Assembly: GCA_964016885.1 (NCBI GenBank)
Contig: OZ024744.1
Span: 50,220,001 to 50,284,000 of the forward strand
Length of the DNA stretch: 64,000 nt
Reading direction: 5' to 3'
Origin: Eledone cirrhosa
Lineage: Eukaryota
The notes beneath the pieces are model-generated. The model had not been told where the DNA came from. It ran no database searches and was given only the letters and a program-made list of their open reading frames with translations. Position numbers and translations under genes: made by a program. Below are positions 1-64,000 of the stretch, piece after piece; the stretch's first letter is position 1, and each line of letters opens with the position of its first letter.

Positions 1-656
1 TATTATATATATTATGGAATACTGTTGGCTTCTTGCTACAATATTTTCTATACTTTTCATTTATATATTTAAATATATATATATAACCCTTGCTAGCAGG
101 AAAAGCAGCTGTTAAATGATGATGATGATAATATATATGTATGCATATACACATACATATAAATCAGAAAAGTCAACAAGGAAAAGAATCACAGGAAAAC
201 AACACAATGCAATGCTGATATATTATATATACCCCCCCCCCCCCCACACACACACACACACACACATACATAACTATATATATTGGACTGTAACATACAT
301 TCCTGCCGTTGTTATAAAACTTCTTAATAAGGAAACGGCGGGAATTTATGTTACAATCCAATACATACATAGTTTACAAACAAACACATCATCAAAAAAA
401 AAATATATATATATATATATCATCATTTTACGTCCTCTTTTCCATGCTTGCAAGAGAAAATGCCAAGGTAGATAATATATATATCATTTACATTCTGGAT
501 ATTGCTCACTGTTCCTACTCATGTAATCTGCAAATCTCAGAGTAGCAACAGAGGGTAAATCTCAGTAAGATTATGAATATTCTATACAAATATAATATAT
601 TACTTACATTTTAAACACACCTGAATTCCCGAGTTCCTAAATGTACATCTGTTCTC

Positions 657-658
<2 letters not shown>

Positions 659-726
<68 letters not shown>

Positions 727-736
727 TATATATAAA

Positions 737-806
<70 letters not shown>
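659..806. repeat. (TA)n microsatellite (one of dozens of TA/CA/CAT tracts in the window)
   Basis: Direct dinucleotide run. Similar runs at e.g. 3481-3642, 8735-8812, 15438-15504, 22105-22278, 27015-27104, 28967-29043, 38809-38898. Confidence 0.97.
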
Positions 807-808
<2 letters not shown>

Positions 809-1297
809 GATATTAATGAATTACCAAATTAAATATCCCTTTTGCTTATATATATATGTATGTATGCATGTATGTGTGTGTGTATATATATATGTATGTA
901 TGTGTGTGAATATATATATATATTTATATATATGTGTGTGTGTGTGAGTGTGTGTGTGTGTGTGTGATACTGGCCACTGGTCTGTGCAAGAGGTTAGTAG
1001 CCCTGTGAATGCAGACAGTCAATGAAGACCAGTCAAACCCTTCATAACAAGGAAAACAAACTTCAATGATGATAATAGTAGTGATATATGTATGTATATA
1101 TATATATAATCATGTACATATATATATATATACATATATATATAGATAGATATGTATGTAGATATGTTTACTTGTGTATATGTTTTGGATAAGAAGAGGT
1201 GAGTTACAAACTTTTAAATATAGATCAACTGTGTGTGTGTGTAAGCATGTATGTGTCTCTGTTTCTCACTCCCTCTCTCTCTCTTTCTCACTCTCTC

Positions 1298-1333
<36 letters not shown>

Positions 1334-2375
1334 GTTTAATGTCTATCTTCCAAGCTAGCATGGGTAAATTTATAAGTGTGTTTTTGTATTTGCTTAGTTT
1401 CAAATCGTATATTTCAACTCTTAAGCCTGTTTAAAACACTTCTGTATTCTACTTAAGTCTGTCCTGCTTAGTTTACAACCATTATACATACATACCTACT
1501 TACATACATACACACACATACACACACACAAATACACACACACACACACATATCTGTGTGTATGTGTATGTATCATCATCATCATCACTTTACGTCCACT
1601 TTTCCCTGCTTGCATATATATATGTATATATATATACATGTATACAAATATATATTACCATTGTCCACCAGTTAACAACTGCTGAAAAAACAGGATGTGA
1701 GTGTGTGTAGATATATATATAATTTACTCATATATTTACTGATATATTTACTGATACATATATATATATATCAGTAAATATATATATATATCATCATCAT
1801 CATCATCATCGTTTAACGTCCATCTTCCACGCTAGCATGGGTTTGGACGGTATATATATATATGTATGTATACTGATACATATATATATATATGTATAAT
1901 TTGGATTGTCGTGGATTATGTGAAAGGCATATAATCGAAATATACACTCCCTTGACCATGAAAATGCCGAAGTACATGAATTACTTGACATCCCTGCGCT
2001 GTGCATCTCCAATACTTATAACACTTTTAATGCTTGCACTATCTTTAATGCTTATAATATTTCTCCACACACAGACTATATCAATCATATAAAGACTTTG
2101 CCACCAGATCTACCAACCTAACACTCTTATTTACCTACCTAAGTGCCTCTACCACACATATCTGTCTGCCACACTATATAAACAAGACGCACATGCGTGC
2201 CACACATATAACATTTGCACTATATAACCACACAATCTCGAAGTGTGTACTGCCACTCTAAATTCTGTAATGAATGTTGACCCACAATGTTTGAATATGT
2301 ATCAATGTTTGAATATGTATTGGTATGTCTCTCGGCTGAAAAGGAGGTCATATAACTGTCCATGCATTAATAAAT

Positions 2376-2422
2376 TGCTCCGAAGAATCCAAACCTCGGT
2401 TTGGAGGAAACAGCTGTAAGCA
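2376..2422 (+). ncRNA. Type I hammerhead ribozyme with a core substitution, in a PLE 3' remnant (~1895-2460)
   Basis: TGCT-CCGAAGA-ATCCAAACC TC GGTTTGGAG-GAAA-CAGCTG-TA-AGCA. Stems I, II and III all pair; core is CCGAAGA instead of CUGANGA. Confidence 0.7.
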
Positions 2423-2516
2423 CAATAATGTTTTGAACAGTTCTTTGATTCTTATATTTCATATATTTCATATATTTCATATTTCATATATATATATGTA
2501 TATATACAGATATATA

Positions 2517-2786
2517 TCTTAGTCTTAGATTCTTCCGCGCCGTTCAGCGCATTGAGCAGCAAGTACCCGCCAATGGTCACGATCAGCGGCAACTTTTTCG
2601 AGACCATGCCAGGTGATGTTGGCTGCCATCAGGTCCTTCCCGGAACGTTCGTCGCCAGGCAACTCCGCCTCCATTTACCGCCAGGTGGAGTCCAGTTCAT
2701 CACTGTTTTCGAATGCCGTTGATTTGGCAGACGCAGAATATGGCCAGCCAGACGGCACCGACGCCTCATGACCACTCTCTGTAGAG
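2517..2786 (-). mobile_element. RTE-type LINE 3' fragment
   Basis: Minus strand reads RLAGHILRL..KTVMNWTPPGGK..DRDHWRVL, the typical RTE C-terminus, followed by a short TAAGAC tail. Confidence 0.7.
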
Positions 2787-2945
2787 CTCAAACCGTTTTG
2801 ACGACTATTTCCAGAAATAGCCATCGAAACGGCTTGAGCTCTGCCGTCCGGGTCATACATTTTCCTAATACCCACTCTACTACCCTAAGTATTGAGTACT
2901 CTGGTGCATTATGGTCCATCTGGTTCCTTACCACAACTCCTTCGA
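2787..2945 (+). mobile_element. Probable PLE end remnant with small fold-back; related copy at 38694-38806
   Basis: Hairpin ctcaaaccgttttgacgactatttc/gaaatagccatcgaaacggcttgag. Tail actctactaccctaagt..gagtactctggtg recurs inverted at 38694-38747. Confidence 0.5.
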
Positions 2946-3263
2946 TATATATATATATATATATATATAAAAACAAATAACGAAACGAAATTAAATTTCG
3001 TTTCGTTTGTAACTCACTTTTGTATGACTGACGCTTAAACAATTAAGTTAAAAATGTACATCTACATATGTATACTGAAATACTAGTGTGTATATGAATA
3101 CACACACGTATACATATGTAGGTGTACCAAGTCTTTCACTGGTCGCTTTACAGTGAGCGGCCCAGCTATTCTGTAGGTAAACACACAGACAAACCGGTTT
3201 TTAGAGTCATACTGGTTTTCGGGGGGAACACCTTCCCTCCATTCTCCAGAAAGCCAGACAAGG

Positions 3264-3308
3264 AATATTGGACTAGTTTCGTTGTTGTTACAACTCATCA
3301 GCAATATT
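3264..3308 (-). ncRNA. Type I hammerhead ribozyme (canonical)
   Basis: Minus strand: AATATTG-CTGATGA-GTTGT AACA ACAAC-GAAA-CTAG-TC-CAATATT. Perfect 7-bp stem I, 5-bp stem II, palindromic stem III, GUC cleavage site. Confidence 0.92.
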
Positions 3309-3393
3309 TACCTATCTACCGGCCTTTCTGGAGAATTGTAAAAGCACATATCGTTATATGCTTTTTCTATGAAAATTAGTAGTGGGCAGACTA

Positions 3394-3401
3394 ATTTGCA
3401 T
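3394..3401 (-). promoter_or_regulatory. Octamer motif ATGCAAAT (possible snRNA-type distal element)
   Basis: Exact octamer on the HHR strand ~93 nt upstream of the core; positionally conserved in the related element at 28579-28586. Confidence 0.4.
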
Positions 3402-3479
3402 AGAGTGTGAGTACGCACCGGTTCAGCGGAGACGATAAAAACAAATAACGAAACGAAATTAAATTTCGTTTCGTTTGTA

Positions 3480-3511
<32 letters not shown>

Positions 3512-3517
3512 TATATT

Positions 3518-3605
<88 letters not shown>

Positions 3606-3611
3606 AATATA

Positions 3612-3643
<32 letters not shown>

Positions 3644-3739
3644 TACAAACGCTTAAACATATAAGGCTGAGTGTTTAGAAAATTAGATTCGCAATTTCGA
3701 TTTCCAGACCGGGTGATGCATTATATCCTTGAGCAAGAC

Positions 3740-4330
3740 ACTTATGAAAGATTACTAAATGAGGAGAATGCATGGGAAAAAGAGACCCTACCCCAAGTGG
3801 ACCCTATAGAAGGGCTAGCAGTACAAGTCAGTAACAGCATAGTAAGTAAGGTAATCAAAGATAGAAAGACAGGGAAGGCCACCGGTCCATCGGGTATAGC
3901 CGCCGAGATGCTGAAGGCATCTGGGTCAGTAGGTCTCATCATAACCACACGTATTGTTAACCAGGTAATACTAGAAGGTGTCATACCAAAAGATTGGTGC
4001 AGCAGCATCATTGTCAACTGCTACAAGGGTAAAGGTGATGCACTAGATAGAGGAAAGGTCATGAAAGTAACGGAAAGAGTTATAGCACAATTGATTAGGG
4101 ACCGGGTGAAACTAGATGAGATGCAATTTGGGTTTGTACCAGGAAAAGGCACCAATGATGACCTCTTCCTAGTCAAGCAGTTACAGAAAAAGTACCTAGC
4201 TAAAAGTAAGCTGCTCTCCCTGGCATTTGTGGGTCTGGAAAAAGCCTTCGACAGAGTTCCCTGTGCTATAATCTGGTGGGCTCTTAGAAAATTAGGAGTA
4301 CATGAATGGCTTGTGAAAGCTGTACAAGCC
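3740..4330 (+). mobile_element. RTE LINE RT fragment
   Basis: GKATGPSGI, YKGKGD, EMQFGF, LEKAFDRVP motifs. Confidence 0.9.
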
Positions 4331-4990
4331 AGTGAGCTTCAGCAATCTGAGGTCTACACTCACCACCTCTGCCCATATTTTCCGTGGTCTTCCTCGACTG
4401 CATCTTCCTTCAACTGGCATTTCCTGGCACTTCTTTACCTAGCGGTCATCCTCCATGTGCATCACATGTGCATACCAATGCAGTCTTCTCTCCCGCACAC
4501 TACAGCCAATCCCTTTATACACAGTTTCTCTCTCAACTCGTCTGTGCTTGGTCGTTCATGCACATTGACATTGCACATCCAATGGAGCATGCTTGCTTCA
4601 TTTCTCTCCAGTTGTCGCATATCCTCTGTAGTTGCTGCCCATGACTCTCTACCATGCAGCATCGTGCATCTCACATAGGCATCATATAACCAACCTTTCA
4701 TATGCAGAGAGAAACCTTTCTTTGTCAACAAAGGTAGCAGCTCCCTAAACTTCTTCCAACCTGTTCTTATTCTGGATACTATGGCCTTGTAGCACCCTCC
4801 TCCCTTACTAATCTGATCACCTAGGTATTGGAAACCATCAACCACCTCTATAGGTCCTACCCGCATTTGAAAAATGTGTCAATCACTACGACTTCTGTCA
4901 AATTTCCCGGTACATCTACTGCATATATAGTTTTCTCTATCTGTTAGCTTGCCTGCTATCCCACTACATCTCTTGTGTACCCAATGTATA
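4331..4990 (-). mobile_element. RTE LINE C-terminal fragment, inverted
   Basis: Minus ORF 4462-4866: FQYLGD..GWKKFRELLPLL..MLHGRESW. Confidence 0.85.
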
Positions 4991-5019
4991 TATAGGTATG
5001 TATATATATACATATGAGT

Positions 5020-7016
5020 AGACCCTATAGAGGGGCCAGCAGTACAAGTCAGCAGCAACGTAGTAAGTAAGGCAATCAAAGATATGAAGATGGGGAAGGC
5101 AACTGGTCCATCGGGTATAGCTGCCGAGATGCTGAAGGCATCTGGGTCTGTAGGTCACACTATAACCACACGTATTGTTAACCAGGTAATACTAGAAGGC
5201 GTCATACCAAAAGATTGGTGCAGTAGCATCATTGTCAACTGCTACAAAGGTAAAGGTGATGCACTCGATAGAGGAAACTATAGAGGTATTAAGCTGATGG
5301 ACCAGGTCATGAAAGTAACAGAAAGAGTTATAGCACAGTTGATTAAGGACCGGGTGAAACTAGATGAGATGCAATTTGGGTTTGTATCAGGAAGAGGCAC
5401 CACTGATGCCCTCTTCCTTGTGAGGCAGTTACAGGAAAAGTACCTAGCTAAAAGTAAGCCACTCTACCTGGCATTCGTCGATCTCGAGAAAGCCTTTGAC
5501 AGAGTTCCACGTGCTGTAATCTGGTGGACTCTTAGAAAACTAGGAGTAGATGAATGGCTTGTGAAAGCTGTACAAGCCATGTATAGGGGAGTAGTCAGCA
5601 AAGTTAGAATTAGCAATGAGTATAGCGAGGAATTTAGCGTACAGGTTGGGGTACACCAGGGCTCTGTTCTTAGCCCTCTCCTGTTCATCATAGTCCTACA
5701 GGCAATAACGGAGGAGTTTAAGACCGGATGCCCATGGGAACTCCTGTATGCTGATGACCTCGCACTTATAGCTGAATCTATGGTAGAACTAGAGAAGAAA
5801 TTCCAAACTTGGAAGTAGAGACTAGAAAGAAAGGGTCTCAAAGTCAACATGACAAAGACTAAGGTCCTTGTAAGTAGACGAGAAAACAGAATCGAGATGC
5901 CCTCAGGGAAATGGCCTTGCTCAGTATGTAGGAAAGGTGTAGATAGGAACTCCATTCTCTGCCCCAAATGCAAACAATGGGTACTCAAGAGATGTAGCGG
6001 GATCTCAGGAAGCTTAACTAAGAATGTAGGCTTCACATGCAGCAGCTGTACTGGGACAGCAAGCAGCAAACAGCCACAGGAAACAAGTACCGCCAATCTC
6101 TGGGAGGGCTCTGTAGAGACAGTAGACAGCTTCTGCTACCTAGGTGACCGAATTAGCAGCGGAGGTGGGTGTTCAGAAAGTAAAATAACTAGGGTAAGAA
6201 CGGGATTGAAGAAGTTTAGGGAACTACTACCACTGCTAGCTGCAAAAGGCTTCTCCCTCAGAATGAAAGGCAGACTGTATGATGCGTGTATCCGAACAGC
6301 AATGTTGCATGGTAGTGAGACCTGGGCGCTGAAGGTGGAAGACTTACGTAGATTAGAGAGAAACGAAGCCTGCATGCTCCGATGGATGTGTAATAGTAAT
6401 ATACGCGAACGGCAAAGCATAAATGAATTGAGAGAGAGACTGAGCATAAGAGGAATCAAATACTGTGTGCAGGAAAGGCAGTTGCGTTGGTATGGACATG
6501 TGATGCGTATGAAGGATGACAGCTGCATAAAAGGGTACAGAGCACTAGACGTCCATGGAAACCGCGGAGTGGGGAGACCCAAGAAGACCTGGGATGAGGT
6601 GATAAAAGCCGACCTTACCCAATTACACCTCTCAAAGGTGATGACACACGACTGTGACCTCTGGCATCACGTAGTAATACAGTGTACCCGACCTCCCATG
6701 GGTACAAGCTGAAGCATATAGACAAAATGCCCCACACCACCTACTGCAAGGTGGTCGTGGAGGTGCCACGGCAAAAAAGCACCCAGCCTACACTGTAAAG
6801 TGGACGTGTAGGCGCCACGAAAAAGCACCCAGCACTCACTGTAAATAAGGTTGGTGTTAGGAATGGCATCCAGCTGTAGAAATCAAGCCAAATCAGTTCC
6901 AGTATGAGCAAGGCATGGTCAGCTGACCAGACACTGCCCACAACAGGACAACCCGTCTAACCCATGCTAGCGTGGAAGAACGGACGTAAAACGGTGATGA
7001 CGATGATGATGATGAT
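5020..7016 (+). mobile_element. 5'-truncated RTE LINE (RT, C-terminus, 3' UTR, (GAT)n tail)
   Basis: ORFs 5084-5818 (GVHQGSVLSP, LLYADD) and 5849-6712 (Cys-rich insert, LRWYGHVMR, GRPKKTW) separated by one premature stop; ends in (GAT)n. Confidence 0.95.
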
Positions 7017-7045
7017 ACCTATATATATACATACATATATGTATG

Positions 7046-7078
<33 letters not shown>

Positions 7079-7311
7079 GTATGTATATATATATATATGT
7101 GTGTGTGTGTTTGTGCATCAGTATGTGCATACTTCTAAACTATGATTATTTCAAACAAATGAAACAGCTCTACGCCTGTAAAACTCATTTCACCATAAAT
7201 ATATATGAACCCTCATTACTAATGTATTGTGCTTCCCTTCCATTCTCCTTCTCAATAAAACTACTTTGTATTATATATACATATATATACATATATATAT
7301 AAATATATATA

Positions 7312-8548
7312 GATGACCTCACACTTATAGCTGAATCTATGGTAGAACTAGAAAAGAAATTCCAACCATGGAAGCAGGGACTAGAAAGAAGGGGTCTCAA
7401 AGTCAACCTGACAAAGACTAAGGTCCTTGTAAGTAGATGAGAAAACAGAACCCAGATCCCCTCAGGGAAATGGCCTTGCTCAGTATATAGGTAGGAAGGT
7501 GTAGGTAGGAACTCCATCCTCTGCCCCAAATGCAAACAATGGGTACATAAGAGATGTAACGGGATCTCAGGAAGCTTAACTAAGAATGTAGGCTTCACAT
7601 GTAGCAGCTGTGCTGGGACAGCAAGCAGCAAACAGCCACAGGAAACAAGCACCACCAAACTCTGGGAGGGCTCTGTAGAAACAGTAGACAGCTTCTGCTA
7701 CCTAAGTGACTGAATTAGCAGCGGAGGTGGGTGTTCGGAAAGTACAATAACTAGGGTAAGAATGGGATGGAAGAAGTTCAGGGAGCTACTGCCACTGCTA
7801 GCTGCAAAAGGCTTTTCTCTCAAAATGAAGGGCAGACTGTATGATGCATGTATACGAACAGCAATGTTGCATGGTAGTGAGACATGGGCTCTGTCTGTAG
7901 AAGACTTACGTAGATTAGAAAGAAATGAAGCTTGCATGCTCTGATGGATGTGTAATAGACGAACGGCAAAGCATAAACGAATTGAGAGAGAGACTGAGTA
8001 TAAGAGGAATCAAATGCTGTGTGCAGGAGAGGCGGTTGAGTTGGTATGGACATGTGATGCGTATGAAGGATGACAGCTGCATAAAAAGGTGCATAGCATA
8101 AGATGTCAATGGAAACCACGGAGTGGGGAGACCCAAGAAGACCTGGGATGAGGTGATAAAAGCCGACCTTACTCATTTACACCTCTTAAAGGCGACCGTG
8201 ACCTCTGGCGCCACGCAGTAATATAGAAGACCCGACCCCAATGGGTACAAGCCGAAGCCGAAACATATAGACAATATGCCCCCACACCCTCCCACTGCAA
8301 AGTGGTCATGGAGGTGCCACGGCAAAAAAGGACCCAGCCTACACTGTAAAGTGGACGTGTAGGTACCACGGAAAAAAGCACCCAGCACTCACTGTAAATG
8401 AGGTTGGTGTTAGGAAGGGCATCCAGCTGTAGAAATCAAGCTAGAATCAGTTCCTGTATGAGCAAGACAAGGTCAGCCGACCGGACACTGCCCACAACAG
8501 GACGACTCGTCTAACCCATGCTAGCGTGGAAGAACGGACGTAAAACGG

Positions 8549-8596
<48 letters not shown>
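7312..8596 (+). mobile_element. Second, shorter copy of the same RTE family
   Basis: Closely similar to 5752-7016 with extra stops and indels; ends in (GAT)n. Confidence 0.92.
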
Positions 8597-8597
<1 letters not shown>

Positions 8598-8724
8598 ACA
8601 AGTGTATATATATATATATACATAAATATACATACATATATATGGATATATATACATACATATGTGTGCATACATATATGCATATATATATATACGCATA
8701 TACATATGTGTGTGTTTGTGCATA

Positions 8725-8812
<88 letters not shown>

Positions 8813-8817
<5 letters not shown>

Positions 8818-9117
8818 ATACTTTGGGAGGGTCATGTTGCCAATAAGAAACACACGCACCAGTTGCTTTCACTTCAATTTATTATATATTTATAAATTTA
8901 CAAATTTATAAATTTATAAATTTCTGGTTGGTTGGTTGGTTCCACAACCAGATAGTTGTTTATATATAGTCATTGTCCTTTCGTCACACACTCTGTGACC
9001 TCTTCAGTGACTGGGGATTCCTTTCTTTGTTTCTGTGCCTCTCCTTTGTTCTGTCCTACGCCATTTGGTGCGTGTGTTTCTTATTGGCAACATGACCCTC
9101 CCAAAGTATAACAATAT
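8813..9117. mobile_element. PLE-like remnant: ~50-bp inverted repeats around a degenerate HHR
   Basis: 8813-8860 is the reverse complement of ~9067-9114. Minus 8968-9012: AGTCA-CTGAAGA-GGTCACA..TGTGAC-GAAA-GGAC-AA-TGACT (cleavage triplet lacks U). Confidence 0.55.
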
Positions 9118-9185
9118 CGGTTTCAACACACGATTTCAGATAAAGAATCTTGCTAAACAAATTCAGAAACGAAATATATATATAA

Positions 9186-12100
9186 TGTCCTGGGTATGAC
9201 ATTAAACTACATCCAGTGGCAAGGCTCCAGTTCGGCAGTTCAGGAGTTGTGGGAAATGTGGAGTTACCCCTTAGTTGTCATGACTCCCAGGTCTGCCCTG
9301 GCCCGGGGTGGTAGTACCTGTTAGGGCTCCATTTATGGGTTAAATAACTACCTTATTCGAGTGGCGCCGGTAAGGTATTGTCAGCCATTGAAAATAAATA
9401 TGGAGAGTCAATCTAACAGCACTAGGGTTAGAGCCCCTAATTACACTGTCAAGGAGCAGCCTGGTCGTTATGACTCAGAGAGGGCCAGTGGATGATGGAT
9501 CAGCTGTCTCTGAGACAAATATAAAGAATGCAGTTTTGTCCTGCAGAAGAGCCATCAAAATGGGCACTTTGAATGTAAGGACTATTCGGACGCTGGAGAA
9601 GAGAGAGGTGTTGGGACATCTGTTCGAGGAGAGTGGTATACAGATACTTGCGATCCAAGAACACAGGATTCTACACGATGAACACGTGAGGAGTGTCATG
9701 ATTGGGAAGAGGAGCCAGCTCATCACTACATCGGCAGTGAAGAACACAACAAATGCTGCAGTAGGAGCATTGGGTTTTGTGTTCAGTGCAAAAACCAATC
9801 TGTTGGTGAGGGAAATAATGCCTATCTCCCCGCGAGTGTTGAGGGTGACCTTCAATGGAAACCCAAGACTGACAGTCATCTCAGCCTATAGTCCAACCGA
9901 GGGGGACAGTGATGTGAGTGCAGAAGAGTTCCATGAGGAGGTGTGTAGAGCTGTCAACACCACTCAGGCACACAATCTCCTGCTTGTTTTGGGGGACTTC
10001 AATGCACATCTGAGTAAGGAGGGCAGTGAAGATCCTTGCTGGTACTTCCATAACAACACCAACCGAAATGGAAGAGTACTGAGAGACACCCTGCTGGAGG
10101 CGAACTTGATAGTGACCAATCTAGGGTTTAGGAAGAATCTGGGGAAGATGTGGACCTACATCTCAGATATGCACCTGTCCAAGTCCCAGATTGATTTCAT
10201 TCTGGTATGGAAAAAGTGGCGGAATAGTGTTCTGAACACAGAGCCATACAACTATTTCAGTACACTGGGTAGTGACCACCGGCTTGTTATGAGTGAGGTC
10301 CGGGTGAGCTTAAGAAAGAGCAAGGCTCAGCCCCGGAGAGCAATCTATGACTGGGGAGCTTTGAAGGAAGATGATAAGCTACAGGAGAGGTTCACAGTGG
10401 AAGTGAGGAACAGGTTCAGTGCTCTGTGTGGAGAGACAGAGGAGAGAGAGATTGAATGGACTGAGGAGAATATGACGAGGAGGTACGGGCACTTCACCAA
10501 TGCAGTGGCGGAAGCAAGTGAAACCCTGGTGCCGAGGAAAAAGAACAAAGGGAAGCACGTCAGCTCTGCACACACCAAGTGTGTGCAGCCAGAGAACACC
10601 TGAAAGCTGCCAGGGACCAATTCTATGCTGATCCTACGGAGGAGAGGATGGAGACTGTGGAGGTGATGAGGGAAGAGCTCTGTACCGCTTACACTGAGGT
10701 CAGAGAGGAGGCACTGATAGAGAAGATCAGAAGTGTGGAGAGAGCGGTTGACAGATTTGGGTGTAAGGAGAGCTGGATGATCATCAACGAGATCACAGGG
10801 AGGAAGAGAAGGTGTTCGAGTCAGATCCAGGGAACGGGGCCCGAGGATAGGAAGAGGAAATGGCTAGACCATTTTAGGACCCTACTAGGAGAGCCACCCC
10901 CCACAGGTGTCTCTCAGTACTCTTCCATTTCGGTTGGTGTTGTTATGGAAGTACCAGCAAGGATCTTCACTGCCCTCCTTACTCAGATGTGCATTGAAGT
11001 CCCCCAAAACAAGCAAGAGATTGTGTGCCAGAGCACTGGGGAGATCAGGCGGCTGTTTGAGGAACTGGATGTTGAGACAGAGCCCTTCACCAGAGAGGAG
11101 CTTCAGAGAGCCAAGAAGAGGATCAAGGAGGGCAAGGCTCATGGAGAAGATGGAGTGGCATCAGAGGTGATGAAGAGGTGTGATTTTGATGATATCATCC
11201 TGGGGTTCTGTAACGGGGCACTGGAGAAGGGAGTTGCCCCGAAGCAGTGGAGGATCAGTAACATCGTCCCAGTGCCAAAGAAGGGAGATCTCTCTAACAC
11301 CAACAACTACAGGGGGATCTCACTGACGTCACTTGTGGCAAAGACCCTCAACAGGATGATTCTTAACAGGATCCAGCCTGAGATGGAGAAGAAGCTCAGG
11401 GACAACCAGAACGGCTTCAGAGAGGGTAGATCAACCACCAGTCACATCCTGATGCTGAGTAGGATATTAGAGGGAGCTAGAGCAAAGTGCCTTCCTGCGG
11501 TCATGGTTTTCATTGACTTTAGGAAGGCCTTTGATTCTGTGGACCGTTACTGCCTGATGAAGATCTTACAGGCTTATGGAATCCCCAAGAAGCCAAGAAG
11601 ATAGTGGACCTGATATCACTGCTATACACCAACACCAAAGCCCAAGTCATTACACCTGATGGGATGACAGAGTTCTTTGAGATACTGGCTGGAGTGCTCC
11701 AGGGAGATACATTGGCTCCCTACCTTTTTATCATCGTAGTGGACTATTGTATGCGCCTTGCACTGGAGAAACACCAGGACTCTGGCTTTACTGTAGCACC
11801 GGCTCAGAGCAGGAGAGTTAGGGCGAAAAAGGTATCGGATGCTAAATTTGCCGACGACATAGTTTTAGTGACAAATACAGTGAAGGAGGCAGAGGATTTG
11901 ATGCGAGAGGTTGAGACTGTGTCGAAGAGTGTGGGGCTGAGAATGAATGAGACGAAAACAAAATATCTGGTAGAGAATGTTGAGAAGCCAGAGGGGATCA
12001 CTAATGTAGGCGGGAAGCCGCTAGAATTGGTTGAGGGCTTCCTGTATTTGGGAGCAAGGATTGGGAATACGGAAGATGATGTGGTTGAGAGGAAGAGCAA

Positions 12101-12605
12101 GGCCTGGGCGGCGTGCCACAGCTTGAGATCGGTGTGGAAGTCGGACCTTCGTAGAGACCTGAAAGTCCGCCTCTTCATTGCTGTAGTGGAGTCTGTGCTG
12201 CTGTATGGGTCTGAGACTTGGACACTGACCAAGAAACTCACTCAGATGGTGGATGGGTGCTACACGAGAATGCTGAGGATGGCTCTGAACATTAATCAGT
12301 ATACACTGAGGATGAAAAACTCAGAGCTGTATGGGAGCATCCCAAAAGTCAGCTCAAAAGTGACACAGAGGAGACTGAGGTTAGCTGGACATGCTCACCG
12401 ACATCCAGAGTTGACATTGCACTCAGTGCTCCTTTGGGAGCCCCTACATGGACACACTAGAAGAGGAAGACCAAGATTAACGTATGTTGATGCCCTAAGG
12501 ACAGACACTGGTCTGTTGGAGACGCAGGACGTGGCAGCGATAATGAGGGACAGAGACCGCTGGAGAGAACTCGTCCATGGATCTCGGGGATTTTACCCGC
12601 CTTAG
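9186..12605 (+). mobile_element. Near full-length RTE/RTE-X-type LINE (APE endonuclease plus RT), two frameshifts
   Basis: GTLNVRT, IQEHR, SAYSPT, GDFNA, SQIDFI, SDH in 9470-10603. NYRGISL, QNGFR, IDFRKAFD, GVLQGDTLAP, FADD in 10579-12605. An 8-bp ccaagaag duplication near 11590 shifts the frame. Confidence 0.93.
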
Positions 12606-12647
12606 ATATACATACATATATATACACATGGCCATATATGGCCATAC

Positions 12648-13060
12648 TCGGTGGGTAAGAAAGGAGTAGGCAGAAACTCCATTCTATGTCCCAAATGCAA
12701 ACTATGGTTCTGCCCAGATGGTTCTATACAAATAGTAGACACCCTCTGTTACCTGGGTGACAAAATCAGCAGTGGAGGAGGGTGCTCTGAAAGTGTAGTA
12801 GCCAGAGTTAGAACGGGATGGAAAAAGTTCAGAGAGCTAATACTGTTGTTGGCCACAAGGGGTTTTTCTCTAAAAATGAAAGGCAGATTGTATGATGCTT
12901 ATATACGAACAGCGATATTACATGGCAGTGAGACTTGGGCACTGTGTGTAGAGGACCTGCGTAGATTAGAAAGGAATTAAGCTTGCATGCTCTGATGGAT
13001 GTGTAATAGTAACGTGTGCGAAAGGTGTAGCATAAACGAATTAAGAGGGAGACTAAGCAT
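12648..13060 (+). mobile_element. RTE fragment
   Basis: CYLGDKISSGGGC..GWKKFREL..LHGSETW. Confidence 0.85.
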
Positions 13061-15184
13061 TTATGGTGCCCTCGACCCTTACACCCGAGGCCTCTTTTTT
13101 CGGCCAGCCTCATCGCTCTCAGGAAGAAAGAGGGTAGCATACGCCCATTGCTGTGGGCAATGTCTTCCGGAGGCTGGCTGCCATGGTGATCTGCAAGTCC
13201 GTCACACACGAACTGGGTAAGGAGTTTAGTCCGGTGCAACTCGGTGTCGGTGTGTCCAGTGGTTGTGAGGGAGCCTCTCATGCAATCAAGCAGTTCTTCA
13301 GCAGCTGCCCATCGGTACTGGCATCCAGGGACTCCAGGCATCTCATTGTCAAGCTTGACATGAGGAATGCCTTCAACTCTTTACGCCGGAATCATCTGCT
13401 GGAGGTCTGCCTCTGTCGAGCCCCCTCTGCCTACCCGCTGGCCTACCTGTCTTATGGATCCCCAAGCATGCTCCTAGTTGCTGATACGGTCATACCCTCG
13501 GCTACTGGGGTCCAACAGCGCGACCCTTTGGGACCCTTCCTGTTCGCCCTTGGTATTGACCACATCGCCCGGAGTATCACGGCCCCTCTCAACGTTTGGT
13601 ATCTGGATGATGCTACGTTGGGCGGACCCGTATGGACGGTCTGCCAAGACCTTCAATCGGTGATTCCTGCCCTGGCGGGAATCGGCCTCCAGGTCAACTC
13701 GGCCAAGTCGGAGGTGGTGAACGTCAGCCTTGATGCTGCGAGCTTTGCAGCCTCCGTCTTGCAGCGGCCCATTCTCCGCCAGGTTCAGGTGACCCCCAAA
13801 GAGGATGTCCTCATCCTCGGGTCACCGATCCAACCGCCGGCCATCCGCTCCACCATCAGGTCCAGGCTTCAACAGCTCCAGACTCTCACGAGCCAACTGG
13901 GCTTGATTGACGGCCACCCAGCTCTCTTTCTGCTGAGGAACTGCTTCGCCATGCCGAAGCTCCTCTATACACTCCGCAGCGCTCCATGCTACACCCAGAC
14001 ATCTCTCCTCGGTGACCTCGATACTTGTATCCGAGCAGAAGCCGAGGGGATATGCACCGTCAAGTTTGACGCCATACGGTGGCAACAAACCACTTTACCG
14101 GTCAGGTATGGCGGCCTAGGCCTCCGGTCCCCGATCTCACTAGCTTTGTCGGCGTATCTTTCGGTAACCTCGTGCCGCGTCCTCGTCAGCAGAGTTCTTC
14201 AAAACACAACAGAACTCTCTGTGTTCAGAGAACGTGAGGTCGCCTGTGAGACGTGGAACCGGCTGGGACTTAGCCCAGTAGACATCCCTCCTGCTTCTCC
14301 CCCAGTTGACGTCAAGTCTCCTCAACGCACTTGGGATGCCATCCAGTGCAGCCTGGCCTCAGACAGGCTCACGCACCAGCTCGACCAGCACCGCCTTGCT
14401 TGCTTTCGTGCGGCCTCCAAACCCCACAGTGGTGCTTGGCTCCATGCTCTGCTCTCCTTCTCCACTGGCACGCAGCTAGACAACCATAGCCTGCGAATCG
14501 GCGTTTCCCTGAGGCTCGGCCTCCGGATCTACCAGCCACACCAATGTCACTGCGGTTCCACCGTGGACTCTTTCGGCATCCACCCACTTTCCTGTCGCCA
14601 CAGTGCCGGCCGCATTCCACGCCATGCTGCCCTCAACGAGGTCATTAAGCATGGCTTGGACGCTGCAGGCTTCCCTTCCCAGCTCGAGCCGGTGGGACTG
14701 GATCGAAGGGACGGCAAAAGGCCAGATGGTATGACCATCTTCCCGTTCCGCGGTGGCAAACCCCTCGTCTGGGATGCCACTTGCACCGACACTTTCTGCA
14801 GTCGCAACCTGGTGCAGTCTTCGACTGACCCAGGTTCTGCTGCACGTCGGGCTGAGGAGGCCAAACTCCTCAAACACCGGTCGCTCTCCGACAGGTTTGC
14901 GGTCGTTCCCCTGGCAGTGGAAACTTCTGGTGTCCTTGGCCTCAGGGCTACCTCCTTACTCACCCCCATAGGCGCTGAGCTGGCTAGCCACAGGTGTGAG
15001 CCCCGCGAGTTGGAGTGGCTTTTCCAGCGCGTCTCCCTTGCCGTCCTCCGGGGAAACGCCTTCTCCGCCGGGGCTGTGGGTGGGCCCCATCGCGTACCAA
15101 TATATTAGTTAAATACCATTCTTTCATTTCATCCAACACAATAAAGTCAGTAAATAAAAAAATAAAAAATAAAAAAAATAAAAA
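13061..15184 (+). mobile_element. CRE-clade non-LTR retrotransposon, 5'-truncated (RT, Zn knuckle, restriction-like endonuclease)
   Basis: KKEGSIRPIAVGNVFRRL, KLDMRNAFN, GVQQRDPLGP, WYLDD, YGGLGLR, CHCG..H..SC..RH, RPDG..VWDAT. A-rich tail at ~15150-15184; GC-rich relative to the host. Confidence 0.85.
13153..15108 (+). CDS. RT-RLE polyprotein of the CRE-like element (N-terminally truncated)
   Basis: 651-aa uninterrupted frame with RT and PD-(D/E)xK-like motifs. Confidence 0.8.
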   Translation: MGNVFRRLAAMVICKSVTHELGKEFSPVQLGVGVSSGCEGASHAIKQFFSSCPSVLASRDSRHLIVKLDMRNAFNSLRRNHLLEVCLCRAPSAYPLAYLSYGSPSMLLVADTVIPSATGVQQRDPLGPFLFALGIDHIARSITAPLNVWYLDDATLGGPVWTVCQDLQSVIPALAGIGLQVNSAKSEVVNVSLDAASFAASVLQRPILRQVQVTPKEDVLILGSPIQPPAIRSTIRSRLQQLQTLTSQLGLIDGHPALFLLRNCFAMPKLLYTLRSAPCYTQTSLLGDLDTCIRAEAEGICTVKFDAIRWQQTTLPVRYGGLGLRSPISLALSAYLSVTSCRVLVSRVLQNTTELSVFREREVACETWNRLGLSPVDIPPASPPVDVKSPQRTWDAIQCSLASDRLTHQLDQHRLACFRAASKPHSGAWLHALLSFSTGTQLDNHSLRIGVSLRLGLRIYQPHQCHCGSTVDSFGIHPLSCRHSAGRIPRHAALNEVIKHGLDAAGFPSQLEPVGLDRRDGKRPDGMTIFPFRGGKPLVWDATCTDTFCSRNLVQSSTDPGSAARRAEEAKLLKHRSLSDRFAVVPLAVETSGVLGLRATSLLTPIGAELASHRCEPRELEWLFQRVSLAVLRGNAFSAGAVGGPHRVPIY

Positions 15185-15273
15185 TATATATATATATATT
15201 GTGTCACTATTTATACATCTACATATCTTTATACATATATATATCTTTAAATTGATATATATATATATATATA

Positions 15274-15434
15274 TATAATGTTTAATATAGAAATGGCTTC
15301 TACAGGACTAGAACTGTTTCATTCGAAGGAAATCTAGTCCTGTAGAATCCATTTCTATATTAAACATTATATACTCTACTATGCATTGAGTACCTTACTT
15401 ACTGTGGTTACCCCTGACTGAACCCGGGATACAC

Positions 15435-15436
<2 letters not shown>
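15274..15436 (+). mobile_element. Probable PLE end remnant: fold-back plus tail
   Basis: ~15274-15312 pairs with ~15333-15372. Partial HHR 3' half GAAA-TCTAG-TC; tail atactctact..gagtacc. Confidence 0.5.
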
Positions 15437-15509
<73 letters not shown>

Positions 15510-15770
15510 AAAGAATAGAGGTGTAACACACAAGTTATTATATATTGGTAAACGGAATAGAAAATGCTGACAAATTGTTCACAGTTGAAAAATGGTTTAA
15601 TTAGGAATAAAAGAGTATTAGTGATTGTATGGGTTAGTATTCAGTTGTGGTTTTAAGTTTTTAAGTTTTTACCGGTTGCGCATTTCTAAATGCTTTTCAA
15701 AAATAATTTTGAGATAGAGTGTCCGTGTTGTTTGCTCTGAACAATTTGTCAGCATTTTCTATTCCGTTTA

Positions 15771-15815
<45 letters not shown>

Positions 15816-15959
15816 TACTCTTTTACTCTATTACCTGTTTCAGCCATCTCACTGAGGCCATATTGGGGCACCGCCCTTGTTGCTACACATTCTATCTCCA
15901 GTCTGCTGGTTATTGGTGTAAGAGGAAGTTCATTGCTGCTGCCCTTAGGTTACCTTCGT

Positions 15960-16525
15960 ACCGTGCTGTGGGCTCATCCGGGATCCTGGATAGCAGAGTG
16001 TTTCTTGAAAACATCCATGTCCACACCATGCAGATCTCTCAAATTTCTTGGCAGCTTGTTGAAGAGTTGAGGGCCTTTGAACCCCAGGCTCTAGCAATAT
16101 CTTCCCCTTACTCCAGATGTAAAAGACGGGAGCTTTGGCACCACACAGCGATGTCCTTTTCGGGGGTTGGTCTAGCTCTCAATGCCAAAGTTTGGTGCTA
16201 GTCCCTCCAGGATTTTCCATATGTATATCACTGTGTATCTCTCCCATCTTCGTTCCAAGGAGTAGAGGTTCAGTTCTTTTAGCCTCTCCCAGTAGCTTAT
16301 CTCCTTCATCATGGCAATCCTCTTGGTGTAGCTTCGTTGGATTGCCTCAAGCTCCTGTGGTTAGTTTGATACTATGGCGTGACCACAGCTGGGAGAATTA
16401 GTCCAGTTAGCTTAGGACAAATGTCCTCCATAGTATTAACATGGTTTCTTGGTCTCTTGTCTGAAAAATCCTCAAGATCCAGCCAGCAAGTCATCTGCAC
16501 ATTGTCACCACTCTCGTGATGTGTG
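15960..16525 (-). mobile_element. CR1/L2-type LINE 3' fragment
   Basis: Minus strand reads LILWRTFVLS, SQLWSP, SYWERLK..LYSLERR, WKIL..LAPNFG. Confidence 0.7.
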
Positions 16526-16619
16526 TCCACAGCAAGATAGGTAACAAACAGTTCAGAGTTTAATCCAATCAGTTAATTTCTAATCATCATAGTTCTACAA
16601 TATCACAGAACATATATAA

Positions 16620-16865
16620 CAATGAAATAACTAGGATTAAATTACATTCAATTATTTAGTAGATTTTCAAACGTTTCTATCAATACAGCAAGATGTTCCT
16701 CATTCATGATATTAAAAGTAAACATGTTATTTATATTGGTTATTGGATTTTGAAGAAATCAATACAGAGCAGAATGAATGATGGAACATCTTGCTCTATT
16801 GATAGAAACGTTTATAAAAAAATTATGTAATGTATTGTAGTTTAATCCTCCTTATTTGATCATTA
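16620..16865. mobile_element. Old PLE-like fold-back with degenerate HHR
   Basis: ~16620-16707 is a diverged inverse of ~16774-16865. GATTT-TGAAGA-long stem-GAAACGTT at ~16746-16812. Confidence 0.45.
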
Positions 16866-16871
16866 TTATTA

Positions 16872-17011
16872 TTAGTTACGTCCCTTTACGGACTGAGTTC
16901 AAATCCCGCCAATGTTAACTTTGCCTTTCATCCTTACAGACTCGATAAAATAAAGTACCAGTAATACACTGGGATAATTGCTGGCCTTGTGCCAAAAAGT
17001 AGAAACAATTA
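16872..17011 (+). mobile_element. tRNA-derived SINE family A (Meta-like core), partial
   Basis: B-box gagttcaaatccc; core gcctttcatcc..tcgataaaataaagtacc. Confidence 0.8.
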
Positions 17012-17046
17012 TTAATAGTTATGTAATAAACAACATAAGATAATTA

Positions 17047-17106
17047 TTTCATTTACCAGTGGTTTCTTGAAAGCAAACAAATCTGCTTTCAGTCATCAGA
17101 ATGAAA
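17047..17106 (-). ncRNA. Type I hammerhead ribozyme (inverted copy of 17177-17236)
   Basis: Reverse complement of the plus-strand motif, inside inverted repeat 17012-17122/17161-17271. Confidence 0.85.
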
Positions 17107-17176
17107 AGATCCTGGTGTTTTACACCAGGATTTTGTACATTTTTATACATTTTATACATATAAAACACCAGGATTT

Positions 17177-17236
17177 TTTCATTCTGATGACTGAAAGCAG
17201 ATTTGTTTGCTTTCAAGAAACCACTGGTAAATGAAA
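17177..17236 (+). ncRNA. Type I hammerhead ribozyme
   Basis: TTTCATT-CTGATGA-CTGAAAGCAG ATTTGT TTGCTTTCAA-GAAA-CC ACT GG-TA-AATGAAA; GUA site. Confidence 0.88.
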
Positions 17237-17524
17237 TAATTATCTTATGTTGTTTATTAAATAACTATTAAGCTCTGTAACCTACATAGAGCACTCTTTT
17301 TTCCTGGACCTTTCCGACGGAATTACTTCATTATTATTATAATAATATATATATATAATATATATATATATATAATATATATATATATGTGTGTGTGTAT
17401 GTATATATATATATATATTTTTTATATTATTATTATAATTTTTTTTCGTGCAATGGCCAAACTCGATAACGAGGGGGCAGCCATCGTGTATGTATATATA
17501 TATGTGTGTATATATATATATATA

Positions 17525-17897
17525 GGCGCATGGCTTAGTGGTTAGAGCATATATATAGGCGCATGGCTTAGTGGTTAGAGCATTGGCCTTGCATCGAAAG
17601 GTTGTGAGTTCAATTCTCAGACCAGGTGATGTGTTGTTTCCGTGAGCAAGACACTTTATTTCACATTGCTCCAGTTTACTCCGCTGTAGAAATGAGATGA
17701 TAGGGACTGGGGTCCATATCATTCCACTGCAAAGTGGTCGTGGAGGTACCACAGCAAAAATGCACCCAGCACTCACTGTAAATGAGGTTGGTGTTAGGAA
17801 GGGCATCCAGCTGTAGAAATCAAGCCAGAATCAGTTCCCGTCCCACCCTTGCAAGCAGGAAAAAGCGGACGTAAAATGATGATGATGATGATGATGA

Positions 17898-17900
<3 letters not shown>
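17525..17900 (+). mobile_element. tRNA-derived CORE-like SINE with RTE-derived 3' tail; head duplicated
   Basis: A-box tggcttagtgg (twice), B-box gagttcaattc, core gagcaagacactt, RTE-like tail ggaagggcatccagctgtagaa..(GAT)n. Confidence 0.75.
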
Positions 17901-17937
<37 letters not shown>

Positions 17938-18093
17938 TAATATACACGGGTGTGTATGATTGTGTATAGAAGATTATATTAATAAAAGGAATTCCAACTT
18001 TGTCTGATTTACTCGTTTTATTTACAATCCTTTAAAATTATAATGGTATTAGAATGAAACAGTATGGTAGAATATTAAATGTTAAGTGTTAAT

Positions 18094-18132
18094 TAAACAA
18101 GTACTTTCATGCTTTCGCAATCTTCAGGTTCA
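18094..18132 (-). ncRNA. Minimal type I hammerhead in pLTR
   Basis: TGAAC-CTGAAGA-TTGC GAAA GCAT-GAAA-GTAC-TT-GTTTA. Confidence 0.75.
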
Positions 18133-20160
18133 TATTCTGTGGTGACAGTCAAGTTTGCAATTTTCAATTGTAATGAGATGGGTAAATTTTGTGAAAAGCG
18201 GCTACAGGATGCTAAATTTTGCAAACTGTATTTCGATGATGAAACAGTCGTCAAGGTATCTCTTCCAAGATTTTTCAATGTACTTTCTAAAGTCAGTGCT
18301 ATATTTTTCCTCTATTTCTTGGTAGAGGTGTTGTTCTAAGTATCCCATTACAGAGTTCGCGTAAACAAACTTCGTTCCCATCGCTGTGCCTCTAATTTGG
18401 ATGTAATTCTTTCCATTGAAGAAGAAAGTCTTGTTTTCCAGAATAAGTTTGACTGCGTCTAGTATAAATGGCGCTGTGAATCTGGTGGGAATCACTTCTC
18501 TATGTTTTTCCACCCAGTACTTAACCGCCTTTATTTCTAAATCATGTGTAATGTTGGTGTAAAGGCTTACCACATCAAAACTAAGTTGAAGTGAATTCGT
18601 TTCCGTGGTTTTGGGAAGATGGGACAGGAAATCGATATCATCCCGGATGAAACTGGGTATGTGAATACATAGTGGTTTCAAAATAATGTCAACAAAATTG
18701 CTTAGACGGTGGGTGGGGTATGTTGGACCAGCTATAATAGGTCTAAGTTTTAAGTCTTTTGGGTGTAGTAATTTAATGTACTCACTGTTTTGTTCTTTTA
18801 CTGCCAGCTGTATTTCTTTTGACTTATAAACTTTCAGTAGGCCATACAGGTTGCTGGGTTTCGGCTCAAAATTGGTGATGTAGTCTCTTTCCTTATCAGT
18901 AAGTGATTGTGGTATTTTGAAGCCAGGTTGTTGATCTTCTTCATGATGTTGTGGTCTATATTTGACGGTATTTCATGGTAGAATGTTGTGTCTTTCAGTT
19001 GTTCCTCAACTAAATCTTTGTAGTATTCAGCATCCATTATAACAACTGCACCCCCTTTATCTGCTTGTTTAATTATTATTGTTTTATAATTTTGTATACG
19101 TTTAAGTGCAGACATTTTTGATTTGTTAATGTTTGGCCTAACATTAGTATTACGTCTAAGAGGAAATTTAGACAGGATGCCAATGTATTGGTCGAGATAG
19201 ATATTTCTTCCTTTTGGCGGAGTGAAATTTGATTTATTCTTTACTAGTGATTCATCACTCTCATTACTTTTATCAGCGAAGAATTCTACAAGTCGTAATT
19301 TTCGACAGAATTCTTGGGTATCCTCCTTCAGTTCTTGCTGGTTGACTGTTGGAGTCGGTGTGAATTTCACTCCTTTGACAGAATTTGCATTTCATCATTG
19401 TCAAGATCTCTTTTGGATAAATTAATTATTTTAGGATCTACGTGTACAGTTGTTTTGGGTATGTTTCCTCCTGGAGTTTTTTCTTTTTCCGGTTTTTGTT
19501 GTCCTGACGTTAAAAAATGGATTTTTCTCTGTTCAGGATTTATATTCCTGTTGGTGTTTGCTTCATGAACTTTTGGTCGTGATATTATATTTGGTTTCGT
19601 TATGTTTTTTGTCCTATATTTGGTATTATGTATATTATTTTTCCATTTCTTCTTAGCATTATTTTTAACAATCTGGGGAAATGACCTAGGTTTGCTTTCA
19701 GGTTTAGATCGTTTTTTCACCCAGTTTCTTGTGGGTAATCTCTGTTGAGATCTTGAGAATGATCTCCTGGTTTTTCTACTTCTCATGGTCTGGTCAAAGG
19801 GGGTAATACTCCTACTATGACTATGACAACGACCATGTCATGTAGACTACCACCACTAACAACAACAACAATAATAATAATAAAAGTGATGTTGATGGTG
19901 ATGATTAATAGAAAATGCTATTTTCATCATTTCTAAAAATAGCAAAACAAGTGATGTTTTGGACAGGGTCAAACAGTAGTCGTTAGACATGCTCAACCAA
20001 CCGTGATGCCTAAACCAATCAGCTTTAGTAATCCAGTGAAACTACACACAGATTGGTCGAAATACAGTTTGCAAAATTGAGCATCCTGTGGCCGCTTTTC
20101 ACAAAATTTACCCATCTCATTACAGTTTAAAATTGCAAACTTGACTGTCACCACAGAATA

Positions 20161-20199
20161 TGAACCTGAAGATTGCGAAAGCATGAAAGTACTTGTTCA
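20161..20199 (+). ncRNA. Minimal type I hammerhead in inverted pLTR
   Basis: TGAAC-CTGAAGA-TTGC GAAA GCAT-GAAA-GTAC-TT-GTTCA. Confidence 0.8.
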
Positions 20200-20343
20200 A
20201 TTAACAATTAACACTTAACATTTAATATTCTACCATACTATTTCATTCTAATACCATTATACATTTTAAAGGATTGTAAATAAAACGAGTAAATCAGACA
20301 AAGTTAGAATTCCTTTTATTAATATATATATATATATATACTA

Positions 20344-20478
20344 TAATTGTTTCTACTTTTGACACGAGGCCAGCAATTATCCCAGTGTATTACTGGTACT
20401 TTATTTTATCGATCCCGTAAGGATGAAAGGCAAAGTTAACCTCGACGGGATTTAAACTCAGAACGTAACTATGCTACT
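20344..20478 (-). mobile_element. SINE family A, partial
   Basis: Same core as 40680-40866. Confidence 0.8.
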
Positions 20479-20654
20479 CAGACGTAACTATGCTACTCAA
20501 CAAACATTAGGAAATACCTGAGTATATTCCTAATTAAACGTTCGGGGTGCTAACTAATTGTATTGTGTGGAAAATTGGCTGTATCATTTCATATGAGATA
20601 TATCAAATATATCACTTCCCAGACGACTCGTTTCATTATGAGATTTCTTCAATA

Positions 20655-20702
<48 letters not shown>

Positions 20703-20741
20703 CATACACCCATACATACATATACACGTACACATATATAT

Positions 20742-20779
<38 letters not shown>

Positions 20780-20871
20780 TTAACGGCCATCTTTCACACA
20801 AGTATATATATATATATATACATAATACATAATTTATATATATATATATAAATGAAAATATAGAAATTAAT

Positions 20872-21238
20872 TGTTTCTACTTTAGGCACAAGGCCAGCAA
20901 TTACCCAGTGCATTACTGGTACTTTATTTTATCGCCCCCATAAGGATGAAAGGCAAAGTCAACCTCGGCGGGATTTGAACTCAGATCGTAAAGGGACGTA
21001 ACTATGCTGGAAAGCATGGCGTCCGAAAATATAGAAATTAATTGTTTTTACTTTTGGCACAAGGCCAGCAATTACCCAGTGCATTACTGGTACTTTATTT
21101 TATCGACCCCGTAAGGATGAAAGGCAAAGTCAACCTCGGCGGGATTTGAACTCAGATCGTAAAGGGACGTAACTATGCTGGAAAGCATGGCGTCCGACCC
21201 TCTACCGATACTGCCAATCCACTGCCAATCCACCGCCC
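20872..21238 (-). mobile_element. Two tandem SINE family A copies
   Basis: 20872-21025 and 21044-21238 are near-identical; gaaaatatagaaattaat occurs before, between and after them. Confidence 0.88.
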
Positions 21239-21372
21239 GAAAATATAGAAATTAATGTGAGCAAGATATATATATGCATACATGCATACATTGTCTATAG
21301 ATATGTTTCCTTTGTATTTAAACATAAAAGTGTTTTTTTAATTACCACATACTATGTATAATTATATATATA

Positions 21373-21917
<545 letters not shown>

Positions 21918-22100
21918 GTAATAATAGGTAAATAAAAATCCAAGGTATACAGCAACTCAAGTTCATAGGGAAAGTTTGAATATAAATATTATGGTCAGTA
22001 CCACAACAATGACATACCAGTTACATATGTTTCATTGATCGTTGACAACCAACTTGCTTAACCTGGGCCAATGGAAAATGACCCAAAAGTGTTTACTCTC

Positions 22101-22280
<180 letters not shown>

Positions 22281-22302
22281 TGAAAAGGGATATATATCTA
22301 TA

Positions 22303-22540
22303 AAAAAAAGCACCCAGCTCACATTGTAAAGCGGACGTGTAGGCGCCACGACAAAAAAGCACCCACCATTCACTGTAAATGAGGTTGGTGTTAGGAAGGG
22401 CATCCAGCTGTAGAAATCAAGCCAGAATCAGTTCCCATATGAGCAAGACAAGGTCAGGCAACCGGACACTGCCCACAACAGGACAACTCGTCTAACCCAT
22501 GCTAGAGTGGATGAACGGACGTAAAACGGGGATGATGATG
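22303..22540 (+). mobile_element. RTE 3' UTR fragment
   Basis: Matches ~8325-8560. Confidence 0.85.
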
Positions 22541-22544
22541 AATT

Positions 22545-25500
22545 TATATATAGTATATTTGGCAATATACCGTCTGTTTAATTAAAAACATTTAGAAGAC
22601 CATACGCTATCAGCTTGATAGCGTAAGGTCTTCTAAATTTTTTTAATTAAACAGACGCTATATTGCCAAATATACTATATATATATTCATGTATACATCG
22701 CTATTTCAGAGCATCAATCCTAATACCATATATAAATAGAGGAAACCCCAATACTAATAACAAAAAAACCATGGAGTGCCTCTTCAGATCAAGAAGGACC
22801 CCCCCCCCCACACACACACACACACAACACACTATTGGAGGAGTTCGAGAACGAAATGATTGGCATCATTTCCAACATCAAATTTTCCGACCAACCATAC
22901 TGTGGTCGAGAGTACCTTAGACGACTGGAAAATGGAATTACCGAGCTTAAGGAATCTACAGGAATACTCGTCCATGCCGACAAAACCAACAACCCTTACA
23001 GTATTGACGTTCAACTTTACCATGAGCTAATCCTCAGGGAATTGAGAAAAACCTACAAAAAAACGCCCGAGGCTGCCCTGGAGGATATCAACATCAAGGC
23101 TTATGAGATCGTATCTGATCTTGGCATAGATGATAGGACGGCCCCCTACCAACTAAGGGAGCCGGGGATTACCATTAAGGACCACAAACCAAACTTTGAG
23201 TCTAACCTGCCGGCCAGACTGATAGCCTCCTCCAGGTCAGACATGGAGGTTATTAGCAAAAGCATTTTAGATAAGATCCTGCCCACACTTAAGAGTAAAA
23301 TAAGGTTACAACTCTGGTCCTGCACCAGCCAGCTGCTGGACTGGTTTTTACCTGACAAACATAGGACTATCTTCATACAACTAGACATCAACAATTACTA
23401 CTCCTCTATCTCGCCCATAGTCCCGAACAAGGCACTCATATTCGTGATGAATAGGACAGACCTAACGCGCGACGAGATCCGAATCATACACGTCGCCAGA
23501 AAGACCCTGATCCGATTCGGTGGGGACATATGGACCCGGAGTGACTGGCCAAATAATTTTGACATTACAATGGGCTCCAGTAACTCCGCACAGCTAACGG
23601 ACTTGGTTGGGATATACATACTCTGCGAGATCAGGAGCGAAATACCCAACCTGGATAGCGGCCTGCACCGTCGTGGACCACACCACCACAATGGTCGAAA
23701 ATATGAAGAGGAGAATTAGACATTTCTTTAGCAAGGTAGGACTTAAAGTAGAGATGGAACCCAATAGAAAAGTAGTGAAATTCCTGGACACCACCCTCAA
23801 CCTCAACACCAAGCTACACCACCCATATCATAAACCCAATGAGAAGCTGGTGTATATTGACGCTGGGTCCAATAACCCAAGATCTATAGTTAAGGCCGTA
23901 GTTAAGAGTGTCTGACAGGATCTCTAACTTGTCTGCCAATAAAGAGATCTTCAATAGTAATGCTGATTACTATAGCTCAGCGCTAGCCAAGGCGTCCCAC
24001 AGCCATATGATCAGCTATAACCCTAAGGGACATGATCGAGATGACATAAGCGTACCCCGGGCCAATACCCTCAGGGGCATGAGTCGCCCACCTAATACCT
24101 CGGTGACCAGTAGTAACACTCCCAGACCCCTATCCGTCACCACCCCCGGTAGAAGGTCCCGCATACCCCACCGGTCTAATACCTACAACGCTGAAGACCA
24201 CTGCGGTGCGGAGCATAGGCACCCCTGCACCGGCCCCACCACCCGCCGAACCCTAATTGAGCATGGAGGCCGTAAAACGCAGGTTTATAGCCCCACGGTG
24301 GGCCCATATAACCCTCATGATAGTGATCACTCCGCACACCTGAGTGACACCAACCGAGCTCGACCTGAGCTGTGCACAACCCCGCGATGGACCACGGCGG
24401 ACACCCAACAACCCCGCAAGAATATGACCAGGAAGGTCACATGGTATAACCCCCCCGTACTCGGTGGGTCTACGTACCAGCCTGGCTAGAACATTCTTTA
24501 GAGTACTGGATAAATGTTTCCCTATGGCCCACAAGTACCATAAAATATTCAACAGGCACACGGTGAAACTTTCCTACTCAACCACACGCTCCGTAGCCCA
24601 GCACATAGCCGACATAAATAGGTATAGGCTCACTTCCTCTAATACCACCGTAAACCCCGGAGCCACCCAACGGAACCAGCACGCAGGACACACCAGACCC
24701 CGGACAGGCCCATCTAGCACACTGAAACCCAACGACTGATTGCGGTGGCTACCCAGCCAACCCCGAGTGATGGTAACCACGCGGTACATGTGCTGGGGAT
24801 TAAGAAGTCATACAATTGCAGAGACCCATTACTATGCCCCCTTAGTAATGAATGCATGACGAAAAAAGTAGTCTACAGGTGCAAGGTCACAACCCCTAAC
24901 TCGGAGCACCATTACATAGGATCCACGGCGACGAGCTTCAAAGATAGGTGGTATAACCATCGCCATTCCTTTAACAGAATAGAAAAGAGGAAATGTACGG
25001 CCCTTTCTGAATTGATCTGGAAGCTCAAACTTGAAAAGACCCCGCACTCTCTGGTCTGGTCCGTGGTTAGAAAGGTTCCCCCAGACAGAGGTGGATCTGG
25101 TATTTGCAACCTCTGTCTTAGTGAGACGCTCGAGATACTTCATGGCGGAACCAAGCTATTAAACAGAAGGGCCGGCTTATTCGGCGCCTACAGACACCTA
25201 AGGACGGGAACTTTCCTTAAGCTATATGGATAAACCCCGGTTATGGCCTCACACAACGCTCCCTCCTCCTGTAGGTCCCCAACACCCCGTACCAATGACC
25301 AATGGACAACAACCACCAATAGTTTGTGGTCCCTACGATGGATTGTCTACCGGATCCTCTATTGGTTAGGTATCAACAAAACCACGTTTATTGAACCTGA
25401 GGAACCCCCTCCCCTCTGGAGTGGCCTACACCGGAAGAACAATTATCCCAAGGTACTAATCCAAAACGCATAAATGAGTGCCCGCAACCGTGCATTGTGT

Positions 25501-26512
25501 GTGTATACTGGGATTACGTGAATGTACACACTCATGTGAACGCAAAGAAATACTAATACCCCAGGTTGCATTTGAAAAATGTTCGAGTGTATGCTTAGGA
25601 GTATGTTTGCATATGCTCTCTTGTATGAGTGCACATGTGTATATAGACATACACGCGCATCCAGAGGTATAAAAGTGTGGGTGGGTATATATATGTCTGT
25701 ACTAAGGGATTCGCCTAAGCTCCAAAGCCCCCAAGCTATTGCTGTGAAGATATATATCACACTCTACTTTTGTCTAGTCTAAACAATAACTTTTCCAAAC
25801 ACCCACTTTACTTTTCTTTAAAATTAACACCCACCTAGTTTTATGTCTGCCTTATACTTGGATTTGGGGGCCTCTGTTGTATATATATATATATATATAT
25901 GCACTTGTGCGTACATATATATATATATACACACCTGTATGGATATGTGTGTGTAGATGTGTGTGTGTGTGTATGTCTGAGGGGGTAGGTGTGAGTGTAT
26001 GTACAAGTCAACCAACATAAGTCCTTTTATATGTAAATTTTCTAGTATTCTACTCTAACCATAATTTTCAGTAGTACCACCCCACATAAATTCCTCAATT
26101 TAAGATTGACCTGTGGTATCGAATTTCATACTATAAACCTCAATTGAATATATATCTGACCAGGAATGGTTTTTGTGAAAATCAGTCATATGGAACTATT
26201 GTCATCTTGCCTGACGGTTTGAACTTTACAACACCACCTGCCTATTTGAGGTCAAATACCAACCCTACTAGCATCTACAAACTGACCAATGAGAATTAAG
26301 ATTATTCCTACTAACAACATTAAATTATTCCTAACAAGCTCATATGTCCCAAGGCTCTGATACCATCAACACTATAAACACAGAGCTGGCATATCTAAGA
26401 ACTGACTAACTGACTGATGAGGTCATAGCCATTCAATGGCTATCATCGAAATATATATAGCAGTAAATAAAGGATTATGAGTTCATGCAATTGACTTATG
26501 TTTCGTTACTAT
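22545..26512 (+). mobile_element. Penelope-like element (Nematis-like; RT plus C-terminal GIY-YIG), decayed
   Basis: Frameshifted frames 22835-25233: ADKTNN, KDHKPNF, QLDINNYYSSI, ITMGS, KFLDTTLNL, TWYNPP, CRDPLLCPL..VVY..YIG..R..H, CNLCLSE. 5' palindrome 22545-22685; 3' HHR and AATAAA. Confidence 0.88.
26409..26464 (+). ncRNA. Type I hammerhead at the PLE 3' end
   Basis: ACTGA-CTGATGA-GGTCATAGCCAT TCA ATGGCTATCATC-GAAA-TATATA-TA-GCAGT (first stem I pair mismatched), followed by AATAAA. Confidence 0.78.
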
Positions 26513-26533
26513 ATATATATATATATATATATA

Positions 26534-26907
26534 TAGAAAGGATGAATATAAAATGAAAGTGCTTTTTTTAAAAAAAGGAATTTATTAGGTATTGACATAT
26601 GTTTCTGTAACAGACTGAATACCTATGTATCGCTGCTTGCGTAATCATATAATGTTAGCAAGTATTCGATAGCAAATGTATAATCAGTTGTCACTTCTTC
26701 AGAGATTTTGGATAAATTGGATAATTTATCCAAAATTTCAGAAGAAGTGACAACTGATTATACATTTGCTATCGAATACTTGCTAACATTATATGATTAC
26801 GCAAGCAGCGATACATAGGTATTCAGTCTGTTACAGAAACATATGTCAATACCTAATAAATTCCTTTTTTAAAAAAAAGCACTTTCATTTTATATTCATC
26901 CTTTCTA
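26534..26907. repeat. ~374-bp near-perfect palindrome containing an HHR-like motif with a very long stem II
   Basis: Arms mirror around ~26720. C(T/A)GAAGA-AGTGACAACTGA..TCAGTCTGTTACA-GAAA-CATATG-TC. Confidence 0.8.
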
Positions 26908-27009
26908 CATTTTCTCCGGAATATAATTTATACTCGTTGAGCAAACCTGCACGTACGGTGTTCATCTCTAACGTAACGATATATTATCACTACATTATTG
27001 ATAACCTGA

Positions 27010-27100
<91 letters not shown>

Positions 27101-27377
27101 TATAAATTTTGAGTATATGTTGGTTGTATACCAACACCACATTATGCAGATTGGAGCACTCGACGAAGTTCGCAGGTTGGTTTGGTTACTCCGGAGTAAT
27201 GTAAAATAAACTAAAATAAATAAGTCAAATATTTAAAATTTAGGCCTCGTTTATTACTGCTATATATATTTCGGTGACAGCCATATCATTCCAGTTACTC
27301 AGTGAATAACAACCCAACCAGGAACTGGGCATATCAGAGTATTGACAAAGTTAAACACCCCAACAGCCTCGTTTATT

Positions 27378-27432
27378 ACTGCTATATATTTTTCGGTGAC
27401 AGCCATCTTTTTCTGTGACCTCTTCAGACAGT
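27378..27432 (-). ncRNA. Type I hammerhead, relative of 26409-26464
   Basis: ACTGT-CTGAAGA-GGTCACAG..CTGTCACC-GAAA-AATATA-TA-GCAGT then AATAAA. Lies between inverted repeats 27304-27365/27466-27527; partial direct copy at 27244-27284. Confidence 0.75.
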
Positions 27433-27679
27433 CCGAATTAGTGTGGTAGAGACGAGTACACATGTTGTTGGGGTGTTTAACTTTGTCAATACTCTGATAT
27501 GTCCAGTTCCTGGTTGGGTTGTTATTCCTACATATATATATATATATATATATATGTATGAGGTGAGTTTTATTGTAGCACCATAAAGCAATGCAAATAT
27601 CGGATAAGTAGCACTCTACAGTTTGTAGGACTGGAGTATAAATAATATAAGATCAAAAGATGGTTAAAAGAGTTCCAAG

Positions 27680-27750
27680 TATTTTATTATGCGCATTTCA
27701 AAAACAAATAACATCATGGGATGATATCTGCGTTCTCATCAGATAAAATA
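27680..27750 (-). ncRNA. Type I hammerhead (left arm)
   Basis: Inverse of 27869-27936 with GAAA-TGCGCA-TA. Confidence 0.85.
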
Positions 27751-27868
27751 GGGAGACATGATATGAAGCTTAAAAAACACTTGTGAATAGTGAAGTTTTA
27801 AATCAACATATGTTGATTTAAAACTTCACTATTCACAAGTGTTTTTTAAGCTTCATATCATGTCTCCC

Positions 27869-27936
27869 TATTTTATCTGATGAGAACGCAGATATCATCC
27901 CATGATATTTGTTTTTGAAATGCGCGTAATAAAATA
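27869..27936 (+). ncRNA. Type I hammerhead (right arm)
   Basis: TATTTTAT-CTGATGA-GAACGCAGATATCAT CCC ATGATATTTGTTTTT-GAAA-TGCGCG-TA-ATAAAATA. Confidence 0.88.
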
Positions 27937-28102
27937 CTTGGAACTCCTTTAACCATCTTTTGATCTTATATTATATATATATACATATATATATATATGT
28001 ATGTATTTAACTATGTATGTATAATTATAGGGTGTACATATGTGTTTTGTAATGGAGAAGTCTTGTATGATATATATATTTCATTGTCATATATATACAC
28101 AT

Positions 28103-28196
<94 letters not shown>

Positions 28197-28404
28197 AGTA
28201 TGTACACGTACATACATATATGTATACAGACGTACAGTAGTATGTATATATATATATACATACATGCACTCATATATATATATGTACGTATGGATTCACC
28301 GAACATTTATTATAATGCTCGGTGTGTTTGTAAACAAACATCCCGTATTAAGCCGTAGTGTCCAGCAACCATCGTTGCTCGTTTGTTCAACACTGACAAA
28401 GGAA

Positions 28405-28445
28405 CGCTGTACTAGTTTCAAGTTTATTAGCTATCGTCAGCAACG
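28405..28445 (-). ncRNA. Type I hammerhead (inverted arm)
   Basis: CGTTG-CTGACGA-TAGCT AATA AACTT-GAAA-CTAG-TA-CAGCG. Confidence 0.78.
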
Positions 28446-28652
28446 AATACTTTCCTGCCAGATTGTTGAACGTATATACTTACCTAGTAACAGCCGTACT
28501 AAGAGTGCGAAATGAAATTTCGTTTCATTTTTTTCCGTTTATCGTTTTCTGTGCACCCGGCCGATTAACCCACTCGATATGCAAATTGGGCTACTCAGCC
28601 GTTAATATGCATTAGGTAAGTATATACGTTCAACAATCTGGCAGGAAGGTAT

Positions 28653-28695
28653 ACGTTGCTGACGATAGCTAATAAGCTTGAAACTAGTACAGCGT
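28653..28695 (+). ncRNA. Type I hammerhead ribozyme
   Basis: ACGTTG-CTGACGA-TAGCT AATA AGCTT-GAAA-CTAG-TA-CAGCGT. Confidence 0.87.
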
Positions 28696-28960
28696 TCCTT
28701 TGTCAGTGTTGAACAAACGAGCAACGATGGTTGCTAGACACTACGGCTTAATACGGGATGTTTGTTTACAAACACACCGAGCATTATAATAAATGTTCGG
28801 TGAATCCATACGTACATATATATATGTGTGTGCATGTATGTATATATATATATACATACTACTGTACGTCTGTATACATATATGTATGTACGTGTACATA
28901 CTTATATTTAAGTAACAGCCGTACTAAGAGTGGGAAATGAAATTTCGTTTCATTTTTTCC

Positions 28961-29044
<84 letters not shown>

Positions 29045-29048
<4 letters not shown>

Positions 29049-29660
29049 CTAACAGGAAACAAAGATTTGTGTGTAGTAGATGTTCAGGGTAAATTGATAA
29101 TAAGAGTGTCAGTGAGGCAAACCTTTTTCAATGCCAGGTTGGAACCATAGAATTTGTTGATAACTTCTGCTTCCTAGGTGATTTAATTAGGAGTGGAAGC
29201 AGGTGTTCTGACAGTTTTTTCCCTAAATACAAAAGGATGGTTGTATGCAACGTACGGTGCTGCATGGTAGTGAAACATGGACAGTAACTGCAGTGTACAT
29301 GTGTAGACTGGAGAGAAATAAAGCAACTATGCTTCGATGGATGTGTAACGTAAGTGTGAGAGAAAGGCAGAGCTTGGATGAACTGAGGGAGAAAGTGGGT
29401 TTAAGAGGAAGATGAAGAAGTGTGGTACGAACATGGATGATGATCGGTGGGTGAAAAAGTGCCAGGAAATGCCAGTGGAAGGAACCTGCAGTAGAGGTAG
29501 ACCAAGAAGGACCTCGGCAGAGGTATTGAAAGATGACCTTAAATCACTGAAACCTACTGAGGAGATATAAAGAATCACAAGTGGAGAGATGCTGTGCTGA
29601 AAGAGACCCTTCCAACTCATGCAAGTATGAAAAGGCAGACATAAAAGGATGTTAATGATA
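29045..29660 (+). mobile_element. Old RTE 3' fragment
   Basis: Degenerate FCFLGD, LHGSETW, GRPRRT motifs and RTE tail. Confidence 0.75.
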
Positions 29661-29733
29661 TATATGTGTGTGTTGGATGTTGTGTGTATGAGCATATATA
29701 TATATATAATGTATAAAAATCAATACAATATAA

Positions 29734-29809
29734 TTACCTCATTACCAGAGGTTTCCCGAATGAGGCGAATACGAAAGAAACGTCTTCATTCGTTCGTCAG
29801 ACGAGGCAA
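29734..29809 (-). ncRNA. Type I hammerhead at the PLE 3' end
   Basis: TTGCCTCGT-CTGACGA-ACGAATGA..TCATTCGG-GAAA-CC TCT GG-TA-ATGAGGTAA; 9-bp stem I. Confidence 0.87.
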
Positions 29810-30854
29810 TATAAAACATGGGTAAATACTTGGAAAGTCTCATCAAGAAAAGCAAAAAAAATATAGACAAATGAATTAGAATATGAAATATATAAAAATC
29901 TTTCAAGAAATATAGTTAGGTGTGTGTATATGTATGTATATACGCTCACAGATGTGCATATATGTGAATGAACATATGTATACGTATAGTGAAAAAGTGT
30001 GCGTAAATATATAATTTAGGGCAAATGTATCTGTGTATCTGTAATCTACAGACAGAATAGATACATCATAAGAATATGAAGGCGCGCGCATAAACACACT
30101 TACACACACGTACACTTATATGCGGAAGTAAAAGAGGTAAGGGAGTGTAATAATTAAAGGAAAGTATCAATCTCGATATATTTATAAAAATGGAACAATA
30201 ATTTAGAAAGAAAAAATTAAAGAAAAGAAGACAAACAAGGTACACGCATACACACACACGTATATCTCACAAAAGAAACGCAAAAATAGACATGCTTATA
30301 TACACACGCACACTTACACATCCATACGTTCGATACGTACACACACACACAACACACACATACTTACACTCACGCATATTGACCTGTTTGCATGCACACG
30401 CATAAAAAAAGAGGATGTAAAAAAAGGGGGAGAAGAAAAAAGAAACAGAACATAAAACCTAGATGTAAAAACACGGATATAAAGACACATACACATACAC
30501 ATACACATACATATATATATATATATACACACACGCGCGCGCACATACGTAGGCGCTCATGTACATATATAGAAAGTATACACACATTAAGGCGTTCAGA
30601 CACATAGATACAGGGTGTAAAAAACTTGTGGATAAGTAAGTGCAAATATAAAATTACAAATATAAAATTGTAAGATTGGCTGCGCAAAAATAAAGAATAA
30701 AAATAAAAATAAAAAATATCTGGGGTGGAAAATGCAAGTGACTAGTCTAATCAGTTAGTGAAGCAAATAGGGAAGTAAAAAATGGAAAGTGAAGATATTA
30801 AGTGAATCGGAGAATAAAGGGTGGGGGGTTATTGGTGGATGTGAAGTAAAAATA

Positions 30855-31377
30855 AAAAATATATAAAAATAAAAATAAAAATAAAAATAAAAATAAAAAT
30901 AAAAATAAAAATAAAAATAAAAATAAAAATAAAAATAAAAATAAAAATAAAAATAAAAATAAAAATAAAAAAATTAAAAATAAAAATAAAAATAAAAATA
31001 AAAATAAAAATAAAAATAAAAATAAAAATAAAAATAAAAATAAAAATAAAAATAAAAATAAAAATAAAAATAAAAATAAAAATAAAAATAAAAATAAAAA
31101 TAAAAATAAAAATAAAAATAAAAATAAAAATAAAAATAAAAATAAAAATAAAAATAAAAATAAAAATAAAAATAAAAAAAATAAAAATAAAAATAAAAAT
31201 AAAAATAAAAATAAAAATAAAAATAAAAATAAAAATAAAAATAAAAATAAAAATAAAAATAAAAATAAAAATAAAAATAAAAATAAAAATAAAAATAAAA
31301 ATAAAAATAAAAATAAAAATAAAAATAAAAATAAAAATAAAAATAAAAATAAAAATAAAAATAAAAATAAAAATAAA
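30855..31377. repeat. (TAAAA)n pentanucleotide array, ~100 units
   Basis: Direct inspection. Confidence 0.97.
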
Positions 31378-31446
31378 TGAAATTAATAATAAGGATAAAA
31401 ATGAAAGTAAATCAGAAAGGGTAATTATAAAGAGAATAATAAGAGT

Positions 31447-33584
31447 TTATGGAGGATAAGTATCTGAAAGTGTGTTAAGTTTATATGAGCTGGAAAGCAG
31501 GTGTGATTTCATGTGTGGGCAACTGGTGAAAATTTCAGTCTTTGTGTTCAGGCAGGTCTTTGGTGATTTAAAATTTTGCAAGATCCAATATTTTTCATTT
31601 ATGCAGAGCGTGCATTTTCTTGTTCCTCTTGCATATTCTTTAGATTGGTTCAAAATTGACCAATCCAATTTATATTGGATGCCTTGGTCTTTCAAATCCC
31701 AAATTCTGCTAGCCAGAGCTGTTGTAAATCTTTTTTCTGGATGTCGAAAGGATGCGACATGTGAGTAATAACGCGTTTTGAATTTGTCTTGCGTCATACC
31801 CACATATCGTTCACTGGTGGCTGGATGGTTGTTGCTGATGGTTGTCACTTTAGCCGCATATACAATGGCTTTGGTGTCGCATTTACCTTGTAATGGGCAT
31901 TCACTTTTGATTCTACAGGAGCAATTTTGATTTTCTCTAGGTGATATTTTTTTGATGATATAGGACTTAATAGGAGGACCGTAGGAATAGCTAATTTTGA
32001 CACAGTTTCTGTTAAAGATCTTATAGTATCTATGTGTTCTAGGGAAATGTTTATCTAGGAGCTCTAGGAATTTTTTGCCTACATTAGTTTTAACTGCTAG
32101 AGAGTAGGGGGGTGTGAACCAGATTATTTTTCTTTTCCTGTTTTTATGTTTAATAGAGTTAGTATAGTTGGGTATGTATTTAATCGGTTCGCTAAAACCG
32201 CTATTTTGGAGGGCTTTATTATAGTAGGGGGATGCCTTATTAAAAAAGCTTCTGAGGAAGAGAGGGTGGAGATCCTACGGCTAATATTAGCGATAAGGTT
32301 TTTAAAAACTATAGGAGGATGGCAAGAGCCTTTATTTATATATTTTAAGTTTTCATTAGGTTTATGGTATGGTTTATAAGAAGCAGTAGGCAAATCTAGG
32401 TTTATATCTAGGAAATCTACATTGGAAAGGTTAGTGTCAATAGTAATTTTAAGATTAAAACTAGCGAAGGGTTTTATTAAGTCTTTCCTTAATCTATCTA
32501 AGTTATGGCCTATGGTGGTATGGGAAAGTATTAGACCATCGTCGCGATAAAGCCCAAAAATATGGTTAGGAAATTTTTCTTTAAGTGTATGTAGGAGGAA
32601 TAGGCCGACCAAATCACAAACATCAGCACTGTCATAAGAGTCCATTGAGACATCGAATGGGCTCTCTGGGTTAGATATTTTTACCCAAGTGTCATTATCA
32701 GTAAAGAGTAGAGTGTTTCTAGCGTGCAAGATGACATTCTCTTCAATATCGGAGATATTAGTAAACCCTTTAGCGAAATTTAAAGCTTTCGCTAAAAGGG
32801 TCTGAGTGATAGATGAGTAGAAATCTACAATGTCAAATTGGGTGAATCTAGAACTATTTTTGTTTTTAATATTATTAAACCAATGTACTACGGAAGAGCT
32901 ATTTATCCATTGGAGTAATTTAGACTTACTTCTAATGTGTGTATTTATATTATATAAAAAAATTTTGCTGGCAAGACCAATATCAGTCTTAGCAGGGTTG
33001 ATTAATCTACAACTAGGGCGATTAATAAAGTCGGGTTTGTGATCTTTAAGGGTGATGTACGCATTACGTTTAGCAAGTTTTTCTGTCCTATTATCTATTT
33101 TTAAAGAAACAGCTAATTCTTTAGCTTCCTTATTTATATTATGACACGTGTTTATATTAGCTATTTGGTATTTAGAGGTGATATTATCTATTAATAGTTG
33201 GTCGTGTAAATTATTGTTAACTTCATATAGGTTTTTAGTTTTATCGGAGAAGATGAACTTACTATTAGAAGATTTGAATGTTGAAATATCATTAGATAGT
33301 TTAGATTGAAAAGGGTTAGAGTACTTACGAAAATTGAGATTGTTGATTAGGTTAACTAGGTCTAATTCAAAAGCGGTCATATCTTTTACTCTTTGCGGGT
33401 ATTTATGAGTTTTGATGTCAAAATATTCCGTAGAATCCGTGTTAAAGTGTCCATCGAGAATCAAATCTTTCCATCTCATTCTTTTAACAACCTTCTCTAC
33501 TTTGTCTATCAGTATTTTCGTGTAGAGAGTGTTAGAAGGTGTTGGGATATTCTTTACAGAGTAATCCAAAGGGTATCTATCCAT
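31447..33584 (-). pseudogene. PLE RT plus GIY-YIG endonuclease ORF, single frameshift
   Basis: YSVKNIP, KDHKPDF, RLINP, FDIVDFY, GLYRDDGL, DFLDI. After an extra base in the A6 run at 32242-32247 the frame continues FNKASPYY..IIWFTPPYS..CSCR..CPLQGKC..IVY..YVG..CTLCINEK to the stop at 31447. Confidence 0.88.
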
Positions 33585-33809
33585 GTTCAGTATTGGTTTA
33601 AAATCCTATGACTGAAGAGTGCTCGACTTTAAAAGGGCTGGAAGGTGCCAATCTCATAAAGATGTAGAATATGCTGCGATCATTCCCTTGGGAGCTGTAT
33701 AAGTATTGAAATTTCTGTTGAAAACAGAAAAGGTCATAGAAGTGAAGAGTGCTCTATGTAAGTACCAGAGCAAAATTTAATGTATATATATATATATATA
33801 TATATAGAA

Positions 33810-33898
<89 letters not shown>

Positions 33899-33973
33899 GA
33901 GATGGTTATATATATAATATATATATATACAATGATATTAAATAAATGGAAACTATATTTATAAAACCATATT

Positions 33974-34035
33974 TATTCTATTATATATATTTCAAGGGTA
34001 CCAAAAACATTGGTACGCTCTCATCAGATAAAATA
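33974..34035 (-). ncRNA. Type I hammerhead (left arm of fold-back 33926-34240)
   Basis: TATTTTAT-CTGATGA-GAGCGTACCAA..TTGGTACCCTT-GAAA-TATATA-TA-ATAGAATA. Confidence 0.85.
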
Positions 34036-34132
34036 CAAAGTTTGTTTTACAAATAATTGACATATCCAGGAAAAACTTGAACCGTTAAGATCTTCTTTCT
34101 GGATATGTCAATTATTTGTAAAACAAACTTTG

Positions 34133-34193
34133 TATTTTATCTGATGAGAGTGTACCAAAGTTTTGATACCCTTGAAATATATATAATAGAATA
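34133..34193 (+). ncRNA. Type I hammerhead (right arm)
   Basis: TATTTTAT-CTGATGA-GAGTGTACCAA..TTGATACCCTT-GAAA-TATATA-TA-ATAGAATA. Confidence 0.82.
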
Positions 34194-34342
34194 AATATGG
34201 TTTTATAAATATAGTTTCATTTATTTAATATCATTGTATATTATACTCCAGAAAACTTGTCGAGTGCTTCGAATCAGTTATAAACATTTATATTTGTTGA
34301 ATTACCAACAAATTAAATATCCCTTTTGCTTATATATATATA

Positions 34343-34790
34343 CTAGCAGAGGTACCCGGCGTTGCTCGGATATTAAATAGCAATTGTGTATACTATTTAT
34401 GTCAATACTTCAGTGCTGCTTCGAAAACTATACTTTTACAAAATCATCGGCTTTTTCCAAAAGAGGGTTCCTGCCCCCCAGGGTTCCCCTACCCAATATG
34501 TGCCAATTCTGAGAGTTCGCATTCATCTGTAGGACAAACGTAGCCCATGTGTCAAGTTTTGTGAAAATCGGTTGTGAACTCCAGAAGTTATGACGTTTTG
34601 TTGCATTGCACTGCAGTGCTTCAGTCGACTCCAAGGAAGTGGTTAAAGTGGTTAAAGGGATTATCTACCGGGGGGCCTATAATCAATATCTGGAAAAATG
34701 ACAGTGCCCATGACCATCCGGAGTACATAAGTAACCCATGTCTTAAGTTTGGTGAAAATACTGTAGAAATGCATTAGGTTTATACATACG
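34343..34790 (-). mobile_element. Non-autonomous Helitron-like element (3' end at left)
   Basis: Minus strand ends CCGAGCAACGCCGGGTACCTCTG-CTAG-T (hairpin plus CTAG); internal aagttt(t/g)gtgaaaat repeats. Right boundary uncertain. Confidence 0.6.
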
Positions 34791-34964
34791 CGCGTGCGTT
34801 CGTGTGTGTGCGTGTGTGTGTGCGTGTGTGTCTGCGTGTGTGTGCGTGGGGGGGGGGGGGCGTATGTATTTGTGTGTCCGTATGTATGTGTATGTCCGTC
34901 GGAGCATAGGTATGTACTGGCCTAAATCTTCACTATTTACTTTTACTATTTTAATAACCTCTGT

Positions 34965-35260
34965 TATTTTCGTTTTCAATTTTATTTACATCATTCTTAA
35001 ACTCCGGGACTGGAAATCATTCTGTTATTTTAAATAGAATATTAGTCTAACGACTCCATTTATACCATAAACTTGGTCTTGTCTTTGCATGAAATTGTTC
35101 TTCACGATCCACATAACGACGTATTATCCTCGCTTTTTTCCCGTCCATTGCCAGGGAACGTCTTCACGAACCAAAATATCGTCTTCCTATTTTCGTTCGG
35201 TTGCAACGTTTCTCGAAATAATTACTTCTGCGTTCACAGATTACTCTCAGTTCAATTTGA
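34965..35260 (+). repeat. Dispersed repeat shared with 45215-45500 (probable PLE 3' region)
   Basis: Shared aatagaatattagtctaacg..gggaacgtcttcacgaacc. Confidence 0.6.
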
Positions 35261-35560
35261 ATGGGAAATTCCTGTTTCATCGATTTTCTTCGTAACCATG
35301 GAAGATTGTAGCTTGAAAGTCGACCCAACGCCTCCTCGGGTCATTCTGCATAACTGTGTAAATTTTTGCTGCATTCCACCAAGCCGTTTCGACGTTTATC
35401 CGACTACATCTACATATACAACGTCCAACCACTTCCAATTTATATAGTAGATTTGTTTATATATGAATGACAAAAAGAAAAGTACAAAACTATACATGAA
35501 TTGTTTCTACTAAACCTTCAATTTAAGACACAACCTACATATTTGATAGGACTCCAGCTC

Positions 35561-35591
<31 letters not shown>

Positions 35592-36060
35592 CTTCTTCTT
35601 CTTCTTCTTTTGCTCCCCTTGGAACATTGGGCTGCGAACCACCCCCCACACAACGCCATGTTCTGAGTCTGCTTTTCAACTCCACCGTGATGCACGGCGC
35701 GTCATGGTGTATCTAACCATTTTTTTAGGTCTTACTACGGCTGATTTCTTCCAGAGAGAAAGAAAGAGATGGAAAAATGCAGAGAAGATTCATCCCCGGG
35801 GGAATAATAAAAAACGTTTACACTGCACATTTCATTTTTTCAAAGCTCAAACTGCCGATCCAAAATCAGTAATTCAACTCCCTGAAAACTTTCAAATATA
35901 TGCTGTTCTAGCATCAATATTATGCTAAGGATAAGCTGTCCACAAAGTAAGATTTACTTGCATATCCCCGCTCATATAAACACATAAATACATGCATACA
36001 TACATTACAGTTGATTTTTTTTTTTTTTATTAAAGCATTTTCATATTATATATATATATA

Positions 36061-36112
36061 TAGTGACGAAACATAAGTCAATTGCATGAACTCATAATCC
36101 TTTATTTACTGC
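36061..36112 (-). mobile_element. Isolated 3' tip of the 22545-26512 PLE family
   Basis: Reverse complement of 26460-26511. Confidence 0.8.
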
Positions 36113-36358
36113 TTTATTTGTATAAAATTGTAAATAAGACAAAAGTATTAGAACAGGGGGAAATAACTCACCGAACGCGATAGTTTTGGGGCCCCAGGGA
36201 CCACATTTTTCAAGTTAGAGATTTGAAACTTCGTCTATTTGCTTCCTTGGCACTTTTTACATAGGTGTGTACATTTTCATGTCAGTCCGACCACGTCTAC
36301 TACCATTTAACCGTGCCCATCTGAATTTCAACCACCACCCATTTCACATATATATTAG

Positions 36359-36393
<35 letters not shown>

Positions 36394-37219
36394 TCTAAAT
36401 CCATGCTAGCGTGGAAGATAGACGTTAAACGATGATGATGATATATATATATATATACATAAGTATATATAAATATAGATGTAGATATATAAACATATAT
36501 ATATAATTATATATAAATCGATAGATAGATGTATGTAGATGTATATATATAGACATATATATATATACATATATTGTGTGTGTGTTTGTGTGTGCATATG
36601 TATATATATGCATATCTATACGTATATATATATATTTATATATATGTATGTATTTATTAAAATAAAAGATTAAAGTTTAAGCAGAGAATCGCTGCTTTCA
36701 CCCTTAACGGGATCAAGATAAATATTTGCTCTAGGGTTCTTATATATTTGATATATATTTATCCTTATCGAGCCCTCTTTGGATTTTAGTCTTCAAATTT
36801 ATTATTATTACTATATATGTATGTATGTATATATATATAAATGTGTGTGTGTGTATGAGTATGTGTATATTTATATATATAAACATATATATATATACAT
36901 ATAGAAATATATTTATGTATGTGTATGTATAAATATGTGTGTGTAAATGTAAGTATGTAAATTTCTATATATCGAAAAATATTTTTGCTTAAATCAAAAA
37001 TGTATTTTATCTTCAAATTTAAAAGATAAGCTTGCACCTGTAAAGGAAGTTGTATATATAATATATCTATATATGTATTATATATATATATATATATTAT
37101 ATATATACATATACACACACTCGCTCACAGGCACAAACACACATATTTATGTATACATATATTTACATATATATCTGTGTGTGAGTATGTGTGTATACTT
37201 GTATGTATACAAAATATTT

Positions 37220-37830
37220 GGTAAACCCAGATCTGTGCTGAAGGTGCTGCCATCCTCCATCTCTGAATGCAGGGGCCAATGTCTCATCAGGCAGTCAAGT
37301 AACTCTGCAGGTGTTTTAACTCCTACCATTACCCAGAGATACTTGGGGCCACCCACTCATGTAGGTGATGCAACTCCTACACAACAGCACAATCTTTGGG
37401 GATGTTGTGACTCCATCCACCTCCATACAACAGAACAGCATCACATTCGGTGAGTCTGGAGTTAAGACTTTTAGAGAGACGTCTTCATTCACGTCAATGT
37501 GTCCGGTGCTCCATTCAACTTCTCTTTTGAGCCAGATGTTGAGACTTGCTTCTTCACCTGCCTCCCAACAATGCCTTCAAAAGAGGTTTCCTTTCTTTTG
37601 TCGCATGTCCAAGGCGCCCGAGGAGTGAGTCAATCCATATTCCAACAAATCTTCTGAATTCTACCTCTGCAGGGAAACAGGATCCTATCTGCTGGTTTTA
37701 CAATATTCAACCAGTTCTCTGTATTTCCTGGTTTTTCTGTTAAATGGTTCTTCGATGTTCACCTCCAAAGATGCAGTAAGCTTCATCATCTTTAATACCT
37801 TCCTTTCTTTGCTCTTAACAATGTTTGTTC
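37220..37830 (-). mobile_element. HERO/R2-group RLE retrotransposon 3' remnant
   Basis: Minus strand KLTASLEVNIEEPFNRKTRKYRELVEYC..FPAEVEFRRFVG resembles the ELTVPWE..EE...RK..KY..L..PVEVG.RGF endonuclease motif. Confidence 0.55.
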
Positions 37831-38074
37831 CATACTTTGACATGTCCACTCAACTTAACTCTTTGTAATTAGTTGTAAATAAAACATGTAAAAAATGTTA
37901 ACGAAGACTTTACGACTAATTCCACACACATTCATTAATCTCACGTTTAACAAAACCACACCTTTCCTGTTACAACACATACATATCATTATAATTCTTC
38001 TTGGTGATATATCTATTATACATTATACATAATCGCTAATTCCCTTTCTCTTAGTCTATCCATTATCCTACTAC

Positions 38075-38465
38075 ATCCCTTGTGTATACAAGATTTACAT
38101 TGTGTACATTATTTGGAGTTTATGCCTACTCCTTTTCTACATATTGAACAGGGCCATTTCCATGAAAGAATCAGGGTCCTATCTTTTCTCCTACTCACTA
38201 GCACTTTAGTTTTGGTTAAGTTTAATCTCAGGTCTTTTGATTCCAAATTCTGTTTCCATAGTCGGAACTTCTTTAATGGATTCGGCTATAAGGACCAGGT
38301 CAGCCACATAATAAAGTTCCCACGGACAGCCAGTTTAAACTCCTCTGTTATAGCCTGGAGAACTATGATGAACAGCAGTGGACTAAGAACCGAACCCTGA
38401 TAAATTCCTACCAATACCTTAAATTCTTCTCTAAACTCACTTCCTACTCTCACTTTACTGACATA
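38075..38465 (-). mobile_element. RTE RT fragment
   Basis: GIYQGSVLSPLLFIIVLQA. Confidence 0.85.
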
Positions 38466-38804
38466 TTGATTATTCACTTACGACCGTTTCAAAGATAGGT
38501 GGCTGAGGATCTATATTGAACCACCTATTATATATATATATATATATTTTATTTTTTATTTACGTAGACCACTGATGATTCCTGCCCAATGGTATGGATG
38601 GAATATTGTCAGCAAATAAAAATTGTATGAGTATGTAGGCGTTCTTTGATCTCTTTTACATATATATATATAATGAAGGAGGTGTGGTAAGGAACCAGAT
38701 GGACCATAACGCACCAGAGTACTCATTACTTAGGGTAGTAGAGTGGGTTTTAGTCCAGAAATAGCCGTCGAAACGGCTTGAGCTCTGCCGTCGGGGTTAA
38801 ACAT

Positions 38805-38902
<98 letters not shown>

Positions 38903-39299
38903 ATTTCTCGTATTTTGCTGTAGAACCTTACTGCCGAATTGTCGTTTTGAGAAATGTAACATATTCACTTCATTTTCTTGTCGTCTCTCCATGCTTCTTG
39001 GTCCATTTACTTATCAGTATTTATATTGTCCGTTTAAGTTAAACGTTCGTTTAACTTTTATAATTAAGGTCGAATCTGTAGGTCCTTTATATAACAATAA
39101 GCTTCTCGTTAACTTTGCCATTCAGCCCCGCCCCCACACACCACCATTACTATTTGGTCCAATCATAATTCAGTGGCTTATAATATGTTTCTCTTACCAA
39201 TCTCTATGACAAAGCCACCGCCTCAGCTATTACTACTTAAGTTTAGACCAGGTTGCTCTTCGATTTGCTAGATGGACTACAGAATTTGGAGAGTCTGAA

Positions 39300-40970
39300 G
39301 AATGTGAAAAGTCAATGTCAATGTCAAAGATAAAGATAAATTCACCTCCTGTTGCCGGACGAGAATGCAAGGACTCCTCTTTATTTCAGACATGGAAGGC
39401 CAACATAACCCCATCTCCCTCACCCCTCCCTGCACCTCTAACCCATCCCTTCAACCCACCCAACGAAATCCAAAACTTCAGAGTTGGTACCATGAATGTA
39501 AGCACTTTGAAAGGTCGCTCAAACGAGGTCGTTGAGATGCTTGAATGTAAGAAAGTTGATGTTTATCATGTTGAAGAGACTAGGTGGAGGGGTGGGTCTG
39601 CTAGATTCATTGTGGGTAAAAACGATGCTATAAACTTTTCTGGGTGGGAAATGACAATGGGCTGGGTGGAGTAGGAATTATATTAGCAGAAAAATGGGTA
39701 GATAAGATAATTGCTGTAAATAGAGTGAACAACAGAATAATTAAAATAAGACTAGTCCTAAATAGAACTACTGTGACAATAATATCTGCTTATGCACTCA
39801 AATCTGGCCTACCTGACGTTATAAAAGACAGGTTCTATGAGTCACTAATGCTCATTACTTCCCAAATAACCGACAGTGACTGCATAATTATTGCTGGTAA
39901 CCTAAATGGTTATGTTGGACAACATTGTGATGGCGATGACAGAATCCATGAAGGCTATCGGTTTGGTACTAGAAATGAGGAAGGCTCCAGAATCCTGGAA
40001 TTCTGTGACGTTAATAACCTAACTATCTGTAACACAAACTTAAAAAGATCAGGGGAACACGACAGTCAGATAGATTATATCCTTACCAGAAGACGTGACA
40101 AAGTGTCTGTTATAAACACTAAATCCCTCTCTAGTGAAGAATGCACCTCCCAACATAGCCTCATAGTTAGTGACCTCATAGTCAGGACTAGACGTACTCG
40201 ACAACAGAGGAGGACTACCCTGAGGAGAAGAATATGGAAGTTAAAGGACCCCACAGACAGTAACAAATTTAGAAGCATATTACTTGATGCTTTTGACAGT
40301 AAGGAAGAGCAATTAGAGACGTAGAATATAGAGGAACAGTGGGAATTCCTGAAAGTTAACCTGCTGATGGCGACAGATGAAATCTGTGGCTGGAGCAGAT
40401 CTATAGGCAGGAGGAGAGTAACTTGGTGGTGGAACAGTAAGGTGGAGGAGTCAATCAAGGCCAAAAAGCAGTCTTGGAAAGCATGGTGGGATGGGGGAAG
40501 TAGAGAACACTATCAAGAGGCCATGAGAGAAGCTAGGAGATAAGTGTACTTTGCAAGAAGGGAAGCAGAGGAAAGAAAGTTCAAGCATGTTCTACAATGC
40601 GAGGACCGATGTGTCAAGGAAAGAGAACAATGTGTCAAGGAAAACAGTGATATTGTCGGGGAGAAGTGTGTCCGTAATAGTTGTTTCTACTTTACGCACA
40701 AGGCCAGCAATTACCCAGTGCATTACTGGTACTTTATTTTATCGACCCCGTAAGGATGAAAGGCAAAGTCAACCTCGGCGGGATTTGAACTCAGATCGTA
40801 AAGGGACGTAACTATGCTGGAAAGCATGGCGTCCGACTCTCTACCGATACTGCCAATCCACCGCCCTGTGTCCGTAATAACGATGGTGTACTTGTCATCA
40901 CTGATGCTGATAAGAAGGTGGCTTGGAAGTGTCACTACGAGAGACTACAGTCAACTTGGTCAAGAACACT
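39300..40970 (+). mobile_element. RTE 5' part (APE endonuclease plus linker), decayed
   Basis: VGTMNVSTL, EETRW, GVGI, ISAYA, SQIDYIL, TWWWN. Confidence 0.88.
40680..40866 (-). mobile_element. Full-length SINE family A with 13-bp TSD
   Basis: tgtgtccgtaata at 40667-40679 and 40867-40879; A-box tggcagtatcgg, B-box gagttcaaatccc. Confidence 0.92.
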
Positions 40971-41140
40971 TTGAGCACAGCCAGTTAGTATCTTATCTTT
41001 TCTTCACCGATAACAATGTATTTCATGTCTGAAATTATTGACTCAACCGTAACGAGTTAACACTATGTAGATCTATTTTATTTCCTATTGTATAAATAAT
41101 ATTACAAATAAAAAAAATAAAAAAAAACAAGGGGTAGCAC

Positions 41141-41610
41141 ACAGATCTAGGACCACATACAACACATAAGCAGGTAATACACACATATAGGACCACATAC
41201 AACACATAAGCTGGTAATACACACATATAGGACTACATACAATATATAAGCAGGTAATACACACATCTAGGACCACATACAACACATAAGCAGGTAATAC
41301 ACACATCTAGGACAACATGCAACACATAAGGAGGTAATATACACATCTAGGACCACATACAACACACGGGCAGGTAATACAAACATTTAGGACCACATTC
41401 AACACATAAGCAGGTAATACAAACATCTAGGACCACATACATCACATAATCAGGTAATACATACATCTAGGACCACATACAACACACAAGCAGGTAATAC
41501 ATACAGTTGGGACCACATGCAATACATAAGCAGGTAATATATACATCTTGAACTACCTACAACACACAGGCAGGTAATACATACATCTAGGACTAAATAC
41601 AACACACATT
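41141..41610. repeat. 40-bp minisatellite, ~11.7 copies
   Basis: Unit acacatctaggaccacatacaacacataagcaggtaatac. Confidence 0.95.
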
Positions 41611-43338
41611 GTATCATGTGCTATGGACGACACAAGAGCAATGGTCGGCCAACATAAGGGTTTCGTCACTCTTCTGAAAAGAGAAAATCTATCTGCATTT
41701 GTTGTTCATTGTGTCATTCATCGACAACACTTGGCTGCGAAGAAACTCAGCAAGCCGCTGAGCAAGTACTTGCAGGTGGCCATTGATGTCATCAATTTTA
41801 TCAAATGCCATTCCCTCAATCGAATTTTCCGGCAACTATGCCAAGATAATGACGAAGAATTCGTCAAGTTGCTCCTTCATACTGAAGTGAGGTGGCTTTC
41901 AAAGAGCAAGTGCTTTACTCACTTCTTTGAACTGTTCGACTCTATCATTGAGTTTCTGCGAGGACGCAACACAGAACTGTACAAGAAAACCCTCCATGTG
42001 AGGCAAAACTGCGCCTACCTCACCGACACCTTTGACAAATGCAATAGCGTCATTTTGGCTTTGCAGGGGAAGAAGATCACCTTGCTTAAAGAAAGGAATG
42101 CTGTGAAAACATTCATGGCCAAATTGAATGTCATCGAAAGGAATCTTTGTTGACGGGAATTCTATAACTTTCCCAGTGTCGCCAATGTTCAAAATATTGT
42201 AAACAATGACCAACTCCAAATTTATACCGCTCATCTCCGTGCACTACAAGACAACATGAGAGAACGGTTTGTTGACCTTTTGCTGATGGACATCCCAATG
42301 GGTATAGCAGATCCCTTCATAGCTACCGTCGACGATTTGGACGTTATATTTCAGGAAGAATTCATTGAACTTCAAGCAGATGACATGATCAAAATTAGAT
42401 TTCCCAAAATAGGTGAACCCCTTTTTTTGGATGCAAGAGGAAATTCAGCGTCAATTCCCACACCTACATGCAGAGGCTAAGAGATTTGCTCTGCCTTTTC
42501 CAAGCTCATACTTTGTCAAGAGGAGGTTTGGTGCTGTTTCCAGACTGCACAGTAAGGCTCGCAACCGCTACAATGTAATTATACGTGGAGATCTCCGGTT
42601 ACATCTTACGAAAATCCAGCCTGACGTCAAAGAGTTAGCTAGACTCCATAAAGTTCAAGGGTCCCATTGAAATGAGGTCAAAGTTAAAGTAAGTTGATTT
42701 ATCCGAAAACTTGGATATGCTATTTTTACAAAGCAAACTAACAATTTTGTTTATTTGTAGTTGCAGTCTGACTGGACTGGAACTCATCTACTACAATTCA
42801 CTTAGTCATTTGTTGTATATATTTTACCATTTACTAATAAATATACCCTCCCACGTGGTCATGAAAACCCTCTTCCGTGGTCTCTAAGCTCACAAAGCAG
42901 AGGGGACATCAAGTTAGATATCAACATTTATTCTGTCCGTTTCATTAAAGGGAAAATTGGAAAGCTTTGAAATGATATAATTGCCACTTTCTTCCAGATA
43001 AGAGCACTCTTTGGATAGACAGAGTTGCTCTTGTATAAATGTTCAAAATAGCTGGTATCGCCTGGTGGGAATATAACAAATTCAACTGGTCTTTATTCAT
43101 AAAAAAGAACATTTATATTCCTTTTTTTTTTTAATTTATATATTTCCTTTCAAGGAATGTATTTATACTCTCAACTGCCTGCAATGGTATCTTTGGAATA
43201 TTGTTAATCAATTTTTTAGTAATCTACTGATATCAAAATCAGTAGTATATTGAAAAATGGAAAAATAGGGTAGGAGGGCGTTTCATGATTTCGAGGGACA
43301 AATGGGGGCGTTTGTCCTAAATGGGTTGAGAACCTGTG
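41611..43338 (+). mobile_element. hAT (Buster/Charlie-type) DNA transposon, 3' half; transposase pseudogene ~41623-42670
   Basis: AMVGQHKGF, HCVIHRQHL, LLHTEVRWLS, LPFPSSY..F, GDLRL. Stop at 42151 and a later frameshift. TIR-like ggttgagaacctgtg at 43324-43338. Confidence 0.85.
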
Positions 43339-45140
43339 CTCTATATAGGGGAAACTACAAAAGCATTAAATTAATTGACCAGGTCATGAAGGTCACAGAA
43401 AGAGTTATAGTGCAACTAATCAGAGAGCGTATTGATCTAGATGAAATGCAGTTTGGGTTTGTGTCAGGTAAAAGTACCACATATGCTCTTTTCCTTGTAC
43501 GACAACTACATGAGAAGTACCTAGCTAAAAGTAAACCCCTCTACTTAGCTTTTGTTGACTTGGAGAAAGCCTTTGACAGAGTCCCCCGCTCCATTATCTG
43601 GTGAAAGCTAGGTGTTGATGAATAGCTTGTGTGAGCTATACAAGCCATGTATAAAGAAACAGTCAGCAAGGTTAGAATTAACAACAAATATAGTGAAGAA
43701 TTTAACGTAAACGTTGGTGTTCATCAAGGCTCTGTCCTTAGCCCCCTCCTATTTATTATTGCCCTTCAGGCTATAACAGTGGAGTTCAAGATCGGCTGCC
43801 CATGGGAACTTCTATACGGTGATGATCTAACTCTCATAGCTGAATCAATGGCTAAACTAGAGAAGAAAATCCAAACATGGAAGCATGGCCTAGAATCGAT
43901 TGGCCTTAAAGTTAACTTGTCTAAGACTAAAGTGCTAGTATGTAGAAAGTAAAATAGGGCACAGGTCCCCTCTGGGAAATCACCATGTTCAGTGTGTAGG
44001 AAAGGAGTAGGCAGAAATTCCATGTTATATCCTAAATGCAAACTATGGGTACATAAAAGATGTAGTGGGATCACAGGTAAGCCATCTAAGAACGTATATT
44101 TTATATGTGGCCGATGCTCAGGTGCAATAAGTAGCAAATGCCTACAGGATACTAGCTCCTTCTATTGCCCGGATGGTTCTATAGAAATAGTAGACACCTT
44201 CCGTTACCTGGGTGACAAGGTCAGCAGTGGTGGAGGGTGCTCTGAAAGTACAGTAGCCAGAGTCAGAACGGGATGGAAAAAGTTCAGAAAGCTTATACCA
44301 CTATTGGCCACTAAAGGTTTCTCTCTAAAAATGAAATGCAGATTGTATGATGCGTGCATACGAACAGCAATGTTACATGGCAGTGAGACATAGGCAGAGG
44401 AACGAAGCATGCATGCTCCGTTGGATGTGTAATAGTAATATACAGGAACGGCAAAGCATAAATGAACTATGTGAGAAATTAGGAATAAGATGGATCAGAT
44501 GCTGTTTACTCGAGAGAAGACTACGTTGGTATGGTCACGTGATGCGCACGAAAGACGACAGCTGTATAAAAAGTGCAGGGTAATCAAAATTGATGGAAGT
44601 TACGGAGTAAGTAGACCCAGAAAAAACCTTGGACAATTTGATAAATTCCGACCTTACACACTTGCACCTCTCTAAGACAGTGTCACTTTGGCGGCACGCA
44701 GTAATACAGAAGACCCGCCTTGCCTATGTACATAGCGAAACCTACAGTCAGGAGGCACCTCTTAACCAAATATACACCCCATCCCACTACCCCTATTCCA
44801 CCACCCCACTCCCACCAACACCACCTCTCTCTGTAAAGTTATGTTGGTACCACAACATCCAGTCCAAAATAAATGAGGCCGTGTAGGTGTCACGACAAAA
44901 AAATACACAGTCCACGCTGTAATGTGGCCGTGTAGGTAACATGGTAAAAACCTTCCAGTCCACACTGTAAACGTGGTTGGTGTTAGGAAGGGCATCCAGC
45001 CGTAGAAAACCTGCCAGACAGTCCTATACGAGCGAGACACGGTCTCCCAACCAATCTTGCCTCGAGTGGGACAATTCCCGTCTAAACCCATGCTAGCGTA
45101 GAAGATAGACGTTAAACGATGATGATGATGATAATGATGA
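43339..45140 (+). mobile_element. RTE 3' part (RT to (GAT)n tail)
   Basis: RGNYK, EMQFGF, DLEKAFD, GVHQGS, LYGDD, LRWYGH; probably continues 39300-40970. Confidence 0.9.
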
Positions 45141-45154
45141 TATGTATATATATA

Positions 45155-45660
45155 TATTTATTAAAATAACAGATTAAAGTTTAAGCAAAGAATCGCTGCT
45201 TTCACCCTTAACCTGTTTTTTCTATGTAACAACTTTATTTACATTATATTCTAAAACCCCGGAGCCGAGAATCATCCAGTTATTCTAAATAGAATATTAG
45301 TCTAACGTCTCCTTTTATACCATAAATGTGTTTTTGTCTTTGCATAAAATTGTTCTCATCGCTCCACATAACGGCGTAATTATCCTCGCTTTTTCCCCAC
45401 TCATTGCCTGGGAACGTCTTCACGAACCGATGTATCATCTTCCTGTTTTCCTTCGGTTGTAACGTTTTTCAAAATATTTACTTCTGCAGCCACAGATTGA
45501 TTTTTTTAGTTTCAGAAGATCCCGTTAAGGGTGAAAGCAGCAATTCCTTGGTTAAACTTTAATGTTATTTTAATAAATATTTGCTCTACGTGTTTTTATA
45601 TATATATATAATCCTTATCAAGCCCTCTTCGGATTTTAGTTTTCACATTTATTATTATAT
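45155..45660 (+). mobile_element. PLE-like end with inverted repeat and degenerate HHR; related copy at 36651-36806
   Basis: 45155-45212 is the inverse of ~45524-45580; CAGAAGA-TCCC GTTAA GGGT-GAAA. Confidence 0.5.
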
Positions 45661-45666
45661 ATATAT

Positions 45667-46175
45667 GATGGAAGAAATTTAGGGAACTACTACCACTGTT
45701 GACAACAAAAGGTTTCTCCTTCCAAATGTTAAGCCAGCTGTATGCCACCTCTGTGTGAAGTGCTATATTGCATTGCTCTAAAACATGAGAAGTGACTGTT
45801 AAGGATATGTGCAGATTGAAGAAAAATGAAGCAACCGTGCTTTGATGGATGTGCAATTTTAATGTAAGACAACGACAGAGCATGGATGAACTGAGAGAAA
45901 AGCTAAGAATATGATGAATTAGAAGTAGTGTGCAAGAGGGAAGACTGACTTGGTATGGATATGTGATGCGCATGGATGGTGATCATTAGATGACGAAGTG
46001 CCAAGAAATCTCAGTGGAAGGAAGACCTGGACAGAGGTGGTGAAAACTGATCTCAAATTGCTGAAAACTCATAGAGAAATGACGAAGGAACACAGTGAGT
46101 GGAGAGATCCTGTGCTCAATAGGACTCATACAACCCATGCAAGTGTGGAAAAATGGACATAAAAATGATGATGTG
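45667..46175 (+). mobile_element. Old RTE 3' fragment
   Basis: WKKFRELLPLL, WYGYVMRM and RTE tail. Confidence 0.8.
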
Positions 46176-46417
46176 AGTGTGTGTGTGTGAGTACATGCAT
46201 ATATATATATATATATAACATCATCCTCATTGTCATTTTGCAGGCCATTTTCCTTGCTAGGTGAGGTTGAATGGCTTGTCACATCCTTCGTTATTTACTT
46301 GGAGCTCTAGACCACTCTGATGAGCAGTGGAAGGGCGCATCTCACTTACATATGTTCCCACACTTTAGAAATTGTACTAACAGCATATTATCATTACACC
46401 AGAGCCAGAGAGCTTGT

Positions 46418-46900
46418 CATCATCATCATCATCATCATCACTGTTTGACGTCCATTCTTCCACGCTAGCATGGGTTAGACGGGTTGTTCTGTTGTGGGCA
46501 GTGTCCAGTTGGCTGACCTTGTCTTGCTCATATGGGAACTGATTCTGGCTTGATTTCTACAGCTGGATGCCCTTCCTAACACCAACCTCATTTACAGTGA
46601 GTGCTGGGTGCTTTTATTCTGTGGCGCCTACATGTCCACTTTACATTGTGGGCTGGGTGCTTTTTTGCCGTGGCACCTCCACGGCCACTTTGCAGTGGGG
46701 GGCAGTGGGGGCATATTGTCTATATGCTTCATTCAGCTTTGGCTTGTACCCGTGGGAAGTCGGGTCTTCTGTATTACAGCGTGACACCAGCAGTCACGGT
46801 CGTGTGTTATCACTTTTGAGAAGTGCAATTGGGTAAGGTTGGCTTTTATCACCTCATCCTAGGTCTACTTGGGTTTCCCCAACTCCACGGCTTCCATTCA
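46418..46900 (-). mobile_element. RTE 3' end
   Basis: Inverse of ~8100-8560 with (CAT)n. Confidence 0.88.
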
Positions 46901-48044
46901 TAAAATGGAAGAATCCTTCAACCCTTTGTTTGGCAAGTTATCTTTGGCTGGATGTCCTTTCTGTCAACTACCATTTTACTGGGTACATTTTATTGTGGAA
47001 CCAACACTGAAGAATTTTGATTTACATGTCATGCTATTTGCTGAAAATCTTATAAAATGATGGCAATCATTGGCATTGGACCCCTTAGATAATGGTTTAT
47101 GCACTCACTTGGCATGGGAAAGATATGGAATTTGATTCCTTGCAGGTGTCATAGTTCACTTTTTTTCCATTTCCAGGGTTACTTTAAATGATTTTCTCAA
47201 CTATTGTTTACAGAGACTGACAATTATTATGGTCATTTGCATTAGGTTGCACACATTTCAAATAATATCATCATTCTTTTCACATTCATTTCCAATGATA
47301 GCATGGGTTGGACAGGTCTTTTCATGCACAGCTTCCCTCCCCATACCCTTCACCACCTCCTTCTGTGTTTTGAGATCTGCAAGGAGTAGAGGTGAGTGGC
47401 ATCAGTTATGGAAGGCAGTTACTTGGAATATGACTGCACAGGTTACACATCGGCTTGGTTTGTCATAATGAAGGTAACCCTTTGAAGAGAGGAGTCACTT
47501 CTTCTTCACCCACATATTCCTGAGAGGGTCTTGTCAGAAGCAACCATCTTCAACTGATCCGGCTGGATTCCCAAGCGAGACCAGCCAAGCTCATGGATGT
47601 TATCCAACCATCTTGGTCAGGGTCTACTTCTGGGTCTCCTGCCAGTTGTTTTTGCTTGTAAAATCTATCCAGCAATTCTTTCCTGAAACATTCTAACTAC
47701 ATGCCCATAGCATCAGAGCTGTAATCTCTAAATTCAGAAAAGTAGCAGCTCTAACAGAAGTAACTCTCTGATCTCCGAGCTATGCACTCTATTGAGTAAT
47801 ATTACTCCAAAGACCCTTCGGATGAACCCCTGCTTTTATTTGCAATCGTATTATTTTGGTCATTACCCAAGATTCATGACCATAGGTAAGGACACATTAA
47901 AAAGTAGATCTGGAGAAAGTTCTGAAAGACACCCCTCTCTATTGCTGGTGGCATGATAAAGTGCACCCAGTCAGCGCTGCAAAGTGGCTAGTGGTACAAA
48001 GGGCATCCAGCCAGAAAAACCCAGGCAAAAATTTTAAACAATAA

Positions 48045-48210
48045 TAATTGTTTCTACTTTTGGCACAAGGCCAGCAATTATCCCAGTGTATTACTGATAC
48101 TTTATTTTATCGACCCCATAAGGATGAAAAGCAAAACTCATAACATAAAGGGCCATAACTCTATACTGCAAAGCATGGGATCTGACGCTCTACCGATTCT
48201 GCCAATCCAC
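48045..48210 (-). mobile_element. SINE family A (internally deleted), just downstream of the USP stop codon
   Basis: Matches 40680-40866. Confidence 0.8.
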
Positions 48211-48264
48211 AATAATAATAATGATAACAGTAACAATGACATAAATTTCTGATTAAGATAGCAT

Positions 48265-48468
48265 TTATTTCTTGTCTCTGTTTCTACATACCAGGACAGG
48301 TATTGGGGAATGATGTACGCAGTAATCGCTCACACTTCCCATGATCGCTCTCTGGACTTTTCCAATCCCTCTCGATCCTAGGATGAGCAAAGTGGCACCC
48401 TCTGTTTTCACAACCTTGATTATAGCCTCCCCTGCTTTGCCATTTACTTGAAGTAGTCTCCCTTGTAA
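48265..48468 (-). CDS. Universal stress protein (UspA-like) terminal coding exon
   Basis: Acceptor tttttgcatctttccAG, then LQGRLLQVNGKAGEAIIKVVKTEGATLLILGSRGIGKVQRAIMGSVSDYCVHHSPIPVLVCRNRDKK*. Contains the G-2x-G-9x-GS motif and PVLV; AATAAA overlaps the stop. Confidence 0.92.
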   Translation of the reverse strand, partial: LQGRLLQVNGKAGEAIIKVVKTEGATLLILGSRGIGKVQRAIMGSVSDYCVHHSPIPVLVCRNRDKK

Positions 48469-48520
48469 CTGGAAAGATGCAAAAATAGTGAAAAAGAAAT
48501 GGTTAATATACCATAGTGCT

Positions 48521-51500
48521 CAATACAAAACCTGTCAGTCTACCATACAATATCTGTCAGTCTACCATACAATATCTGTCAGTCTACCATACTATATCTG
48601 TCAGTCTACCATACAATATCTGTCAGTCTACCATACTATACTGTCAGTCTACCACACAATACCTGTCAGTCTACCATACAATATCTGTCAGTCTACCATA
48701 CAATATCTGTCAGTCTACCATACTATACCTCTCAGTCTACCATAAATCTATCTGTCAGTCTACCATACTATACTGTCAGTCTACCATACAATATCTGTCA
48801 ATCTACCATACAATATCTGTCAGTCTACCATACTATACTGTCAGTCTACCATACAATACCTGTCAGTTTACCATACAATATCTGTCAGTCTACCATACTA
48901 TACTGTCAGTCTACCATACCATATCTGTCAGTCTACCATACTATACCTGTCAGTCTACCATACTATATCTGTCAGTCTACCATACTATATCGGTCAGTCT
49001 ACCATACTATACCTGTCAGTCTACCATACTATATCTGTCAGTCTACCATATTATATCTGTCAGTCTACCATTCAATATCTGTCAGTCTACCATACAATAT
49101 CTGTCAGTCTACTATACAATAAATGTCAATATACCATACAATATCTGTCAGTCTACCATACTATACTGTCAGTCTACCATACTATATCTGTCAGTCTACC
49201 ATACTATATCTGTCAATCTACCATACAATATATGTCAGTCTACCATGCTATACCTGTCAGTCTACAATACAATATCTGTCAGTCTACCATACAATATCTG
49301 TCAGTGTACCATACAATATATGTCAGTCTACCATACTATATCTGTCAGTCTACCATACAATATCTGTCAGTCTACCATACAATATCTGTCAGTCTACCAT
49401 ACAATATCTGTCAATCTACCATACAATATCTGTCAGTGTACCATACAATATCTGTCAGTCTACCATACTATATCGGTCAGTCTACCATACTATACCTGTC
49501 AGTCTACCATACTATATCTGTCAGTCTACCATATTATATCTGTCAGTCTACCATTCAATATCTGTCAGTCTACCATACAATATCTGTCAGTCTACTATAC
49601 AATAAATGTCAATATACCATACAATATCTGTCAGTCTACCATACTATACTGTCAGTCTACCATACTATATCTGTCAGTCTACCATACTATATCTGTCAAT
49701 CTACCATACAATATATGTCAGTCTACCATGCTATACCTGTCAGTCTACAATACAATATCTGTCAGTCTACCATACAATATCTGTCAGTGTACCATACAAT
49801 ATATGTCAGTCTACCATACTATATCTGTCAGTCTACCATACAATATCTGTCAGTCTACCATACAATATCTGTCAGTCTACCATACAATATCTGTCAATCT
49901 ACCATACAATATCTGTCAATCTACCATACAATATCTGTCAGTCTACCATACAATATCTGTCAGTCTACCATACAATATCTGTCAGTCTACCATACTATAT
50001 CTGTCAGTCTACCATATTATATCTGTCAGTCTACCCTACTATACGGTCAATCTACCATACTATATCTGTCAGTCTACCATACAATACCTGTCAGTCTACC
50101 ATACTATATCTGTCAGTCTACCATACTATACTGTCAGTCTACCATACTATATCTGTCAGTCTACCATACTATATCTGTCAGTCTACCATACAATAACTAT
50201 CAGTCTACCATACAATATCTGTCAGTGTACCATACAATATATGTCAGTCTACCATACAATATCTGTCAATCTACCATACAATATCTGTCAGTCTACCATA
50301 CAATATCTGTCAGTCTACCATACAATATCTGTCAGTCTACCATACTATATCTGTCAGTCTACCATACTATATCTGTCAGTCTACCCTACTATACTGTCAA
50401 TCTACCATACTATATCTGTCAGTCTACCATACTATATCTGTCAGTCTACCATACAATACCTGTCAGTCTACCATACTATATCTGTCAGTCTACCATACTA
50501 TACCTGTCAGTCTACCATACTATATCTGTCAGTCTACCATACTATATCTGTCAGTCTACCATACAATAACTATCAGTCTACCATACTATATCTGTCAGTC
50601 TACCATACTATATCTGTCAGTCTACCATACAATACCTTTCAGTCTACCATACTATATCTGTCAGTCTACCATACAATACCTGTCAGTCTACCATACAATA
50701 CTGTCAGTCTATCATACAATACCTGTCAGTCTACCATACTATATCTCTCAGTTTACCATACTATATCTGTCAGTCTACCATACTATACCTGTCAGTCTAC
50801 CATACTATACTGTCAATCTACCATACTATATCTGTCAGTCTACCATACAATTTCTGTCAGTCTACCATACAATATCTGTCAGTCTACCATACAATACCTG
50901 TTAGTCTACCATACAATACCTGTTAGTCTACCATACAATACCTGTTAGTCTACCATACAATACCTGTCAGTCCACCATACAATACCCGTCAGTCTACCAT
51001 ACTATACCTGTCAGTCTACCATATAATATCTGTCAGTCTACCATACAATATCTGTCAGTCTACCATACTATATCTGTCAGTCTACCATACTTTATCGGTC
51101 AGTCTACCATACTATATCTGTCAGTCTACAATACTATATCTGTCAGTCTACCATACAATACCTGTCAGTATACCATACTTTACCTGTCAGTCTACCATAC
51201 TATACTGGCAGTCTACCATACTATATCTGTCAGTCTACCATACTATACCTGTCAGTCTACCATACTATATCTGTCAGTCTACCATACAATACCATTCAGT
51301 CTACCATACTATATCGGTCAGTCTACCATACTATATCGGTCAGTCTACCATACTATATCTGTCAGTCTACCATACTATATATGTCAGTCTACCATACAAT
51401 ACCTGTCAGTCTACCATACTATATCTGTCAGTCTACCATACAATACCTGTCCCTCTACCATACTATATCTGTCAGTCTACCATACAATACCTGTCAGTCT

Positions 51501-52845
51501 ACCATACTATATCTGTCAGTCTACCATACTATATCTGTCAGTCTACCATACTATACCTGTCAGTCTACCATACTATATCTGTCAGTCTACCATACAATAC
51601 CTGTCAGTCTACCATACAATACCTGTTAGTCTACCATACAATACCTGTCAGTCTACCATACAATACCTGTTAGTCTACCATACAATACCTGTCAGTCTAC
51701 CATACAATACCTGTCAATCTACCTTACTGTATCTGTCAGTCTACCATACAATACCTGTCAGTCTACCATACTATACCTGTTAGTCTACCATACTATACCT
51801 GTTAGTCTACCATACAATACCTCTCAGTCTACCATACAATACCTGTCAATCTACCTTACTGTATCTGTCAGTCTACCATACAATACCTGTTAGTCTACCA
51901 TACTATACCTGTTAGTCTACCATACAATACCTGTCAGTCTACCATACAATACCTGTCCGTCGACCATACAATACCTGTCAGTCTACCATACTATATCTGT
52001 CAGTCTACCATACTATATCTGTCAGTCTACCATACAATACCTGTTAGTCTACCATACAATATCTGTCAGTCTACCATACAATACCTGTCAGTCTACCATA
52101 CAATACCTGTCAGTCTACCATACTATACTGTCAGTCTACCATACAATACCTGTCAGTCTACCATACAATACCTGTCAGTCTACCATACAATACCTGTCAG
52201 TCCACCATACTATACTGTCAGTCTACCATACAATACCTGTTAGTCTACCATACAATACCTGTCAGTCTACCATACAATACCTGTCAGTCTACCATACAAT
52301 ACCTGTCAGTCTACCATACAATACCTGTCAGTCTACCATACTATACTGTCAGTCTACCATACAATACCTGTCAGTCTACCATACTATATCTGTCAGTCTA
52401 CCATACAATACCTGTCAGTCTACCATACTATACTGTCAGTCTACCATACAATACCTGTCAGTCTACCATACTATATCTGTCAGTCTACCATACTATATCT
52501 GTCTGTCTACCATACAATACCTGTCAGTCCACCATACTATACTGTCAGTCTACCATACAATACCTGTTAGTCTACCATACAATACCTGTCAGTCTACCAT
52601 ACAATACCTGTCAGTCTACCATACAATACCTGTCAGTCTACCATACTATATCTGTCAGTCTACCATACTATATCTGTCTGTCTACCATACAATATTTGTC
52701 AGTCTACCATACAATACCTGTCAGTCTACCATACTATACTGTCAGTGTACCATACAATACCTGTCCGTCTACCATACAATACCTGTCCATCTACCATACA
52801 ATACCTGTCCATCTACCATACAATACCTGTCCATCTACCATACAA
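48521..52845. repeat. 22-bp tandem satellite (~195 units), intronic
   Basis: Unit ctgtcagtctaccatac(a/t)ata(t/c) with 21-bp variants. Confidence 0.97.
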
Positions 52846-52934
52846 CGTTATTAAATCATTCATTTTTTCTTTTCTGAAAGCAAACATGAATTTTGAATGA
52901 TTTAGTGATATTAATGATCTAACTAATTTTCTCC

Positions 52935-55200
52935 ATCATCATTATTATTTTGCATCCACTTTTCCATGCTTGGATGGGTTAGACAGGCTCCAACCAGCAC
53001 AGCATCCCACTTACAGTACTGCTTCATCATCTCCACTGTGGAGACTGAGGTTAAGCCTTTTGTGTTCAACTGTAACCACCTTTGCCCATGTTTTCCTTTT
53101 TCTTCATCTTCTGTAGCTTCCTTCCGCTGGCATCACCTGCCTCATCTTCAACCACAGTTCCTCTTCACATGTCCAAACCAGCAATGTTTTCTCTCTTGCA
53201 CACTACAACTGATGCCTCTTATATCCAACTTTTCTCTCCATTCATCTATGGCAAACATTGAACATCCAAGCATTGCACATCCAGCAAAGCATGCTCATTT
53301 CTCTCCTACCACCTGATATCCTTTGCATTTATTGCTCATGTTTCACTACCATTCAACATTACCCTTCTCATACTGGCATCATTCAATCTACCCTTTGCTC
53401 ATAGAGAAAATCCCTTTATTGTCAACAGAAGTAGTAGCTCCCTAAACATTTTTCAGATTGTTCTTATTCTAGCTACTATGCTCTCCGTGCAACCTCCTCC
53501 ACTGCTAATTAGGTCACCTTAGTAGCAGAAGTTGTCAACTACTTCTATGGGTTGTTCCTGAAATTTGAAAACATTTATTTCACTGATGCTTTTACTACTA
53601 ACTTCTTCTGTGCATCTCCTTCATACAAAATCTATCTTTTCAATTAGTCTGTCAGCTATCTGACTACATATCTTGTGTACCCAAGATCTATGTTACATAC
53701 ATCATATAAAGTTCATTCAAACTCCTTTTCTACATATTGAGCAAAGCCACTTCTCTGATGGAACCAGAGTCCTGTCTTCTTTCCTACTTACAAAATCTTC
53801 TGTCTTTACTTGATTCTAAGTTTTGTTTCCACAATGGGAATTACTTCTTAAGCTCATTCACAGATTGGGCAGCTAGTCTTAAACTCCTCTTTTATGGCCT
53901 GGAGAACTACAAAAATCAGAAGTGGGCTGAGAACTGAACCCTAATGCACTCCTATCTTCTCTCCTGCTCACTAGCACTTGAGTTTTGTCTAAGTTTATTC
54001 TCAGATATTTTGATTCCAAATTCTGTTTCCATAGTCGGAAATTATTTTCTAGGTCTTTAATGAATTCGGCTATAAGGACCAGGTTATCTGCACAGAGAAG
54101 TTCCCATGGACAGCCAATTTAAACTCCTCTGTTTTGGCCTGGAGAACTATGATGAACAGCAAGAACAGTAAGAACCGAACATTGTTGAACTCCTACCTGT
54201 ACCTTTAATTCCTCCCTAGACTCACTTCCTACTCTCACTTTGCTGACAACTCCTCTGTACATGGCTTGCACTGCTCTCATCAGCCATTTTTCTACACCTA
54301 ATTTCCTTAAGTACCAACATATGAAAGATCATGACACCCTGTTAAAGGCCTTCTTCAGATCAACAAAAGCTTACACTTAGCCAGAAATTTCTCTGGTAGT
54401 TGTCTCACTAAAAAGGGCATCTATGGTTCTTCTCCCTGTACAAAATCAAATTGTACCTCATCTAATTTGTTGTGCTAAACCTCTTTTTTTTATTTTTCCA
54501 ACTTTCTTTACTTCTGAAGTTGCTCACTAGAGCATTTCTGTTGGTCCAACATCTTTACCATTTCCCATTTCTCTGATCACTTCTTTGATCCTATAACTGT
54601 CTATTTTGATAGCCATCCCTCTCTGTGAGTCTACAGTGGGTAATTCATTTTCCTCCCACTCATTTTTTACATTCATCGACCTCTCACTGTAGAATTTCCA
54701 GGTCTCTTTCTTCTATATATCAGTGAAGTTAAGTGTACCTGTATCATTTCAAACACACTTCTCACCAACAACATCCTGATTCACATTGAGACTTAGCTTC
54801 ACAATGCAGAACACTTCATGTCGTTGATCCTTTGTTGAAGCATATTAGCAAGCCTCTTTTTTTTTTTTCTTTCTACATGCAAATAAGCCTGTCATATATT
54901 TTCTCTTGGAATTCCCTTTTGCAGGCTTCAGTTTCCCAGTCTTTCCATGCCTGTTTCTAGGCTTTAATAGCTCTGCTGTTCTATCCCCAAGTCACCTTCA
55001 ATTTGGTTGGAGTCTTGTTCTAGACACAGATTCCACCAGTAACCTGAAGCAGATAGTCCATAGAATTTTTAGATGTTCTCTTTATCATAAACAATTGTTT
55101 TCTCCCACTTGTTATACATTTCACATACAGCTTTTATAAACATAAATTTAACAAAAAAGTCCTTAAGCTTCCATACTTTCTTCTCTTTCTCCATATATAC
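52935..55200 (-). mobile_element. Old, rearranged RTE copy
   Basis: Degenerate inverse matches to the RTE linker, RT and C-terminus. Confidence 0.8.
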
Positions 55201-55454
55201 CCTTCCTATATACATTTGTTTAGTATAACTTACCATGTATGTTTTCCCAGTATACATGTAGGCTATGGGTATGGTACAAGAAATGAGAAAGGGTCAAGGC
55301 TTATGGAGTTCTGCAATGGTCTTGATCTAAATATTTGCAACACAAACTACCTACCAATCAGGAGAGTATACAAGCCAAACAAATTTCATTCTCACCAGGA
55401 AATGACATAGGTGGATGGTTGTAAATGTTAAGTCCTTTTATTATTATTATTATT

Positions 55455-55770
55455 AAAATCCCGCCGAGGTTGACTTTGCCTTTCATCCTTACGGGGTCGA
55501 TAAAATAAAGTACGAGTAATGCACTCTGGGTAATTGCTGGCCTTGTGCCTAAAGTAGAAACAATTATTATTAAAATAAGGGCGGTGGATTGGCAGTATCG
55601 GTAGAGGGTCGGATGCCATGCTTAACAGCAAAGAGTTACAGCCCTTTATGGTCTGAGTTCAAATCCCACCGAGGTTAACTTTGCCTTTCATCCTTACAGG
55701 GTCGATAAAATAAAGTACACTGTGTTAATTGCTGGCCTTGTGCCAAAAGTAGAAACAATTATTATTATTA
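55455..55770 (+). mobile_element. Two SINE family A copies (partial and full)
   Basis: 55455-55570 and 55579-55770 match the 40680-40866 family. Confidence 0.87.
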
Positions 55771-55779
55771 AAATAATAA

Positions 55780-56200
55780 TAATAATGAAATTATTGTGAA
55801 CAGTGCTCAGGTGCACTACAACTCATCAAAGGTGCATGTATGGTACATAGAATAATGTACAAATGTCAGGAAAGTGAACAGTGTATGAATCATGATATAC
55901 ATGTGTGGAGAATATCAGGTGTAGTGTTGGCGAATTTCAGGAAGCATGGAGGTTTTAAAGGATGCAGTGTCTCGACAGCTAACAACTGATGCAGGCAGTT
56001 TGTTCCATGCTTCAGCAACTCTGAGCGTGAAAACATGTTTCCGAAAGTCATGGGAGCTGTGCTGTTTTCTGACTTTGTAGGTATGCCCACATGTGTTAGA
56101 CACATGGAATTCAAAAAGATGCTCAGGGTTGTTGTTGGCAAGAGGGTTAATAACAGAGAAAAAATATGAATTTCTATAGGATAACCTACTGGAAGCCACA
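55780..56200 (-). mobile_element. CR1/L2-type LINE 3' end
   Basis: NTCGHTYKV..FTLRVAEAWNKLPASVV..SFK. Confidence 0.8.
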
Positions 56201-56504
56201 AACTAAGTCTGTAGTTGGAATAAGGTCTCAGCAAGATGGAGGGTGATATGGTGATGGAATAATAAGGTAAATAGAGCCATAAAAAGACAAGCCTGGAGAC
56301 ACTAGAGGAAAGGGGGAAATGGAGTACTAAAAACAAAGACCAGGTGCCAGAAGAGAGGCAGAAAAGAAGAAGTTTGCACATGTCCTATATTACAAGGAAC
56401 AGAGGTGTAAAGACTTTAAGATTGTGAGACAGTATGCTAGAAAAAGTTGTGATGTAGTTGGGGAAAGGCATGTCTGAAATGATTGTGAAGCACTTGATCT
56501 GACT

Positions 56505-58010
56505 GATGCTATAATGAAAGAGGCATGGAAGGCTTACTATGAGAGACTGCTGAATGAAGAAAATAAATGGGACAGTGAGGCCCAATTACACATAGACCCA
56601 ATTAAAGGACTAGCCATAAAAGTTGACAGCAGTGTGATAGATAAAGCAATTAAAGATTTGAAAGTAGGGAAGGCAGCCAGATCATCTGGTTTAGTGGCTA
56701 AGATACTAAAAGTATCCAGTATGGTAGGTTACAAGCTAATCAGATGAATAATTAATCAAGTATTAAAGGATATTGTCATACCCAATGACTGGTGCAGCAG
56801 TATCATTGTGAATAGCTACAAAACAATTTAGAGAGAGGTAACTATAGAGGCATCAAGTTGATGGACCAGGTCATGAAAGTTGCTGAAATGGTTATAGTAC
56901 AAAACTAATTAAGAGCTGAGTTAAATTAGATGAAATGCAGTTTGGCTTTATGCCAGGTAGGAGTACTACTGATGCCCTCTTTCTTGTGAGACAACTACAG
57001 AAGTACTTGGCGAAGAGTAAAGCACTATAACTGACATTTGTAGATCTGGAGAAGACAGTCTCCTGCTCTGTAATATGGTGGGCACTTAGGAAGCTAGGTG
57101 TAGATGAATGGCTTGTGAGGGCTGAGCAAGTCATATATAAAGTCATCAACAAGGTGGGAATTGGCAATGAATATAGTGATGAATTAGATATACAGGTGAA
57201 GGTCCACCAGGGCTCAGTCATCAGACCACTTCTAATTATTATTGTCCTTCAGGCCATCATTGTGGAGTTTAAAACCGGCACTCCATGAGAACTTATGTAT
57301 GTGACGATCTTGTCCTTATAGGTAAATCTGATACCTCTGCAGACAATAAATGGCTTTTTTTTCAGAGTGGCGGATGAACTGAATGACGCTTGTGTACATA
57401 ATGCAATGTTACACAGCAGTGAAGCATGGGCCTTTATTGTTGAAGACCAAAGAAGGCTAAAAAGAAATTAAGCAAGTATATTCTGATGGATGTGTAATAT
57501 TAGTGTGCATAAGTATCATAGCATAAGAAAGTTGAGAGAAAAACTTGGTATAAGAGGAATTGGATCATCATCATCATCATCTCCGTTTTACATCCATTCT
57601 TCCACATTAGAATGGGTTAGACAGGTTGTCCTGTTGTGGGCAATGCCAGGTAGGGTTACCATGTCTTGTTGATACAGAACTGATTTTGGTTTGATTTCTA
57701 CAGCTGGATGCCCTTCCTAACACCAACCTTATTTACAGTGAGTACTGGGTGCTTTTTTACCGTGCTGCCTACATATAGTGTGCAAAAGAGAAGACAGTGT
57801 TAGTGTGTGATATGAATGAAATATGATAGCTGTATAAAGAAATACAAAGAAATCTCAGTGACTGGGGCGTAAAAAAAGCAGATCCAGGAAAATATGGTAT
57901 GAGGTTGTGAAGACTGACTTTAAGAAGCTGAACTATGCAATGGACAAAGGGACATGACTGATGACAAGTTATGCCATTTGGGAGAAGACCCACCTACCAG
58001 CATAAAATGT
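56505..58010 (+). mobile_element. Old RTE copy, with an inverted RTE tail inserted at ~57565-57765
   Basis: YERLLNEEN, RGNYRGIKL, EMQFGF, VHQGS motifs with many stops. Confidence 0.82.
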
Positions 58011-59182
58011 AACCTCACCCATCCCTGTGCTCCCCTCCACTAACACTCTCCAGTAACTCTGCTTACCATCACTCTACACCCCCCACTCTATCCATGCCCT
58101 CTCTACTATCACTCCTTAGTTAGTTACTCTCCACTATCACTCCTTAGTAGTTACTCTCTCCATCCTTGTGCAACCCTCACCCCCCCCCCCATCTTCCACT
58201 AACATTGCTTAGTTTTTCTCACCATCAGTTTACCTCCTCTCCAACCATCCCAATTCCTGACACTGGTAAATAGACCCTCCCTAGCTATCAAACACCCCAT
58301 CCAGGCTTCCACTCCACTCACCTCTTAGCTATTCTTACCATAATTATATCTTCACTCTAAAAATCCTGACATGCATGCAACTACTTACCCTATTCTATCA
58401 GAGGTCACCCTACTCTCATACTTATAACCCTGTCAAATACTACTATACTTATACTACACATCCATAAATTATACTTATATTCCTTCTCTCCCTTCCTCTG
58501 ACCCTCCCCCTCCCCCACCACAATCACCAAACAGAGAGGACTATTTAGTTAGGACAATAACCGACAACTTCCTCTCAAGCTTTGGGCCCATGAAAATGCA
58601 GCCAATAAGGTGATTAGTGAAAGAAACCATGGCAAAACAGATTGAGAGAGCACTGCATTTGTGTCAATGCATGACAAACACTAGTTTTGGTGACGTAAAT
58701 GATAAATGCACCCTATATACACTATAAAGTGGTTGGTGGTAGAAAAGAGATCCAGCTGTAGAAAGCTTGCCAAACAAAGAGTCAGGAGGACCTTTTATTT
58801 ATGTCAATGAAATGATAATTTCACTTGTGTTAATGGTCTACATAATAAAAGCACCCAGTACACATTGTAAAGTACTTGATGATAGGAAGGACACCCAGCT
58901 AAAGAAAGCTTGCCAAACAAAGGGTGTTGGGAGGATTCTTCAGCTGTTTCAAAGACTAGTACTGGTGTTATATTAAAATGCATTCGAAAGAGTATGGGAG
59001 TTTATGTTAATGAGATGTAATCCCTAGGCCCATCTAAGTGGTCAGTTGCTCTGATTTAGTACTGACTTTGTCTGTGAAGATTCATTCAGCTCTTGCTACC
59101 AGGGAAAACAAATATTAAATGATGATAATGATGATGATGATGAGGATGATAATGATGATGATACATGTGTGTGTGTACATAC

Positions 59183-59295
59183 CTTCGCCATTTTTAATTT
59201 ATTTGTATATTTGTCCATCAATCTTTTCACCATCTCTTTTTCCTTTTTGATTAACTCCACCACAATTGATGGATCAACTCCACCTGATGTTAACG
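59183..59295 (-). CDS. USP gene, internal exon
   Basis: tatatttcAG | xLTSGGVDPSIVVELIKKEKEMVKRLMDKYTNKLKMAK | GTATGT. 113 nt ending in phase 0, in frame with the exon starting at 48468; fits the USP central helix. Confidence 0.8.
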
Positions 59296-59600
59296 CTGAA
59301 ATATAGAATTATATACATATTCTTATGTGTGAGTGTGTATGCACCACAAACAAAAATGTGAACTTTTCTCTATATATGTGTATGTAAACCATGTTATATT
59401 TTTTCCCATATTCTTATTAATATACAATTTAATTTCATTATAATTTCCGTCGCATGAAGAAGCCTATAAACTGAAATCAGTACGAAAAATACGGAAATTC
59501 CTATTTTGTAAATAAATGTTTTTCTGTTATTCTGAGAGAAAATGCCTTTAGCATTTTCTACTGTTTTTTTCTTCATTATTATTATTATTATTATTATTAT

Positions 59601-60712
59601 TTGCATTTATCTTGCTTTATGTTCATACGAGTTATCACTAAGTCACAACCAGTGACCTCAAGAGACAACAAGGTCCGCCATGTTCAAGAAAGAACATACA
59701 TATTCACACATGCATCTTTAGTGTTTAGACTTGTGATGTACTTATATTGACAGGATCTTCCTTAGTATATGGGCAGTTCCCATTAGTACTATCTTTTGTA
59801 TTTCTCCTATACGCGGGTTTCCTGGGATTTGCGATAAGTAGTCGTTAGACCCCTTAGGTATCATTCCCAGAGCGCCTACAACCACTGGTATTGTTTTAGT
59901 TCTCAATTTCCACATTTTTCCAATTTCTATCTCCAGGTCCTTATACTTGCTCAATTTTTCAAATGTTTTTATAGATACATTCTTGTCTATTGGAACAGAC
60001 ATATCAATTAGCAGGCATACCCTCCTTTGAAAGTCCTTCAATATTATATCCGGTCTATTTGCATCTATTTTTCGGTCTGTTTGGATGCTAAAGTTCCACA
60101 AGATTGAGATGTGATCTTTTTCAAGTATGGGAGGTGGTTGATGCTCCCACCAATTCTTTTGATGGGGCAGGTCAAAATGCTTACACATTATCCAATGTAT
60201 GTATTGTGCAGCTCTGTCATGCCTGTTTAGGTATTCGGTTGGACCTATAGGACTGCACATTGAAATTATATGGTCAATGGTCTCTGGTTGTTTTTTGCAT
60301 ACACGGCATAATGGGCTGCACCCATTTTTTATTATGTTGGCTTGGTAATTTTTTGTTGGCAGACACTGATCTTGTGCCGATATAATCAGTCCTTCAGTCT
60401 CCGATTTCAGTCCAGAGGATGCCAACCACTGATGGGTTAAAGTTTTGTCAACATCAGGATTGTTAGCTCGCTCTGGGTATTTTCCATACAGAGGCTTTTC
60501 TTGCCATTTCTTAGCCAGTTTCTGTAGCAGTTCTTTCTTTGCAGTTACTTTTACCTGCTTTGCTTTTTCTGTGTTTTCCATTTCAGCAGTAAATGGGAGT
60601 TCTGAAATTTGTAGTCCATTACTGTATCTTTGTGCATCTTTTGTAATGGAATATGATCTTTTGGTGCTTTCGTGTTTCAAAACGAGTTTGATCATCCAAT
60701 CATGTGATTCCC
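59601..60712 (-). mobile_element. R4/Dong-clade non-LTR retrotransposon, 5'-truncated, inside (TAA)n
   Basis: ORF 59742-60695: LKSETEG..AQDQ, CRVC..ETIDHI..C, RHD, RPDI..D..K..KY, PVVVGALG. (ATT)n on both flanks. Confidence 0.88.
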
Positions 60713-60744
<32 letters not shown>

Positions 60745-60959
60745 GAATGCCATGGTTGACGGAGGCTCGGCTCTGTAAGGTATAGTAATTTTTAACCGTT
60801 AAAACAATTCTAAATTGTTTAAAACTTGAACCAAATTGTTGATAAAGACACCCTCCTCCTCGTGAGAGGGGTCTTTCTGTCCGTTATTTGGCCCTTCGGG
60901 GTTAAATAACCAGTTATTGGGGTTTTGTACCCAAAATTTCATTTTAAACAAAAAACAAC

Positions 60960-63047
60960 ATGGCTACGAAAAAGAAATTTCATACGTCACTCCCACTCAT
61001 TCCGTCTTCTTCTTCCTCAATCATCACTACAGCAGAGAGAAGATTGTCTCTCTCCCTCCCTTCTTTAAATGTGTCTCTCTCCCTCCATTCTCTTTCGCAA
61101 GTGACGAAAGAAAAGAAAAGTCTCGTGCAAAGCGTGCAAGGTTTCTCCACGACGACGACGACAGCGACGAAACAGGTGTGCGGGAAATACGAAAACCCAG
61201 TTCATTCGTCCGACGTCAGGAATAATAGCAGTAGCAGCCGTAATAACAACAGCAACAGTGACAATGAAAACAACAGTAGCAGCCGCAACAGCATCACCAG
61301 CAGCATAAACAACAACAGCATTAGCAGCAGCAACACCAACAACAACCACAGCAACAGCGGCGGAGGCAGTAGTCGTAGTACCTGCAGCAACAACAAAAGT
61401 ACCAGCAGCTCTGACGACAACAACAACAGCAGAGAAAAACCAATCTCATTTGCAGGTATTGCGAAAAACTTGGAAACAATCCTCATAACAAATGAGGAAT
61501 TAGAGGAAGCGAAGAAGATGGTGACAAAGAACGGACACCGAGCAATCTGCAAGGCAGCGGAAAAATTTTTCGAAACCCAAGAGCACTGTACGGTCACGTA
61601 CCGTACAGTAAGTACAAAATCCCGTAGGGTGGAAAGAGCCACAGAGGCCCAAATACAAAAAGCCTTGGGGTCTGTGTGGCAGCGGAAAACGCACATCACC
61701 CGAGGCAAAAAATATGCCACCGTAGACGTACTTTTTGCCACACCCCAGGAGGCAAAGGTCCAATCAGTAGTGACCCTAAGGAGCGAGGAAATGGTGTTGG
61801 TGCCCTCCTACTGCAGGCAAAAAATTGTGAGGGTCAAACTGACCCACGTCCCCCCCGGAATGACCCCTTCTTGGCTGGCCGCGTCTGTCCTCGTCGGAAT
61901 CGAGGACAAAACAACTGTACTGCAAGTACAGAAAAAAGTAAGAGAAGATTGGGTCGGCTCCTCCATTGAGATGCTAATCCAAACCAACCAGGAGTGCATC
62001 GAAGCTATCCCGGATGTGATAGACTTCGATAACGGCACTCAACTGCCCATAAGTGTTGAGGGCAAACGCCCAAAATGCTTTCGCTGTGGATCGAAGACTC
62101 ACCTCAGGGCCTTCTGCAACGAGAAGACCCTGAGAAAGGAGAAAACCCCCCTCCTTCCGAATCCGGCTCCACGGCTACCAGCAACAGGACAAGCGGCAAC
62201 CAGGAACGATAGGCCCGTGGCACCCATACCCACTCCACGGAAATCAAAAACAGCAGCAACAGTGGAAATATTAACAACAACAACAGCAATACCAAATGCA
62301 GCTGCAACAGAGACTCCAGTGCAAACATCACCAACAACAACAAGTGAAAGAGTGGAGCTGGTACCCCTCCCCGACCTCACAGAATCAGACATGGAGTGTG
62401 AGGTGGGAGAGGGATGGCAAAAGGTCGTAAGAAGGCACAAACGCAGAAGCAGCGCATCGTCGCCTTTGAAAAGGGAGGAAAGAAATGAGAAAAGGGTAAA
62501 GTCTACTGCAAAGAGACCCACAGCAGCAACAACACCAACACCATCACCACCCACACTAGCACCACCATCACCACCGGCGACAACCCCACCGCCAACAACA
62601 CCTTCAACACAAGCACCAACATCGCAAACACAACAACAAAACACACACACCCAGCAACAACGACAAGAAAATAGCAGAACCACACCCCACCCCCAGAAAA
62701 ACAAATGCACGGCAATAAATACACACAACAAGAAACTAATGACTTACATAATTGAACACACAGACATTTCACAACAGGACTACATAATACCAGCACCAAT
62801 CAAAACGCCAAGTAACATAAGACTGCTAAAAATAGCACAGAAACAATACACAAACATTAAAACGAAATTCCCCAACGCAGTTGGTGATTTCAGGGACCTA
62901 GGAGGAACCATCAATCGAAGAGTATACTCAGACATACTCTTAGAAGAGCCGACGACCAGCCGAAGGGACGATTCAACGGTCCCTTCACCAGACGATCAAG
63001 TGAAAAGGGATGTAAAAACCATCCCTCCTCTACCAAAAGTACGGTAA
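60960..63047 (+). CDS. LINE ORF1 (Gag-like, CCHC zinc knuckle)
   Basis: 695 aa; CFRCGSKTHLRAFC; S/N-rich and P/T-rich low-complexity tracts. Confidence 0.85.
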   Translation: MATKKKFHTSLPLIPSSSSSIITTAERRLSLSLPSLNVSLSLHSLSQVTKEKKSLVQSVQGFSTTTTTATKQVCGKYENPVHSSDVRNNSSSSRNNNSNSDNENNSSSRNSITSSINNNSISSSNTNNNHSNSGGGSSRSTCSNNKSTSSSDDNNNSREKPISFAGIAKNLETILITNEELEEAKKMVTKNGHRAICKAAEKFFETQEHCTVTYRTVSTKSRRVERATEAQIQKALGSVWQRKTHITRGKKYATVDVLFATPQEAKVQSVVTLRSEEMVLVPSYCRQKIVRVKLTHVPPGMTPSWLAASVLVGIEDKTTVLQVQKKVREDWVGSSIEMLIQTNQECIEAIPDVIDFDNGTQLPISVEGKRPKCFRCGSKTHLRAFCNEKTLRKEKTPLLPNPAPRLPATGQAATRNDRPVAPIPTPRKSKTAATVEILTTTTAIPNAAATETPVQTSPTTTSERVELVPLPDLTESDMECEVGEGWQKVVRRHKRRSSASSPLKREERNEKRVKSTAKRPTAATTPTPSPPTLAPPSPPATTPPPTTPSTQAPTSQTQQQNTHTQQQRQENSRTTPHPQKNKCTAINTHNKKLMTYIIEHTDISQQDYIIPAPIKTPSNIRLLKIAQKQYTNIKTKFPNAVGDFRDLGGTINRRVYSDILLEEPTTSRRDDSTVPSPDDQVKRDVKTIPPLPKVR

Positions 63048-63082
63048 GTGGTCTTTCCCATCTTTTCCACTCTATTTTAAAC

Positions 63083-64000
63083 ATGACCTCACTCAGAATA
63101 GGCAGCATAAATGCGCGTGGCTTGGGGTCGTCATGGAAGCAGGGTCACCTGCTCAACGACCTCAGGTCACTAAACATAGATGTAGTGGCCATCAGCGAGA
63201 CCAGAATCTCCGAAGCACGGGCCTTCGCACCGATCTTCGGCGGCTACGATGTGTACGCATCTCCCAGCCGTCCTGGATCGGGTGGAGGAGTTGCTGTGCT
63301 TTTTCGGAGAGGTTTGGATCTCGCCATACGGGCCATCTTCCTGGACCCAGAGGGTAAGCTGGTGGTGCTGGACGTGACCAGCGGAGACGGGCAAGCTTTC
63401 AGGCTAGTGGCCGTCTATGCCCCGACAGGAGCAGGGCGGCCTGATTTCTTCCGGCGTCTGGAGACCTTTCTTGGAACGTCCCGCTCTTTAGTGTTAGTGG
63501 GCGACTGGAACGGGATCTTAGATGCACGCTGGGACTGTGTGGGATTAGCGGATAGGGGTGGAGGGTGCAAGAGCCTCACCAACCTGCTCAGGCGTTTTGA
63601 ACTGTCTGACAGGTACCGATTGGATTTCCCGAATGTGCCAATGTGGACTTGGACAAACCGCATAGGGTCATCCAGATCATATCTAGATAGAGTATTTTGT
63701 AGGGAAATAGATAGGTCTAGCATAGGCTGTCCACAATTCAAGATAGTCAGCTACACGGACCACAAATTCGTGATCTGTGTGCTTGACTTAGATAGGCTTC
63801 ATAGACGAGGACCCGGCTACTGGAAGCTAAACGCGTCCTTACCAGCGCGCAAGGCCTACAGAGACCGGATTAGCGAACTAGTTAAGCGGGCGTTGACGGG
63901 GGCCATCGTCAACAACAAGTGGTGGTTTGCTCTGAAAAGAGCGATTAGAATAGAATCGATTAGGTTTAGTAAGGCTTTAGCAATAGAGAAAAATAGAGCA
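63083..64000 (+). CDS. LINE ORF2 N-terminus (APE endonuclease), incomplete at the window edge
   Basis: MTSLRIGSINARGL..AISETR..GGGVAVL..VYAP..GDWN..SYLDRV..TDH..GPGYWKLN; open for 306 codons; absent from the ORF track. Confidence 0.92.
   Translation, partial: MTSLRIGSINARGLGSSWKQGHLLNDLRSLNIDVVAISETRISEARAFAPIFGGYDVYASPSRPGSGGGVAVLFRRGLDLAIRAIFLDPEGKLVVLDVTSGDGQAFRLVAVYAPTGAGRPDFFRRLETFLGTSRSLVLVGDWNGILDARWDCVGLADRGGGCKSLTNLLRRFELSDRYRLDFPNVPMWTWTNRIGSSRSYLDRVFCREIDRSSIGCPQFKIVSYTDHKFVICVLDLDRLHRRGPGYWKLNASLPARKAYRDRISELVKRALTGAIVNNKWWFALKRAIRIESIRFSKALAIEKNRA

Follow-up and report, generated by a model that had tools for sequence, protein, structure and literature searches.

An abundant 468-nt hammerhead repeat with the insertion anatomy of Penelope-like elements and a possible circular RNA template

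The window, by which we mean the whole 64,000-nt stretch of DNA analysed here, contains a short hammerhead repeat, family A, placed between two tracts of alternating T and A. The features of this copy, in window coordinates, are the following.

2945..2969, no strand: (TA)n target, left side, after the 3' end of an unrelated short repeat
2967..2969, minus: outer fixed end P1, with 2-3 nt of microhomology to (TA)n; putative start of reverse transcription
2967..3434, minus: full 468-nt monomer of family A; the RNA sense is the minus strand
2980..3006, no strand: 13-bp hairpin in the P1-P2 tail, repeated at 3448-3474
3036..3042, minus: inner fixed end P2, monomer 69-76; an end in other copies, internal in the window copy
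3248..3319, minus: type I hammerhead, core 3301-3295, predicted cut 3271/3270 (GUC)
3353..3360, minus: weak TATA-like element, 42 nt after the U6-like motif
3368..3379, plus: imperfect inverted copy of the U6-like motif, able to pair with it as an RNA hairpin
3391..3402, minus: motif matching the proximal (-77) element of the host U6, U6atac and MRP genes, with an octamer inside (3394-3401)
3435..3480, minus: 5'-truncated second unit of 46 bp, which stops just past the hairpin
3481..3642, no strand: (AT)n target, right side

The layout described in the first-pass annotation was found in full: a non-coding unit within (TA)n whose first 46 bp return at an offset of 468 (2967-3012 = 3435-3480, the longest exact match at offsets of 300-699), a hairpin inside the redundant part, and an octamer upstream of the core, at 3401-3394 and 92 nt before it. 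The longest stop-free frame in a dimer of the monomer is 85 amino acids. The copy has the P1 end, one unit and 46 more bases, and an inverted arm is absent. The 3' end of the unrelated repeat lies within 12 of the 61 family-A loci examined, the window's own counted. With a single hammerhead the window copy can probably not release a monomer and is likely a dead end, because its stem III is weak and of the dimer type. On its own it is probably ordinary and inert.

The ribozyme had been described as type I, on the minus strand, with a GUC site and a palindromic stem III, and all of this agrees with our analysis. The core CUGAUGA at 3301-3295 is followed by GAAA, the triplet is GUC, and cleavage is predicted between 3271 and 3270. 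Seven base pairs form stem I and five form stem II, and stem III consists of A-U and the palindromic CUAG. The core, stems I and II and the GUC are intact, but the word perfect, which had also been used, is overstated in view of the weak, dimer-type stem III; ribozymes with a weak palindromic stem III of this kind cleave efficiently only as dimers (PMC4209133, PMC7229834). The proposed check with the Rfam hammerhead models gave an HH9 match on the minus strand at 3248-3319 (41 bits, E 5.3e-7 for the whole window), though below the gathering score of 52 bits. Rfam microRNA matches, all below their gathering scores, were discarded as TA-repeat noise. The ribozyme region (101 nt) folds with a z of -4.1, none of 200 shuffles being equally stable, and the circular monomer with a z of -8.7; the opposite strand is no less stably folded (z -12.6), so that folding cannot tell the strand. 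Among 14 sequences, stems I and II have two-sided changes at 6 pairs and 90% of the cells pair, in a set of chosen, related members of families A, B and C; the shuffle counts are not probabilities. GUC is the minority state, seen in 1,688 of the 7,777 family-A cores, the others listed read GUU, and about 78% of the cores are without GUC. A GUU triplet is cleaved more slowly than GUC.

The genome that holds the window is 3.0 Gb in size. Genome-wide, 7,777 exact family-A hammerhead cores were counted, and a looser pattern gave 38,759 cores for the clan of families A, B and C; the reversed-pattern control was 0 in both cases. The exact junction of (TA)n to the first base of the unit (TA-P1) occurs 2,316 times, with a control of 0, and a DNA search gave at least 143 matches at 91-100% identity among the 40 of 764 candidates scored. 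Sister family B is also 468 nt, with 61% identity to A, family C is about 424 nt, the sisters are about 60% identical, and a similar hairpin is present in both B and C. The units are short and non-coding, occur both in tandem and dispersed, and each carries a type I hammerhead. The many genomic copies and tandem arrays that had been expected are thus both there, and a single-copy unit is ruled out. The window itself holds a family C copy at 28189-28966, with an inverted arm from P2, a main arm that ends at P1, cores at 28659 (+) and 28440 (-), and the U6-like motif at 28578. Family A is also present at 85-99% in organism A and two other organisms (four contig sets), and on one contig of organism C the unit's end is followed by its start, as in a tandem. 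No description of the clan was found in the literature searched, and the word ribozyme is absent from the main text of an octopus repeat-annotation paper.

We compared 61 distinct family-A insertions. Forty of them are best hits, a choice that favours long and similar copies; the other 21 are the first with an exact core along contig C1, taken in genome order, and form an unbiased set. Of these 21 insertions, 19 end at P1 (monomer position 1-2), and P2 (69-76) is an end in 16 according to the script and in 17 according to the alignment, the difference being L211, which the alignment ends at 76. Both sites are used in 14 or 15 of the insertions and at least one in all 21, with a P1-P2 spacing of about 70 nt; families B and C have the two fixed ends too. 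On the RNA-3' side the ends are thereby confined to two fixed sites, and variation is limited to the 5' side. Different permutation points had been expected, and this was not borne out; random permutation was rejected, since all 21 insertions end at P1 or P2. Likewise, the 46-bp overlap is no mark of a random start on a circle but a partial tandem of the PLE (Penelope-like element) type with a 5'-truncated second unit, because it is the 5' end alone that varies. The targets are mostly (TA)n; an ATG and an ATT repeat account for one case each, and a target-site duplication is unreadable inside (TA)n.

An inverted arm was observed by alignment in 43 of the 61 insertions. Arm ends fall at 41-46 in 9 of 104 cases (six insertions) as compared to 1.3 expected, a count inflated by the best-hit bias and by the palindrome, and the hairpin is therefore likely to be a stop or fold-back site. 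The inversion junctions lie within 10 nt in 5 of 43 cases (1.9 expected) and within 35 nt in 13 of 43 (6.5 expected); fold-back and twin priming may both occur, or both would fit. Partial tandems, inverted 5' copies, a tail and a bias to (TA)n are known from PLE insertions (PMC8557442), and a PLE protein cuts both strands of AT-rich DNA and starts at two internal RNA sites, which define the PLE tail (PMC11167929). The two fixed 3' ends, the 5' truncation, the inverted arm and the microsatellite target can be read as the two-site tail footprint of a PLE. The tail length does not agree with the 30-40 bp of PLEs, being 69-76 nt in family A and 59-62 nt in B and C.

Candidate partners for such a mobilisation are at hand. 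A broken Neptune-type PLE lies in the window at about 17935-20300, with an RT fragment, inverted ends and a minimal hammerhead at 20166 (+) and 18127 (-), and its family has many intact copies elsewhere. The intact PLE forms 4.2-kb tandem units with their own minimal hammerhead and (TA)n ends, and its 775-codon frame contains an RT, a CxxxxCxxC linker of the Neptune/Nematis type and a GIY-YIG domain; this frame is unbroken in at least 51 of the 148 PLE matches scored. Upstream in the intact unit, and overlapping the RT frame, lies another frame of about 476 codons (L133:2406-6067, L131, L134, L135), with no Pfam match over the cut-off. PLEs usually have one ORF. A GIY-YIG search revealed four or five more PLE families. 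In the five or six families sampled, neither the unit as a pLTR nor its hammerhead was found, and ten PLE 3' regions showed low-complexity similarity only to the whole units. A tblastn search with the intact PLE protein against the 61 family-A loci, with flanks of about 0.5-1.5 kb, gave one decayed fragment, on the opposite strand. Within these short flanks the 61 insertions are without LTR bounds and without an RT ORF, and an RT + GIY-YIG ORF between repeats was not observed. The first-pass annotation had held that copies consistently attached to an RT ORF would make the unit an ordinary pLTR, and such attachment was not seen, 1 of 61 being near a PLE fragment on the opposite strand.

Direct contacts between the unit and PLE sequences are few. 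In L051 the unit abuts the 3' end of a Neptune-type element with no TA in between, a single case that an insertion accompanied by a deletion could also explain, and in L196 there is a unit junction with a decayed GIY-YIG fragment. A weak resemblance links the P1 ends of families B and C to the inner end of another PLE family (2 and 6 of 300 shuffles, among 24 tests), the best match being that of C to L181, with 2 of 300 shuffles. The PLE tails seen here, measured by eye at single loci, are 37-39 nt, shorter than the 59-75 nt of the clan. It was also possible to observe short elements composed only of a Neptune 3' end and an inverted arm folded at a hairpin (L051:3518-3765, L052:145-640, L198:839-1329), and the one at L051:3518-3765 is fused directly to a retrozyme array.

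The octamer belongs to a larger motif that is found in host genes. An octamer-containing 13-mer at -77 to -79, together with a TATA at -30, is shared by three distinct U6 genes, the best of the U6atac genes and the only RNase MRP gene (L213, L214, L215, L239, L247). A matrix of these five genes, which in a leave-one-out comparison gives them 12-19 bits, scores 16 bits in A, 20 in B and 16 in C (0, 0 and 1 of 300 shuffles), and the 64-kb window has only two sites of at least 15 bits, both in clan members. The upstream regions comprised 17 U6 loci taken as distinct and 8 U6atac loci, with the element at -77 in three and one of them; the remaining loci, which have the look of retrocopies, did not enter the matrix, and 9 additional array copies were not counted a second time. 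The promoterless U6 and U6atac copies start right after TA-rich or (TA)n tracts (L226, L229, L230, L240, L241) and resemble retrocopies placed in the same targets as the unit. The clan units have the proximal element and lack a TATA at the host spacing of 47-49 nt. Their TATA-like element comes 42-43 nt after the motif, with 4-8 bits as compared to 11-12 in the host genes, and this spacing, 5-6 nt closer than in the host, would put the start just before stem I.

A U1-type promoter, of the Pol II snRNA class, was rejected, since the U1 motifs are absent from the units: neither the proximal nor the distal motif of host U1 has a significant match in A, B or C, the latter being the distal motif that U1 has in common with two U6 genes. 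The U1 genes themselves have a different proximal motif and their distal motif near -255, and an exact octamer occurs in 1 of 10 U1 upstream regions, at -399. The proposal of an octamer promoter like that of the newt stands in so far as the octamer lies in a motif of the snRNA class, but this motif matches the U6 type (Pol III class) and not U1. There are runs of at least five T inside the unit, and such runs would end most Pol III transcripts; full units are nevertheless copied, so read-through or the use of Pol II would be needed. From the sequence, the chances that the motif is active as a promoter seem about evenly balanced. At first the octamer was read as a mere hairpin arm, and this was changed by the elements of the U6, U6atac and MRP genes. 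The motif may also form a hairpin with its inverted copy; 90% of the cells pair, and no pair has two-sided changes.

The arrays are very uniform. Units of the same array differ by 0.46% and units of different arrays by 4.7% in the unbiased set (10 arrays); the figures for the best-hit set (24 arrays) are 0.79% and 3.2%. One 9.3-kb insertion (L209+L210) consists of 20 units, 7 one way and 13 the other, between P2 and P1, a product that rolling-circle reverse transcription would fit. Three variants are common to all 20 units and absent from the other 60 insertions, the 20 units together have one private change, and the 13-unit arm is without any private variant. Private variants common to both arms were found in L007, L017, L029, L207, L208, L209x and L212. 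The cleavage site is crossed by 201 units with only 2 one-base deletions nearby and no added sequence, and arm ends fall at 299-309, the cut site, in 2 of 104 cases as compared to 2.4 expected. The template was therefore continuous there, whether as a circle closed by ligation or as a multimer left uncleaved. An alternative with template jumps from one cleaved linear monomer to the next was rejected, with no added bases and no pile-up at the cut site. Several other arrays are mixed, with variants in alternating or adjacent units: L069 alternates 355A and 151C, L052 also has variants in some units only, and a 32-unit, 14.6-kb array bounded by P2 and P1 (G000:C1:5738094-5752747; L138, L139) has periodic variant blocks with period-7-like patterns. 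Variants carried by some units only imply multimer templates or later duplication or conversion, and not one monomer circle. As for the claim that the window copy is a cDNA of a circular RNA, the arrays are homogeneous enough to fit circle copying, but random permutation points are not supported.

The window copy belongs to an abundant 468-nt hammerhead repeat, which, as seems reasonably probable to us, was inserted by the RT and endonuclease of a Neptune-type PLE and copied from circular monomer RNA. A less probable explanation, to be taken seriously all the same, keeps the same element and the same machinery, with a linear, largely uncleaved multimer as the template and the circles as by-products. 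In vitro, uncleaved RNA was the main PLE substrate and hammerhead mutants inserted normally (PMC11167929), and the alternating and periodic variants of some arrays and the prevalence of GUU cores with a weak stem III point the same way. Against this, the donors must be as long and as uniform as the products, including an arm like that of 13 units without a private variant, and linear copying only shortens arrays, which implies that the long ones need another source. Covariation also keeps the hammerhead fold across families only about 60% alike. From these sequence patterns a circle is favoured as the template over an uncleaved multimer, though not decisively, because it would give long uniform arrays without a long uniform donor.

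The two remaining explanations move the origin of the arrays or of the unit itself. A satellite model of local unequal crossing-over was proposed in the Discussion of 10.64898/2026.07.22.740005, and the block duplications in the 32-unit array suit it. Applied here it would have the arrays grow locally from solo pLTR-like insertions, with only short pieces retrotransposed, which we find improbable in view of the private variants common to both arms of seven inverted arrays, the exact P1 and P2 ends kept by long arrays, and the at least 2,316 dispersed P1 junctions; such growth could explain later enlargement, not the family. That the unit is an ordinary pLTR of an autonomous PLE, mostly seen as solo or truncated copies, is very improbable. 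The insertion anatomy is indeed like that of PLEs, and only five or six PLE families were sampled, but the single decayed fragment at the 61 loci, the joining of tandem units without a coding spacer, and the low-complexity similarity to PLE 3' regions all speak against it.

Copying from a circle with PLE enzymes would imply the following cycle. Transcription of a tandem copy would be driven by the internal U6-like motif that lies a little before the hammerhead, provided the motif is active, and two hammerheads acting as a dimer would cut out a monomer, which, as in known retrozymes, would be ligated to a circle. The PLE protein would then nick (TA)n, and the cDNA would start at P1, P2 or both, the ends observed in the insertions, and synthesis would then cover anything between a fraction of one turn of the circle and 13 turns or more. 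The inverted arm that is seen in the arrays may arise when two cDNAs become joined head to head, or through a fold-back. For the window copy this would mean a start at P1, 1.1 turns and a stop at the hairpin. A further-reaching reading, which we offer as tentative, is that the clan is not derived from a pLTR but is a group of independent circular RNA parasites, with a captured U6-class promoter element of the host, a mimic of the two-site Neptune start signal in the form of a longer tail that contains a hairpin, and inverted arrays of up to 9-15 kb each laid down in a single event. If this is true, the insertions would preserve, directly in the genome, the traces of rolling-circle reverse transcription by a telomerase-like RT.

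Judged from its sequence, the family appears to work like the metazoan non-LTR retrozymes of coral, mussel and axolotl, which also have non-coding tandem units, a canonical type I hammerhead, a GC content below 50%, strong self-pairing, thousands of copies and co-resident PLEs (PMC7229834). The unit is 468 nt as compared to 150-450 bp, and the 38,759 clan cores compare to about 5,000-6,000 in mussel and coral and 126,247 in axolotl (PMC7229834). Two fixed ends and inverted arms are seen here and are not part of the description given in the sections of PMC7229834 compared; circles were demonstrated there and are proposed for the clan. The family would be inserted like EN+ PLEs of the Neptune and Nematis groups, with which it shares partial tandems, 5' truncation, an inverted 5' arm, a tail at one end, the (TA)n target and a palindromic stem III (PMC8557442, PMC11167929, PMC3846280). 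It departs from them in having no ORF, a tail of 59-75 instead of 30-40 nt and a canonical instead of a minimal hammerhead, and pLTR homology is absent in the PLE sample.

The non-autonomous PLE derivatives (Li, Clavereau, Pollet 2026, 10.64898/2026.07.22.740005; MRC1, PMC8557442) are similar in that Neptune-type PLEs co-occur and the copies stand head to tail. The link to PLEs was drawn there from pLTR homology, here from junction anatomy, and the arrays were put down to local amplification, whereas ours look made at insertion. Newt satellite 2 and Schistosoma Sm-alpha have an internal promoter upstream of the hammerhead, as the candidate here does, so that only tandem copies propagate (PMC6765202, PMC2220036). 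The promoter of satellite 2 is of the snRNA type and used by Pol II, whereas the motif here matches U6-class and not U1 genes of the host; that of Sm-alpha is a Pol III promoter of a SINE-like unit, and here it is the upstream element of U6-class genes that is matched. A link between retrozymes and PLEs was proposed earlier (PMC7229834) and argued from homology (10.64898/2026.07.22.740005). The two-site junction anatomy, arrays made at insertion and a U6-class motif are absent from the parts of these two papers that were compared. Which enzyme moves animal retrozymes, and whether the circle is the template, are posed as open questions in both. A single genome here provides exact start sites at P1 and P2, arrays that are young and uniform, and candidate PLE proteins in intact form, which brings both questions within reach of the published in vitro assay for PLEs. 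The family points, moreover, to a proximal promoter element that U6-class genes use in this animal and that a mobile RNA appears to have reused.

The rest of the window is rich in repeats. Further CUGANGA...GAAA motifs were observed at 9007 (-), 17184 (+)/17099 (-), 26414 (+), 27427 (-), 27877 (+)/27742 (-) and 34141 (+)/34027 (-), several of them in inverted pairs, and judging by the motifs these are likely to be other hammerhead-bearing PLE derivatives. Broken frames of LINE-type RT and endonuclease lie at 3671-8200 and 9398-15108. There is also a hexamer A-rich array at 30847-31411, a 40-bp minisatellite at 41139-41606 and a 22-bp satellite of about 197 copies at 48523-52845. Long, near-perfect inverted repeats of the fold-back kind typical of PLE insertions are found beside or near (TA)n at 26531-26910 and 9963-11033.
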